Source: Octopus sinensis
Taxonomy: Eukaryota
Length of the DNA: 64,000 bases
Direction of reading: 5' to 3'
Assembly: GCF_006345805.1 (NCBI RefSeq)
Contig: NC_043018.1
Span: 18,104,001 to 18,168,000, forward strand
The translations under genes were made by a program, and so were the position numbers. Positions 1-64,000 of the stretch are shown here, in pieces. The notes beneath the pieces are model-generated. The model had not been told where the DNA came from, searched no databases, and worked only from the letters and a program-made list of their open reading frames with translations. Every line of letters starts with the position of its first letter. Positions within the stretch are counted from its first letter, which is position 1.

Positions 1-754
1 TTTGATTCGTACACGGGATGTCAACATTTCGAGCGAGCAGGGAACTATAAATTAGCGTTATCAAAATCATCATATATTCCTAATACCTTATCAATATGTT
101 ATACGTTCGTGTGCATGAAGACAGTGTCAAGCCACTGGAGATTTGAGCGCGGACAAAAATTTAATAAACTAATAACACATTTAAGAATTTCCAAATCGTT
201 CTCAAATGACCGTGTGTGTGTACACGCCAATAATACCAAAGCATACCCAGTGTTCTCCCTTTGTCCTCAAGCATAGGCAACTATTCTCTAAGCATTTAGA
301 GAAATAAAGTTTAGACTTATGACAGTTACCTACCTTTTCTTTTCCTAGTTACCGGCAATTCCCACCAGGTTTAAGTTTCCTTTATCTTAGGGAGAATATT
401 CAATCAATTGAGAATATTTTGCTTACGTCATTCAGTCTCATTTGCATTTTCTTAATTGCCACCGTTAGCAAACTTCAATTATTCAGTTGGCACATTTTCA
501 TGCAAATTTCGCTACTGTCCAAATGTCATCAAATCTACTTTCTATACATCAAAATCTTTTGTCAACTGACCAAAGTAGATTTTAAGTGCGACCCTATGCT
601 GATAAGGTCAAAACGGTCTGAAACACGTGTGTAATTGTCTCCTTTATGCTAAGCATGCAATTGATTTAATGAAATTATATCTTAACTTTTTGAAAACATC
701 TCATTTCTCAGAGTCGCAAACAATTACCTCTCAGGTTTTGTTTCCTTTGTCCAA

Positions 755-1080
755 CGAAGCGGAAAATGTCAGCTAAATGTAAATTATTCGCATGCTTAGC
801 CATTAGCATCCCTGTCGATGGTTACGACAAAAAGGGTCATGGAATTATCCATGGTAGGAATATCCTTAAAAGAGGACATTCGAAACGAGATAATTCGAGA
901 AGGGAACGAGTGGATCCGTGCAGTTTCCGAGTAGTATCCAAAAGATCAGAAAAGGCCACTCGGATGGGGAGACGATCTGGTCAAGCAATTTGTCTCAAGA
1001 TGGAAAAAGATGATGCAGTTTATATAGAGTTGGAAGCGCATTGTAACCAACGGTGTATAACAACATCTGATGGTCTGGTC
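755..1080 (+). mobile_element. Degenerate 3' end of an RTE-clade LINE (ORF C-terminus plus 3' UTR)
   Basis: From 818 it reads MVTTKRVMELSMVGISLKEDIRNEIIR, then YPKDQKRPLGWGDDLVKQFVSRWKKMMQ. This resembles RTE C-termini (TQRAMERSMLGVSLRDRIRNEEIR...RW.DD). The 3' UTR at 1033-1080 matches the SINE A2 tail. Confidence 0.7.
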
Positions 1081-1569
1081 CAGCGCTGGATTAAGCATTA
1101 AGCAAAATAAGCACGTGCTTGAGACATCAACGGACAGGGGTACTACAGAAATGAAAATGGGTTACGGCACGAAAAGAATCACTTTAAACATGCTAAACTA
1201 ATATTCGTAATGCCTTATCTCTGCTAAGTATAGAAGCAGAAGCTTTATGTAAAATAAATTTTAAGGATATCATTGAACACTTTGCAATTAAAAAAAAATG
1301 AAGGAGGAAACTTTTCAAATATAAATAAAATGGAACCATTCACAAATAAACATTATTTTCTGTTTTTGGATTTGGTTTGCAAGATTCTTTATATGAGTTC
1401 GTGTGTTGAAGCATTATTTTCCATTTTACTCTTAACTTTGTTTCATTTTGAAAAATAAAAATCTATTTTATGGTTTATTATCGTTTACATTTTGAACCAT
1501 TTACATATACTTGAAGGCACCAGGATCTTTTAAGTGCTCAGGGACTCTATGCGTCTTAATCCGGCCCTA
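1081..1569. mobile_element. hAT-type MITE inserted in the RTE 3' UTR
   Basis: Imperfect TIRs CAGCGCTGGATTAAG / CTTAATCCGGCCCTA, with an 8-bp TSD gtctggtc (1073-1080) / gtctggac (1570-1577). Confidence 0.75.
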
Positions 1570-2490
1570 GTCTGGACCATAGTGGGATACTGTGATATAC
1601 ACATACGCACATATATATATATGTAGTTACTCGTGCGTGTGCAAAAATGAAATTCGTTAAACTGTTTAGAATATTTATAAAAGGAATATATAAATAGATA
1701 TATACATATATAAACCATATTATAATTTTAATGTGATATTTTTCATCCCGTCCACTTAAATGAATGGCTTTCAAGAAATTTATTCGGGTGTCAACAATAT
1801 AAAGCCTGCTTTAGAATATTACATTTTTCAACAAACGCAACAGGTATCTTTGAAATCTATTTACATACAGTCATGCGGTCTCCAAGTCGCTCACTATTAA
1901 CCGTAAATTTTGTATTATTTCTCCAAGAAAGACATTTCTCTTAATTTAAAATTTTCCTTCACTTCATTCAGTACAATATTTCTTAACTTATTTACATATT
2001 AATATGTATGGCAGTTATATCAAAATGTGTAGTCGGCAATTAGTTTGCTTCTGGGGATAATTTCCAAATTTGTAAAACTCATGTTGCATAGTTATGCATT
2101 TATTAAACGAGAGTCTTCATTTTCATTCATGTTTATTTGAATTATTATTCCGAACGCATAATCTTTAAAGCTGTTTTGAAAAATATTCCAAATATTTTTA
2201 CTAACCAGTGCGTTTTGAATTTTCTATATTTTGCAGCTTTCAGATTTCAGATATAGGTGAGAAAGCAAACCCTTACTGAATGCAGGGGCTCCTACCAAGG
2301 AGAAACGAGTCAAGTAGGAATAGTACGCAAACTTTTATAAGCAATAGGGCAACTTATAAAATTGAGTGGCACCACTCTCCTCAGCAAGCATTTTTTTTTT
2401 AGATATATATAATAGGATATGCTTTGAATAGTCCATTGTTTTAGTTCATTTCTGTAATTTTTTTCTTCCACTTCAACCGAAGTAAGGAAC

Positions 2491-2878
2491 GGGAGGCGCA
2501 ATGGCCCAGTGGTTAGGGCAGCGGACTCGCGGTCATAGGATCGCGGTTTCGATTTCCAGACCGGGCGTTGTGAGTGTTTATTGAGCGAAAACACTTAAAG
2601 CTCCACGAGGCTCCGGCAGGGGATGGTGGTGATCCCTGCTGTACTCTTTCACCACAACTTTCTCTCACTCTTACTTCCTGTTTCTGTTGTACCTGTATTT
2701 CAAAGGGCCGGCCTTGTCACTCTCTGTGTCACGCTGAATATCCCCGAGAACTACGTTAAGGGTACACGTGTCTGTGGAGTGCTCAGCCACTTACACGTTA
2801 ATTTTCACGAGCAGGCTGTTCCGTTGATTCGGATCAACCGGAACCCTCGTCGTCGTAACCGACGGAGTGCTTCCATCC
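2491..2878 (+). mobile_element. Full-length tRNA-derived SINE, family A1 (resembles octopus OR-type SINEs)
   Basis: Pol III A box TGGCCCAGTGG and B box GGTTTCGATT; near-identical to several other copies in the window; 10-bp TSD agtaaggaac at 2481-2490 and 2879-2888. Confidence 0.92.
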
Positions 2879-4102
2879 AGTAAGGAACAGTCAGTCCCAA
2901 TCATCGATGGTTCAAATTCCTACTTCTCTGATCTTTCTCACACAAAAGTTCGAGGATTAAAAAAACATGTCAAAAAACTTCTTACTGTGTCACCGGTTCT
3001 TTCTGTCAGCCAGTTGTTCTGGTTCAGTTGTGGCTACCATAGCTGTAGTAGCTTTGGTGCCGATCTTGATTTGAAACTTAGTAGAAGATTAACTAACCCT
3101 GTCAACCAGTTTTATGGAACGCAACCGGTGACATAACTGTCAGGTAACTATCAGAATATCGAAAGTTATTTAATCGACGGCCTCTGAAATACACACACAT
3201 ACACCCGCACACATACACACGCACACACACACACAAATATACACAGACACACTCACACACACACCGATCAAGCGTGTTACTGAAACGAAATACTCTGTGA
3301 ATTAATTGTATAGTAACTGCACTGTAATATATCTTCACTTGTCTTTATAAAGCATTTATATCGCTGTAAAATATCTTTAAATATATTGGTTACAGTTAGC
3401 TATCAACACTGCATCTTGTTTAAATGCTATATGATAAATAATGGTACCCAGCAGAATTCCGTCTCGTTTAAAGACGTCATGTGCATATTTTCCAATGAAT
3501 CTTCTATAAATATAAACTAAGTTACCGGGTACTTTATCGAGGAGGGAAATGAAGTACAAAATACAATAAATTTAAGTCTGTGAGAGAAATGAAGCTATGT
3601 AACATTTTAGATATTTATCGATGAAAGAAAACTTGGTGGGATCTTCAATTTACTTTCACATTTACGTATCATATAACATAAATCATTTGCATTCTGTCAA
3701 ACCTATTCGAACAATATTCATACTTCCGAGCCGTTCCAGTAATTATACTGTTCATGATTTATTGAAAAGCATTATGGAAATAGGAAGACAAACTTTATCG
3801 AATATTTTTGCTAACGAGTTTCTGTTCACTTTCCAAATGCATTCGCTTCTACTTTCGAATGAATGCGATTCCCTTCCGTAACACAAGAAAAAAGAAAATA
3901 TGGCCGACTTTGTGAAAGAAATGAAGATAATCATTCGCAAATGCCAAATAGCTTTGTGAATGTCTCGAAATTGTACAGCCACTTTATACACATACATAGA
4001 GATTCAAAAGTGCAAACACACAACACACTCACGCAGTATCTATTTCTCTCTCATTGGATGGAGTACTTTTCTTTTTGATTCTACTTCAACGGAACATTAA
4101 AC

Positions 4103-4163
<61 letters not shown>

Positions 4164-4166
<3 letters not shown>

Positions 4167-4434
4167 GGTGCAGGGAATAAACTGTTGTCTAAATTGCGCA
4201 AAATTGAAAATAACATTGACATCTCATTTTAACAGATATATCTACAAACATTTCATTAAAATATCTCGAAATACTAAAGAGTAAACTTATTCAATCAAAT
4301 CGCCATTGGCTTCAACCACGGCCCCCCAGACGACATCGGGTTCTCACGCAATGCTTCTGGACAGTCTCCTTGTTTAAGATGGTTAGTGCTGCCATAATCC
4401 TTGCCTGCAGATCATCTTTGGTGTTACAAGGTGT
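4164..4434 (-). mobile_element. Tc1/mariner (maT/DD37D-like) transposon 3' relic
   Basis: TA+CAGGGTG terminus in a (TA)n tract. The minus strand encodes PCNTKDDLQARIMAALTILNKETVQK...AVVEANGDLIE* (frameshifted). Confidence 0.8.
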
Positions 4435-4899
4435 TACAACGAATGTTTTTTTTTTAATGCATGTAGAAAAATACAGAGATTACGAATCCGGGAAATAATT
4501 TGTTTGTTAAGTTTAACTTTTCTGAAATTAATTACTCAATCGATCGATACTCCATACTGCAAAATCGGTACTCAGTTTTCTAATGCATAAGGAAGATACG
4601 CACACACACGCACGCGCCGACACACACACGCACGCTCCAACACACACACGCACGCGCCGACACACACACGCACAAACTATCTTTTATATATATGGAAATG
4701 TCCTTTTCTGTCGCTCTCCCTATCTGTCTCTCACATTCTCTGTGTGTCTATCTCTTCCTGTTTCCTCCACTTCCCTGTTATCAGTCAACCACATTATGCC
4801 ACATTTCTTTGAACCTAACACTTTTGGACCCCTCTCATTTTATCATGTAATAGCCCAACACCCGTAGTCGTGTACATTATCGTTTTTTATTGAAATCCA

Positions 4900-5018
4900 A
4901 TTATCCTATAATTGAACAGGATGTTAGTTCAACATGTACACAAAGTTTGGTGAAAATTTGTTCCCTGATTTGGGCAGCAAGATGGTAACAGACAGACGGA
5001 GAGACAGAAATTGCCATT

Positions 5019-5027
<9 letters not shown>
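4900..5027 (-). mobile_element. Probable 5' end of a non-autonomous Helitron
   Basis: Minus strand reads atatataaatggcaatttctgtctctccgtctgtctgtt...ttcaccaaactt, the same 5' architecture as the Helitrons at 47682 and 54854. Confidence 0.4.
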
Positions 5028-5055
<28 letters not shown>

Positions 5056-5283
5056 CACTGGTGTGTGTGTGTGCACGTGCGTTTGTGTGTGTGCGAGCGT
5101 ATGAGTTTATGTGTGCATGTGTGTGTGCATCTATGTGCTTACCTGCGTGCGTGTATGCGTGTGTGTGTGTGTACGTATGAGTGTGCGCGCGTATGTGTGT
5201 GTGCATGTATGTGTGCGTGCGTGTGTGTATATGTGTATGTGTGTGTGTGTGGTGTCTGTGTGTGTGTGTGTCTGTGTGTGTGT
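5025..5283. repeat. Imperfect (GT)n microsatellite
   Basis: Direct reading. Confidence 0.95.
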
Positions 5284-5519
5284 CCTAAAACACAGCACAA
5301 TACACTTTACAAAAATAAAATAGTTTGATGGTATTTACCTGGTATTTCAATATTCTGCGAATGCCAACTTTTCTCTGAAGACTTCCTCAGGGACGGTTTC
5401 TAGACTGCAAATGCTGAAGTGTCAGGTAAAACTAACAACCTTACGTTGTTTTTATTAATTGCGTTGGTTTGGCCTTTAAAATTATATAATATAGGTATAT
5501 ATAGATATAGGTGTAAAAT

Positions 5520-5860
<341 letters not shown>

Positions 5861-5865
5861 AACTC

Positions 5866-6006
5866 TAAGAATCTTGCTTCCCAACTACATGGTTCCGAGT
5901 TCAGTCCATCTGCGTGGCACCTTGGGCAAGTATTTTCTACTATAGCCTGTGTCGGATCAAATACTTCTGAGTAGATTTAGAAGACCGAAACTGAAATACG
6001 CATGTC

Positions 6007-6037
<31 letters not shown>

Positions 6038-6230
6038 TGTGTGAGTGTCTGCTTTGTCTCCCCTCCCCCAATATGGCTTGACAACCGATGTTGATGTGTG
6101 TACTTCCCTGTAACTTAGCGGTCCGGCAAAAGAAACCGATAGAATAAGTACTAAGCTGACAAAGCATAATTTCTGGGGTCCATTTGCTCGTCTAAAGGCG
6201 GTGCTCCAGCATGGCCACAGTGAAATGACT
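5866..6230 (+). mobile_element. SINE family B (tRNA head, CORE-like ccttgggcaag, internal GT tract), diverged
   Basis: Aligns to the reverse complement of 60902-61325 and ends in ggcggtgctccagcatggccacagtgaaatgactg. Confidence 0.85.
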
Positions 6231-6539
6231 GCTCGGTGATATTGGTGATGGAAGAGACTGAATTTGACGAGATTTTATCATCATTCGTTCTATTTCTTCT
6301 TTTTTTTTTCTTCTGGCACCCTCAAACATTTGGGTTCCGATGGTGATGGAATACCGCCCGCTGATACAGTCCTGGGCTTGTGTTTCAGGTGATTTAGGCT
6401 CAAATCCAGTGGATTTCAGAGTTGTTTCAGTTGGCCCTTGTATCTTTGGAGAGGGCAACCCGTGGTCGTTTCTCTGAAATGAGCTAGGGGAATAAGACTA
6501 AGCGTGGAACCTTGACTTTTCCATTCTTGCTACATGTTC

Positions 6540-6625
6540 CGACCATTGAGCTTCAATATACTGATGACAACGCTACACTCTATCGTTCAGAAGAACTCCA
6601 ACAGTCTATGAACAATTCAAGTCTT
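6540..6625 (+). pseudogene. Possible RTE-like reverse-transcriptase relic
   Basis: IELQYTDDNATLYRSEELQQSMN resembles the RTE motif LQYADD..L...SEEELQ; short and degenerate. Confidence 0.4.
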
Positions 6626-8796
6626 AAAAGAACAGAAACCGAATCCGGCAAACCGCAACAAAAATGGCGACTAGAGAAACAACTACTTTCCAAATACCAT
6701 GCACAAATATGCATAATACAACGATAATGATAGGAAGAACAATATATCAGCTGCACATTCAAGAACATTGATTAGCAGACGAAAGAAGAGTGTACCAAAA
6801 ATACTGAAGAATCAATTTACCGAAATATATTGAAGTTCTGCGGATTAACTTATGAAAATATACAAATCGTTCTACTAGAACGATGATGGGATAAAAATTG
6901 GTTTTAAATCGCAGAAAAGAATTGAAGATAGAATATAAAACATTCATAAGATAAATTGAGAAAGGAAAATCATATGCCGAAAGAAGTAGGACAATCATAT
7001 TCAACGTATCAAAGGCTCAAACTATTGTTTAATGATTTCAAACTGAGTAAAAGTGATGAGAAAAAAAGGGCGCTTCCAAAAATTATAACATTGACATTTT
7101 TATTTCCAAAGAACTGAATGTCTTCAAAGAATTCTCTGAGTTTTCTAAGAAATACGACTAAGATTCAAGTAGCTCAAAACGAAGTCTTCTACAGGAGGAA
7201 TTTCACCAGGAACTTCTTCCAATAAAACATTAATATTTCCAAGAGAACGTAGGACAGATTCGATAAATCAACTCAGAATTGAAGAATAAGTGTTGGCAAA
7301 AATAGGCTAAACATGAACAGCCCTTCTCTCGATCAAATTAAGAGATACAAGGATATAATATGGCTACTGAACAAGATAAAATGGAGACTGGTAATACTTC
7401 TACGAAAACATTAATCGATATTTTAAGAAATTAGATAAGGGAGTGGAATTTACATGTACTTTTCCAGAAGGTGCACATTCCTGAAATGAAAAGCGTATTT
7501 ACAGAATTCTGCTGCAAACGAATTCTGACGAACTGTTTTTGGAAACTGAAAGCAATGTAGCTAAAAATGAAATGAATTGTTTTCTACAGAAAGGAAAGAA
7601 AGTGCAAGTTACTTAAGATTTACTGTGAACACCTCATGAACACCGTTGAAATGATCGAAAATAAAATCATAAAATCCAGTTTCTCAAAACAACGTGTAGT
7701 TCATATAGGTAAAGAATCTGTACATAGGATAGGGGTTAGAAATCAATATATAAAAATACGGGTCAAATTTTCCACCGTATGAAAATAAAAGAAACAGTGA
7801 TGTCTCTATTGGGAATCGAGAATGGTTTGAAAGCACAACAAAATATGTGTATGCTATGAGCACACTACCATTCCTCAGTTCCGTGACTAATATTTCTTGA
7901 CAAGACAATTAATTAGTAATTTTACTTCAGATAACTAGCTTGAAAATCAATTAGGTGATCGATTGCTCTGATGTCATATGATGCAATTACACTTGTGTTA
8001 TTGAGTGGTGTGTATTGACATTCTCCAGTAGGTCAACCACAAGTTTTGTTGTTTGGATTTGAAGGACTGAAGCAAAAGATAGAAAATTAGAGCAATGGAG
8101 TAGCATAACCATGAGAGCGCCGGAAACTGTGTTGTAGTATTTTGTAACTCATCTTTACATTCTAAGTTCAGGTTCTGCTGAGGTCACCTTTTCCTTTCAT
8201 CTTTCTGCATAAAGAAACAGTCAAGCACTTCTGATCGATTTTATTGACTATACCGTTCACTAAAATGTGATGAGTTGTATTGATGCTAGAAATCAATGCT
8301 CCACATTCATTCCTAATGCCTGATAACGATTTAGTGTGATGGAAGCCATATTTTCTTTAGTTATACTGTATTAGTATATATATCAATGAAATGAAGAAAT
8401 TTCAATAGTCACTAGTTAATCGCTAGTAACATCTCACATTCTTTTGAATTATGAAATACAGGCTAATTTTGTGTAGGAGTTTACGGAATTAGTAGCATAC
8501 GAAATATCTGCAAGTAATATTAACTAAAATATTTGTTTTCTTTTTTTAGTTTAGTTTGCAAACCGTCTATTTGCTATACACGCCAACAATGGAGTCTCTA
8601 CGAACCCGTTTGGACAGCTAGAAATACTAATGAGTCGCTTTCAAACTACACCATGCCATCTTAGAAAAAAGATCACAGTGAATAATTGAATACTCCGTTC
8701 AATACACCTGAGAAAGGAATAGGATGTCGCGGCTGGAATACCAGCAATCATAAGGCTGACTTTGGGCTAAACAAGAGCAATGCTGTATTCATGTTA

Positions 8797-9029
8797 GGTG
8801 GCGAGCTGGCAGAAACATTAGCGCGCCGGGCGAAATGCTTAGCGATATTTCGTCTGTCGTTACGTTCTGAGTTCAAATTCCGCCGAGGTCGACTTTGCCT
8901 TTCATCCTTTCGTGGTCGATAAATAAAGTACCAGTTTCGCACTGGGGTCGATGTAATCGACTTAATCCCTTTGTCTGTCCTTGTTTGTCCCTTCTATGTT
9001 TAGCCCCTTGTGGGCAATAAAGAAATATA
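8797..9029 (+). mobile_element. SINE family C, full length
   Basis: Head ggtggcgagctggcagaa...gagttcaaattcc, central gcctttcatcctttcg.ggtcgataaa motif (Meta/RUDI-like from recall), tail gtgggcaataaagaaa. Possible degenerate TSD tattcatgtta/tatccatgcta. Confidence 0.9.
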
Positions 9030-9287
9030 TATCCATGCTATATTCTATGTAAACGGTGGTTGCATTAATATATGGTACCGTTTCCTTCGTTGCATCTCCA
9101 TGTTTGGTAAATCAGTGTTCTTTTGTGTAAAACACAGAACTTCAGTTTCTAGTAATTTAGAATCTTTCAGGCAATAATTTTTTCTGGTACACTTACAAGT
9201 GCTACAGCTCTAGCCTTGAGTCTAACTTTGGTTTAAAGAAAAGCAACAGCAGTACAACAACCACAACATCTCTGAGATGATCCAACT

Positions 9288-9467
9288 CTATCTATCTATC
9301 CGCTCAGTCGAAGTCGACTCTCAGTGACTCGTTGGATGAGTGTCCTCCAGTCAGTTCTATCCTGGGCCGTTTCTTTCAGATTGGCTATGTCCATTCCGGT
9401 ATCACTTTTGATGGTGTCAAGCCAGCGGGTTCTTGGTTGGCCTCTTCCTCTCTTGCCACTGACCATT
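9288..9467 (-). mobile_element. RTE/BovB-like LINE 3' end
   Basis: GMVSGKRGRGQPRTRWLDTIKSDTGMDIANLKETAQDRTDWRTLIQRVTESRLRLSG* is a typical BovB-type C-terminus, followed by a (TAGA)n tail. Confidence 0.9.
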
Positions 9468-9553
9468 CCGGGGTCGAGTTGCTCGATTAAAGGCGGTGCT
9501 CCAGCATGGCCGCACTCAAATGACTGAAACAAGTAAAAGAGTAAAGAGAGTAA
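9468..9553 (+). mobile_element. SINE B 3' tail fragment
   Basis: ggcggtgctccagcatggccgcactcaaatgactgaaacaagtaaaagagtaaagag. Confidence 0.85.
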
Positions 9554-9639
9554 TAATGCTCTGAAGAATTGGAAGAAGTTGCCATGACAAATTGATGGAC
9601 GGTAGTAGTTTTGTATAAGCTTGTGCATGAAGATATGAG

Positions 9640-10300
9640 TGTATGTGTGTGTGAATGAGTCCGTCTGTCTATCTGTGTCTGTGTCTCGGTGTGAGTGCAT
9701 CTGTCTGTCTATCTGTGTTCCCATGTGTGGTGTGTGTATGAGTCTGTCTGTCTGTCTGTGTCTGTGCCTCTGTGTGAGTGCATCTGTCTGTCTATCTGTG
9801 TTCCCATGTGTGTGTGTGTATGAGTCTGACTGTCTATCTGTGTCTGTGTCTCGGTGTGAGTGCATCTGTCTGTCTATCTGTGTTCCCATGTGTGTGTGTG
9901 TATGAGTCTGTCTATCTACCTGTGTCTGTGTCTCTGTGTGAGTGCATCTGTCTGTCTATCTGTGTTCCCATGTGTGTATGTGTATGAGTCTGTCTGTCTA
10001 TCTGTGTCTGTGTCTCGGTGTGAGTGCATCTGTCTGTCTATCTGTGTTCCCATGTGTGTGTGTGTATGAGTCTGTCTGTCTATCTGTGTCTGTGTCTCGG
10101 TGTGAGTGCATCTGTCTGTCTATCTGTGTTCCCATGTGCGTGTGTGAATGAGTCCGTCTGTCTATCTGTGTCTGTGTCTCTGTGTGAGTGCATCTGTCTG
10201 TCTATCTGTGTTCCCATGTGTGTATGTGTATGAGTCTGTCTGTCTATCTGTGTCTGTGTGTTTGTGAGTTTCGTCTGTCTGTCTATCTGTGCTTCCATGT
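9640..10300. repeat. 82-bp minisatellite, about 7-8 copies
   Basis: The unit ...atgagtctgtctgtctatctgtgtctgtgtctcggtgtgagtgcatctgtctgtctatctgtgttcccatgtgtg... recurs every 82 bp (ORF starts at 9778, 9860, 9942, 10024). Confidence 0.95.
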
Positions 10301-10709
10301 TTGTGTATGTGTGTTCACGCATGCGCGTGTTTGCCATCAAGTCTCTACCCGACCATTGTTCTCTTCGGTCTCTTATAACATTCTGATTGCATGAATATAT
10401 CGACGTACTCAGATACAATACAGAGAGCCTCCACAGTCGCTTCTAGTAAATCACATAACAATACTTATGAAATAAGTATTATCTACGTAATTATTATTTG
10501 ATGGAAAGATAAAAAAGTTTTTAACCTCGTTATTAAGTTTCAATCACCAGTCTGAAAGAATTAATATATTTGACTTCGTTTAGGATTTTAATTGGAGTGA
10601 TGCGTCGGAATGATGCGCCATTCAGTCGCCGAAAGAAGCTTCTTAGATTTCAAAAATATCACGCACATCAGAATTATATTTAAACGACTAACTAAAATCT
10701 AACGTTTTT

Positions 10710-11292
<583 letters not shown>

Positions 11293-12020
11293 ATATTTTT
11301 GTAACTGCCTAAATATCTGTCTATCTAACAATCAATCTATCAATTTATCTGTACTTCGGTCTATCAATCTCCTTCTATATACGCGTGTGAGGTGTTTATA
11401 CGTATTCTACATACGTACATACACATACAGCCATACTTACACGCATGCATATGCTTATCGACGTATGTATAATTTCCTTATGGTGGTATTTTGGAGTTAT
11501 TAATTAGAAATTATTTATCTAGTCTAAGGCTATTTATGGACAATATATATATCTTTTCGTTTTATTCCTTACCCTATTCCCCCTACCCTATTCCCCCCAC
11601 CCAACGTTTTCAATTCTTCCTCCTCTCTTCTGCATCTCCTCTATGTAAAGTTTATCGCTGCTGCTACCACTACTACCACAATTGCTGCTGCTGCTGCTAC
11701 TGCTACTTTATTAAGCGTGGTTTCGTGTGGGACAACAGGAAATTGATGGATATATTCTTAATTCAGTATTTCAGGTTTTATGAAATACAAATTCACGCTG
11801 AGACGTATGTGTTTATGTTGGCACATATATATGTATATATACATATATGCTCACACAAGTGCACACATGCACAAACACACACACATGCACAAACACACAC
11901 ACACACACACAGACATATATATATATATATATATATATATAAACATACGTACATATATATACCTACACATATATACGTATGTATATATATATATATGTAT
12001 AAGTATATATATATATATAT

Positions 12021-12108
<88 letters not shown>

Positions 12109-12316
12109 CAAATATATACAAACAAAAAAACTCACCTATATATATATACCTACAAAAATAATATTTTTATAAACAAACCCGAAAGGCTTTGCGAGTTACG
12201 GAGAGAAAGCTAATATGGGAGACTCATTTTTGGGTCATTTGTTTACATTTAAAAATTGTCGCTTTAAAATCGGAGATTAAATATCATTACGATATATATT
12301 ATATACAGTCATTGCA

Positions 12317-12359
<43 letters not shown>

Positions 12360-12379
12360 TATTATTTTATATTACATAT

Positions 12380-12418
<39 letters not shown>

Positions 12419-12423
<5 letters not shown>

Positions 12424-13022
12424 GCGTAAGATATTTCAGGACAGATTTATGTTTATTAAAAAAAAACAGTTATATAATAACAGATAATAACTTTAGTTAT
12501 CGAAAAATGCTATCAGGAAAAAATAAACCTTCTCTTCTATAATGTTATTCAATAAAACCATCTTCAGCTTCAACAACTGCTTCTATATGAGATCTAAATC
12601 ATCTACATGCTCGAATCAAGTGGTCCTGGTTCATCTTGGACATTACTCTGACTATGGCAGCTTTCAAAGAATCTATGGTGTTATAGGTGTGTTCATTGAC
12701 CTCTCTCTCTCTCTCAAGAACGATCTACAGGTAATAGTCCAATGGATTGAGATCTTGGCAATTAGGACGCCAGATGTTAGGAGTTATGTGATCATGAACA
12801 TTTTCAGCCATCTATTCTTGTGTCACTAGAGCCACGTGTGATAGTGCATACACTGTCTGTCCAGGGCTTAACAATTATTTCCGGGATCTCAATGTAGGCG
12901 GCAGTGTTAACTCTAAGACCTTGTGGAAAGAAGTAAAGAAGCATCACATGTCCTTCATTCGAAATTGTTCTATGCATCACACTTAGAACTTCAGAAGGGT
13001 CTGCATATAACCATCTGTCATT
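12419..13022 (-). mobile_element. maT/DD37D-like mariner transposase relic with 3' terminus
   Basis: Minus strand: NDRWLYADPSEV...GHVMLLYFFPQGLRVNTAAYIEI...HDHITPNIWRPNCQDLNPLDYY...SLKAAIVRVM...EAVVEAEDGFIE*, with stops. AGGGTG terminus next to (TA)n. Confidence 0.88.
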
Positions 13023-13042
13023 TCTTCTGTTAACGTTTTGAT

Positions 13043-13437
13043 CTTATTATTTAACACAGTCACTGGTAAAGTTTTCACTCATTTATTTACTTATCTAAAC
13101 TTTTCGTTGCGTCTTGCAACCTTTTCAATAGTTGCTGACTCTGTCCGTTATCCAAGGTGCGTTCTTTTTATTTGTTTGTGCGCATGTTTGTCTGTGCATA
13201 CACATGTATATATGTATGAATTTACGTATGTATGTAAGTATGCATACATATAAGTGTGTGTATGCATGTATACATGTATGTATGTGTATGCGTGTGTGCA
13301 CAAACAAAAAGGACACAGATCAGATAACGGTCAAAGTCAACGACTATTGAAAAGGTGGCAAGACGCATCGAAAATTTTAGGAAAAATAAATACGTAAATG
13401 AGTGGAAATTTTACTTGTGAGTGAGTTAAATAATAAG
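13043..13437. repeat. About 110-bp imperfect inverted repeat with a microsatellite spacer
   Basis: 13043-13152 (cttattatttaac...ttttcaatag...ccgttatc) is the approximate reverse complement of 13323-13437. Confidence 0.85.
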
Positions 13438-14021
13438 GCACTAAAAAAGAATGACTCCCTGTAGACACAACTAAATATGCTTCAACACAGAACTCACATG
13501 AATCTTACAAACCAGAAACGAAATATTTAATAATAGTTTTATGAAAAAAATATAATTTGAGCAAAAGAAAATTTAAGAGAGATTGAATGAAATATTATAA
13601 TTATCCCAAAACTCACGTGCCTTGAGAGAAATGCGTGGGCTCCGAACATCTTAGAACACTTAATGCAGACTTTATGCATTTCGACTTCAAGTACGAAAGA
13701 TATAGATTTTGATTTACGACATTTATCAATAAAATATAGCTGTGAGCCCAATCTCATGTCGCTCTGTGAGAGCATGTAATAGATAATAAATCTCAATTAG
13801 ATATTCATTAGCGTATACTGAAATCCATGAGCTGATTTCATCTCACACGACACTCTGCCAAGTAACATCATGGTAAAGTAATACTTTTGAAATAACCTGA
13901 AATGAATTGTAAATTGTTTAGTAATTCCGGTGGAGCTTTATGCTAATTACTAAAAATGCATAAACTTGTTTCGAATCAGTAGCCTTCGTTGTTTCCTATT
14001 TCCTCACAGCATACAAAGTAA

Positions 14022-14414
14022 TTAGTTAGTTAGTTAGTTAGTTAGTTAATTTGGCTCAAAAGCAAATAGCAAGGCCATGTAGGGGGACATGGAGTTAAGT
14101 ACAGGGTGGTGTTCATGTAAAGAGTTCAGGCCACTTGAGGTCCAGGGAGGCTTTGAACAAAGCGGTCGTCGGCATCTTCACCATCTCGTCTGGCAGCTTG
14201 TTCCACGGATCCGCAACCCGGACGGAGAAAGCTCCTCTCCTTCGATTGAGATGAAATCGTCGCAGGTGGAGCTTTTCGGAATGACCCCGCAGCCGACGCT
14301 CCGGAGCAGGAGTGAAGAACAGCTCTTTCGAGAGGTTACACTTCCCGCTTATGATGTTGTGGGCGAGAATGAGATCACCACGGCGGCGGCGTTTTTCAAG
14401 AGAATAAAGGTCAA
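14022..14414 (-). mobile_element. CR1-clade LINE 3' end (5'-truncated)
   Basis: Open frame DLYSLEKRRRRGDLIL...LRGHSEKL...AFSVRVADPWNKLPDEMVKMPTTALFKASLDLKWPELFT*, then a short UTR and a (TAAC)n tail. Confidence 0.9.
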
Positions 14415-14497
14415 TATTAGTATTGTTTAAGTTACTGTGTAGGAATTTGAGTCAGAGCCTTCGAGAAACACGTTCCCTCTTTATGTACATATAGACT

Positions 14498-14905
14498 CTG
14501 GTGTAGCTGTATTGTAAGAGGCGTGTTTCCCAATCACATGGTTCCGGGATAAGTCCAGCTGCATGATGCTACATTGGGCAAGTGTCTTCTAGTATATTTT
14601 CGAACCAACCAAAGTCTTGTGAATGGATTTGGTAGACGGAAACTGAAAGAATCCTGTCATATAAATACGTATATATGGGGGGTCTATTGCGTATGTGCTT
14701 GTTCCCTGTCATCCTTTGACAACCAGTTTCGATGTGTTTATGTCCCTGTAAAGTAGCGGTTCGATAAAAGATATCGATAGAATAAGTACAATGTTTTAAA
14801 TCGATAATTACTGGGGTCGTCTCATTCAACTAAAAAAAAACTTCTTCAAGGCGGTACCCCAGCATGGCCGCAGTCTAATTACTGAAACAAGTAAAAAGAA
14901 AAAAA
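14498..14905 (+). mobile_element. SINE family B, diverged
   Basis: ttgggcaagtgtcttc...ggatttggtagacggaaactgaaaga...cagcatggccgcagtc. Confidence 0.85.
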
Positions 14906-15379
14906 TTAAAGATACAATCTCCGATCGTTGAAATTTTAGCGGTCACTCACGCACAAAACGAAGGCTAATTGCGACCATGTTTTCTTACTACCGTCAGATA
15001 CTGCATTCAAGATATATAAGTACTTATTCTTATCATTTTGTGTAATATTTCCAGTTCTACAACAATTCACTACAATCTATGGAAAGCCTACAATGTATCC
15101 TGTCCCTGAAAAGGGTAGCCCTTTCCAACTCTGTCAACTGCTTGCATATTATCTGCTTCATCTTTATGCCAAAGCTGTTAAAATCAGTCAAGGACAAAAA
15201 GCACCACCCTTATTCTCAATGTCTTATTCCTATCTCGGTCACGGTTCTAATAGAACCAAATTTACCCAATACCTTACTCTTTTACGTGTCACATCAGCTG
15301 TATTTGCCTTTGAGAGTTGGGAGAATCATTAGAGTATCTCACAGAATGCTTTACATTATTACTTCCGGCCGGCTCTTTA

Positions 15380-15720
15380 CATTTGGAGTTCAAATTCCAC
15401 GTAGACTAACTTTGATTTTCATTCTTTCGGGGTCGATGAAATAGAATACCATTCGAATACTGGGGTTGATGTAATCAACATACTTCTTCCTCTCAAAATT
15501 ACTTACCTTGTACTAGAACTTAGAAATATTATTGTTGTTGTTGTTGTTATCAGTACGGTGAGCGGCCAGAGCCGTTAGAGCGTCAGACAAAATACTTGGT
15601 GACATTTCTTCTTGAACTTGAAAATTTATGTTCATATCCTTCCGAGGTAAACTTTGTTTTTATCCTTTTGAATAGATAAAATAAATAACTGCCTAATACT
15701 GGGGTTCATGGTCTGATGTC
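15380..15720 (+). mobile_element. Two old family-C-related SINE relics
   Basis: gagttcaaattcc...ttttcattctttcggggtcgatgaaa...tactggggttgatgtaatc, followed by a second degenerate copy. Confidence 0.65.
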
Positions 15721-15814
15721 CTCATTTCATAGTTATTGGCTTCGTGCCGAAATCAAAAACCATTCGGGGTGGCGATTTGGCAGAATCGTTAGAATGTCAA
15801 AAAATGACTTCGCC

Positions 15815-15863
<49 letters not shown>

Positions 15864-16888
15864 CAATTCTCACTGGGATCAACCTCATATTTCGTCCCCA
15901 ACTCAACTCCAGGATCAATAAAATAAAGTAAATACTTCGGACAAAATGGTATCGAATAACCACTTCTTTCAGAATGTTTAGTTTTGTGACGAAGTCAGAA
16001 GCAAGTATTTATATTTGGCGTGCAAGTCTTTACGAAATTACTTAAAATTATATTTAGAAACATATATTGTGTTTATTGGAATAGTAAATATTCTACATTG
16101 TATAATAAGAGAAATTAATCATGATAAATTTATAGGGAGTAAAGATTAATAAAGATTGAAGCGAACTAGGTACAAACTTAAATCTTAGAAAAACAAAGAT
16201 AAGATTTGTTTTGACATTGTTTACAAAAATCTATTTGAAAATCCGCACTTAAATTTCTCACAATTCTATATCTTTTGTAATAGATACAGAATTTTCTCTA
16301 TTCAATAACGTTTTAAATTCTTGAATAATAATAAATATTTCATTAGTGCCAACGGAGGACAAATTCAGCCGTATCACAAACAGGTGATACGGCTGACGTT
16401 GTTATTGTTGTTGTTGTTGTTGTTGGTAGTGGTGGTGGTGGTGGTGGTGGTGGTGGTGTGGTGGTGGTGGTTGTGGGGTGGTGATGGTCGTGGTGACTAT
16501 TACTTTCACAAATGCATAAACATTACTTTTATACTATTTTACAAACGGGCTTCTTCCGTTATTTTCTGTTTGTTTTTAGTGACATTAATATTAAATTGAG
16601 TACATTTAAATTTCTTCGAATTTTTCCTTTTTTTTTTGTTTGTTTTTGTAGCGAATTACTCGAGGCAATTATTATTATTTTTTTTTCTTATTCAATATTC
16701 TTTTATATATTTAGAAGATTTTAAAATATTTAGCAGAGATGTTTGTAGAATGGTACACACATTAAGACAAGTGTGGTGTTGCGCCTGGTTACAGTCGCTT
16801 TTCATGTTCGTGTATACTGTTACGCAGACACAACCTTATGTTTCCATAATGCACCACACAACTTACATACAGAGAAACACAAACACAC

Positions 16889-16933
<45 letters not shown>

Positions 16934-16985
16934 AATGATTTTATGAGTGTATATGCTCGTATACATGCATGTATATATATATATG

Positions 16986-17032
<47 letters not shown>

Positions 17033-17253
17033 ATATATATTATATATATATATATATATATGCATATTTGTGTATATTTATATCTATATATGCACTCACG
17101 AACCTGCATCCATATATATGTGTGTAGGTGTGTGAGTGTGTAAATATATACATGCATATATAAATACACACACACATATATATATACATATATATATATA
17201 TTCATACATACATACATACATTCATATATATATACATGTTTGTATATGGATAC

Positions 17254-17297
<44 letters not shown>

Positions 17298-18180
17298 ATA
17301 TATCAGTGTGTGTGTATGTATATATATATATAGTCAAATTTGCTGTTTATATACCTACTACGTAGGCTGCCCGTGTGTGTGTCTGTATGCGTGCGTGCGC
17401 GTGTGTGTAACTCTCAGTGTGTGTATGGGTATGTGTTGAGTGTGTATTTATGAAGGCTAGCAGGTAGGACGTTATTGAAAAGGACTCAGTAACAGTTGCG
17501 AATTCAGTCACTCGCAGTAACACAGAACGCAGCAGCACACAAACACACACACATATACTGACACACACATACACAAAAATATAGACGTCTCTGAGTGCGT
17601 TCTTGTATGTAACTGCGTATAACGTTTATTGTATATGCGATTAGAAATGCAAGGACGTTCTTCCATTGCGGGGGAACCAGGGCGGGCTCGTCATTAGAGA
17701 GCGAGTACTAATGAGGGCATTCTCTGCACTAAACATTAGAACTATACACATAGATAGAGAGTTTCATGAAATTCTAGTTCAATGAGTTGTCGATATTTTC
17801 AATAGCACTTAATTAAGTTCCATGTTATATAGACTTCTAGAATTTTCATATTTTCAAGAATTTCGTTAATGCATTTCTATTTTTATATACATACGTATGT
17901 AGATGTCTTTATTTTCCTTTTTATTGATTCCCTTACTTATATTCATAACTGTTTGTTCCTGTTTATCATTATCAATTGATACGCCAGACATCATAGTAAG
18001 TTGCATAATAGATACGAAACCGACGAAATTCTCAGATAATATTGTGCATCCGTATTTCGAGAGAAATATCATACACGGATACCACCAACACCACCAACAC
18101 CACCCCAACACATGCACACTCACACACGATCATACACACACACACACATAAATATGTGTGAGAATTTACAAGAAAAAAAG

Positions 18181-18273
18181 ACGAAGACGAGGTGTGTAAA
18201 CAAACAAATGTATTAGATTAACGTTCGGGAAGTGAGAAGTGAGAAAATCTTTTTCGTTTCCAGCATACGCTCG
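18181..18273 (-). mobile_element. Fragment of the HHR-bearing element family also seen at 42369-42463
   Basis: Reverse complement gagcgtatgctggaaacgaaaaaga...aacgttaatctaatacatttgtttgtttacacacc matches 42381-42460. Confidence 0.65.
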
Positions 18274-18313
18274 TGTTTGTGTGTGTATATATATATGTAC
18301 ATGCATTTATATA

Positions 18314-18367
<54 letters not shown>

Positions 18368-18373
18368 GGTATA

Positions 18374-18411
<38 letters not shown>

Positions 18412-18461
18412 CATGCATACATAAGCACACACAGACATAAACCAGACAGACAGACAGACAA

Positions 18462-18529
<68 letters not shown>

Positions 18530-18585
18530 GATAGAGATAGATAGATAGATAGATAATAGATAATAGATAATAGATAGATAGATAA

Positions 18586-18665
<80 letters not shown>

Positions 18666-18705
18666 TAGATAGACAGATAGATAGATAGATAGATAGGTAG
18701 GTAGA
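18462..18705. repeat. (GATA)n microsatellite
   Basis: Direct reading. Confidence 0.97.
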
Positions 18706-18993
18706 CAGTTGGAGAAAAGGTAAGAAAGAAAGAAAGAAAGAAAGGAAGGAACAAAGAGAAAGTGAGATACTTAAGAGTTTGACTAAGCTCCACATTGGAG
18801 TTTGTGGTCCTACAACACGTTCACTTTTCTGAATATGTGATTAGGTTGATGTCTTATATGTCCACGAAACTTTAAGTAATGTGGAGCTAAATCAAACTTA
18901 TTAAATACATGTAACTGTAAAGAGATTTGAATACTGCTTTCTTTCATGTGTTTACTCACTTGTACATATGTGCGTATGTGTTTGTAGGTATGG

Positions 18994-19019
<26 letters not shown>

Positions 19020-19024
<5 letters not shown>

Positions 19025-19184
19025 GAAATGGAGTCAAACGTAGGTGTTATTTAAAACATTCAAACTTCCAACATATGTTTCGGAGAAAGCGTTGAAATTA
19101 TTCCGGAGTAATAATCTCAATACCTTCTTCGAATAGAAGTATAAATGGTTTGAATAACAACTGCATTTGACTCCATTTCTTAAT
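19020..19184. repeat. Fold-back palindrome containing half of a hammerhead motif
   Basis: Outer arms attaagaaatggagtcaaa / tttgactccatttcttaat are perfect for 19 bp and pair imperfectly to the centre. The minus strand carries GAAAC-ATAT-GTT. Confidence 0.85.
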
Positions 19185-19364
19185 TTATCTATGCTGTACA
19201 AAAACATTTCACTTAACCATGGAATTTCTATATTTGTATGTAGGCTGTAATATCCTTGGCACTTGTGTGAATTTTTGCTACCCGGGTAATTATTTATTTA
19301 TTTTTCCCGTTTTATTTGTACACATTGAAAAAAACACACACAAATATATATGTATATATATATA

Positions 19365-19402
<38 letters not shown>

Positions 19403-19708
19403 ATCACCGTGATGACCGTGACCGACCAGGCTATCAGATGTTGCTACACATCGCTGGTCACAATGCGCTTTGCATTGTTTTAGCCTTCAAGTGATGCCAC
19501 CCCGCTGGTTAAGCGAGCAGTATAACAGAAGAAAGAATGAGAGAAAGTTGTGGCAAAAGAGAACAGCAGGGATCGCCAACACCCCCTGCCCGAGCCTCGT
19601 GGAGCTTTGGGTGTTTTCACTCAATAAACCCTCACAACGCCCGGTCTGGGAATCGAAACTGCGATCCTAAAAACCCGAGTCTGCTGCCCTAATCACTGGA
19701 CCATTGCG
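19403..19708 (-). mobile_element. SINE family A with alternative tail (A2)
   Basis: Same head as A1; tail ...tgctcgcttaaccagcggggtggc...tgtgaccagcgatgtgtagcaacatctga as in 50136-50437. Confidence 0.88.
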
Positions 19709-19754
19709 ACACACACCACACACACACACACACACACCACACACATACACACAC

Positions 19755-19820
<66 letters not shown>

Positions 19821-19907
19821 TTAGAGACAAAACCACTATTTTGCAAATCAAACAAGGAAAGACTTAATCAATACATAAAATAATTTTAATATAAAGTAAA
19901 TAAATCG

Positions 19908-19951
19908 CCACTGCAAGAGTTTCCTGTCTTCAAATGACATTCATCAGGTGG
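19908..19951 (-). ncRNA. Hammerhead-like motif, type I, with one core mutation
   Basis: CCAC-CTGATGA-A-TGTC-atttgaa-GACA-G-GAAAC-tctt-GCA-GTGG. The cleavage triplet is GCA instead of NUH. Confidence 0.6.
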
Positions 19952-20835
19952 ATTTCATATCTCTATTCTATATATATATATAATATATATATATATATAT
20001 TATATATATATATCTATTATATATATAGATATATATATATATATAGAGATATATATACGCATATATATAAGAAAGGAAGAAGAGAGAGAGAGAGATGAGA
20101 AGAGCAGAGAGATGAGAAGAGAGAGAGAGAGGTGGTGATCATTCAAAGATTGTCGGGTTCGATATTCAGGCAACTCATTTTAAGATGTTTGAAGCTTTTG
20201 AAATCGTTTCAAAATCTTTATAATATACAACCTTTATGAGATACATTTATATATGCTGTGAACAAAGAGAATAGCTGATAAAAGAATTTGTAATTCCTTC
20301 AGAAGAAAACATCACAAATAATAGAAAATATCCTGAAATATGCCAATGAATGATATGGAATGTATAGTAACAATATCATATTTTAACCGTATTCGTTGGC
20401 CGGGTATCTGTTCACCTTCTTGCACGAGAAAATAGTTTATAGCAATTTATGTGTGCCACCTGAAACAGAGCTTTGGTAACAAGGATTATCTAATCAATAG
20501 AAATATAACACTGTGACGTCATCAGTAGAAATGCCAGGTAAACTGATGGGCGTGTCTTTCTCGCCACAAAAGAAATTACATTATGGTTAAGGAAGAAAGT
20601 ATTGTGTTTGTACCCAGAACAAGCGGTCGATTAAATTAGCTTGCTTTCTCATTAATTACCTATTTCATTCACTTGTGGAATCGTAAATTATAATCATATT
20701 TACGATGCCAGGTTGAAAGCTGTGGTCACTGAAAACACGAGCGTAAATATTCCTTGTCCAGCATGGCGGCAGTGAAATAACCGAGGCAAATAAAAGAATA
20801 ATGAATTTATTCTATCTTTTTTTTTTTTTTTTTTG

Positions 20836-21049
20836 TACTTGTTTCAGTCATTTGACTGCGGCCATGCTGGGGCACCGCCTTTAGAGTGGTGAAAGAGTAC
20901 AGCAGGGATCACCACCATCCCCTGCCGGAGCCTCGTGGAGCTTTTAGGTGTTTTCGCTCAATAAACACACACAACGCCCGGTCTGGGAATCGAAACCGCG
21001 ATCCTCCGACCGCAAGTCCGCTGCCCTAACCACTGGGCCATTGCGCCTC
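20836..21049 (-). mobile_element. Chimeric SINE: family A head (20886-21049) joined to family B tail (20836-20885) plus poly(A)
   Basis: Minus strand ...ctctttcaccac|tctaaaggcggtgccccagcatggccgcagtcaaatgactgaaacaagtac(A)n. Confidence 0.8.
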
Positions 21050-21512
21050 TCTGTATTATTTGTTTATATAATTGGTTTCTTTACATATTTCAACATCGTT
21101 TTAAGTTACAAACTTTGAGACAATTCTGAAAACCAATTCTTATAAATTTTGTAAAGGATTATACCTGAAATTCAGTATAAAGGTCACTAAAATTAATTTA
21201 GCATAATGAATTATGCGTTCAAGCTGACAAGCGCGAATGTCAGTACAGTCAGTATTCAATGCAGTAAAATATTTCTCTGAGCTCATTTCTTATAATTGTT
21301 TTGCTTAACACTCCACTTATTTTCTAAGCCTCCATTTCTAATAGAATTTCTATTTTGAAAATATTTTGAAAATATTTTGCGCAATTGAAGACCAATACAG
21401 ATGAAAACAAACATAAGTGGTAACTTGCACCTGATAACTGGACATTTACGTTAGACACTCGACTCACAGTTATTTCTAGTTGGAATGTAGGTATGTACAT
21501 ATATATATATAT

Positions 21513-21550
<38 letters not shown>

Positions 21551-21551
21551 T

Positions 21552-21930
21552 GGAAGCACTCCGTCGGTTACGACGACGAGGGTTCCGGTTGTTCCGAATC
21601 AACGGAACAGCCTGCTCGTGAAATTAACGTGTAAGTGGCTGAGCACTCCACAGACACGTGTACCCTTAACGTAGTTCTCGGGGATATTCAGCGTGACACA
21701 GAGAGTGACAAGGCCGGCCCTTTGAAATACAGGTACAACAGAAACAGGAAGTAAGAGTGAGAGAAAGTTGTGGTGAAAGAGTACAGCAGGATCACCACCA
21801 TCCCCTGCCGGAGCCTCGTGGAGCTTTTAGGTGTTTTCGCTCAATAAACACACACAACGCCCGGTCTGGGAATCGAAACCGCGATCCTCCGACCGCAAGT
21901 CCGCTGCCCTAACCACTGGGCCATTGCGCC
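21552..21930 (-). mobile_element. SINE A1 (recombinant copy)
   Basis: Full-length match to 2491-2878. Confidence 0.92.
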
Positions 21931-22391
21931 TCTCTGTATTATTTGTTTATATAATTGGTTTCTTTACATATTTCAACATCGTTTTAAGTTACAAACTTTG
22001 AGACAATTCTGAAAACCAATTCTTATAAATTTTGTAAAGGATTATACCTGAAATTCAGTATAAAGGTCACTAAAATTAATTTAGCATAATGAATTATGCG
22101 TTCAAGCTGACAAGCGCGAATGTCAGTACAGTCAGTATTCAATGCAGTAAAATATTTCTCTGAGCTCATTTCTTATAATTGTTTTGCTTAACACTCCACT
22201 TATTTTCTAAGCCTCCATTTCTAATAGAATTTCTATTTTGAAAATATTTTGAAAATATTTTGCGCAATTGAAGACACAATACAGATGAAAACAAACATAA
22301 GTGGTAACTTGCACCTGATAACTGGACATTTACGTTAGACACTCGACTCACAGTTATTTCTAGTTGGAATGTAGGTATGTACATATATATA

Positions 22392-23070
<679 letters not shown>

Positions 23071-23169
23071 GTAGAAGGTTGAAAAGTAACACACGAGTTG
23101 ATATGTATAAGGAAAATAAAACAAGGTAGAAAATTCTAAAATAGTTTTATCATGAAATGCATTTTGCTT

Positions 23170-23215
<46 letters not shown>

Positions 23216-23575
23216 ACACACTATCCAAGTATGTCTGCATCCATACGTGTCTACGTGCATAAGTACACCATGATCCATTCACACGCGGACGAGTGTCGAT
23301 TCATATGAAAAAGGAAGTGAGCAAAATACGACCACTTTTAAGTTCGATTTAAAAAAAAAAAATTTAAAGATAATCAAAACAAAGGTGCATCATTTCGAGA
23401 ACCCAATAAACATTTCTACCAAATTTAGTGAAAATCTGTTCATAATAATAATAATAATAATAGCTTTTACTATAGGCACAAGACCTGAATTGGGGAAGGG
23501 GTGGATTAGTCGATTGCATCGACCTCGGTTTTTTTTGTGGTACTTAATTTATCGGCCCTGAAAGGATGAGAGTAA

Positions 23576-23687
23576 ACAAGAATGATCCTTTGGGAGCTTT
23601 GTGGAAATCAGGGACTACAAAGAAAAAAGACGTGGTATGAGCAAACCCCAGGAACCAACGAGCATGCAGAATGCAAAATCCTGTGGG
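23576..23687 (+). pseudogene. Short R4/Dong-like LINE relic between two old C-type SINE pieces
   Basis: RMILWELCGNQGLQRKKTWYEQTPGTNEHAECKILW resembles the HW.LC....WYEH.P....KILWD segment upstream of the RLE domain. Confidence 0.55.
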
Positions 23688-25076
23688 GTGCAAGGATTCA
23701 ATGCGGTCGAATTTATCTTTCATCCTTTCGGGGTCAATAAAATAAGGACCAGTTGAGCATTATTTTGCTTAGAGACGTTGCTTTTTCAGAAAACGGAAAA
23801 ATAGTTTCACCATTCCATAGTAAAACCGTTGTACTACACTTTGACAATTTTTGTTATCTTGGCATCTGAAGCAACTGGAGATACGATAGTTCTAGCAAAA
23901 GAATGGGCTATTGCAAATAATTGGCGAAATCTGAACACACGACAGTTTAATATAGTGGCAACAAGACGTGTATATATATATATATATATATATATATCTA
24001 TATATATATATATATATATACCTTGTTGCTATTATATACCAGGTATGGTTATTCATGTGCTGTACCGTATATCTTTACAGCCAGATGTTAATTAATCCAG
24101 ACGTTCAACAGACCTATATTGAGGAGCGAAAGTTGAGCATGGAGATAAACTCTTTAACGATAATTGGTGTCAGTTTTTCTTTATATAATTAACTTCCACG
24201 TAATTATGGAGCCATTTCCTATTCAATCTGCACGGAATCATTATGAGAAATTCTTCTTAAAATACATCAAAGTGTTACATTAATCTTTACTTTGAGTAGA
24301 ATATTGCCAGTAACCAGGTTGCAATTAATGCGACGACAATTTTGACACTAAATAATATATAAGTGATGTCAATAGGTTTTTTTTCTGTTCTTCAATTACT
24401 AATATGTATCTTCCATACTATAATTCCTAATTTATTATCCGAAAAATCCTTTCTTGTAGAAAGAGCTTGCATTCAGAAATTTTGTAGCGCTTTCGCTGCT
24501 AGTGAAGCTTCAATTAGCACGCGAGGTACGGGAAATATTTTTTGTTTCCTGAAGTGTGTGTGTGCATTTTAGTGCTGCTGTTGATGTTGCTGTTGTTGTT
24601 AGCATTGTTGTATTTGGTGCTGACGATGAAAATATTACCACCTCGGGCTAGTCATGCTAGCGTTTTTAGCTGTTAAATTATTTGCTTTTTGTTCATGTTC
24701 AAGATTAATATCTCGCTTTACAATAAAATTGATATAGTCTTTTTCATATATATTTGTTCTCTGTTTGTGAACTATGCTATTTTGTTCATTGTTGATATTC
24801 TTTGGGTCTCGTATCTAGAAGACGCCATCTTAGCACGAATCTACACAGAGATGGAGAAATAAAATAATTATAAACAAAAGAACCGACATTATGTCTACCC
24901 CGGTATGGGGTAGACTCCGATAAGTTGGAAAGAACTGATTGTAAATAGTTGAACTAAGACAAGCTGATTGTGAAGAATTCGAAGGAAAAAATGTTTTCAC
25001 TTTGACTGGCAAAAACAGAAAGATATTATCAAATCGCCAAAGAATTATGAGTGCATTCACTCATAATTCTACGTTC

Positions 25077-25175
25077 AATAATAATAATAATAATAACAAT
25101 AATAATAATAATAATATTAATAATAATAACAACAACAACACCAACAACAACAACAACAATAATAATAATAATAAT
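25077..25175. repeat. (AAT/AAC)n microsatellite
   Basis: Direct reading. Confidence 0.95.
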
Positions 25176-25209
25176 TTGCTCTCATGCAGTACCAGGCAGT
25201 GGCTCTCGT

Positions 25210-25819
25210 GGGGTTGTGGATGTGAGAGCCTTGCACAAAAAGAATACAAGCGCCGCCACGATAAAGTGTGCGTGTAACTTCCTTGGCTCTTATGCCGTAA
25301 ATATCAATATGAAGTAACAGAGAACTGGTATAAGCATGTACCAAGTAAAGTTATGCAGCATCATGGAAAAGTAAATATACTCTGGGAGTATGGTTTGCAG
25401 ACGGATCGTGTAATCGAACACCGTTAGCCGGATATTGCCATATTGAATAAGAAAGATAAATACTGTCAGATCATTGATGTAGCTACACTAAATGACATGA
25501 ATTTTTTGAGTAAAAAGGTTGAAAAAATCAGCAAGTACTCCGAACTGAAAGTGGAAGTGGCAAGACTGTATGGAATGCGAGAGGTTGATGTAAAAGTGAT
25601 ACCAGTGGTGATCAGAGCGTTGGGCTCAATTCCTTTGAAACTTCAAGACTTCTTAAGCCAACTGGAAATCCCATGCAAGATTGATGTCTAGCAAAAAGCA
25701 GCCTTACAGGGCATAGCAAGCATCTTAAGGAAAGTATTATCTGTCTGATGTCCTCGTTATGACTTGACAGATGACTAAAGACTCCGGTGCATTTTACCTA
25801 CACTGTGCTACGAAGGAAC
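25210..25819 (+). mobile_element. R4/Dong-like non-LTR retrotransposon 3' fragment (RLE domain plus 3' UTR)
   Basis: CESLAQKEYKRRHDKV...ILWEYGLQTDRVIEHR*PDIAILNKKDKYCQIIDVA...EKISKYSEL...VIPVVIRALG...ILRKVLSV*: RHD and PD..D..K motifs with stops; flanked by (AAT)n. Confidence 0.9.
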
Positions 25820-25828
25820 AATAATAGT

Positions 25829-25861
<33 letters not shown>

Positions 25862-25864
25862 AAC

Positions 25865-25907
<43 letters not shown>

Positions 25908-25910
<3 letters not shown>

Positions 25911-26379
25911 GGTATAAAAGATGGGTACAGCAAATATTCTGCTCAATACCACAGATTTGCTTGTCAGTTGTTTGACCTTAACCAGTTGAGCATGTCCCTT
26001 AGTGGCTGACGATATGTGCATCTCTGATCACGAGCAGAAGTAGTCAGGGAGCATCATAGCCATGTGTTGAGAGGGATTCTTTGGGGTTTGAATAGTTCAC
26101 CTCTGGAAACATGGGTGGTTCTTTCAACATCCTTAAACAACCCTTATTCAGGGACCGTTTGAGCGGGATGGGTTACTCGATCTGAAGAAAATTCTAACTG
26201 GGCTCCACCTGCAAGGTCATGTGCTGTTTATCTTGATATGAGATCACCATGTCGCGCACATATGGTTGTGATGCATGTGCCTGGTGTATCTTTATCAGAC
26301 GGGTAGTCATGATGGGTATATTGGGCTTCGTATATTTTACCCCAGTGTCACTTTGATGGCATGCACTGCTCTCTCACTC

Positions 26380-26380
<1 letters not shown>
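25908..26380 (+). mobile_element. Element D: non-coding ~550-bp repeat embedded in (TAA)n
   Basis: Matches 30854-31150 and the reverse complement of 36541-37029; ends ...ctctctcactca(ATA)n. Confidence 0.85.
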
Positions 26381-26456
<76 letters not shown>

Positions 26457-27949
26457 TAACTATCTTCTGTCATTAGAGGATTATTAAGTGACAGTTGGGT
26501 GGTAGAATTTCAAAATATCTCAGGGCTCGGATGATGTAATTCTTAATGCAAAGAGTCGTATTATATACAAATCATTTAAATTCTAAACAAAAAAAAATTA
26601 AACATATTGAAATATATTATATAAGTAATTTTGTTTTGGTGAATTTGATGGCACTTCTGCTATGTGGTGTTGTTGTTGATGCTGTTGTTGTTGCTGTCGT
26701 TGTTGTTGTTGCTGCTGTCTAGTGCCAGGGTCGCCGCCACCATTCCACAATTTCGTTCGCGTATAATGTGTCTACGATTTCATTACGTTAAGTGTTTGGT
26801 CGTTTTGATTTTTATTTGCTTTTCCATAGCACCCTGACATGTTTTACGAATTCCTAGACGAGCCCTCCATGTATTTATTATAAAAAAACTTATTAAATAA
26901 TATTACAAAGTTTAAAATAGTTTCGTACGTCTAGACAGAAATATCAATTATTTTTAGTCAATACCGAAGAACAGAATTGTTACCTTCATGATTTTCCCAC
27001 GGGTTTTGTCAGCGTATTTGAACCGGAATCAATCGAGATTAGAAATTGCACCTTCGAAATTAAATCACCGGAAATTTACGTCTTCCTAGCCAAGACTCCC
27101 CAGAGTATCTATAAATTTTATTTCCTCATATTAATATTATTCAATCGGAATGTTTTCAATTCCATTTTCTGCTATACTATAATTTTAGATAATATCGCAT
27201 ATAATATTATGTATTGTGTATGTATCTGAAAGTGGACAAAGGCATAACTGTTGGATAAAATCGAATTGCTGCAAGTTATGAAATTAGGTTTTTATATGTT
27301 CATAGCCCCATTTCATTGGTTTTAATATTAAATGAAATGACAACTAAAGCAACTGGCAGAAAATGGTGTTGAGATAATAAAGAAAGTATTCTCTCGTTCA
27401 ACATTTCTCTTTATTAAATCGGCTAAAGGGAGGATATCTTTCAGATACGCTTCTACAGCACCGCAACGTTTCCTTATAAACAATTTAGATTCATATTCTG
27501 ATACGATATATCACTCAGATATGAATGAGATGAAAAGTAGCAGTTTGGTAGAGCCATTTGAACCTCGGTGTTTGCTGTATATGTATTTGTTGTATATGTT
27601 GCCGATCTTAAAATCGTCAGTTAGAACCTCGTCGCAGCAATATTCACATCCATCCCGCCGAAGATGATAAGATAAAATACTAATCATTATTTAGATGGAT
27701 TTAATCGACTTCTCAGCATGTAACGGGCTAACAAACTACGGAGTTACCCAAATTCCCGTAGACCTGAGATTCCATTACATCGAGTGACGTTTATTGTCGT
27801 CCCATCACTATTCAGGAACAAAATGGAATAAAGGTCATTCCCGAACCATATGCTCATGAGGTTAGTTTCTCGAATTCTGTGGTGTATATATTTTCCTCCG
27901 GGACAGGACCTGGTTTTTTGAAGGATTACACATTTTTGCCGACTTAGAG

Positions 27950-28072
27950 ATCTGGAGTTATGAGAAATTAAGTGTTTTGCACAAAAACACAACGAATCGC
28001 CTGTTCCAAGAATCGATACCACAATCTTACGATCATGAATGCAACACTCTAACCACTAAGCCATGCACCTCC
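27950..28072 (-). mobile_element. Old tRNA-headed SINE 5' relic (A-related)
   Basis: Reverse complement ggaggtgcatggcttagtggttagagtgttgcattcatgatcgtaagattgtggtatcgattc. Confidence 0.65.
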
Positions 28073-28195
28073 ACCACATCGCTATTATTTACTTGTAATA
28101 TTTTATATTGTCACAAATATAACGAATATACGCACAAAAATATTTTATCTTTATACATACGTTCTCTTTCATAGCGTACCTCATTAAAGAGAGAT

Positions 28196-28306
28196 TACGC
28201 AAAAGAAATAAGAATGACAGAATGAGGGGAATGAGGCGGTGTATATATTTATATATATATATACGCAAAAGAAATAAGAATGACAGAATAAGGAAAATGA
28301 GGCGGT
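28196..28306. repeat. About 45-bp direct repeat x2 separated by (TA)n
   Basis: tacgcaaaagaaataagaatgacagaat.agg..aatgaggcggt at 28196 and 28262. Confidence 0.85.
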
Positions 28307-28959
28307 AAGGCATAAAGTTACATACAGCATAATCTTTTCCTTTCATCCTTTTCACTTCGTATGATGTTGATGAAACAGAAATATTAATAAACTTGGGTTA
28401 ATTCAAATAAATGTATATCCACTCTTATATAATTTAGATATTTAAACAATTCATGGCTGCTACCTTTGATATTATCGCCCCTTTCTCCTCGTTGACCTTA
28501 TCCAAAACTTTTCTTTCCTCCTCATAGCAGTGCCATTTTAGAATGAAATGGCATTAATAACGCTCAGCAAACAGTTTTGCTGATGTAGTCAGTTACTGAC
28601 AACCTCAAGGAAGACCTATAATACAGTTCCACTGCTGTGTAATTTTAGCGATTTAGTTCCAAATTGTAGCATGACCTTCATCCCCAGAGCCGCCTCATCT
28701 TTTGGATTGGATAGTCTGTATTTCACAATACCTGACCCCCATCTCCACCCGTATCGATATTACCAATGTATACTAGCCAAATTTCATCTCCCGTGTTTTT
28801 CCGCTGCATTAAATTCCAAAAGGAAATATATACGTAGAAAATGAAACTTGTACAATTTGTAAATTGAAACAGTGAAAGAATTGAAGAACAGAAAGGAAAA
28901 GGACAAAACAAATAACTAGGAAGAGAAGGAATAACAAAACCAATTCATTTGGGAAGTAA

Positions 28960-29337
28960 GGGGCGTTAGTTGTATCTGACAGAAACTTGAAACGTCAGAC
29001 AGAGAGCAAACGCAAAATGTGTGGAAAAGAGGACTAAAGTATTAAGCATTTCGTGGGTGCAAAAATTAGCACAAAACGATTATAAATGCGGGTATAACCA
29101 TGGAGTGAGACTCGGTGATAAACAAGCTTGTAAATTCTAAGTGACAGAAAAGGTAGTATCAAGAGATCCAGGTTGTGTTGAAGGATAGTAGTGACAGGAT
29201 TTCTCCGTAGAGATTAAGCAAAACTATTGAAGCAAAGACGCCAGATATGATTGTAGAGGACAAAAACAAATACTAAAACTGTAAAGTAACAGGACTTTGC
29301 AATACCATATGATGGAAGAATGGACATAAGAGAAAAC
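28960..29337 (+). pseudogene. Highly decayed R4/Dong-like RLE relic
   Basis: Remnants KLAQNDYK, PDMIVEDKNK and DFAIPYDGRMDIRE in mixed frames. Confidence 0.55.
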
Positions 29338-29438
29338 TATTATATGTGTGTGTATGTGTTTATATGTATGTACGTATACGTGCGTATTCGCATAGATGTA
29401 CATATATATCATGAACATATCTTTAAACAGAAATGCGC

Positions 29439-29500
<62 letters not shown>

Positions 29501-30494
29501 CAAACAAGCATATATATGTATTAATGCAACCGTGTGTGTAAGTAAATGCGGAACAAAAATTTTGCCTGAATATTGTGTCAATTATGTCATCCTTAGAAAA
29601 TATACCCAATACGAAAGCAAATTCCATTACTTCATAACAACAAAAATGTATTTACAGCATATATGTGTGTGTGCATGCGTATGTGTATGTATATATGTAT
29701 GTTTGTATGTATGCATGTATGTATGCATGTATGTATGTAGGCGTATATGTATGCATGTATATATGTGGGTATATAATTCTACAACTTAACTTCTCTAAGA
29801 AAAGAATACAATTACCACGAAACAATGATTCGTCCAATGTTCTAGCGACCATTAACGTGCACGTTATTGCCCTGACTTGGCATCATTCTAACTTAATCTT
29901 GTCATTAATGGATACATATTCAAAATCATTTTATATTATCACTTATCTCACCTGGGATCCACCTTATACTTACTTGATCGTTGAATATAAAAATTACAGT
30001 TTTCTTCACCTTCATTGTCTATTTTATAGTTCGTATTTTTTCTTATTTTATTTTTTGCTATGTTGCAGCATATTTACATACATTGGTTGTCCTCTGGAAA
30101 ATAGTAAGTTGTCTCATAATACAATTATATGTACCATGTGGTTACGATATATCAATCAACAGTAACACCGCTATTCACCTTATAAACTGCCACAGGGAGT
30201 TACGAAAAAATAGAAATCCAATTATTATTTCATAGGCGACTTCACATAACAATTTGTTTTCAACTAAAGCTTTGGAATAAAACATTTCACGGTTGAACAC
30301 CTGGAGGAGACTCTAATACCAAAACAAACCGAGTCAATTAAATGGAGAAATTGATGCGCTCTATCTACATACAGATGTAATTTCATGTGTAGTTACAGCT
30401 TAATAAAATAAAATAACAGTAACAACAACAACCACATCAATAACCACAGTAGTAATAATAGTAACAATAATAAATAAATAAATAAATAATAGTC

Positions 30495-30632
30495 ATTTCT
30501 ACTGGACGCACAAGGCCTCGAATTTGGGGGAAGGAATTAAGTCGATTACATCGACACCAGTGCGAAACTGCTACTTATTTAATCGACCACGAAACGAAGG
30601 CAAAGTCGACCTCGACGGAATTTGAACTCAGA

Positions 30633-30635
<3 letters not shown>
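30495..30635 (-). mobile_element. C-related SINE fragment
   Basis: aagtcgattacatcgacaccagtgcgaaactg...aaggcaaagtcgacctcgacggaatttgaactcagaa. Confidence 0.75.
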
Positions 30636-30705
<70 letters not shown>

Positions 30706-30721
30706 GATGATAATAATGATA

Positions 30722-30794
<73 letters not shown>

Positions 30795-30803
30795 TAATAA
30801 TAA
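30636..30803. repeat. (TAA)n microsatellite
   Basis: Direct reading. Confidence 0.97.
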
Positions 30804-30853
30804 TCAAACTGGTCTCACACCCATGGATTATCGAATGCCTTAAACTGCGTAAG

Positions 30854-31150
30854 TTCTTTGGGGTTTGAATAAATCACCTTTGAAAGCATGGGTGTTTCGT
30901 TCAACATCTTTAAACAACCCTTATTCAAGGACCTTTTGAGGGGATGGGCTATTCGACCTGAAGAAAATTCTAACTGGGCCCCACCTGCAAGATCATGCGC
31001 TGTTTATTTTCATATGAGATCACCATGTCGCGCACATATGATTCATGTGCTTGGTGTACCCTAATCAGACGGGTAGTCATGATGGGTATACTGGGCTTCG
31101 TATACTTTACCTCAGTGTCATTTTGATAGCATGCACTGCTCTCTCACTCA
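30854..31150 (+). mobile_element. Element D, 3' part
   Basis: Matches 26077-26380. Confidence 0.85.
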
Positions 31151-31162
31151 AGAATAATAATA

Positions 31163-32452
31163 GGATGACTGGATATTAAGTTTTAGATGACTGGATGTTA
31201 AAACTTATTTCAAAGCCATGGGGAAGAATTCATCATACTCAGTAACAAAACAAGCAAAGGAATATCATATTTAAGTGAATTCCAAATGCAACAAATCCCA
31301 GAATTAGACGTACTGGAAACAAGCACAGAAAAAGCTAAGCGTATGAAAACCCATGCTAAAACTGCTGCCTTAGATATTCTTACTGATAAATGTCAAGAAA
31401 AACCTCTGAATGGCAAATACCCAAAGAGAGCCAATAGTGACAATATTGATAAATCCCTTACCCATCAATGGTTAGTGTATTCTGGCTTAAAATCAGAAAC
31501 AGAAGGGTTTATCATTACAGCCCAAGATCAATGCCTACCTACAAGAAACTACAAGGAAAACATATTAAAGAACGGCAGTAGCCCAACATATCGTGTATGA
31601 ACAACAAAATGAAACTACTGATCATGTGCAGTCTTCTCGCGCCAACAGAATATTTCAACAGGTATGAGAGGGCAGCACTGTATGTTCACTGGGTAATTTG
31701 CAATAACCTGGACCAGTCCTATGATAAATACTGGTGGGAACACAAACCACCCCCAGTGCTTAAAAATGATCACATCTCACTCTCCTCTGGAGCTTCACCA
31801 TTCAAACTGACAGAAAGATAGGAGCGAATAGGCCAGACATATTGAAAGATTTCAGACAAAAATCATGCCTTCTCATTGATATGACTGTCCCAATCGACAT
31901 AAATGTATCTGTTAAGACCTACCAAAACCTGAGCAAGTATAAAGATCTTGAAATAGAAATTGGCAAAATGTGGAACCTCAAGACTAAAACAATACCTGTT
32001 GTCATAGGTGCCCTAGGAATGATAGCAAGAGGGACTGATTCCTACCTAGTATAGATACCAGCAAAACCCCAAAATGGTAGAAATTCAAAAGATAGTGTTC
32101 ATAGGAACTACCCGTATTCTACGTAAAATGCTGTCTATATAATCTCAGTTTATAAGTCATAGGAACTACCCGTATTCTACGTAAAATACTGTCTATATAA
32201 TCTCAGTTTTTAAGTCATAGGAACTACCCGTATTCTACGTAAAATAGTGTCTATATAATCTCAGTTTTTAAGATAAACTTATAATTTTCTTATGCTTTCT
32301 TTAAACATTCTCTAGAACAATTCTTTGTACAAAAGCAAATGTATAACGCCCCCAGCATGACACCATCATGAACTTCTAGCTTGTTGTCTCTTAATGTCTC
32401 TGGATAAGACATGAAGCCAACTTGTACAGATGTAAAGCAAACGTCAAACATA
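31163..32452 (+). mobile_element. R4/Dong-like LINE 3' fragment (post-RT, zinc-knuckle region, RLE, 3' UTR)
   Basis: LKSETEGFIITAQDQCLPTRNY...HWVICNNL...WWEHKPP...NRPDI...CLLIDMTVPID...LSKYKDLEIEIGKMWNLKTKTIPVVIGALG, with frameshifts; ends in (TAA)n. Confidence 0.92.
32099..32272 (+). repeat. 58-bp tandem triplication spanning the LINE stop codon
   Basis: tcataggaactacccgtattctacgtaaaat...ctcagtt at 32099, 32157 and 32215. Confidence 0.93.
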
Positions 32453-32535
32453 TAATAATAATAACAACGATAAAAACAACAACAACAACAGCAAAAACAA
32501 TAATAATAATAATGATAATAATAATTATAATAATA

Positions 32536-32612
<77 letters not shown>

Positions 32613-32619
32613 GTAATGT

Positions 32620-32768
32620 CTTTTCTACTCTAGGCACAAGGCGCGAAGCTTTTCGGGAGGGTGCTAGTCGATTAGATCGACCGCAATACTTCACTGGTAC
32701 TTACTTTATCAACCCCGAAAGGATGAAAGCAAAGTCGACCTCTACGGAATTTGAACTCAGAACGTAAA
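32620..32768 (-). mobile_element. C-related SINE fragment
   Basis: ccccgaaaggatgaaagcaaagtcgacctctacggaatttgaactcagaacg. Confidence 0.75.
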
Positions 32769-33502
32769 GAAATTTTGGGGTGAGGGAAGTTGTAATAATA
32801 ACTGAGCGTTGCTGGTGAGGATTTTTTCCGTTTTTCTCTACGTCGTACATTTATACCGAGAAGAATTATGTAAGAGTCAAGAACCAACTTCTGTAGCATG
32901 GCAACATACACACACACATACACACACAGACATATATGCACACATACAGACACACACTCACTAACAAACACACACATACATATACGTGTGCGTATGTGTG
33001 TATGAAGCTATTCTATTCGAATATCTAAATATATATTAGTTATTAAAAGTGACTTGATAACTTTTTAAGCAATTTTGTTTCATACCTAACTTGACATTTT
33101 CTACTTTTTATTACAAGACTGGCTTCTTCGGCAATATTGCCATTACGTTATATTTCATTACCAGCCATCGCATAAGAACTTTTCCTCGTTAATGTATTAA
33201 ACATGAAATTGAATGTATTTCAGTTTTGGAATTATAATGACTTGTCAAGACCGGATACTATTAATATAAAATATTTATCTAAAGGTCATATACAAGCATT
33301 ACTTTTAGTTTTCAGATATAACCCCATTGACAGGTTATGTTTGAAGGCAATATTTTAATGACCTACATCAATGCTTGTGTCCTTTGTTTAGATCCATAAA
33401 ACAAGAAATGCAAAGTTTAAATAGAAAGAGTGTGAATCGGAAAAGTTTGAACCCAAAACATTCAATCAATACTGAAAGATTTTATACCCGACTCAATAAA
33501 AA

Positions 33503-33562
33503 GTTAAATCTTATACTAACGATATTAAATCTTATACTAACGATATTAAATCTTATACTAAC
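33503..33562. repeat. 21-bp tandem repeat x3
   Basis: ttaaatcttatactaacgata repeated. Confidence 0.85.
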
Positions 33563-33600
33563 TATATCTATTCTGAATCCCATATTTGTTCCGTTTATAT

Positions 33601-33698
33601 GACTACACGTGTTTCGAGGAGGTACGTCGGTATTGATTAGATACAAGGTATCTAGTTTCAATACTTAATCGGGTCGGCATACTCTCAATCTTCAGGTC
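33601..33698 (-). ncRNA. Type I hammerhead ribozyme with intact core and extended stem II
   Basis: GAC-CTGAAGA-[long stem II including gtattga/tcaatac and tagatac/gtatcta]-GAAAC-ACGT-GTA-GTC; stem III is the palindrome ACACGTGT. Confidence 0.72.
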
Positions 33699-33960
33699 TG
33701 GATTCCTCAACATTTTTCACTACCCCTACCTCTTACATACCTCCATGATACTCTATATCTTCATTATAATCTTACTTAACATATACAAATGAATAGAAAT
33801 ACAAATAATGAATAAAAATAATAATTGAATATTAAAAATTTAAGGAGTAAAAATTTAAGGAATAAAAATTCAAGGAATAAACATTTAAGAAAAAAAATTT
33901 AAAGAGAATACGAGTGAAAATTACGAATAAAAGTTACATTCTTCACAGAGAACAGTTATC

Positions 33961-34025
33961 GTTTAGAGAAACTGAAGAGACGTCTAGTTCACGCTAGATA
34001 TGAAACCAATGGGTTTTTACTAAAC
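33961..34025 (+). ncRNA. Type I hammerhead ribozyme with intact core
   Basis: GTTTAG-ag-AAA-CTGAAGA-g-acGTCTAG-ttcacg-CTAGATat-GAA-ACC-aatg-GGT-T-TTT-a-CTAAAC: all three stems close and the triplet is GUU. Confidence 0.68.
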
Positions 34026-34779
34026 TGTTACGGTACACATACGATACACATACAAAAAATATGTATATATATTATGTATATATGTATATATGCATATATA
34101 TGCATATATAAATATACACGCACATATATACAAAAATACATACATACATACTGCATGCGTGTGTGTGTGTGTGTGTGTATAAACATCTGGTTATGTCACC
34201 ATAAAGGCAATTTTTGAGATTTGAGATGCCTTCCTTCCCTTGATGTTGAAAACGCTTTATATACAATATACATAAAGTAGTTGATCGATGGGTAGATATT
34301 TGAGTCCTCTACAGATCGATTGATCAATATATAGGCCCTGTAGAGAATCATCAATATTCTGATAACCTAAGAGAAGGAACTTTATCAACATTTTTTCTTG
34401 CCGAATCCCCGGTGCTGCAACCTTAATTTGTAGTCTGTTTTCATTCTTTTTTTTGTTTGTTCTCCAGAAAAAAAATCATAATTTCATTTTACGTATTGGG
34501 TTGGTAGAGCAATTCATTCACCCTCCCCAATTTATTTTAATCTTTTCCAATATTATTTTAATTAACACGAAAATAATGTTTTATCGTAATATTTTATTGT
34601 TTTTGAGGCTCTATTTCTCTTCCATAAACTTCGTCCATCATTTTTGGAATTTGAATAAATTTACCTGAAAACGCAATATTAGAGAATAGTCATAATTTTA
34701 AGTTTTAAAAAAATTAACCCTGAAAATTTTGATAATTATTAATTTCAATTTGCTGAGAATTAAATTTATTCTGCATTTT

Positions 34780-35160
34780 GGACGCAGGCTAAGAACCTTG
34801 CTTCCCAACTACATGGTTCCAGGTTCAATCCCTTGTGTGGCACCTTGGGTAAGTGTCTTTTTCTGTAGCCCCGGGCCGACGAAGCCTTTGTGTGAGATCT
34901 TGGTAGACGGAAATGGAAAGACATCTGTCTTGTATATATATATATATATATATACATATAGATTTGGTGAAATGCATATGTGTGTATGCGTTTGTGCCCG
35001 TGTATTTGCGTTCCCGTAACTTACCGGTTGGGCAAATGTCACCTATAGAATAAGTACCAGGCTAAAAAAAATTAGTCCTGGGGACGTTTTTTTGGCTAAA
35101 ACACTTCATGACGATGCCCCAGCATAGCCGCAGCGACTGAAACATGTAAAAGAAAGATAA
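34780..35160 (+). mobile_element. SINE family B, diverged
   Basis: ttgcttcccaactacatggttccaggttcaatcc...caccttgggtaagtgtc...gccccagcatagccgcag. Confidence 0.85.
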
Positions 35161-36070
35161 ATGGAAGATCTATGATATAGTTATTAAATTAATAGTTGTT
35201 ACACTCATATTTTGACGATAGAAGATAGCAATTAAATGAGGAAATAACTTTGATTAAGATGTGCTACCTTAAAATATAGATACCACGCATTTCAGAAAAA
35301 AATATATATAGACGAGGAAAAGACACGTTCAAGGGGACAGTATTGTTGGAAACCTTGTCAAAGAGATTTATGTGGACCACAAAATATAGTGGCAATAACC
35401 AAGTTTTCGAAAATGTATTCCGTTAACAAAAGATAACACTGGTCAACAAATTAAAACTTTTATTTTCTGGCATAAAGCCTTAGAGCTGTTTGAGACTAAC
35501 GTGTTTGTGCCATCGGTATATACCTGTATTTACCTGGAACATACCAAATGTTAACTTTACACCACTACTTGAGAGAATTTTGGCTGGATTGTCGTGCTGA
35601 TTTTAAATAATATGTTCAAACTGAATTTTGCTTTAAAATACTTCCTCATTTTTTCAGGTGTGATGTAGTTATGGATATCAAAAAGAAGCGCATGTTGTAA
35701 TGGCCCCGATATCTTCTGTTACATCTGTGGAAACTTCACTCGGATCTTTTCACCTCAATAGACTTCACTCGGATTTATTCACCTCAATAGACGTCATTGA
35801 TTGTTTGAAATTGCCGAAATACGAGAAATTTAACAACAAACTACGAAATTTTCTCAAGAACGCCAAGAGAAAAAGATGTTTTATGTGACACATTCTACCA
35901 GTATACGAAGTTTAAAAGTGTTTGGTTACAAAAAATTATTTTTTAAATCTGGCGGTCAAAGTGAAAAGATCCCTTCACTCCACAGGCTCAAAGGCACAAC
36001 ATTAATAACTTTGTCAAGGTGTATCATGCTTACGTTCAAATAACACTTGCAGTCTAGAATAAAACCCGTG

Positions 36071-36240
36071 TTGAAACTTGGTGTGATGTAGCAATTCATC
36101 AAAGCCCTTGATCACAGTAGAGACTGCTTCAGATATATATGTACAACCTTTCCAAGTCTCAGTAACGAGAAGAATAAGGTAGGAATATTTGATGGACCTC
36201 AAATAAGAACACTCCTCAGGAATCCACATTTTGTTACAAG
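36071..36240 (+). pseudogene. DNA-transposase relic (Chapaev/CMC-like from recall)
   Basis: LKLGVM*QFIKALDHSRDCFRYICTTFPSLSNEKNKVGIFDGPQIRTLLR resembles HIKLGLMKQFVKALD...GIF.GPQIR transposase motifs. Confidence 0.6.
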
Positions 36241-36318
36241 AATATGTGCGGTGGAGGCTAGAGTTTGGAATGCCTTCCCTGATGTGGTGCGGAATTTCTT
36301 TAGAAACAGGAATGCTGA

Positions 36319-36509
36319 ATGCTCAACTGGTTAAGGTCAAACAACCGACAAGCAAATCTGTGGTATTGAGCAGGATATTTGCTGTAGCCCATCTTTTATA
36401 CCAAGACAAAACGATGTGCATGATAACACTTCCAATCAGTTAAGATCAGAAGTCATGAGAGCCACTGCCTGGAACTGCATCAGGTTATTTATTATTATTA
36501 TTATTATTA

Positions 36510-36540
<31 letters not shown>

Positions 36541-37029
36541 GAGTGAGGTAAAATATACGAAGCCCAATATACTCATCATGACTACCCGTCTGATAAGGGT
36601 ACACCAGGCACATGCATCACAACCATATGTGCGCGACATGGTGATCTCATATCAAGATTAACAGCGCATGACCTTGCAGGTTGGGCCCGGTTAGAATTTT
36701 CTTCAGGTTGAGTAGCTCATCCCGCTAAAAAGGTCCCTGAATAAGGGTTGTTTAAGGATGTTGAAAGAACCACCCATGTTTCCAAAGGTGAACTATTCAA
36801 ACCCCAAAGAATCCCTCTCAACACATGGCTATGATGCTCCCCCACTACTTCTGCTCGTGATCAGAGATGCACATATCGTCAGCCACTAAGGGACATGCTC
36901 AACTGGTTAAGGTCAAACAACTGACAAGCAAATCTGTGGTATTGAGCAGAATATTTGCTGTAGCCCATCTTTTATACCAAGACAAAACAATGTACATGAT
37001 AACACTTCCAATTAGTTAAGATCAGAAGT
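36319..37029 (-). mobile_element. Element D: two tandem pieces separated by (ATT)n
   Basis: 36541-37029 is the reverse complement of 25908-26380 plus extra 5' sequence; 36319-36482 repeats the 5' part. Confidence 0.85.
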
Positions 37030-37453
37030 TATTATTATTATTATTATTATTATATTATTATTATTATTATTATTATATGTACTGAGAGAGAGGGGGAGAA
37101 AAACAACTGTCATATAAAGCGTCAAACAATATATCTACAGTAATTAAGTACTCAATACTGGGTCGTTTAAACGAAACACCTTATGACAATGCATTAAATC
37201 CAAGTGGAAAAGCTTACACGTATTTAACGATTAGCATAGTCTGTAATATTCAGGATAGTATAATATAAATATTAGTGTTAATTTAGATTATTTTAATTCA
37301 TTTATATGCATCTTAATTACGTATTATGGAATTAATTATGCTTATTATTAATATCTTAATATTCTTAATGAGATAGCTGTTGAAGTAATTCAATTATGTA
37401 CTCTCAGTGAAACATAATTGTCTGCTTATATATATATATACATACATACATAA

Positions 37454-37486
<33 letters not shown>

Positions 37487-37578
37487 CATATACATATATA
37501 TATACATATACATATATATATATATACACGTATATATATATATATATAAACGTGTATATATATATATATATATATAGG

Positions 37579-37785
37579 GAAGGCGCGTGGCTTAGTGGTT
37601 AGTGCGCTCAAATCGCAATCAGCGGTGCGTTGTCTCCTTGAGCAAGACTCTTTATTTCACATTGCTCCAGTCTGGCCAGCTGGCAAAAACACTTGTGCAA
37701 TGGATCAGTAGGCTATCCTTGTCATATTCCGCGTGTGACGCTGAATCTCCTTGAGAACCTCGTTAAGTGTACGCGTGTCTGTGGA
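37579..37785 (+). mobile_element. Old A-related SINE with a clearer CORE-like block
   Basis: ggcgcgtggcttagtggttag...tccttgagcaagactc...gctgaatctccttgagaacctcgttaagtgtacgcgtgtctgtgga. Confidence 0.7.
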
Positions 37786-37823
37786 CGAGTAAATATGTGT
37801 GTATACATGTGAGTGTGAGTCCT

Positions 37824-37854
<31 letters not shown>

Positions 37855-38265
37855 GTGTGTGTGTGCATGCGCGTGTCTGTGCTTGTATTTGTATGTGTGT
37901 ATGTGTTTGATTACATGCCATTCGTGAACACACATATATCTGCGCACACACTTAGACCAAAATTAGGCAAATTATATTTTGATCGCCGGAGTTGACAATT
38001 TAAGAATATTTGTATGATATTCAGGTGCTTGTCTAATTTTCCATATTTCTATTGACAAGAGACGTTTCTCCTTAATATCAATTAAAGTAGTTATACTATC
38101 GATAGTAATTAATGAATATAATTATTTGTCTGACTGTATACTCAACAACTTCAATATTGCATTTATACGCTTAGATACTGTTTAGCGGCTTTCGATACAC
38201 CTCACTTAACCTTCGTCATTATTTTGATCTCAACTTTCTTAAATCATTTATCTCCTTTATCGAGT

Positions 38266-38644
38266 GGAGGCGCAATGGCCCAGTGGTTAGGGCAGCGGAC
38301 TCGCGGTCATAGGATCGCGGTTTCGATTCCCAGACCGGGCGTTGTGAGTGTTTATTGAGCGACACCTAAAAGCTCCACGAGGCTCCGGCAGGGGATGGTG
38401 GTGATCCCTGCTGTACTCTTTCACCACAACTTTCTCTCACTTTTACTTCCTGTTTCTGTTGTACCTGTATTTCAAAGGGCCGGCCTGGTCACTCTCTGTG
38501 TCATGCTGAATATCCCCGAGAACTACGTTAAGGGTGCACGTGTCTGTGGAGTGCTCAGCCACTTACACGTAAATTTCACGAGCGGGCTGTTCCGTTGATT
38601 CGGATCAACCGGAACCCTCATCGTCGTAACCGACGGAGTGCTTC
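38266..38644 (+). mobile_element. SINE A1 with a 43-bp flanking direct repeat
   Basis: Full-length match; 38218-38260 equals 38655-38697 with 1 mismatch. Confidence 0.92.
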
Positions 38645-38850
38645 TTTCTCTTAAATTATTTTGATCTCAACGTTCTTAAATCATTTATCTCCTTTATTTT
38701 ATGACTATTTATTTAGAAGATGGTGAGATGAAAGAATCGTTACACACTGTCTTTACATTCTGAGTTCAAATTCTGAAGAGGTCGATGTTGTCTTTCATCA
38801 TTTCGGGGGTCGATAAAAATCTTTACAAACCTAGCACTGGCATCGATATA

Positions 38851-39084
38851 TATATTTCTTTATTGCCCACAAGGGGCTAAACATAGAAGGGACAAACAAG
38901 GACAGACAAACGGATTAAGTCGATTATATCGACCCCAGTGCGAAACTGGTACTTTATTTATCGACCCCGAAAGGATGAAAGGCAAAGTCGACCTCGGCGG
39001 AATTTGAACTCAGAACGTAACGACAGACGAAATACCGCGAAGCATTTCGCCCGGCGCGCTAACGTTTCTGCCAGCTCGCAGCCG
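38851..39084 (-). mobile_element. SINE C nested antisense in an older C-related SINE (38720-39170)
   Basis: 19-bp TSD tagcactggcatcgatata at 38832-38850 and 39085-39103. Confidence 0.92.
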
Positions 39085-39329
39085 TAGCACTGGCATCGAT
39101 ATAGTTGCCTAGTCCCCCCCCCCAACATCCTCCAAAAGAATTCAGGTCTTGTGCGTATAATAGAAATGGTTAGCGATGGGCTGGCGTGTTAAAGAAAATA
39201 CAGCGGCATTTTTTTACGTTCTCAGTTCAAATTCTGCCTTAATCGGGTTTACCATACGTCTTTTCACGGTCGGTAAAATAACTACTCTTCGCACTACATT
39301 TTCAAGTCTTGTGTCTATAGTATAAAAAA

Positions 39330-39486
39330 TTATTACATTATTTACATTATTTACATTTGACCGATATTTGTCCTCATCTTGTTTGTTGTCAGCACAACGT
39401 TTCGGGTGATATATCCTCCAGCCTTCATCAGGTGTCTTGGGGAAATTTCGAACCTGGGTTCTCATTTCTAATGTGTTTTTCGATAT
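39330..39486 (-). mobile_element. HHR-bearing short repeat (copy 1; HHR at 39391-39436)
   Basis: Matches 51224-51371. Minus strand: GACAC-CTGATGA-A-GGCTG..CACCC-GAAAC-GT-T-GTGCT. Confidence 0.8.
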
Positions 39487-39491
39487 TATTA

Positions 39492-39562
39492 TGGCGTAGT
39501 GGTTAAGAGTGTGGGCTACTAACCTCAAGATTCCGAGTTCGATTCCAGTCAGTGACCTGAAT
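39492..39562 (+). mobile_element. tRNA-like Pol III head followed by (TAA)n
   Basis: A box TGGCGTAGTGG and B box GAGTTCGATTCC; no complete acceptor stem. Confidence 0.65.
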
Positions 39563-39617
39563 AATCATGATAAAATAATAATGATAATAATGATAATAAT
39601 AATAATAATAATAATAA

Positions 39618-39748
39618 TACTTTCTATGTAATCTCCAATTTTAAAACAAACAATTTTCTTATGGTTTCTTAAACATTCTCTAGAACAACAATTTATGTAC
39701 AAAGCCAAATATATGGCAGGCTAGGTATAGCGCCAACATGAACCTCTA
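39618..39748 (+). mobile_element. R4/Dong-like LINE 3' UTR fragment
   Basis: Matches 32275-32380 (ttttcttatg...aaacattctctagaacaa...catgaac). Confidence 0.7.
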
Positions 39749-40077
39749 AAAGCTAAATAATGTTCACAATACCTCATCTCTTAAATATAGGTTGAATTAT
39801 TATTTTATGATTATTCATTTACTGCCAGTAAGTTAGCGCGTCGAAGAAAAGTCTTAGCAGTATTTCTAAAGAGTATTTGAGTTCGGAGTTCAAATTTCGC
39901 TCAGATCGGTTTGTCTCTCATCTAAGCTGGGTCGATGAAATAAGTGCCAGTTGAGCACTGGGTCGATGTAATCTACAAGGTCCCTTTCCACAAAATATCA
40001 GACCTTATTCTTATATAAGAAACTTTCTCAATCCATTCATTCTTCTGAATAACACTGATGTTAATATAGCTATATTT

Positions 40078-40435
40078 TATCTTTGACTTGTTTCAATCTT
40101 TAGACTGCAGCTATGCCTTGAAGAATTTTTCGTCGAATGTATCGACCCCAGTTCTTATTTTTCAAAGCTTGGTACTTACTCTATCGGTCTCTTTTGCTGA
40201 ATCGCTATGTTACGGGAAATAATCACATCAGCACCGATTGTCAAGCAGTGGGTGGGGACAAACAGAGGCACAAAGACAAACGCACGCACACACACACATT
40301 CATATACATATATACGATGGGCTTCTATCAGTTCCCATTCACAAGCCATTGGTCGGCTGGGAACTATAGTTGAACCCAAGGTGCCACACGATGGGACTGA
40401 ACTCGGAACCATGAGGTAAGGAAGCAAGCTTCTTT
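40078..40435 (-). mobile_element. SINE family B, diverged
   Basis: Similar to 60902-61325. Confidence 0.8.
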
Positions 40436-40905
40436 CGGAAACACTACCACCTTCAGAGCAAAGATGAATATTTTGTACTTATATGTTAATGTATTATGGT
40501 CTATACCTCATTTATTCTTATGATTTTATACAGTTTAAACGTTCTGAAACTAGGAATTAATCGTGTATTAACACTGTTGGTTAGGCCCTCACTCCGGCTG
40601 ATATTGAACCGATTCAGTTCCACAATAGTATTGGTGGCTTCTATTGTCCACATGACAAATATTGATTCAAACTTATATACGAAAATTCTAGAAAGATTTA
40701 ATCAATTTTTATATTCAGAATATTTCATTATATTTTGTCATAAACAAAATTTATTCTTCCCGATATTGTATCGAAAACGTTCAGTCTGTTACATATATAT
40801 TAAACACATGTGTTCTTATATTTAAATGTATTAAATATATATATATATATATATCTTTAATAGTCAGTTTGTATATAGTAATTTCAAATGCATACAAATT
40901 CAGAA

Positions 40906-40954
<49 letters not shown>

Positions 40955-41224
40955 TGGTATACATATACATCCACATCTAACTGTATAAGTACGTATAACA
41001 TTTAATACATATAGCAGTTATGTCGACACAATTATAGTTACATCACTATTCTAAATCGCTATGAAATTGTGCTCCTATTATTTACTATTTTTCCTAAACT
41101 AAATGTTTTCTGACACACCACACACACACGTACATACGTGCGCTCATATACATGTATATGTGTAAGTGTATGTATATATATATATATATATATATACATA
41201 CATATATATATATATGTATATACA

Positions 41225-41329
<105 letters not shown>

Positions 41330-42120
41330 GTATGATGTATATATACCTTTAACACCTACGGAGGTATTTTGTAAATAATAGTGTATTTGGAACTGAAAAT
41401 TTGAAAACTTTTTGAATTTAATATACTGAATGCTTTCGCTAGCTAACTTTGATTACTTCCTGCTGTAAAAATAAAACTTTTCATTTTGGTCAGTAATTTT
41501 TTACAGAGTATATTTTCTACGGTATTATATGATATTCTTCCATCTTGTTAAATACACAATAAATTTAATATACGCTCTATCACTAGATATATGTTTAATG
41601 CTGCCCGTTTGTAAATAGTTATTTTATAGGTATACAATATTCTGAGAATATATGTAGGCGTAGATGGAGATTTGTTTATCTACATCGTCCTTCCGTTTAA
41701 TGAGACCTTGTCCTTATTAAATATTTGCCATAAACAGAAAGTTATACGTAAATACACCGCCTTAATTCCTTGGGAACGTGTGAAGTGGATTCACGTTTCG
41801 TTTAGAATATATTCTATAATTTACCTGTCAGTAACATTCATTAATTTCTACTGGAGATTCCTGAAAGACGAAACAATTGATTTCGTAACAACAGTTTTCA
41901 TGTATAATTTTTGTTTTGTAGATTAATCATCCTACTGCAATTTTATGAACACATTTCACATCGCTATGTATGTGTTGCGTATATATTAATTGCATTATCA
42001 ATTCGTGCACATACACATACATATATAAACACACGTATACACGCATGTATACACACACATACACACACACACATACATATATACATACACACACACACAT
42101 ATATATATACATATATATAT

Positions 42121-42268
42121 ATATATTTGTGTGACACTATGTACATGTTTGATCAGACACATGTGTGTGTAGGTCTATTTGAAGCTTTACATATATATAT
42201 ATATTTGTGTGACACTATGTACATGTTTGATCAGACACATGTGTGTGTAGGTCTATTTGAAGCTTTAC

Positions 42269-42280
<12 letters not shown>
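42121..42280. repeat. 78-bp tandem duplication
   Basis: ttgtgtgacactatgtacatgtttgatcagacacatgtgtgtgtaggtctatttgaagctttac at 42127 and 42205. Confidence 0.93.
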
Positions 42281-42318
<38 letters not shown>

Positions 42319-42368
42319 ATATTAATATATACATATATTTTTTTCTCTCCCTGTTTTTTTCTGTGTCC

Positions 42369-42404
42369 CTTTCTGTAGAAGAGCGTAGGCTCGAAACGTA
42401 AAAG
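42369..42404 (+). ncRNA. Minimal hammerhead-like motif (core variant CUGUAGA)
   Basis: CTTT-CTGTAGA-A-GAGC-gtag-GCTC-GAAAC-GTA-AAAG. Confidence 0.55.
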
Positions 42405-42469
42405 ACTTTTTCTATTCCTGAGCGTTATACTAATACATCTGTTTGTTTTGAACACCACCTGTCTTTGAT

Positions 42470-42517
42470 ATTTTTGATCAGGTTCGTTTTTTCAAGAAGA
42501 GCCGAAACATGTAAAAT
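42470..42517 (+). ncRNA. Degenerate hammerhead-like motif
   Basis: ATTT-TTGATCA-GGTTC...GAGCC-GAAAC-AT-GTA-AAAT (2 core changes; ACATGT palindromic stem III). Confidence 0.45.
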
Positions 42518-42605
42518 CTCTAAGAAAATTAAAATTCATCTTATATAGTGGCGTTTTCAAACTTCTTTATATATTGCTAAACCTCGCTAAAATAAATATT
42601 TCAAT

Positions 42606-42674
42606 TACCTGAAGATTGACTGTAACCATAACTCGAATTATTACGAATTGGACAGCCATGAAACGACCGTAGTG
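42606..42674 (+). ncRNA. Hammerhead motif with intact core and weak stem I
   Basis: TAC-CTGAAGA-TTGACTGT...ACAGCCAT-GAAAC-gacc-GTA-GTG. Downstream 42745-42810 matches the reverse complement of 19818-19885. Confidence 0.6.
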
Positions 42675-42902
42675 TTTTACTCATTATCTTTTATTAAACG
42701 TTTAATACTTTTGATATATATTTAAAATAATATAAATTAATTAATTTTATGTATTGGCTTAAGTTTTTCATTGTTTGATTTACCTAATAGTGGTTTTATC
42801 TCTAATTTAATATAATATAATATTTTACTATAAAATTGGATTCAATCCTAAATCTGATTTTTCCCTGTAAGTTTGGATTTATTCCCTAATATTTTATTAT
42901 TA

Positions 42903-42956
<54 letters not shown>

Positions 42957-43199
42957 CATATACATATATATATAGATATATTTATTGTTGATGCGATGTC
43001 TTCATTGTGGATAGCATTGTAAATGGTTTTTGCTGCCAAATATAGTTAGCACCGAGCTGTAGCAGAGGATACTTCACCACGACGTTATTCCGAGTATTTG
43101 AACCCGGTACCTTGTGGCTTTGAAGCGAATTTCCGACCGCACGCCCATGTCTTTGCTTATGTATTTCCAGATGTGCATATATCCATATTTATATATCGT

Positions 43200-43930
43200 G
43201 GCACTACGGCGACGAGGGTTCCAGTTGATCCAATCAACGGAACAGCCTGCTAGTGAAATCAACGTGTAAGTGGCTGAGCATTCCATAGTCACGTGTACCC
43301 TGAACGTAGTTCGCGGGAAGATTCAGCGTGACACGGAGTGTGATACGGGTGGCCCTTTTAAATACAGGTACAACAGAAACAGGAAGAATGAGTGGAAGAA
43401 AGAGTACAGTAGGATTCGCCACCACCCCTGTTGGGGCCTCGTGGAGCTTTAGGTGTTTTCGCTCAATAGGGAGGAAGCACTCCGTCGGTTACGACAACGA
43501 GGGTTCCGGTTGATCCGAATCAACGGAACAGCCTGCTCGTGAAATTAACGTGTAAGTGGCTGAGCACTCCACAGACACGTGTACCCTTAACGTAGTTCTC
43601 GGGGATATTCAGCGTGACACAGAGAGTGACAAGGCCGGCCCTTTGAAATACAGGTACAACAGAAACAGGAAGTAAGAGTGAGAGATGGTTGTGGTGAAAG
43701 AGTACAGCAGGGATCACCACCATCCCCTGCCGGAGCTTCGTGGAGCTTTAGGTGTTTTCGCTCAATAAACATTCACAACGCCCGGTCTGGGAATCGAAAC
43801 CGCGATCCTATGACCGCGAGTCCGCTGCCCTAACCACTGGGCCATTGCGCCTCCCTTCGCTCAATAAGCCCTCACAACGTCCGATCGCCCAACCGTGACT
43901 CCGCTGCCCTATCCGCTTGACCATTGCACA
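43200..43930 (-). mobile_element. Older SINE A interrupted by a younger SINE A1 (43469-43855)
   Basis: 11-bp TSD ttcgctcaata at 43458-43468 and 43856-43866; the host SINE resumes after it. Confidence 0.9.
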
Positions 43931-44369
43931 TCCACTACATCTATATATACATACCCGTGTATATCCATGCTTTTGTCTTGTGCCTTCATTCCTGATCTTA
44001 TACTTGTGAATTTCTTGTATCTCTATCTTTAACTTATACATCATATTATTTCCTTGAACACTATTCATCTCCCCCTTCTCTTCTACATCAAACTTGTCTT
44101 CATCTAAATCCCTATTATTTCTCTCCGTCTTTCATTTCAGCAACTTACAAAATTTTAGTTTCTTCCCTAAACGTCCCCTCTTCTAATTTTCTATAATATA
44201 TCAATATTTACGCAGCAATTACTTCTTCAAGTCACTTACTGCCGCCGAGAGGGTTGTCAGCGAAACATTCAAGCAACAGCCACTCTGCATTTCTGTACAA
44301 ACAATTATACACACACACTTGCATTCACATGTGTGAGTGTGTATACATATATGTAAATTTAAGTATATA

Positions 44370-44386
44370 TGTATATGTGTTTGAAC

Positions 44387-44426
<40 letters not shown>

Positions 44427-44630
44427 GCACACAGACACACATATATATATGCATATATATATACATATATACAGTATATACAGTATATATATATACATAT
44501 ATACAGTATATGTATATTCATATATCGATTTCTGTCTGTCTGTCTATCTGTTTACCTATTTATCTATCTATCTACCTACCTATCTATCTATCTATTATAT
44601 ATCTATCATCTATCTATCTATATGTATATA

Positions 44631-44681
<51 letters not shown>

Positions 44682-44773
44682 ATCTATATATCTATCTATC
44701 TATCTATCTATATATCTATCTATCTATCTATCTATCTATATCTATCTATCTATCTATCTATCTACCTCTCTCT

Positions 44774-44805
<32 letters not shown>

Positions 44806-44813
44806 AATATTTA

Positions 44814-44865
<52 letters not shown>

Positions 44866-44870
44866 AATAT
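44370..44870. repeat. Compound (TA)n/(TATC)n microsatellite region
   Basis: Direct reading. Confidence 0.93.
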
Positions 44871-45366
44871 AGTGTGTGTGCGCGCACGCGCTCGCATGGT
44901 GTTGCTACGTTTGTACTCACACAGATGTCTTTTACTAACATTTAGTCTTTTGTGCATGCCCATTCATACCTACACATATCCACGGGCATACACAAAGACG
45001 CAAAATTCACATCAAATCACGTATACGTAATCATTCGCAAAACATCTTACATATCTAAAGCTATTTCCATTTGATGCTATTCGAAATAAATTCAACATAT
45101 AATTTCATAGTTTATTTATCTCAATCTGCTTTTTTAAAATTTTTTTTTTTATTCTGTTATCAAAACTGAAAAATTAAGACCTAAATATTTCAAACATATT
45201 TCTACACGCATAAACACATAAAGAAGAATCAGTTTTGTAAAGATGCATGGATTTTCAGTGTAGATGAGTACATTCCTAATCATACAACTTTATCCTGAGG
45301 GTATCACTTTAAAACGGTTTTAACTCATCATTTCAAGTAATATTATTCCTACTTTTGCTGTGTGGT

Positions 45367-45725
45367 GGAAGCACTCCGTCGGTTACGACGATGAGGGTTC
45401 CGGTTGATCCGATCAACGGAACAGCCTGCTCGTGAAATTAACGTGTAAGTGGCTGAGCACTCCACAGACACGTGTACCCTTAACGTAGTTCTCGGGGATA
45501 TTCAGCGTGACAGAGAGAGTGACAAGGCCGGCCCTTTGAAATACAGGTACAACAGAAACAGGAAGTAAGAGTGAGAGAAAGTTGTGGTGAAAGAGTACAG
45601 CTGGGATCACCACCATCCCTGCCGGAGCCTCGTGGAGCTTTTTAGTGTTTCGATCGTCTGGGGAATCGAAACCGCATCCTACGACCGCGAGTCCGCTGCC
45701 CTAACCACTGGGCCATTGCGCCTCC
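45367..45725 (-). mobile_element. SINE A1 with a small deletion in the head
   Basis: Match to 2491-2878. Confidence 0.9.
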
Positions 45726-46357
45726 AAGTACGAATTACACTTCTCTCAAGTACGAATTCCACTGATCTTTCTATTCAAATACATTTTTGAATTTATTTAT
45801 ATATGTATGTATTTACTTATTCATTAATTGTTACTTATTTCCTCTTTGTTCACAATGTTATTTATTATGCTATGGTTTTCTGTTGTTGCTATTATCCACC
45901 TTGTTCTTGCAGCTATCTTCACACCAGAAGAACAATTCTTTGCTTTTTAAGATGACTTAAATTTGACACTGATTGATGAAGACACTTTTAAAGATATCCT
46001 GAAATTATTGAAACTATTACTTGTTTTAGAGAAAAGGTCGAGAGAGTTGGTAAAAATCAATAGGAAACAATAATTCAAAAATTTCGTTATTTTCTGTTCA
46101 TAACAATTGTCTATTTCGTAGCTGACCTGTCCTCTCTCTCTAGGCAAGCAACTATCTCTTCAAATACTATTATGAAAAGATTTCAACTTTTCATACGTAC
46201 GTGCCTTCACACTTAGAAATCATTCGTAATTAGAAGTCTTCACAGCTACATAGGTATATGTTTGTATGTCTATATATAGAGTGAAAGATAGACAGTTAGA
46301 TATATATATAGATAGATAAATAGACAGACTGACAGGCATATATATATATATATATAT

Positions 46358-46431
<74 letters not shown>

Positions 46432-46470
46432 TATGTATGTAAGTCTATGTTCATAGATATAAATTTATAG

Positions 46471-46506
<36 letters not shown>

Positions 46507-46674
46507 ATAATATATATATATATACACACAACGACTTCGAACCCACAAGTGTGAACAAGAGAGACAGAGCAAGGCAGAAACAAGGAAAATGCCACTTATA
46601 TTTGAACACTATACAAATGTTCCTTTAAAAAAACATTTCTTTTAATTTTTCTAAATCTAATTATTTAATCGTTA

Positions 46675-46712
46675 CAGTTGAAAAGGTCTCAAAATGACTG
46701 AAACCTGTACTG
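46675..46712 (+). ncRNA. Degenerate hammerhead-like motif
   Basis: CAG-TTGAAAA-GGTC-tcaaaat-GACT-GAAAC-ct-GTA-CTG. Confidence 0.4.
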
Positions 46713-46780
46713 AAATGTTCTTTATAAATGAAAAGCATTTTCTATTTTGACTTATTTTTTCATATATATATTACTATATT

Positions 46781-46820
<40 letters not shown>

Positions 46821-46937
46821 TATGCGAATGTGTGTGTGAGTGTGTGTTTGTGTGTGTGTGTGTGTGGTTTATCCGGCTCCTGCTATATTATTAGCATTAT
46901 CCTGCGTTTGAGAATAAAATTATTCTTATCCTATTAG

Positions 46938-47212
46938 TTCTTTTGTCGAATCGCTAAGTTACGGGGACGGAAACACACCACATTGGTCGTTAAGCAATGG
47001 TGGGTGGACAATCACATACACAAATATATATATATTTATATACACATATGTACGACGGGCTTCTTTCAGTTTCCGTCCACCAAATCCACTCACAAGGATT
47101 TGATCGACCTGAGGCTACAGTAGAAGACACTTGGTCAAGACGACACGCATTGCGACCGAACCAGGAACCATGTGGCTGATGTGAAACAAGCTTCTTACCA
47201 CATAGCCATACA
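46938..47212 (-). mobile_element. SINE family B, partial
   Basis: acgacgggcttctttcagtttccgtccaccaaatccactcacaagg...aagcttcttaccacatagcca. Confidence 0.82.
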
Positions 47213-47378
47213 GTACCTATTAGGAAGTTGTGTTCTTACACGAAAAGCACCACAGGTGTAATCGTTTAAGTAGTGTGCGTGCAAAAGATTTAAAGTCGGC
47301 ATATGACGTGTCACTGACGAGCCACTGAGCAAGTAGTTGGCAAGAAGTATACCTTATATATAGTTATTGTTCTTCAAT

Positions 47379-47410
<32 letters not shown>

Positions 47411-47617
47411 TTATTTATATATTTATTTATATATTTATATAGGGAGCAAATAATTCAGGAGAAAATATCTGCGAAGATATTATTGACAGCTGGGGAAATG
47501 TGAAATGTAGTGTTATGCTCAAGAGCACAACATACCGCCTTGTCCAGTAATAGAAGCCATCAAACCACCATTTTTCAATCGTAAGTGTCCATAAGTGTTT
47601 CACATAACATATGTGTA

Positions 47618-47649
<32 letters not shown>

Positions 47650-47681
47650 ATATATATATTATATATATATATATATATATA

Positions 47682-48155
47682 TCTTTATATATAAAAGTCA
47701 AGTTGTGTGTCTGTCTCCTACGATTTAGATTCCTAACTACTCCCACATTTTGCGGTGCAGTTTAACCAAAACCGGGTATCTTATAGTCGTGATTCTTATC
47801 GAGCCCTTCTGGGTATTAGCGCGCGTCTACGATGAGTCTACGATTTTTTAAAAAATTACCATACTTTTTTTCCATTTTAATGCATTTTTTCGCTATTATA
47901 TAAGGGAAGTAACTCTCTAAAATTGTCTACGATGAGTCAACGATTTAAAAAAAAGTTACCATAACTTTTTTCCATTTTAATGCATTTTTTCGCTATTATA
48001 TAAAGGAAGTAACTCTCTAAAAATGTCTACGATGAGTCAACGATTTAAAAAAAAATTACCATCATTTTTTTGCTATTTTTTGGCTATAACTCTCTAAAAA
48101 TGCTTATAAAGTTATTTCCCTTACAAACCCGAGCAACGCCGGGCGATACTGCTAG
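47682..48155 (+). mobile_element. Complete non-autonomous Helitron
   Basis: A|TC...CTAG|T with no TSD; subterminal hairpin cccgagcaacgccggg; internal 100-bp repeats at 47825, 47925 and 48025. Confidence 0.9.
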
Positions 48156-48540
48156 TATATATATATAATTTGAGGATATGTTGACTTCGTAAAGGTATAG
48201 TCACATCCAAAGAAATACTGGTTCAATAGCTAGTATTGTAGGGGAATGAAATTCCCTTAAATCAATTGATATATATTAAGCATATAATTTATATCCAGTC
48301 TACTGAAATGATCTGATAGGTCCTCATATCTCGAGATATAACATCATTTTCTCTGGTGAAATTATGGTCATGTCACATAAATGGAAATTTAACGTACAAA
48401 TTTGTAATTAAATTATTGAATATTAATTGAAACAGCTGTAAGAAGTCCAGATGATCAATTTGTTAATTTGTTAATAATAAATGTTATCTCCCTACTCTCT
48501 ATTTTCCTTTCTTCATTTAACTGGCTATAATATAATAAAC

Positions 48541-48614
<74 letters not shown>

Positions 48615-48749
48615 ATATATATATTCAGACATTCGATATATATACAGGATGATTAATCTACAATATATATACAGACAATTCGAAGATATTGGATCCACAT
48701 TCCGTTGGGGATTATATAATATACGTATACATCCATTTTTCAATATGTA

Positions 48750-48798
<49 letters not shown>

Positions 48799-50088
48799 AC
48801 ACACATACACAAGATATGTTTTTTACTTGTTCGTGGGCAGGCTAGAATTTATAGGTGTTAACATCAGGCGAATTGACGAGAAGATATTCTGTTACATCTA
48901 TAAATTGCAGCCCGCTCACGGACTGGCAAAACACATACCTTGTACATGTGTGTCCTATATATACCTCGGGCTGCTTCTCATTAATATTTGAATGTGTGTG
49001 TTTGTGTATCGCCCCGACTTGCGAAGTTTGTCTCCACTTCTTTCGCTCCTCAGCATTAACTCTCTTTAATCTCTCCCATATCAACTCTTTCTAGCTAGTA
49101 TTGATTCACACATGCTTAAACTCAATAAAATATCTATCAAATTGACTTCCCTAAAAGAGTTCCCAATTTCTGGCAATAAACAAGAGAGTGACGTTACTCG
49201 ACAGGGTTCGGGGCTCGAAGATCAGACAGTCTATCCAGGTGGAGCCGCTACTTCTCCGCGTTGGGAAGTTACAGCTCCGTTACTCAGGACATGTTATAAG
49301 AATGTCACAGGGAAGAATTGCAAGACAAATTCTTGAATCTAAGTAAGAAGATGATGGCTGGATAATATCCATAGTTATTGATGGTTGTACTTGAGAATTC
49401 AGCCAGAAAATTTAATAATGTTTTCTTCAGACCGGATGCTAATGACGAGTCTAATGTCACAACTCTGTCGTGAATAGTATACAGAAATGATGGGTGGATG
49501 GATGGATGGATGAAAGGATAAAGGAGGTGATGGATCAACGGGAGATTAACTATATTAACTCTGGCCTGATCATTTTTCTCAGCTACCCGTCAATCATTTC
49601 ATATAGCTTTATTCCTTAGTATTTTAACAAGAACGGTACGGAATGTTATTCGTATCAGAGACAACTTTGATTTGTTCGATAATTTCAGCCTCTCAGTACA
49701 ATTATACCAGCTTTTCTATCCAACCATAATAGTGCATTGTTACAATCGAAAATATGAAACGTGCTTTTCTATTTCGTTAATTCACATCAATGATCTTCGG
49801 TTTCCGATAAATATGAAAGGCTTCTAATTTGGCAATAATTGTTACCAAAAGCTTCGAGTTCTAACATTTAGAAATGTTTCAATTATACATAAATAACGAA
49901 CAATGTTAAGTGTTTAGGTGCTTCCTATTCAAAATGATGGTTTTTTTTTTATCAAACCTTCGAGTATATCTGTACGTGTATGTGTATGTGCATATGCGTA
50001 TGTGTATGTGTTCGCGGGTACAAGCGCGTGCGCCTATGTGCATGAAGATAGATATATGCATACTTATATATATATATATAATATATAT

Positions 50089-50135
<47 letters not shown>

Positions 50136-50137
<2 letters not shown>

Positions 50138-50429
50138 AGGCGCAATCGCCCAGTGGTTAGGGCAGCGGACTCGCGGTCATGGGATCGCGGTTTCGATTCC
50201 CAGACCGGGCGTTGTGAGTGTTTATTGAGCGAAAAACACCTGAAAAGCTCCACGAGGCTCCGGCAGGGGGTGGTGATCCCTGCTGTACTCTTTCACCACT
50301 CTTTCTCTCTTTCTTATGTTGGCCTGCTCGCTTAGCCAGCGGGGTGGTGTCATTTGAAGGCTAAAACAGTGCGAACGTATTGTGACCAGCGATGTGTAAA
50401 ACAACTGATGGTCTGGTCGGTCACGTGAT

Positions 50430-50437
<8 letters not shown>
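50136..50437 (+). mobile_element. SINE A2, full length
   Basis: A head plus alternative tail ending gtcacgtgatcacgtgat. Confidence 0.9.
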
Positions 50438-50467
<30 letters not shown>

Positions 50468-50526
50468 GTATATAATAAATAATATATATGCATATACACA
50501 CACACACACATATATATAAATATATA

Positions 50527-50562
<36 letters not shown>

Positions 50563-51223
50563 TGTATGTATGTATATGCATATAATGCATATATGGATAC
50601 AGAACATCCCCAACAGTAAGCATGAAATACGAAAACAAATGAGTTTAATACGCAAATAATGGAACAAATGGAAAACAGGACAAGTAACATAAAGAACGAC
50701 CCTTCATCAGTTGTCGGTTTTCTATCTACTCCTCATTTCGAGCATTGAACGACAATATGAATCTTCGAAATCAGATGCCCCCATAAATACCAAAATAAAA
50801 TTTTGGATTTATGGAGGGCTAAAGTTGGGAACAAGAGCAGGACAGTGGACACATACAAGGAAACCAAACAAAAGCAAACATGGAGGGGGTTATGCCAGAA
50901 CGAGAGTGAATTAACAAACGCTGGAGAAATATTTTCTTTGAAAAGAGAAAATATAGAAGAGAGATATAGTAGACGTCCAGTCCTGAAGGGAAAGAAACAT
51001 GATCACGTGGGGAAAAGAAAGTTGGACGATGGTCACGTGTGAGCAACGAGAGAGAGAGCAAACAAAGAAAGAAGAGAGAGAGAGAGAGAGAGAGAGAAAA
51101 CGGCGAATGGGAGAAAAGCGAATTAGAGAAAAGGATAGGGGAGAAAACAGTATGAAGCAGAGTCGTATCAAAAAGAGAAACTCACTTAAAAATGGATGCG
51201 TGGCGTTCAATCAAATAATAATA

Positions 51224-51369
51224 CATTATTTACATTATTTACATTCGATGGATATTTGTCCTCATCTTGTTTGTTGTTAACACAAAGTTTCGGCTGATAT
51301 ACCATCCAGCCTTCGTCAGGTGTCTTGGGGAAATTTCGTACATGGTTCTCATTCCTAAGGTTTTTTCGA

Positions 51370-51371
<2 letters not shown>
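51224..51371 (-). mobile_element. HHR-bearing short repeat (copy 2; HHR at 51279-51324)
   Basis: Minus strand: GACAC-CTGACGA-A-GGCTG-gatggtatat-CAGCC-GAAAC-TT-T-GTGTT; abuts (ATT)n. Confidence 0.8.
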
Positions 51372-51430
<59 letters not shown>

Positions 51431-51461
51431 GCTGTTGTTGTTGTTGTAGTTATTGTTGTTG

Positions 51462-51508
<47 letters not shown>

Positions 51509-51689
51509 TATTTATTTCAATTTTCTTTCCATTTCTTACCGAGTGTCTTCCCGACACATAGAGCAAAGGAACTCACTGTATACGTTGGTAGGCAATAAAC
51601 ACAAACACACCGTTTTCTTCATTTACAAAGTCAAGTTATGTGATAGAAAGGAAAAGGGGAAAATAGAAACGATACATGATTATTATTAT

Positions 51690-52047
51690 TATTCTGTTTG
51701 CCTTTTGCTTTATGTTTGTACAAGTTGGCTCCAAATCTCACCCAGAGACCTCAAGAGACAACAAGTTGGAAGTTGACGTTGTTGTTATGCCTATTGTGCC
51801 ATATATTTTTTTTTTTTGGGGGGGGGGAGTGTTGTACTAGTGAATGTCTAAAAAAAAATTTAAAAAATTTTTTTTTTTAAATGTTTGTTTAAACTTTGAG
51901 ATTACATAGAAAGTATTTTGCGTAGGATATGAGAAGTTCTCATGAGCACTATCTTTTGAATTTCTGCCATTTTGGGGTTTCCTGGTATCTGAGTTAGGTA
52001 GCAATCAGCCCATTTCGCTATCATTCCCAGGGCACCTATGACAACAG

Positions 52048-52050
<3 letters not shown>
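51690..52050 (-). mobile_element. R4/Dong-like LINE 3' end
   Basis: IPVVIGALGMIAKWADCYLTQIPGNPKMAEIQKIVLMRTSHILRKILSM* plus 3' UTR; same family as 31163-32452. Confidence 0.88.
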
Positions 52051-52096
<46 letters not shown>

Positions 52097-52104
52097 GACA
52101 ACAG

Positions 52105-52135
<31 letters not shown>

Positions 52136-52143
52136 GACAACAG

Positions 52144-52177
<34 letters not shown>

Positions 52178-52185
52178 GACAACAG

Positions 52186-52217
<32 letters not shown>

Positions 52218-52330
52218 GTTGTTGTTGTTGTTGTTGTTATTATTGTTATTATTATTACTATTGTTAAAATTATTATTATCATTATTATTATTATTACTAT
52301 TATCATAATCATTATTATTATTATTATCAT
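52038..52330. repeat. (ATT)n tract with four copies of atgacaacaggt
   Basis: Copies at 52038, 52095, 52134 and 52176. Confidence 0.92.
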
Positions 52331-52653
52331 ATTTTTAGTGGTGAGCGGGGAGAAACATTTGCGTGCCGGACAGCACTGGTGTAGATGTAATCAATTAGGG
52401 TCCGACTCGAAATTTCAGGTCTTGTGCCTATATGAGGACGGATTACCATTACAAGTGATAACAGTATTGGTGACGGGCTGGCAGAGTCGTTACTTTGCCG
52501 GACGAAACGATCGGCGGCATTTCTTCCGGTTTTACTTACTCCGTAAGTTTGACTTTGCCTTTCATGCCGTCGGCTTCGAAAGCAATCCACTTAACCTTTC
52601 TCCCGTTCTTGGATGCCTTGTACCATAATTTGAGGCCAATATGTTATTAACAA

Positions 52654-52706
<53 letters not shown>

Positions 52707-53035
52707 TATAAGTCGTAATTGATTGATTGTTGAAAAGCTTAATTATAACAGGAAGTGATGGCTATAAGACTTTCGGAACGGAGGAAAGTCTATTGATTAA
52801 ATAACATTTAATAGATAATGAATTAATGGATTCGGTAGAATGAAAGAGGATGCAGTTCATTATGCTGTTTGAGATGTAAGAGCGCGTAGAAGTTTAAATA
52901 TATACTAGCATCCGTACATATATGTGTTTGTGTTTGCGTGTGTCTCTGCACGTGTATATGTATATGTATATGTGTATGTGTGTGTGCGCGTAATATATAT
53001 ATATATAAGGGAGAAGAATATATATATATATATAT

Positions 53036-53036
53036 G

Positions 53037-53068
<32 letters not shown>

Positions 53069-53086
53069 TAGATAGATAGATAGATG

Positions 53087-53182
<96 letters not shown>

Positions 53183-53202
53183 TATAGATAGATAGATAGA
53201 TG

Positions 53203-53286
<84 letters not shown>

Positions 53287-53310
53287 TAGATAGATAGTTA
53301 TAGATAGATG

Positions 53311-53390
<80 letters not shown>

Positions 53391-53582
53391 TAGTTATAGA
53401 TAGATAGATGGATGGATAGATAGATAGATAGATAGATAGAGATAGATAGATAGATAGATATATAGATAGATATAGATAGATATATAGATAGATAGATAGA
53501 AGATAGATAGATAGATAATATAGATAGATAGATAGATAGTAGTTATAGATAGATAGATAGATAGAGAGATAGATAGATAGAG

Positions 53583-53672
<90 letters not shown>
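53036..53672. repeat. Long (GATA)n microsatellite
   Basis: Direct reading. Confidence 0.98.
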
Positions 53673-53894
53673 TTAAATAGATAGATTGATTGACTGATAG
53701 ATATAGAAATAGATGCAGAGATTTATAAATCCATAGAGAATTTATAAATTTCTGCATCGATATAATTGTGTGTGTGTGTGTGTTCTTCTGCAAAATAGCT
53801 TACAAGACGCCACAGAATATCGAACCAGACACACAAGCTTTAAGTAAGCAGTCTGTATTATTAAGTTAAGCGACCCGTCGTTTAATATATATGC

Positions 53895-54019
53895 AAAATA
53901 TATGTGGTCAGTACCTTGCTTACCAACCACATGGTCCTGGGTTCAGTCCCACTACGTGGAACCTTGGGCAAGTGTCTTCTGCTATAGCCTCGGGCCGGCC
54001 AAGGCCCTGTGAGTGGATT
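53895..54019 (+). mobile_element. SINE B 5' part
   Basis: ttgcttaccaaccacatggtcctgggttcagtcccactacgtggaaccttgggcaagtgtcttctgctatagcc. Confidence 0.82.
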
Positions 54020-54232
54020 ACAACAATTACTACTCTCCTTCCATTATTACCAAATCTAAAACATATAATTTACGAGCGGATGTTATTTGTGAAGAACATG
54101 CGATCTGTAAAGCGGTGCGACATGGTTTCTTTCTATCTAGCTGACTTGAACACAAATATATATACCTGCATGAGTTCATGCATGTATATATATATATACA
54201 TGTATATATATATACATGTATATATATATGTA

Positions 54233-54286
<54 letters not shown>

Positions 54287-54294
54287 ATATATAT

Positions 54295-54474
54295 ATAAGC
54301 AAGGAAAAATTGTAAAAATGCAGAATGCTCAATTGAAAGAAAATTTTAATGAAATGAGAAATTGATAAAATATATAAATATATATTAATTCAAACCGGTT
54401 TTCGTCAATTTCTCATTTCATTAAAATTTTCTTTCAATTGAGCATTCTGCATTTTACAATTTTTCCTTACTTAT
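54295..54474. repeat. Near-perfect ~70-bp inverted repeat with a ~39-nt loop
   Basis: 54295-54365 vs 54405-54474: 1 mismatch and 1 indel. Confidence 0.93.
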
Positions 54475-54516
54475 CATTTCTCCACGTGCGGTCAACACAA
54501 CTCCACCATTTATTGA

Positions 54517-54567
<51 letters not shown>

Positions 54568-54717
54568 AGAATGTTTTGAAATAACTGGCTACCGGTGATT
54601 ATCTGATCAAAACTTGAAGATAGTTTGCATCTAGATTAACGAACAATTCAACATCCTACAGTGTAGAGTGGATAAACGGAAAACAGTAACTGTTAAATCA
54701 AAGGATATTTAAGTGAA

Positions 54718-54801
54718 GACCCTGAAGAAACTGCACTTGTATTAAAGTCTGTTTGCAATTGCAACGGTTACTAATCGAAGCAGTAGAAGCATGTGTAGGT
54801 T
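54718..54801 (+). ncRNA. Hammerhead-like motif (GAAG instead of GAAA)
   Basis: GACC-CTGAAGA-a-ACTGC...GCAGT-a-GAAGC-atgt-GTA-GGTT. Confidence 0.5.
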
Positions 54802-54853
54802 TGTTTGAGGCTGTAACTAATGGTAATGCTACGCTACTTCGAAATAATTGCTA

Positions 54854-55224
54854 TCTATTATATAAAATCCGATGTCTGTCTGTCTGTGTGTTTTCTAGGA
54901 TCTCGGGCATCCTCCATCCGATTGCGCTCAATTTTGATATGTAGATACCGACGGTATCAGGGCGTGTATAAGTCTTGAGAAAATTACAAAAATTGATTCC
55001 AGGTGAGAATGCGATCGATAAAGCCGTGGGAACCTGCATGTGTACGCGCAAGTACATCAGCTGTTGCAATCGATACTACGCGTACGCGAGAAGAATGCGA
55101 AAAAAAGCCGGCTGGCTTGAAATAATGCCACAAAATGGGACAGTTGGACAAGCTGTTTTGAGAAAATTTGGTTTAAATGTTTGACAACCCAGCACCGTCC
55201 ATTGGACGGGAGGCGTTTTGCTCG
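54854..55224 (+). mobile_element. Non-autonomous Helitron with a degenerate 3' end
   Basis: A|TCTATTATATAAAA...gtctgtctgtctg 5' end; subterminal hairpin ccgtccattggacgg (55195-55209); CTCG in place of CTAG. Confidence 0.7.
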
Positions 55225-55774
55225 CTACATATATGCGTGTTCGTGTGTGTGTATGTAATAAGGATTATTACCAAGTAGCACCGAATTATCTTTAATTCCT
55301 ATGTATATATATATATATGGACCTACGCAAGCCTCTACACGTATTATTTATACATAATCAGTCGCAAAATATTTGCCATGTCTATAAGACATTGTTTAGT
55401 TATCTCATCCTATGCTATCTAAAGTTGAGGGAATTTGCACCTAAATACTGAAACATATGTCAACACACATACACGAAGAAGATGTAGATTTAAACAGATA
55501 TCTGCATTTTCATATTCATAGACAACCCACATTTATTTTCATCGTCACCCTAGATGCCTCTCTCATATGATTCGACATCGATGGGAAAAAGAATTAACGA
55601 AGTTATTTCCCCGGTTTTCCATATTTTGTGTAAAATCACTAACGATTATTGTCTAGTATAAACAAAAATTTTATATAAAAGACAATAAACATTGTGACGT
55701 TTTGTGTCTATTCCCTTTATTCCAGACGTTTACGCGGTTAACCTTGGGATTCGAAACCGGTACTCCATCTTTGA

Positions 55775-56385
55775 GACGGCGGCGAGCTAGCAGAGACTTT
55801 AGCACACCGGGCGAAATGCTTAACGGTATTTCGTCTGCATTACATTGTGAGTTCAAATTCCGCCGAGGTCGACTTTGCCTTTCATCCTTTCGGGGTCGAT
55901 GAATTAAGTACCAGTTACGCACTGGGGTCGATGTAATCGACTTAATACCTATGTTTGTCCTTGTTTGTCCCCTCTGTGTTTAGCCCCTTGTGGGTAATAA
56001 AGAAATAGAAATAGGTATTTCGTCTGCGTTACGTTGTGAGTTCAAATTCCGCCGAGGTCGACTTTGCCTTTCATCCTTTCGGGGTCGATGAATTAAGTAC
56101 CAGTTACGCACTGGGGTCGATGTAATCGACTTAATACCTATGTCTGTCCTTGTTTGTCCCCTCTGTGTTTAGCCCCTTGTGGGTAATAAAGAAATAGAAA
56201 TAGGTATTTCGTCTGCGTTACGTTGTGAGTTCAAATTCCGCCGAGGTCGACTTTGCCTTTCATCCTTTCGGGGTCGATGAATTAAGTACCAGTTACGCAC
56301 TGGGGTCGATGTAATCGACTTAATACCTATGTCTGTCCTTGTTTGTCCCCTCTGTGTTTGGCCCCTTGTAGGTAATAAAGAAATA
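55775..56385 (+). mobile_element. SINE C with a triplicated 189-bp body inside one TSD
   Basis: TSD ggtactccatctttga at 55759-55774 and 56386-56401; units start at 55825, 56014 and 56203. Confidence 0.93.
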
Positions 56386-56814
56386 GGTACTCCATCTTTG
56401 AACTCTACATAGAATTCCCATCTGGTTTAATTTGATTATCTTTTGGATACACGAGTACATACATAGTTAAAAATGAACATTAATAAATTATTACAGTTCA
56501 CCATATTAATGAGCTCAAAAATGCAGTCGGTTGTATTACATATTTTGCTTTAATTTTAAGAGATAAATTATTTTTTTTATCAGTTAAGTCATTATCGCAA
56601 GTAAATCAGCTAATATCATTCAATTCCCATTCATTCAAATATGATGTGCTAAACTGTTCATATATGCAACAAAACTGTTCAGAAATAAATTATTAATGCA
56701 GTTTTCAGTTTAACCGCAAGCAATTTTACCTTATCATATTGCATTTAAATCACACGATCTCATGCACACACAAATGCGTACGAAAATGATCAAATACACA
56801 CACATATATACACG

Positions 56815-56846
<32 letters not shown>

Positions 56847-56943
56847 ATATATATTATATATATATATATATATATACATATATATACATATATATATATA
56901 ATATATATATACATATATATATAATATATACATATATATATAC

Positions 56944-56976
<33 letters not shown>

Positions 56977-57795
56977 ATATATATATATTCTTACATGCAT
57001 ACATATATACAGGTACGTGTGTGTGAACAGGAATATCCAAGATAAAAGTAAACGAAAGAAAGCAAATGAAATACGACAAAAAAATAAAAAAGAAACATCT
57101 AGAAGAAACCTTAGGATATATGAGTAAAAAGAAACAAATCAATTGTTTACGGCGATTATGTATGGCTACGAGAATAGCTTTACATTGGAAATCTCGCATC
57201 ACATGGCAGTGAAAATTTTAGAATAAATTTAAATGAATTTGAATAGAATTTTTTTTTTCAGAGAAGTTACATGCTAACCATATAGAATAAATTTGTGCAT
57301 GTGTCCAATACATATCTTTGTATGTGTGTACGTGTACGGTAGTAATATGCATAGGTATTTGTGTTAAAATGTATGTGATGCTGGTGTTGGTGATGGTGAG
57401 TGGTGGAGTATTCTGTTTCGCTATAAATGTGTGTGGATATGGGCGAATATCGGACAGAAAACAATTCTTATGAAAATGAAGGTAGTTTTCTTGGTAATGT
57501 TTGCCAAAATCGTGTAAATCAGTAATTCTTGAATATTTTTGCTCAAAACCCTCCACCTCGCGTTTCTGTCTCCAAAAAATCATTACCGCCCAAATTTCCA
57601 TATACTTTCGAATTTTTCACAATTTACCGCCCACCAAATTCTCTGTAACGCCCCCGCAGAGGGATGTTACGGCCCATTTTGACATACACGGGCCTAAATG
57701 GAAGTGGGTACATGCAACGAATATATCTACATCTAACCCTGTACATATATGCATCTATCTCTCCAGCTATCTCTCTATCTGTCTGTCTATCTATC

Positions 57796-57892
<97 letters not shown>

Positions 57893-57906
57893 GTCTATCT
57901 ATCTAT

Positions 57907-58166
57907 CTTCTTTTTTCATTTCTCTTTTCTTTTGTTCCTTTTCCTTTTCTTTTTTCTTTTCTTTTTATTCTTTTTATTTTTTATTTTATTTATTTATTTA
58001 TTTATTTTTTGTTCTTTTCTTCCCTTTTACGATCCCTCTTGATCGAAAACCTACGCCACCCCTTTTTTTTTCTTCTTTTGTTTTTGTTTTCTTCATCCCC
58101 CAAAAGAAAAGCTCTACCTTGTAACTTGTCCCATCTGTGTGCAGCCCTGTGTGGCCAATAAAGAAA
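57907..58166 (+). mobile_element. T-rich LINE-like 3' UTR embedded in (TATC)n; terminus shared with SINE C
   Basis: ttgtcccatctgtgtgcagccctgtgtggccaataaagaaa vs SINE C ttgtcccctctgtgtttagccccttgtgggtaataaagaaa. Confidence 0.6.
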
Positions 58167-58167
58167 C

Positions 58168-58283
<116 letters not shown>

Positions 58284-58845
58284 ATATCTGTCTATCTATC
58301 TATCTATCTGTATGTCTGTCTATCTATCAATTTTTCTTAAAAATATTAATTAAAATTATTCACATCTCAACTCCATGAAATATATGAGTTTCTTAAAATA
58401 CTAATTTAAGCATCATTTATTAATTCCACTTGCTTTTCACTCCTCCATTGTATTTCGTTTCCTCTCTGCGTGTCTTTCTCTCTCACTGTTTTTTTTTTCC
58501 CCTTCTTTCTGAGGTAACGTGCAGTATTAAAGCAATATTCAGTTCACGAACGAGTTATATTTTAATTGAACAAGCTGCTTAATATGACTTATATACGCAA
58601 AATTCTCCATCCAATTTACGTAAGTGATTTGTAGTAGTGGACATATGAACAGTAAATTCATGGAGATGCAAAAGGAACAGGCACTCTCTGGGTAGACTTC
58701 GACACAAGTTTGAAACGGAGTCATTCTAGTTTTTCGATATTACATAAAAATTAGACGCTGACACACATTTGTATGTATAATTTATGGGCTAGAATTTTAT
58801 ATTCTGAAGTACAGTGTATATTTTATATATCTCATTACCTTTTAT

Positions 58846-59444
58846 ATTTTACTCGTTTCGGTCATGCTGGAGCACCGCCTTCAAGGGTTGACTTGGACAT
58901 CAGCTTTTAATTTTCAAGCCTGTTATTTATTCTATCGATGAATTTTACCGAACTACTAAGTTTCGGGAACGTAAACAGACCAACTCCGGTTGTCAAATGG
59001 TAAAGGAACAAACACATACAAACACACCCAAACAAAAGGAACAAACACACCCACACATACTCACACACGCACGCACGCACACACATATGTACATATATGT
59101 GTGTGTGTGGTGTGTGTAGTGTGTGTGTGTTCGACAGGCTTCTTTCAGTTTCCTTCGTACCAAATACATTTACAAGCTTTAGTGTATGTATGTATGTATG
59201 TATGTATGTATATGTGTATGTATGTATGTATGTATGTATGTATGTGTGTGTGTATGTATGTATGGATGGATGTATGTATGTATAGGTGCAGACATGGCTA
59301 TGTGGTAAGAAGCTTGCTTCCCAACTAAGTGGTTTCGGGTTCAGTCCCACTGCGTAGCACTTTGATACTTGTCCAGGGTACCACGCAGTGAGAGCGAACC
59401 TGGAACCATGTGGCTGGAAAGCAAGACTTCTTACCACATAGCTA
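58846..59444. mobile_element. Rearranged SINE B pieces (minus-strand body plus two inverted heads)
   Basis: 58846-59180 is a minus-strand body; 59295-59360 and 59378-59444 are mutually inverted heads. Confidence 0.8.
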
Positions 59445-60243
59445 GACTAGAATCTTCTATCAGTTTGTTCCCTTCCAATAAAATTTTCCTTATCCTAAAT
59501 CTATTAAATTATTATGAGATTAGCGGCATTTTCCGAATTAAATTTGCATTTTAACATATCCTGATTACGACTGTTTTCCATTTTGCTTCGTCCATCTCAT
59601 CATAATTACAAATATTACTGACTTCACAGGGAAAAAGAAGGCATCACCACTTGTTTCGCCCTCGGATAACAATACATTATTAAATATCACCGTAGCAAGA
59701 AACAAAAAGATGAGTAAAAATTTAATATAGTCTCAAAGATCTTGCAGGCTGTCACAGCATGTTGCTACATTTTATTAAACGTAATGCATTTTGCTTTTGC
59801 TTCTAAGAATTACCGATCGTGTTTTCATTTTACTTTTTAACTATGCTATTCTCTCGTTGCCAATGCAACGGAATATGAGTGCAGTTCACATTATTCAATT
59901 ATAACTCTCCTTGAAAAAAAAATAATAAATTAGCGATTTTTGTTTAGAGCTAAAAGAAATCCTTATTTTGATACAATATTAACGAAATAGATTGTGTACC
60001 GTTAGAGGGCTTACATGAAACAGCTTATGAATAAAATTTGATTCATTCAGAAACGTTTTCTGTACAATCTTCAGAACCCATGGATTAGGGAACAATTTTA
60101 TATTGGATGCTTTTCCAATTTTCACTCAACTTCACAAATAACTATGTTTTCTAATAGCTTAGTTTTTTTTTTTTTACTGATTACAGTCATAGAAAAGCGG
60201 CCATTTAGGGACACTAGCATCGAGGGTTTCGTCGGTCGCATTC

Positions 60244-60451
60244 TCTTTTACTCTCTTTTACTTGTTTCAGTCATTTGACTGCGGCCATGCTGGAGCACCG
60301 CCTTTTAGTCGAGCAACTCGACCCCGGGACTTATTCTTTGTAAGGCCAGTACTTAGCTGAACCGCTAAGTTACGGGAACGTAAACACACCAGCATCGGTT
60401 GTCAAGCAATGCTGGGGGGACAAACACAGACACACAAACACACACACACAA

Positions 60452-60484
<33 letters not shown>

Positions 60485-60655
60485 CATATATACGACAGGC
60501 TTCTTTCAGTTTCCGTCTACCAAATCCACTCACAAGGCATTGGTCGGCCCGGGGCTATAGCAGAAGACACTTGCCCAAGATGCCACGCAGTGTGACTGAA
60601 CCCGGAACCATGTGGTTGGTTAGCAAGCTACTTACCACACAGCCACTCCTGCGCC
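60244..60655 (-). mobile_element. SINE B, near full length
   Basis: Head ggcgcaggagtggctgtgtggtaag (reverse complement), B box gggttcagtc, internal (CA)/(TA) tract. Confidence 0.92.
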
Positions 60656-60901
60656 CATCTAATTAAAACACTGGATGTCAGTTTTAAAAATACGTTTTGC
60701 TTTTTTCCTTTTCTTTATATTTCTTTCTTTGTGTGTGTTTTCCGGAAAACTATTTTTTAAAAATATATTTGTGCCTGTCCGACGTCTACTGTACATTATC
60801 CAGTAAAAAACTTCAAGATGTCTCTAATGTCTAAATATGATACAAAATATAAAAGGGTATTTCGACCGGCCTTGAATATAATTTCACTAACTGATATACT
60901 C

Positions 60902-61325
60902 TTTTACTCTTTCTCTTTTACTTGTTTCAGTCATTTTGACTGCGGCCATGCTGGAGCACCGCCTTTAGTCGAGCAAATCGACCCCGGGACTTATTCTTTG
61001 TAAGCCCAGTGCTTATTCTATCGGTCTCTTTTGCCGAACCGCTAAGTGACGGGGACGTAAACACACCTACATCGATTGTCAAGCGGTGTTGGGGGGACAA
61101 GCACAGACACACAAACACACACACACCACACACACACACATATATATATATATACATATATACGACAGGCTTCTTTCAGTTTCCGTGTACCAAATCCACT
61201 CACAAGGCATTGGTCGGCCCGAGGCTATAGCAGAAGACACTTGCCCAAGATGCCACGCAGTGGGACTGAACCCGGAACCATGTGGTTGGTTAGCAAGCTA
61301 CTTACCACACAGCCACTCCTGCGCC
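60902..61325 (-). mobile_element. SINE B, full length
   Basis: Same structure as 60244-60655 and highly similar to it. Confidence 0.92.
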
Positions 61326-61629
61326 TGAAAATTATTATTTTGTTTTGACTCTAAGATCCACCCCCCCCCCATACTAATCCGGAACGAGTGAATTGAAACT
61401 GCAGAAATCGAAAATACCAATCGTTAGGATGCCGGATGAAATGATTCGATGCTTTGATTTTTTTTTTCGAACTCGATGTTCACACTTGAAATTTCGCCGA
61501 CATCGATTTTTACCTTTGATTCTTCGGGTTCAATGAAATATGTACCAGTTGTGCACTGGGGTTGATGTAATCGATTAACACACCTCCCCAGATTTCAAAC
61601 GTGTACTTATATTAGGACGATGTTGTTGT

Positions 61630-61636
61630 TGATGAC

Positions 61637-61727
<91 letters not shown>
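61630..61727. repeat. (GAT)n microsatellite
   Basis: Direct reading. Confidence 0.97.
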
Positions 61728-61729
<2 letters not shown>

Positions 61730-61800
61730 CATGATGATTCTGATCATTAAATTAAGTACCAGTTGAGTACTGGGGTCGATGTAATCGACTAGTCCCCTCC

Positions 61801-62848
61801 CCACATTTCTATTTCAAGATCTTTACATTTGCTCAGGTTTTGGTAGGTCTTGACGGATACGTTTATATCGATTGGGACAGCCATATCAATGAGAAGGCAT
61901 GATTTTTGTCTGAAGCCTTTCAATATAATGTCTGGACTATTCGCATCCATCTTTCTGTCAGTTTGAACGGTGAAGTTCCAGAAGAGTGTGGTGTGAACGT
62001 TTTCAAGCACTGGGGGTGGTTTGTGTTCCCCCCAGTTTTTATCATGGGGCAAGTCCAGGTTTTTGCAAATTACCCAGCGAATATATTGTGCTGCCTCTAT
62101 CATGCCGCACGAATACTGCACATGGAGACAACATGATCAATGGTTTCATTTTGGTGTTTGTGACATGTTGGGCTACTGCCGTTCTTTAAAATGTTAGCAT
62201 GGTAGCTCCTTGTAGGTAGGCATTGATCTTGGATTTCTATGATAAACACTTCTGTTTCTGATTTTAAGCCAGAAGACACTAACTCTTGATGGGTAAGGGC
62301 TTTGTCAACATCGGCTCTCTTTCGGTATTTGCCATTCAGAGGGATGTCTTGCCATTTATCAGTAAGAATATCTAAGGCAGCAGTTTTAGCACGGGTTTTC
62401 ATACGCTTAGTTTTCCTGTACTTGTTTCCAGTACGTCTAATTCTGGGAATTGTTGCATTTGGAATTCCCTTAGATATGACATTCCTTTACTTGTTTTGTT
62501 ACTGAGTATGATGTTTTCTTGTTTTCATGATTTAAGACAAGTTTTAATATTCAAGTAGGTGTCTAGGCCAGTTGTAGCAATCTTATTTGTTAGTTCCAGT
62601 TGTAAAAGTCCACGGCCACCCTATTTTCTTGGCAGGTAAAGTCGTTCTATATCTGCCTTAGGGTGGTGCATTCTATGTATTGTCAGCGCAATTTTCGTGT
62701 TTTTCTCGCAAGGTTACATATTTCAGTAATTGGCTAAATGATATTGAAACTCTAAGTCACGATTTGTATGGGTAAATTATTGATTGCTTCTATCTTGTTT
62801 CTTGCATTTAGCTCTGTCTTGAGTATTGCCCTTACCCTACGATAACAA
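61801..62848 (-). mobile_element. R4/Dong-like LINE fragment (post-RT to RLE)
   Basis: RVRAILKTELNARNKIEAIN...MHHPKADIERLYLPRK*GGRGLLQLE...LKSETEVFII..QDQCLPTR...PDIILKGFRQKSCLLIDMAVPID. Confidence 0.92.
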
Positions 62849-64000
62849 GATGAGAAATCTAATGCAGAGGAAGCTAAAAAGGTTTGGAGTAAACCAGTCA
62901 ATCGTAATGGAAATGCAGTATGGTTAAAGAAAATGAATGAGAAACAGCCAGATCTAAGATTATCAAGTGCATTAATGAGTAAAGAGTTTAAAAAATGCCG
63001 AATTGTAGGGACTCCGAACCAGATCTAGTTCTAGGGTACTGACTAAAGAAATTCAGTAGATTACATAGGAGGAGGCTAAGGGAACAATTTCAGGATTGCC
63101 TTAATGGAGGAATAATACCAGATTGTATGACTAGAGGGAGGATAATGCTCATTATGAAGGATAAGAGCAAGGGTAATATAGCTAGGAAACATAGACCGAT
63201 CACTTCCTTACCATTAGTGTGGAAGACGTTAACAGGAATGCTTTCAGAAAACATTTACGAGCACCATAACAACCAGAATTTACTGCCAGAAGAAGAGAAA
63301 GGTTGCAGGAAGAAGGCTAGAGGAGCGCATGATCTATTATATAGAGACAAAGTGGAGACGCTATGGCCCAGTGGTTAGGGCAGCGGACTCGCGGTCATAG
63401 GATCGCGGTTTCGATTCCCAGACCGGGCGTTGTGAGTGTTTATTGAGCGAAAACACCTAAAAAAGCTCCACGAGGCTCCGACAGGGGATGGTGGTGATCC
63501 CTGCTGTACTCTTTCACCAAAACTTTCTCTCACTCTTACTTCCTGTTTCTGTTGTACCTGTATTTCAAAGGGACGGCCTTGTCACTCTCTGTGTCACGCT
63601 GAATATCCCCGAGAACTACGTTATGGGTACACGTGTCTGTGGAGTGCTCAGCCACTTACACGTTAATTTCACGAGCAGGCTGTTCCGTTGATTCGGATCA
63701 ACCGGAACCCTCATCGTCGTAACCGACGGAGTGCTTCCATATAGAGACAAACCAATTCTAAATGAAGTAAAAGCTAGAAAGAAAAATGAAACAATAGCAT
63801 GGATAGATTATAGAAAAGCCTATGACATGATCCCACACTCATGTTTAAATGAATGTTTGGATATATTCAGTAAATGCAGACAACTTAAGAGAATTAATTA
63901 GCTTTAGCATGAAGAAATGCAAATTAGATCTCTACTCAGGTGACACACTGTTAGGGAAAGTTAATATCAAAAGACGAATTTTCCAGGGGACACACTGTCC
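62849..64000 (+). mobile_element. R4/Dong-like LINE RT fragment, interrupted by SINE A1 and running off the window
   Basis: HRPITSLPLVWKTLTG...EKGCRKKARGAHDLLYRDK|PILNEVK...AWIDYRKAYDMIPHS...IFQGDTLS. Confidence 0.92.
63352..63738 (+). mobile_element. SINE A1 inserted in the RT coding sequence
   Basis: 13-bp TSD atatagagacaaa at 63339-63351 and 63739-63751; removing the SINE and one TSD copy restores the RT frame. Confidence 0.94.

Follow-up and report, generated by a model that had tools for sequence, protein, structure and literature searches.

The window analyzed here, a 64,000-nucleotide stretch of the Octopus sinensis genome, carries two divergent hammerhead-like motifs with complete cores, one on the minus strand (33601..33698) and one on the plus strand (33961..34025), 262 bp apart. 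They lie in copies of two short, non-coding retroelements that are unrelated and abut head to head, and we consider it probable that each motif is a decayed hammerhead of the Penelope-like element (PLE) type that would have cut only as a dimer or with the help of a protein. The preliminary description of this locus, a divergent pair of intact-core hammerheads about 260 bp apart, was accurate, and the long stem II and palindromic stem III that it pointed out in the minus motif are genuine features of fam1, the repeat family in which that motif lies. The plus motif lies inside a second family, fam2. It had also been proposed that the pair yields a ribozyme whichever strand is transcribed. What abuts at 33937/33938, however, are two unrelated families rather than the halves of a designed pair, and the look of a bidirectional ribozyme pair would be explained as a by-product of the way in which PLEs insert.

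Two element copies and their junction

The left-hand element is one full-length copy of fam1 (33462..33937, sense strand minus), a non-coding, 5'-truncating retroelement of about 475 bp with at least 498 candidate copies in the genome. Identity is 84-92% in the 39 longest of the 42 other matches. In 39 other copies the alignments start at query positions 24-111 and end at 412-418, with one end at 470; in a less biased sample of 37 copies the starts range from 2 to 353. The combination of a constant 3' end and a variable 5' end shows that the sense strand is the minus strand and that the element is 5'-truncating. The minus motif is on this sense strand, about 140 nt before the 3' end. The 3' region of the element also holds three copies of a 21-bp tandem repeat (33504..33566, minus strand), the number of which differs among fam1 copies; other copies skip about 33510-33542. 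At one fam1 locus (L030, G000:C2:121775279-121782563), two GIY-YIG matches lie 1.5-7 kb from the fam1 copy.

The right-hand element is represented by its last 105 bp or so (33938..34042, sense strand plus). It belongs to fam2, a non-coding, 5'-truncating retroelement of about 560 bp with at least 248 candidate copies that are 85-91% identical. Copies of fam2 have variable 5' starts and common 3' ends, the longer ones reaching about 560 bp, and ten of them begin at positions 308-323 of the copy L055. The 3' end of the element is about 27 nt past the predicted cut, and a (TA)n or (CA)n tract adjoins it in six of nine full-length copies. In the window, the 3' end is adjoined by an (ATAC)n/(TA)n/(TG)n microsatellite (34043..34183), which is either the insertion target or the tail of the fam2 element. 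Rfam miRNA models, mir-297 and others, give sub-threshold matches at 34061-34180 (27-53 bits, below the gathering score) on the (TA)n/(TG)n sequence; these look like low-complexity microsatellite artefacts.

A third family of hammerhead-bearing repeats is found further along the plus strand (42568-42900), with a hammerhead-like motif at 42609-42672. It directly follows the 5'-truncated tail of a copy of this genome's canonical PLE family, which encodes RT and GIY-YIG domains; the tail carries a worn copy of that family's U3-A8 minimal hammerhead, or min-HHR (42470-42566, plus strand). The third family is young, with copies 95-98% identical and at least 2894 candidates, and it has CUGAAGAUUG and CAUGAAAC in common with fam1. 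Elsewhere in the window, a 58-bp unit is repeated three times in tandem at 32099-32272, with 95-100% identity between the copies.

Alignments of fam1 stop at 33930-33937, and those of fam2 begin at 33936 in eight of nine loci, so that the two 5' ends meet, with an overlap of 1-2 nt (33936..33939), and the two 3' ends face outward. Two other arrangements were considered and rejected. Insertion of fam1 into a resident fam2 copy is ruled out because fam2 sequence is absent to the left of 33462, and the two motifs are not inverted copies of each other, since they belong to different families with no common sequence.

Head-to-head arrangements of this kind recur within the families. BLAST places an inverted arm against the 5' end of fam1 in nine of 29 loci, and visual inspection adds a tenth; one additional head-to-head pair was seen among the fam1 candidate matches. 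The corresponding counts are three of 29 loci for fam2 (L047, L049 and L066) and 24 of 39 copies for the third family, with 22 of these arms within 40 bp. In all three families, 5' truncation goes along with a second, inverted copy, itself 5'-truncated, that abuts the first at its 5' end, and in the window the pairing is between two different families. The paired arms repeat the same 3' part of the element and so are not twin-priming inversions. No head-to-tail tandem arrays of whole units were found among the fam1 and fam2 loci examined. In the third family the outer end of the inverted arm is constant and falls 77 nt short of the end of the direct copy, an offset that looks like the PLE "tail".

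This architecture has a counterpart in PLEs. In the sections of Craig et al. (2021, PMC8557442) on which we draw, PLE insertions are described as strongly 5'-truncated and biased toward microsatellites, with a further 5'-truncated copy in inverted orientation at the 5' end, and the PLE hammerhead is placed near the 3' end of the element. Both strands of the DNA are cleaved and extended by a PLE protein, which prefers AT-rich DNA (Frangieh et al. 2024, PMC11167929). We infer that the window pair is most simply a double-ended insertion, in which a fam1 RNA served one DNA end and a fam2 RNA the other. A PLE-type enzyme may have cleaved both strands of a target that was AT-rich or a microsatellite, after which each 3' end would have primed reverse transcription of a different RNA, one from fam1 and one from fam2. 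The two cDNAs would then have met in the middle, leaving their 3' ends outward and their hammerhead motifs as a divergent pair. In the source transcripts, the hammerhead may have processed multimeric or read-through RNA, between A17 and G in fam1 and between U17 and U in fam2, and processing of fam1 would have proceeded through an intermolecular 8-bp helix III.

The hammerhead motifs and their majority forms

On the minus strand, the GAC of the helix I 5' strand (33698-33696) is followed by the core CUGAAGA (33695-33689), a long multi-segment hairpin that forms a three-segment helix II (33688-33616), GAA (33615-33613), the self-complementary octamer ACACGUGU (33612-33605), A17 (33604) and GUC (33603-33601). 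On the plus strand, the helix I 5' strand (33961-33971) leads into the core CUGAAGA (33972-33978) and one extra unpaired G (33979). An 8-bp helix II with the loop UUCACG and one C.A mismatch comes next (33980-34001), and then GAA (34002-34004), ACC/GGU enclosing a 4-nt loop (34005-34014), U17 (34015) and the helix I 3' strand, a U-run plus CUAAAC, which ends at 34025. The full set of core positions (C3 U4 G5 A6 N7 G8 A9, G12 A13 A14, A15.1-U16.1 and H17) is present in both window copies.

Three helices around the core, with helix I open, are found in the majority form of each family; the window copies are weaker. In the fam1 majority form, helix I has 4 bp and helix II has a U.U mismatch ahead of 13 contiguous pairs; two further helix II segments of 7 + 7 pairs extend the hairpin to a rod of about 27 pairs in three segments. 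Twelve of the 39 other fam1 copies keep the U.U mismatch with at least 13 contiguous helix II pairs; in these, ACACGUGU is perfect, A17 is kept and helix I has no fewer than 4 bp. Our fam1 parser, which demands the palindrome besides the core boxes, passes 25 of the 39 and fails 14. When four fam1 copies were cofolded, the MFE of the dimer contained the intermolecular 8-bp ACACGUGU helix III in all four, and the dimers were 9.5-11.5 kcal/mol below two monomers.

The fam2 majority form, from 31 copies, has 11 contiguous pairs in helix I, an 8-bp helix II with a 6-nt loop and three pairs in helix III; past helix II it reads GAA, then ACC(AAU)GGU, then U17. Both core boxes are intact in 25 of the 31 copies, and the helix I pair A23-U81 is kept in 21. 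The element ACCAAUGGU of fam2 is self-complementary save for its central A. In only ten of the 31 copies does the MFE structure keep at least 17 of the hammerhead pairs and so count as the hammerhead fold. Covariation was absent inside fam2, as is expected for neutrally decaying copies: paired cells make up 91.0%, compared with 91.1% in shuffles, and no pair has changed on both sides.

Both families depart from the canonical junction, as neither has the G10.1-C11.1 pair that closes helix II and is conserved in canonical hammerheads and min-HHRs alike. In its place, fam2 has an unpaired nucleotide and then A-U, and fam1 has U.U, then U-A, then G-C. The unpaired nucleotide after A9 that characterizes PLE min-HHRs is found in fam1, where it is U, and in fam2, where it is G in 18 copies, U in eight, A in four and C in one of the 31; by reading of the alignment, it is among the most variable positions of the fam2 motif. 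The palindrome expected at 15.2-16.2 or loop 3 is also found, perfect in fam1 and nearly so in fam2. In the third family, the majority form has a perfect palindrome, ACGAUCGU, at helix III, and the window copy has one change in it. The palindromes that follow GAA in fam1 and in the third family differ, and both are perfect 8-nt sequences in the majority forms.

A control for this design is available in the same genome, which contains at least 5029 GIY-YIG candidates. In six of the 30 GIY-YIG loci taken from these there is a U3-A8 min-HHR whose palindrome is ACAUGU, followed by A17, and whose helix I has 4 bp. One of the 30, L078, has an ORF with RVT_1 and GIY-YIG domains, and its U3-A8 min-HHR is about 570 nt after the stop codon. 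In the copies inspected, these motifs lie about 75 nt before the 3' end, and that end adjoins (TA)n in four of the six copies. Neither fam1 nor fam2 has blastn similarity to the 30 GIY-YIG loci, out of at least 5029 candidates, and both families are non-coding rather than the pLTR of an element with RT and GIY-YIG domains. As no coding partner was found, the link to PLEs rests on architecture. The Rfam hammerhead models gave no match in the window at the gathering score, and relaxing the threshold to E<=10 for stretches of 1600 and 116 bases gave none either. The control PLE hammerhead and the best fam2 copy escape the same search; since a bona fide control is missed, the blank result is uninformative for this class.

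Are these structures more than chance? We counted motifs with a home-made descriptor (CUGANGA, GAAA, A15.1-U16.1, H17 and minimal helices) in the window and in 100 dinucleotide shuffles of it. With a lenient junction, one motif was observed against 1.07 expected, and with a strict junction none against 0.09. When one helix II mismatch was allowed, three were observed against 0.94 expected, the latter being a slight underestimate because helices of 3-5 pairs followed by a mismatch were dropped. A motif count within one window therefore proves nothing. The family majorities are another matter: the contiguous helix pairs that surround the core number 22 in fam2 and 21 in fam1, and 51.2 Mb of shuffled window gave 183 minimal hits, of which the best had 15 contiguous pairs and none reached family-like thresholds. 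The majority forms are three-helix hammerheads far beyond chance.

These results bear on the simplest alternative, that the likeness to hammerheads arose by chance in ordinary SINE-like repeats that depend on LINEs, with hairpins that serve another purpose or none. The lenient count equal to chance would fit that explanation, as would the blank Rfam search, the missing G10.1-C11.1 pair, the absence of covariation and the want of a coding partner. We nevertheless regard it as unlikely. The number of contiguous pairs in the majority forms exceeds anything in the shuffles, perfect 8-nt palindromes stand at the helix III position in two families with a chance of about 1/64 each, inverted duplicated arms are not a LINE signature, and the same design occurs near an ORF with RT and GIY-YIG domains in this genome.

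Decay of the window copies and candidates for cleavage

The preliminary description held the two motifs to be the best candidates for still-active ribozymes. If both window copies were active and self-sufficient, the transcript of either strand would be cut, and it is true that the core boxes are intact in both and that three helices can be drawn. The structures themselves make such activity very improbable. The parser could score 26 of the 40 fam1 copies, and in the strength of the helix II base the minus copy ranks last of these, at (2,0,3): three pairs follow two unpaired U, where 12 of the 39 others have one unpaired nucleotide on each strand ahead of at least 13 contiguous pairs. Its helix I has three pairs compared with four in the majority. 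It departs from the fam1 majority at four of six adjacent positions on the 3' side of the helix II base and at two on the 5' side, and its stem III cannot close within one molecule. In the plus copy, the C.A mismatch interrupts helix II, and helix I is thrown out of register by a changed G/U run together with a U-to-A change. The hammerhead fold of this copy is at -7.2 kcal/mol and the MFE at -18.5 kcal/mol, a gap of 11.3 kcal/mol. The MFE contains six of the 19 hammerhead pairs and forms AACAGUU/AACUGUU together with pairs that tie up the core, which is the dominant alternative fold (aacagtt/aactgtt) that the preliminary description had itself named as damaging to its reading. The internal loop that it had seen in stem I of the plus copy, and had taken for a site of tertiary contact, is decay instead, as the fam2 majority has 11 contiguous pairs there. 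Moreover, PLE hammerheads built in this way are described as poor cutters or as dependent on protein: min-HHRs did not cleave as single motifs in the experiments covered by the cited portion of PMC4209133, and cut only with protein in PMC11167929. Both window copies are therefore predicted to be inactive relics.

The four substitutions on the 3' side of the helix II base of the minus copy (33616-33625, minus strand) are private to it: three of them are U-to-C on the sense strand, and none of the 39 other copies has them. Among assembled contigs from four presumed RNA runs, searched at 85% likeness, those of other copies cover parts of both repeats; such contigs do not reveal ends, strand or level and so do not bear on cleavage or expression either way.

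If the hammerheads of the source elements cut, some insertions might be expected to begin at the cut site. Starts at 335-339 are seen in four of 37 fam1 copies, and the predicted cut would give 335. About 1.1 such starts are expected from the local density (P ~0.03, or ~0.10 if one palindromic locus is counted once), and these ends are a weak hint of cutting. In the third family, the start of the inverted arm falls no more than 2 nt from the predicted cut in two of 24 cases.

Alternatively, the structures may act mainly as protein-recognition or RT-initiation elements of the 3' region, with a vestigial hammerhead core. There is precedent in a published PLE (PMC11167929): hammerhead mutants had no effect on insertion in vitro, a stem-loop that lies downstream of the hammerhead was the internal start of reverse transcription, and RNA-seq gave no reads with ends at the hammerhead site. 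The helix II of fam1, an unusually long rod, would suit such a role, and most insertion 5' ends are away from the predicted cut. This explanation, too, seems improbable to us, because complete core boxes are kept in three families and in the canonical PLE, and because a palindromic helix III is kept with different sequences, which makes sense only for dimer formation at a cleavage site. We therefore favor PLE-type hammerheads that depend on a dimer or a protein. For an assay of activity, the third family is a better candidate than the two motifs originally flagged.

Relation to known hammerheads and retroelements

We found no description of hammerheads in octopus or cephalopod repeats in the literature searched, and a paper on octopus repeats (PMC13282606) contains no occurrence of "hammerhead" or "ribozyme". 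The families described here would add short, non-coding carriers of a cephalopod type to the known range of PLE hammerheads, a class that the Rfam models miss entirely, bona fide control included. It is tempting to speculate, though we hold this to be less likely than not, that fam1, fam2 and the young third family form a lineage of dimer-obligate hammerheads, with U.U or A-U in place of G10.1-C11.1 and thousands of copies. The same tentative reading takes the mixed head-to-head insertion as a natural footprint of a PLE enzyme priming both DNA strands with two RNAs, until now shown only in vitro. If variants without G10.1-C11.1 do cut, they would bear on the tolerance of the hammerhead metal-binding junction in protein-assisted or dimeric ribozymes.

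Compared with the canonical type I hammerheads of Rfam, fam1 and fam2 have the same core boxes, three helices and an open helix I. They differ in that they have no Rfam match at E<=10, in that fam1 has no stable monomeric helix III, and in that a loop-loop tertiary contact is impossible at these helix lengths.

The animal non-LTR retrozymes are a second point of reference. They are non-coding, non-autonomous elements with type I hammerheads, proposed to derive from PLE pLTRs, and they are defined by head-to-tail tandem units that each carry a hammerhead (the parts of PMC7229834 and bioRxiv 10.64898/2026.07.22.740005 cited here). Like retrozymes, fam1 and fam2 are non-coding and carry type I hammerheads. 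Unlike them, they are dispersed single units whose partners are inverted rather than tandem, and we do not class them as retrozymes.

The closest resemblance in design is to the min-HHRs of PLEs, which the cited sections of Cervera and de la Pena (2014, PMC4209133) characterize by a long helix II, an unpaired base after A9, a palindromic helix III and dependence on a dimer. The consensus given there is CUGANGAH G...C GAAAN-palindrome-NUH, with G.U in examples from Lottia, and close pairs on opposite strands are noted. The families share with these min-HHRs the type I order, the long helix II, the unpaired nucleotide after A9 and a position near the 3' end of 5'-truncating retroelements. They also share the palindromic helix III, which implies a dimer, and the occurrence of dispersed single motifs together with close pairs on opposite strands. 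In contrast to PLE min-HHRs, fam1 and fam2 are without the G10.1-C11.1 pair, the fam1 helix II is far longer (13+7+7 pairs), the fam2 helix I has 11 bp instead of 4-5 bp, and the carriers are non-coding units of about 475 and 560 bp alongside which no ORF with RT and GIY-YIG domains was found. The canonical PLE of the same genome, the L078 family, differs from fam1 and fam2 in its core, a U3-A8 variant with the G10.1-C11.1 pair, and has no sequence similarity to them. It nevertheless repeats the design in a palindromic helix III followed by A17, a 4-bp helix I, and a hammerhead placed shortly before a 3' end that adjoins (TA)n.
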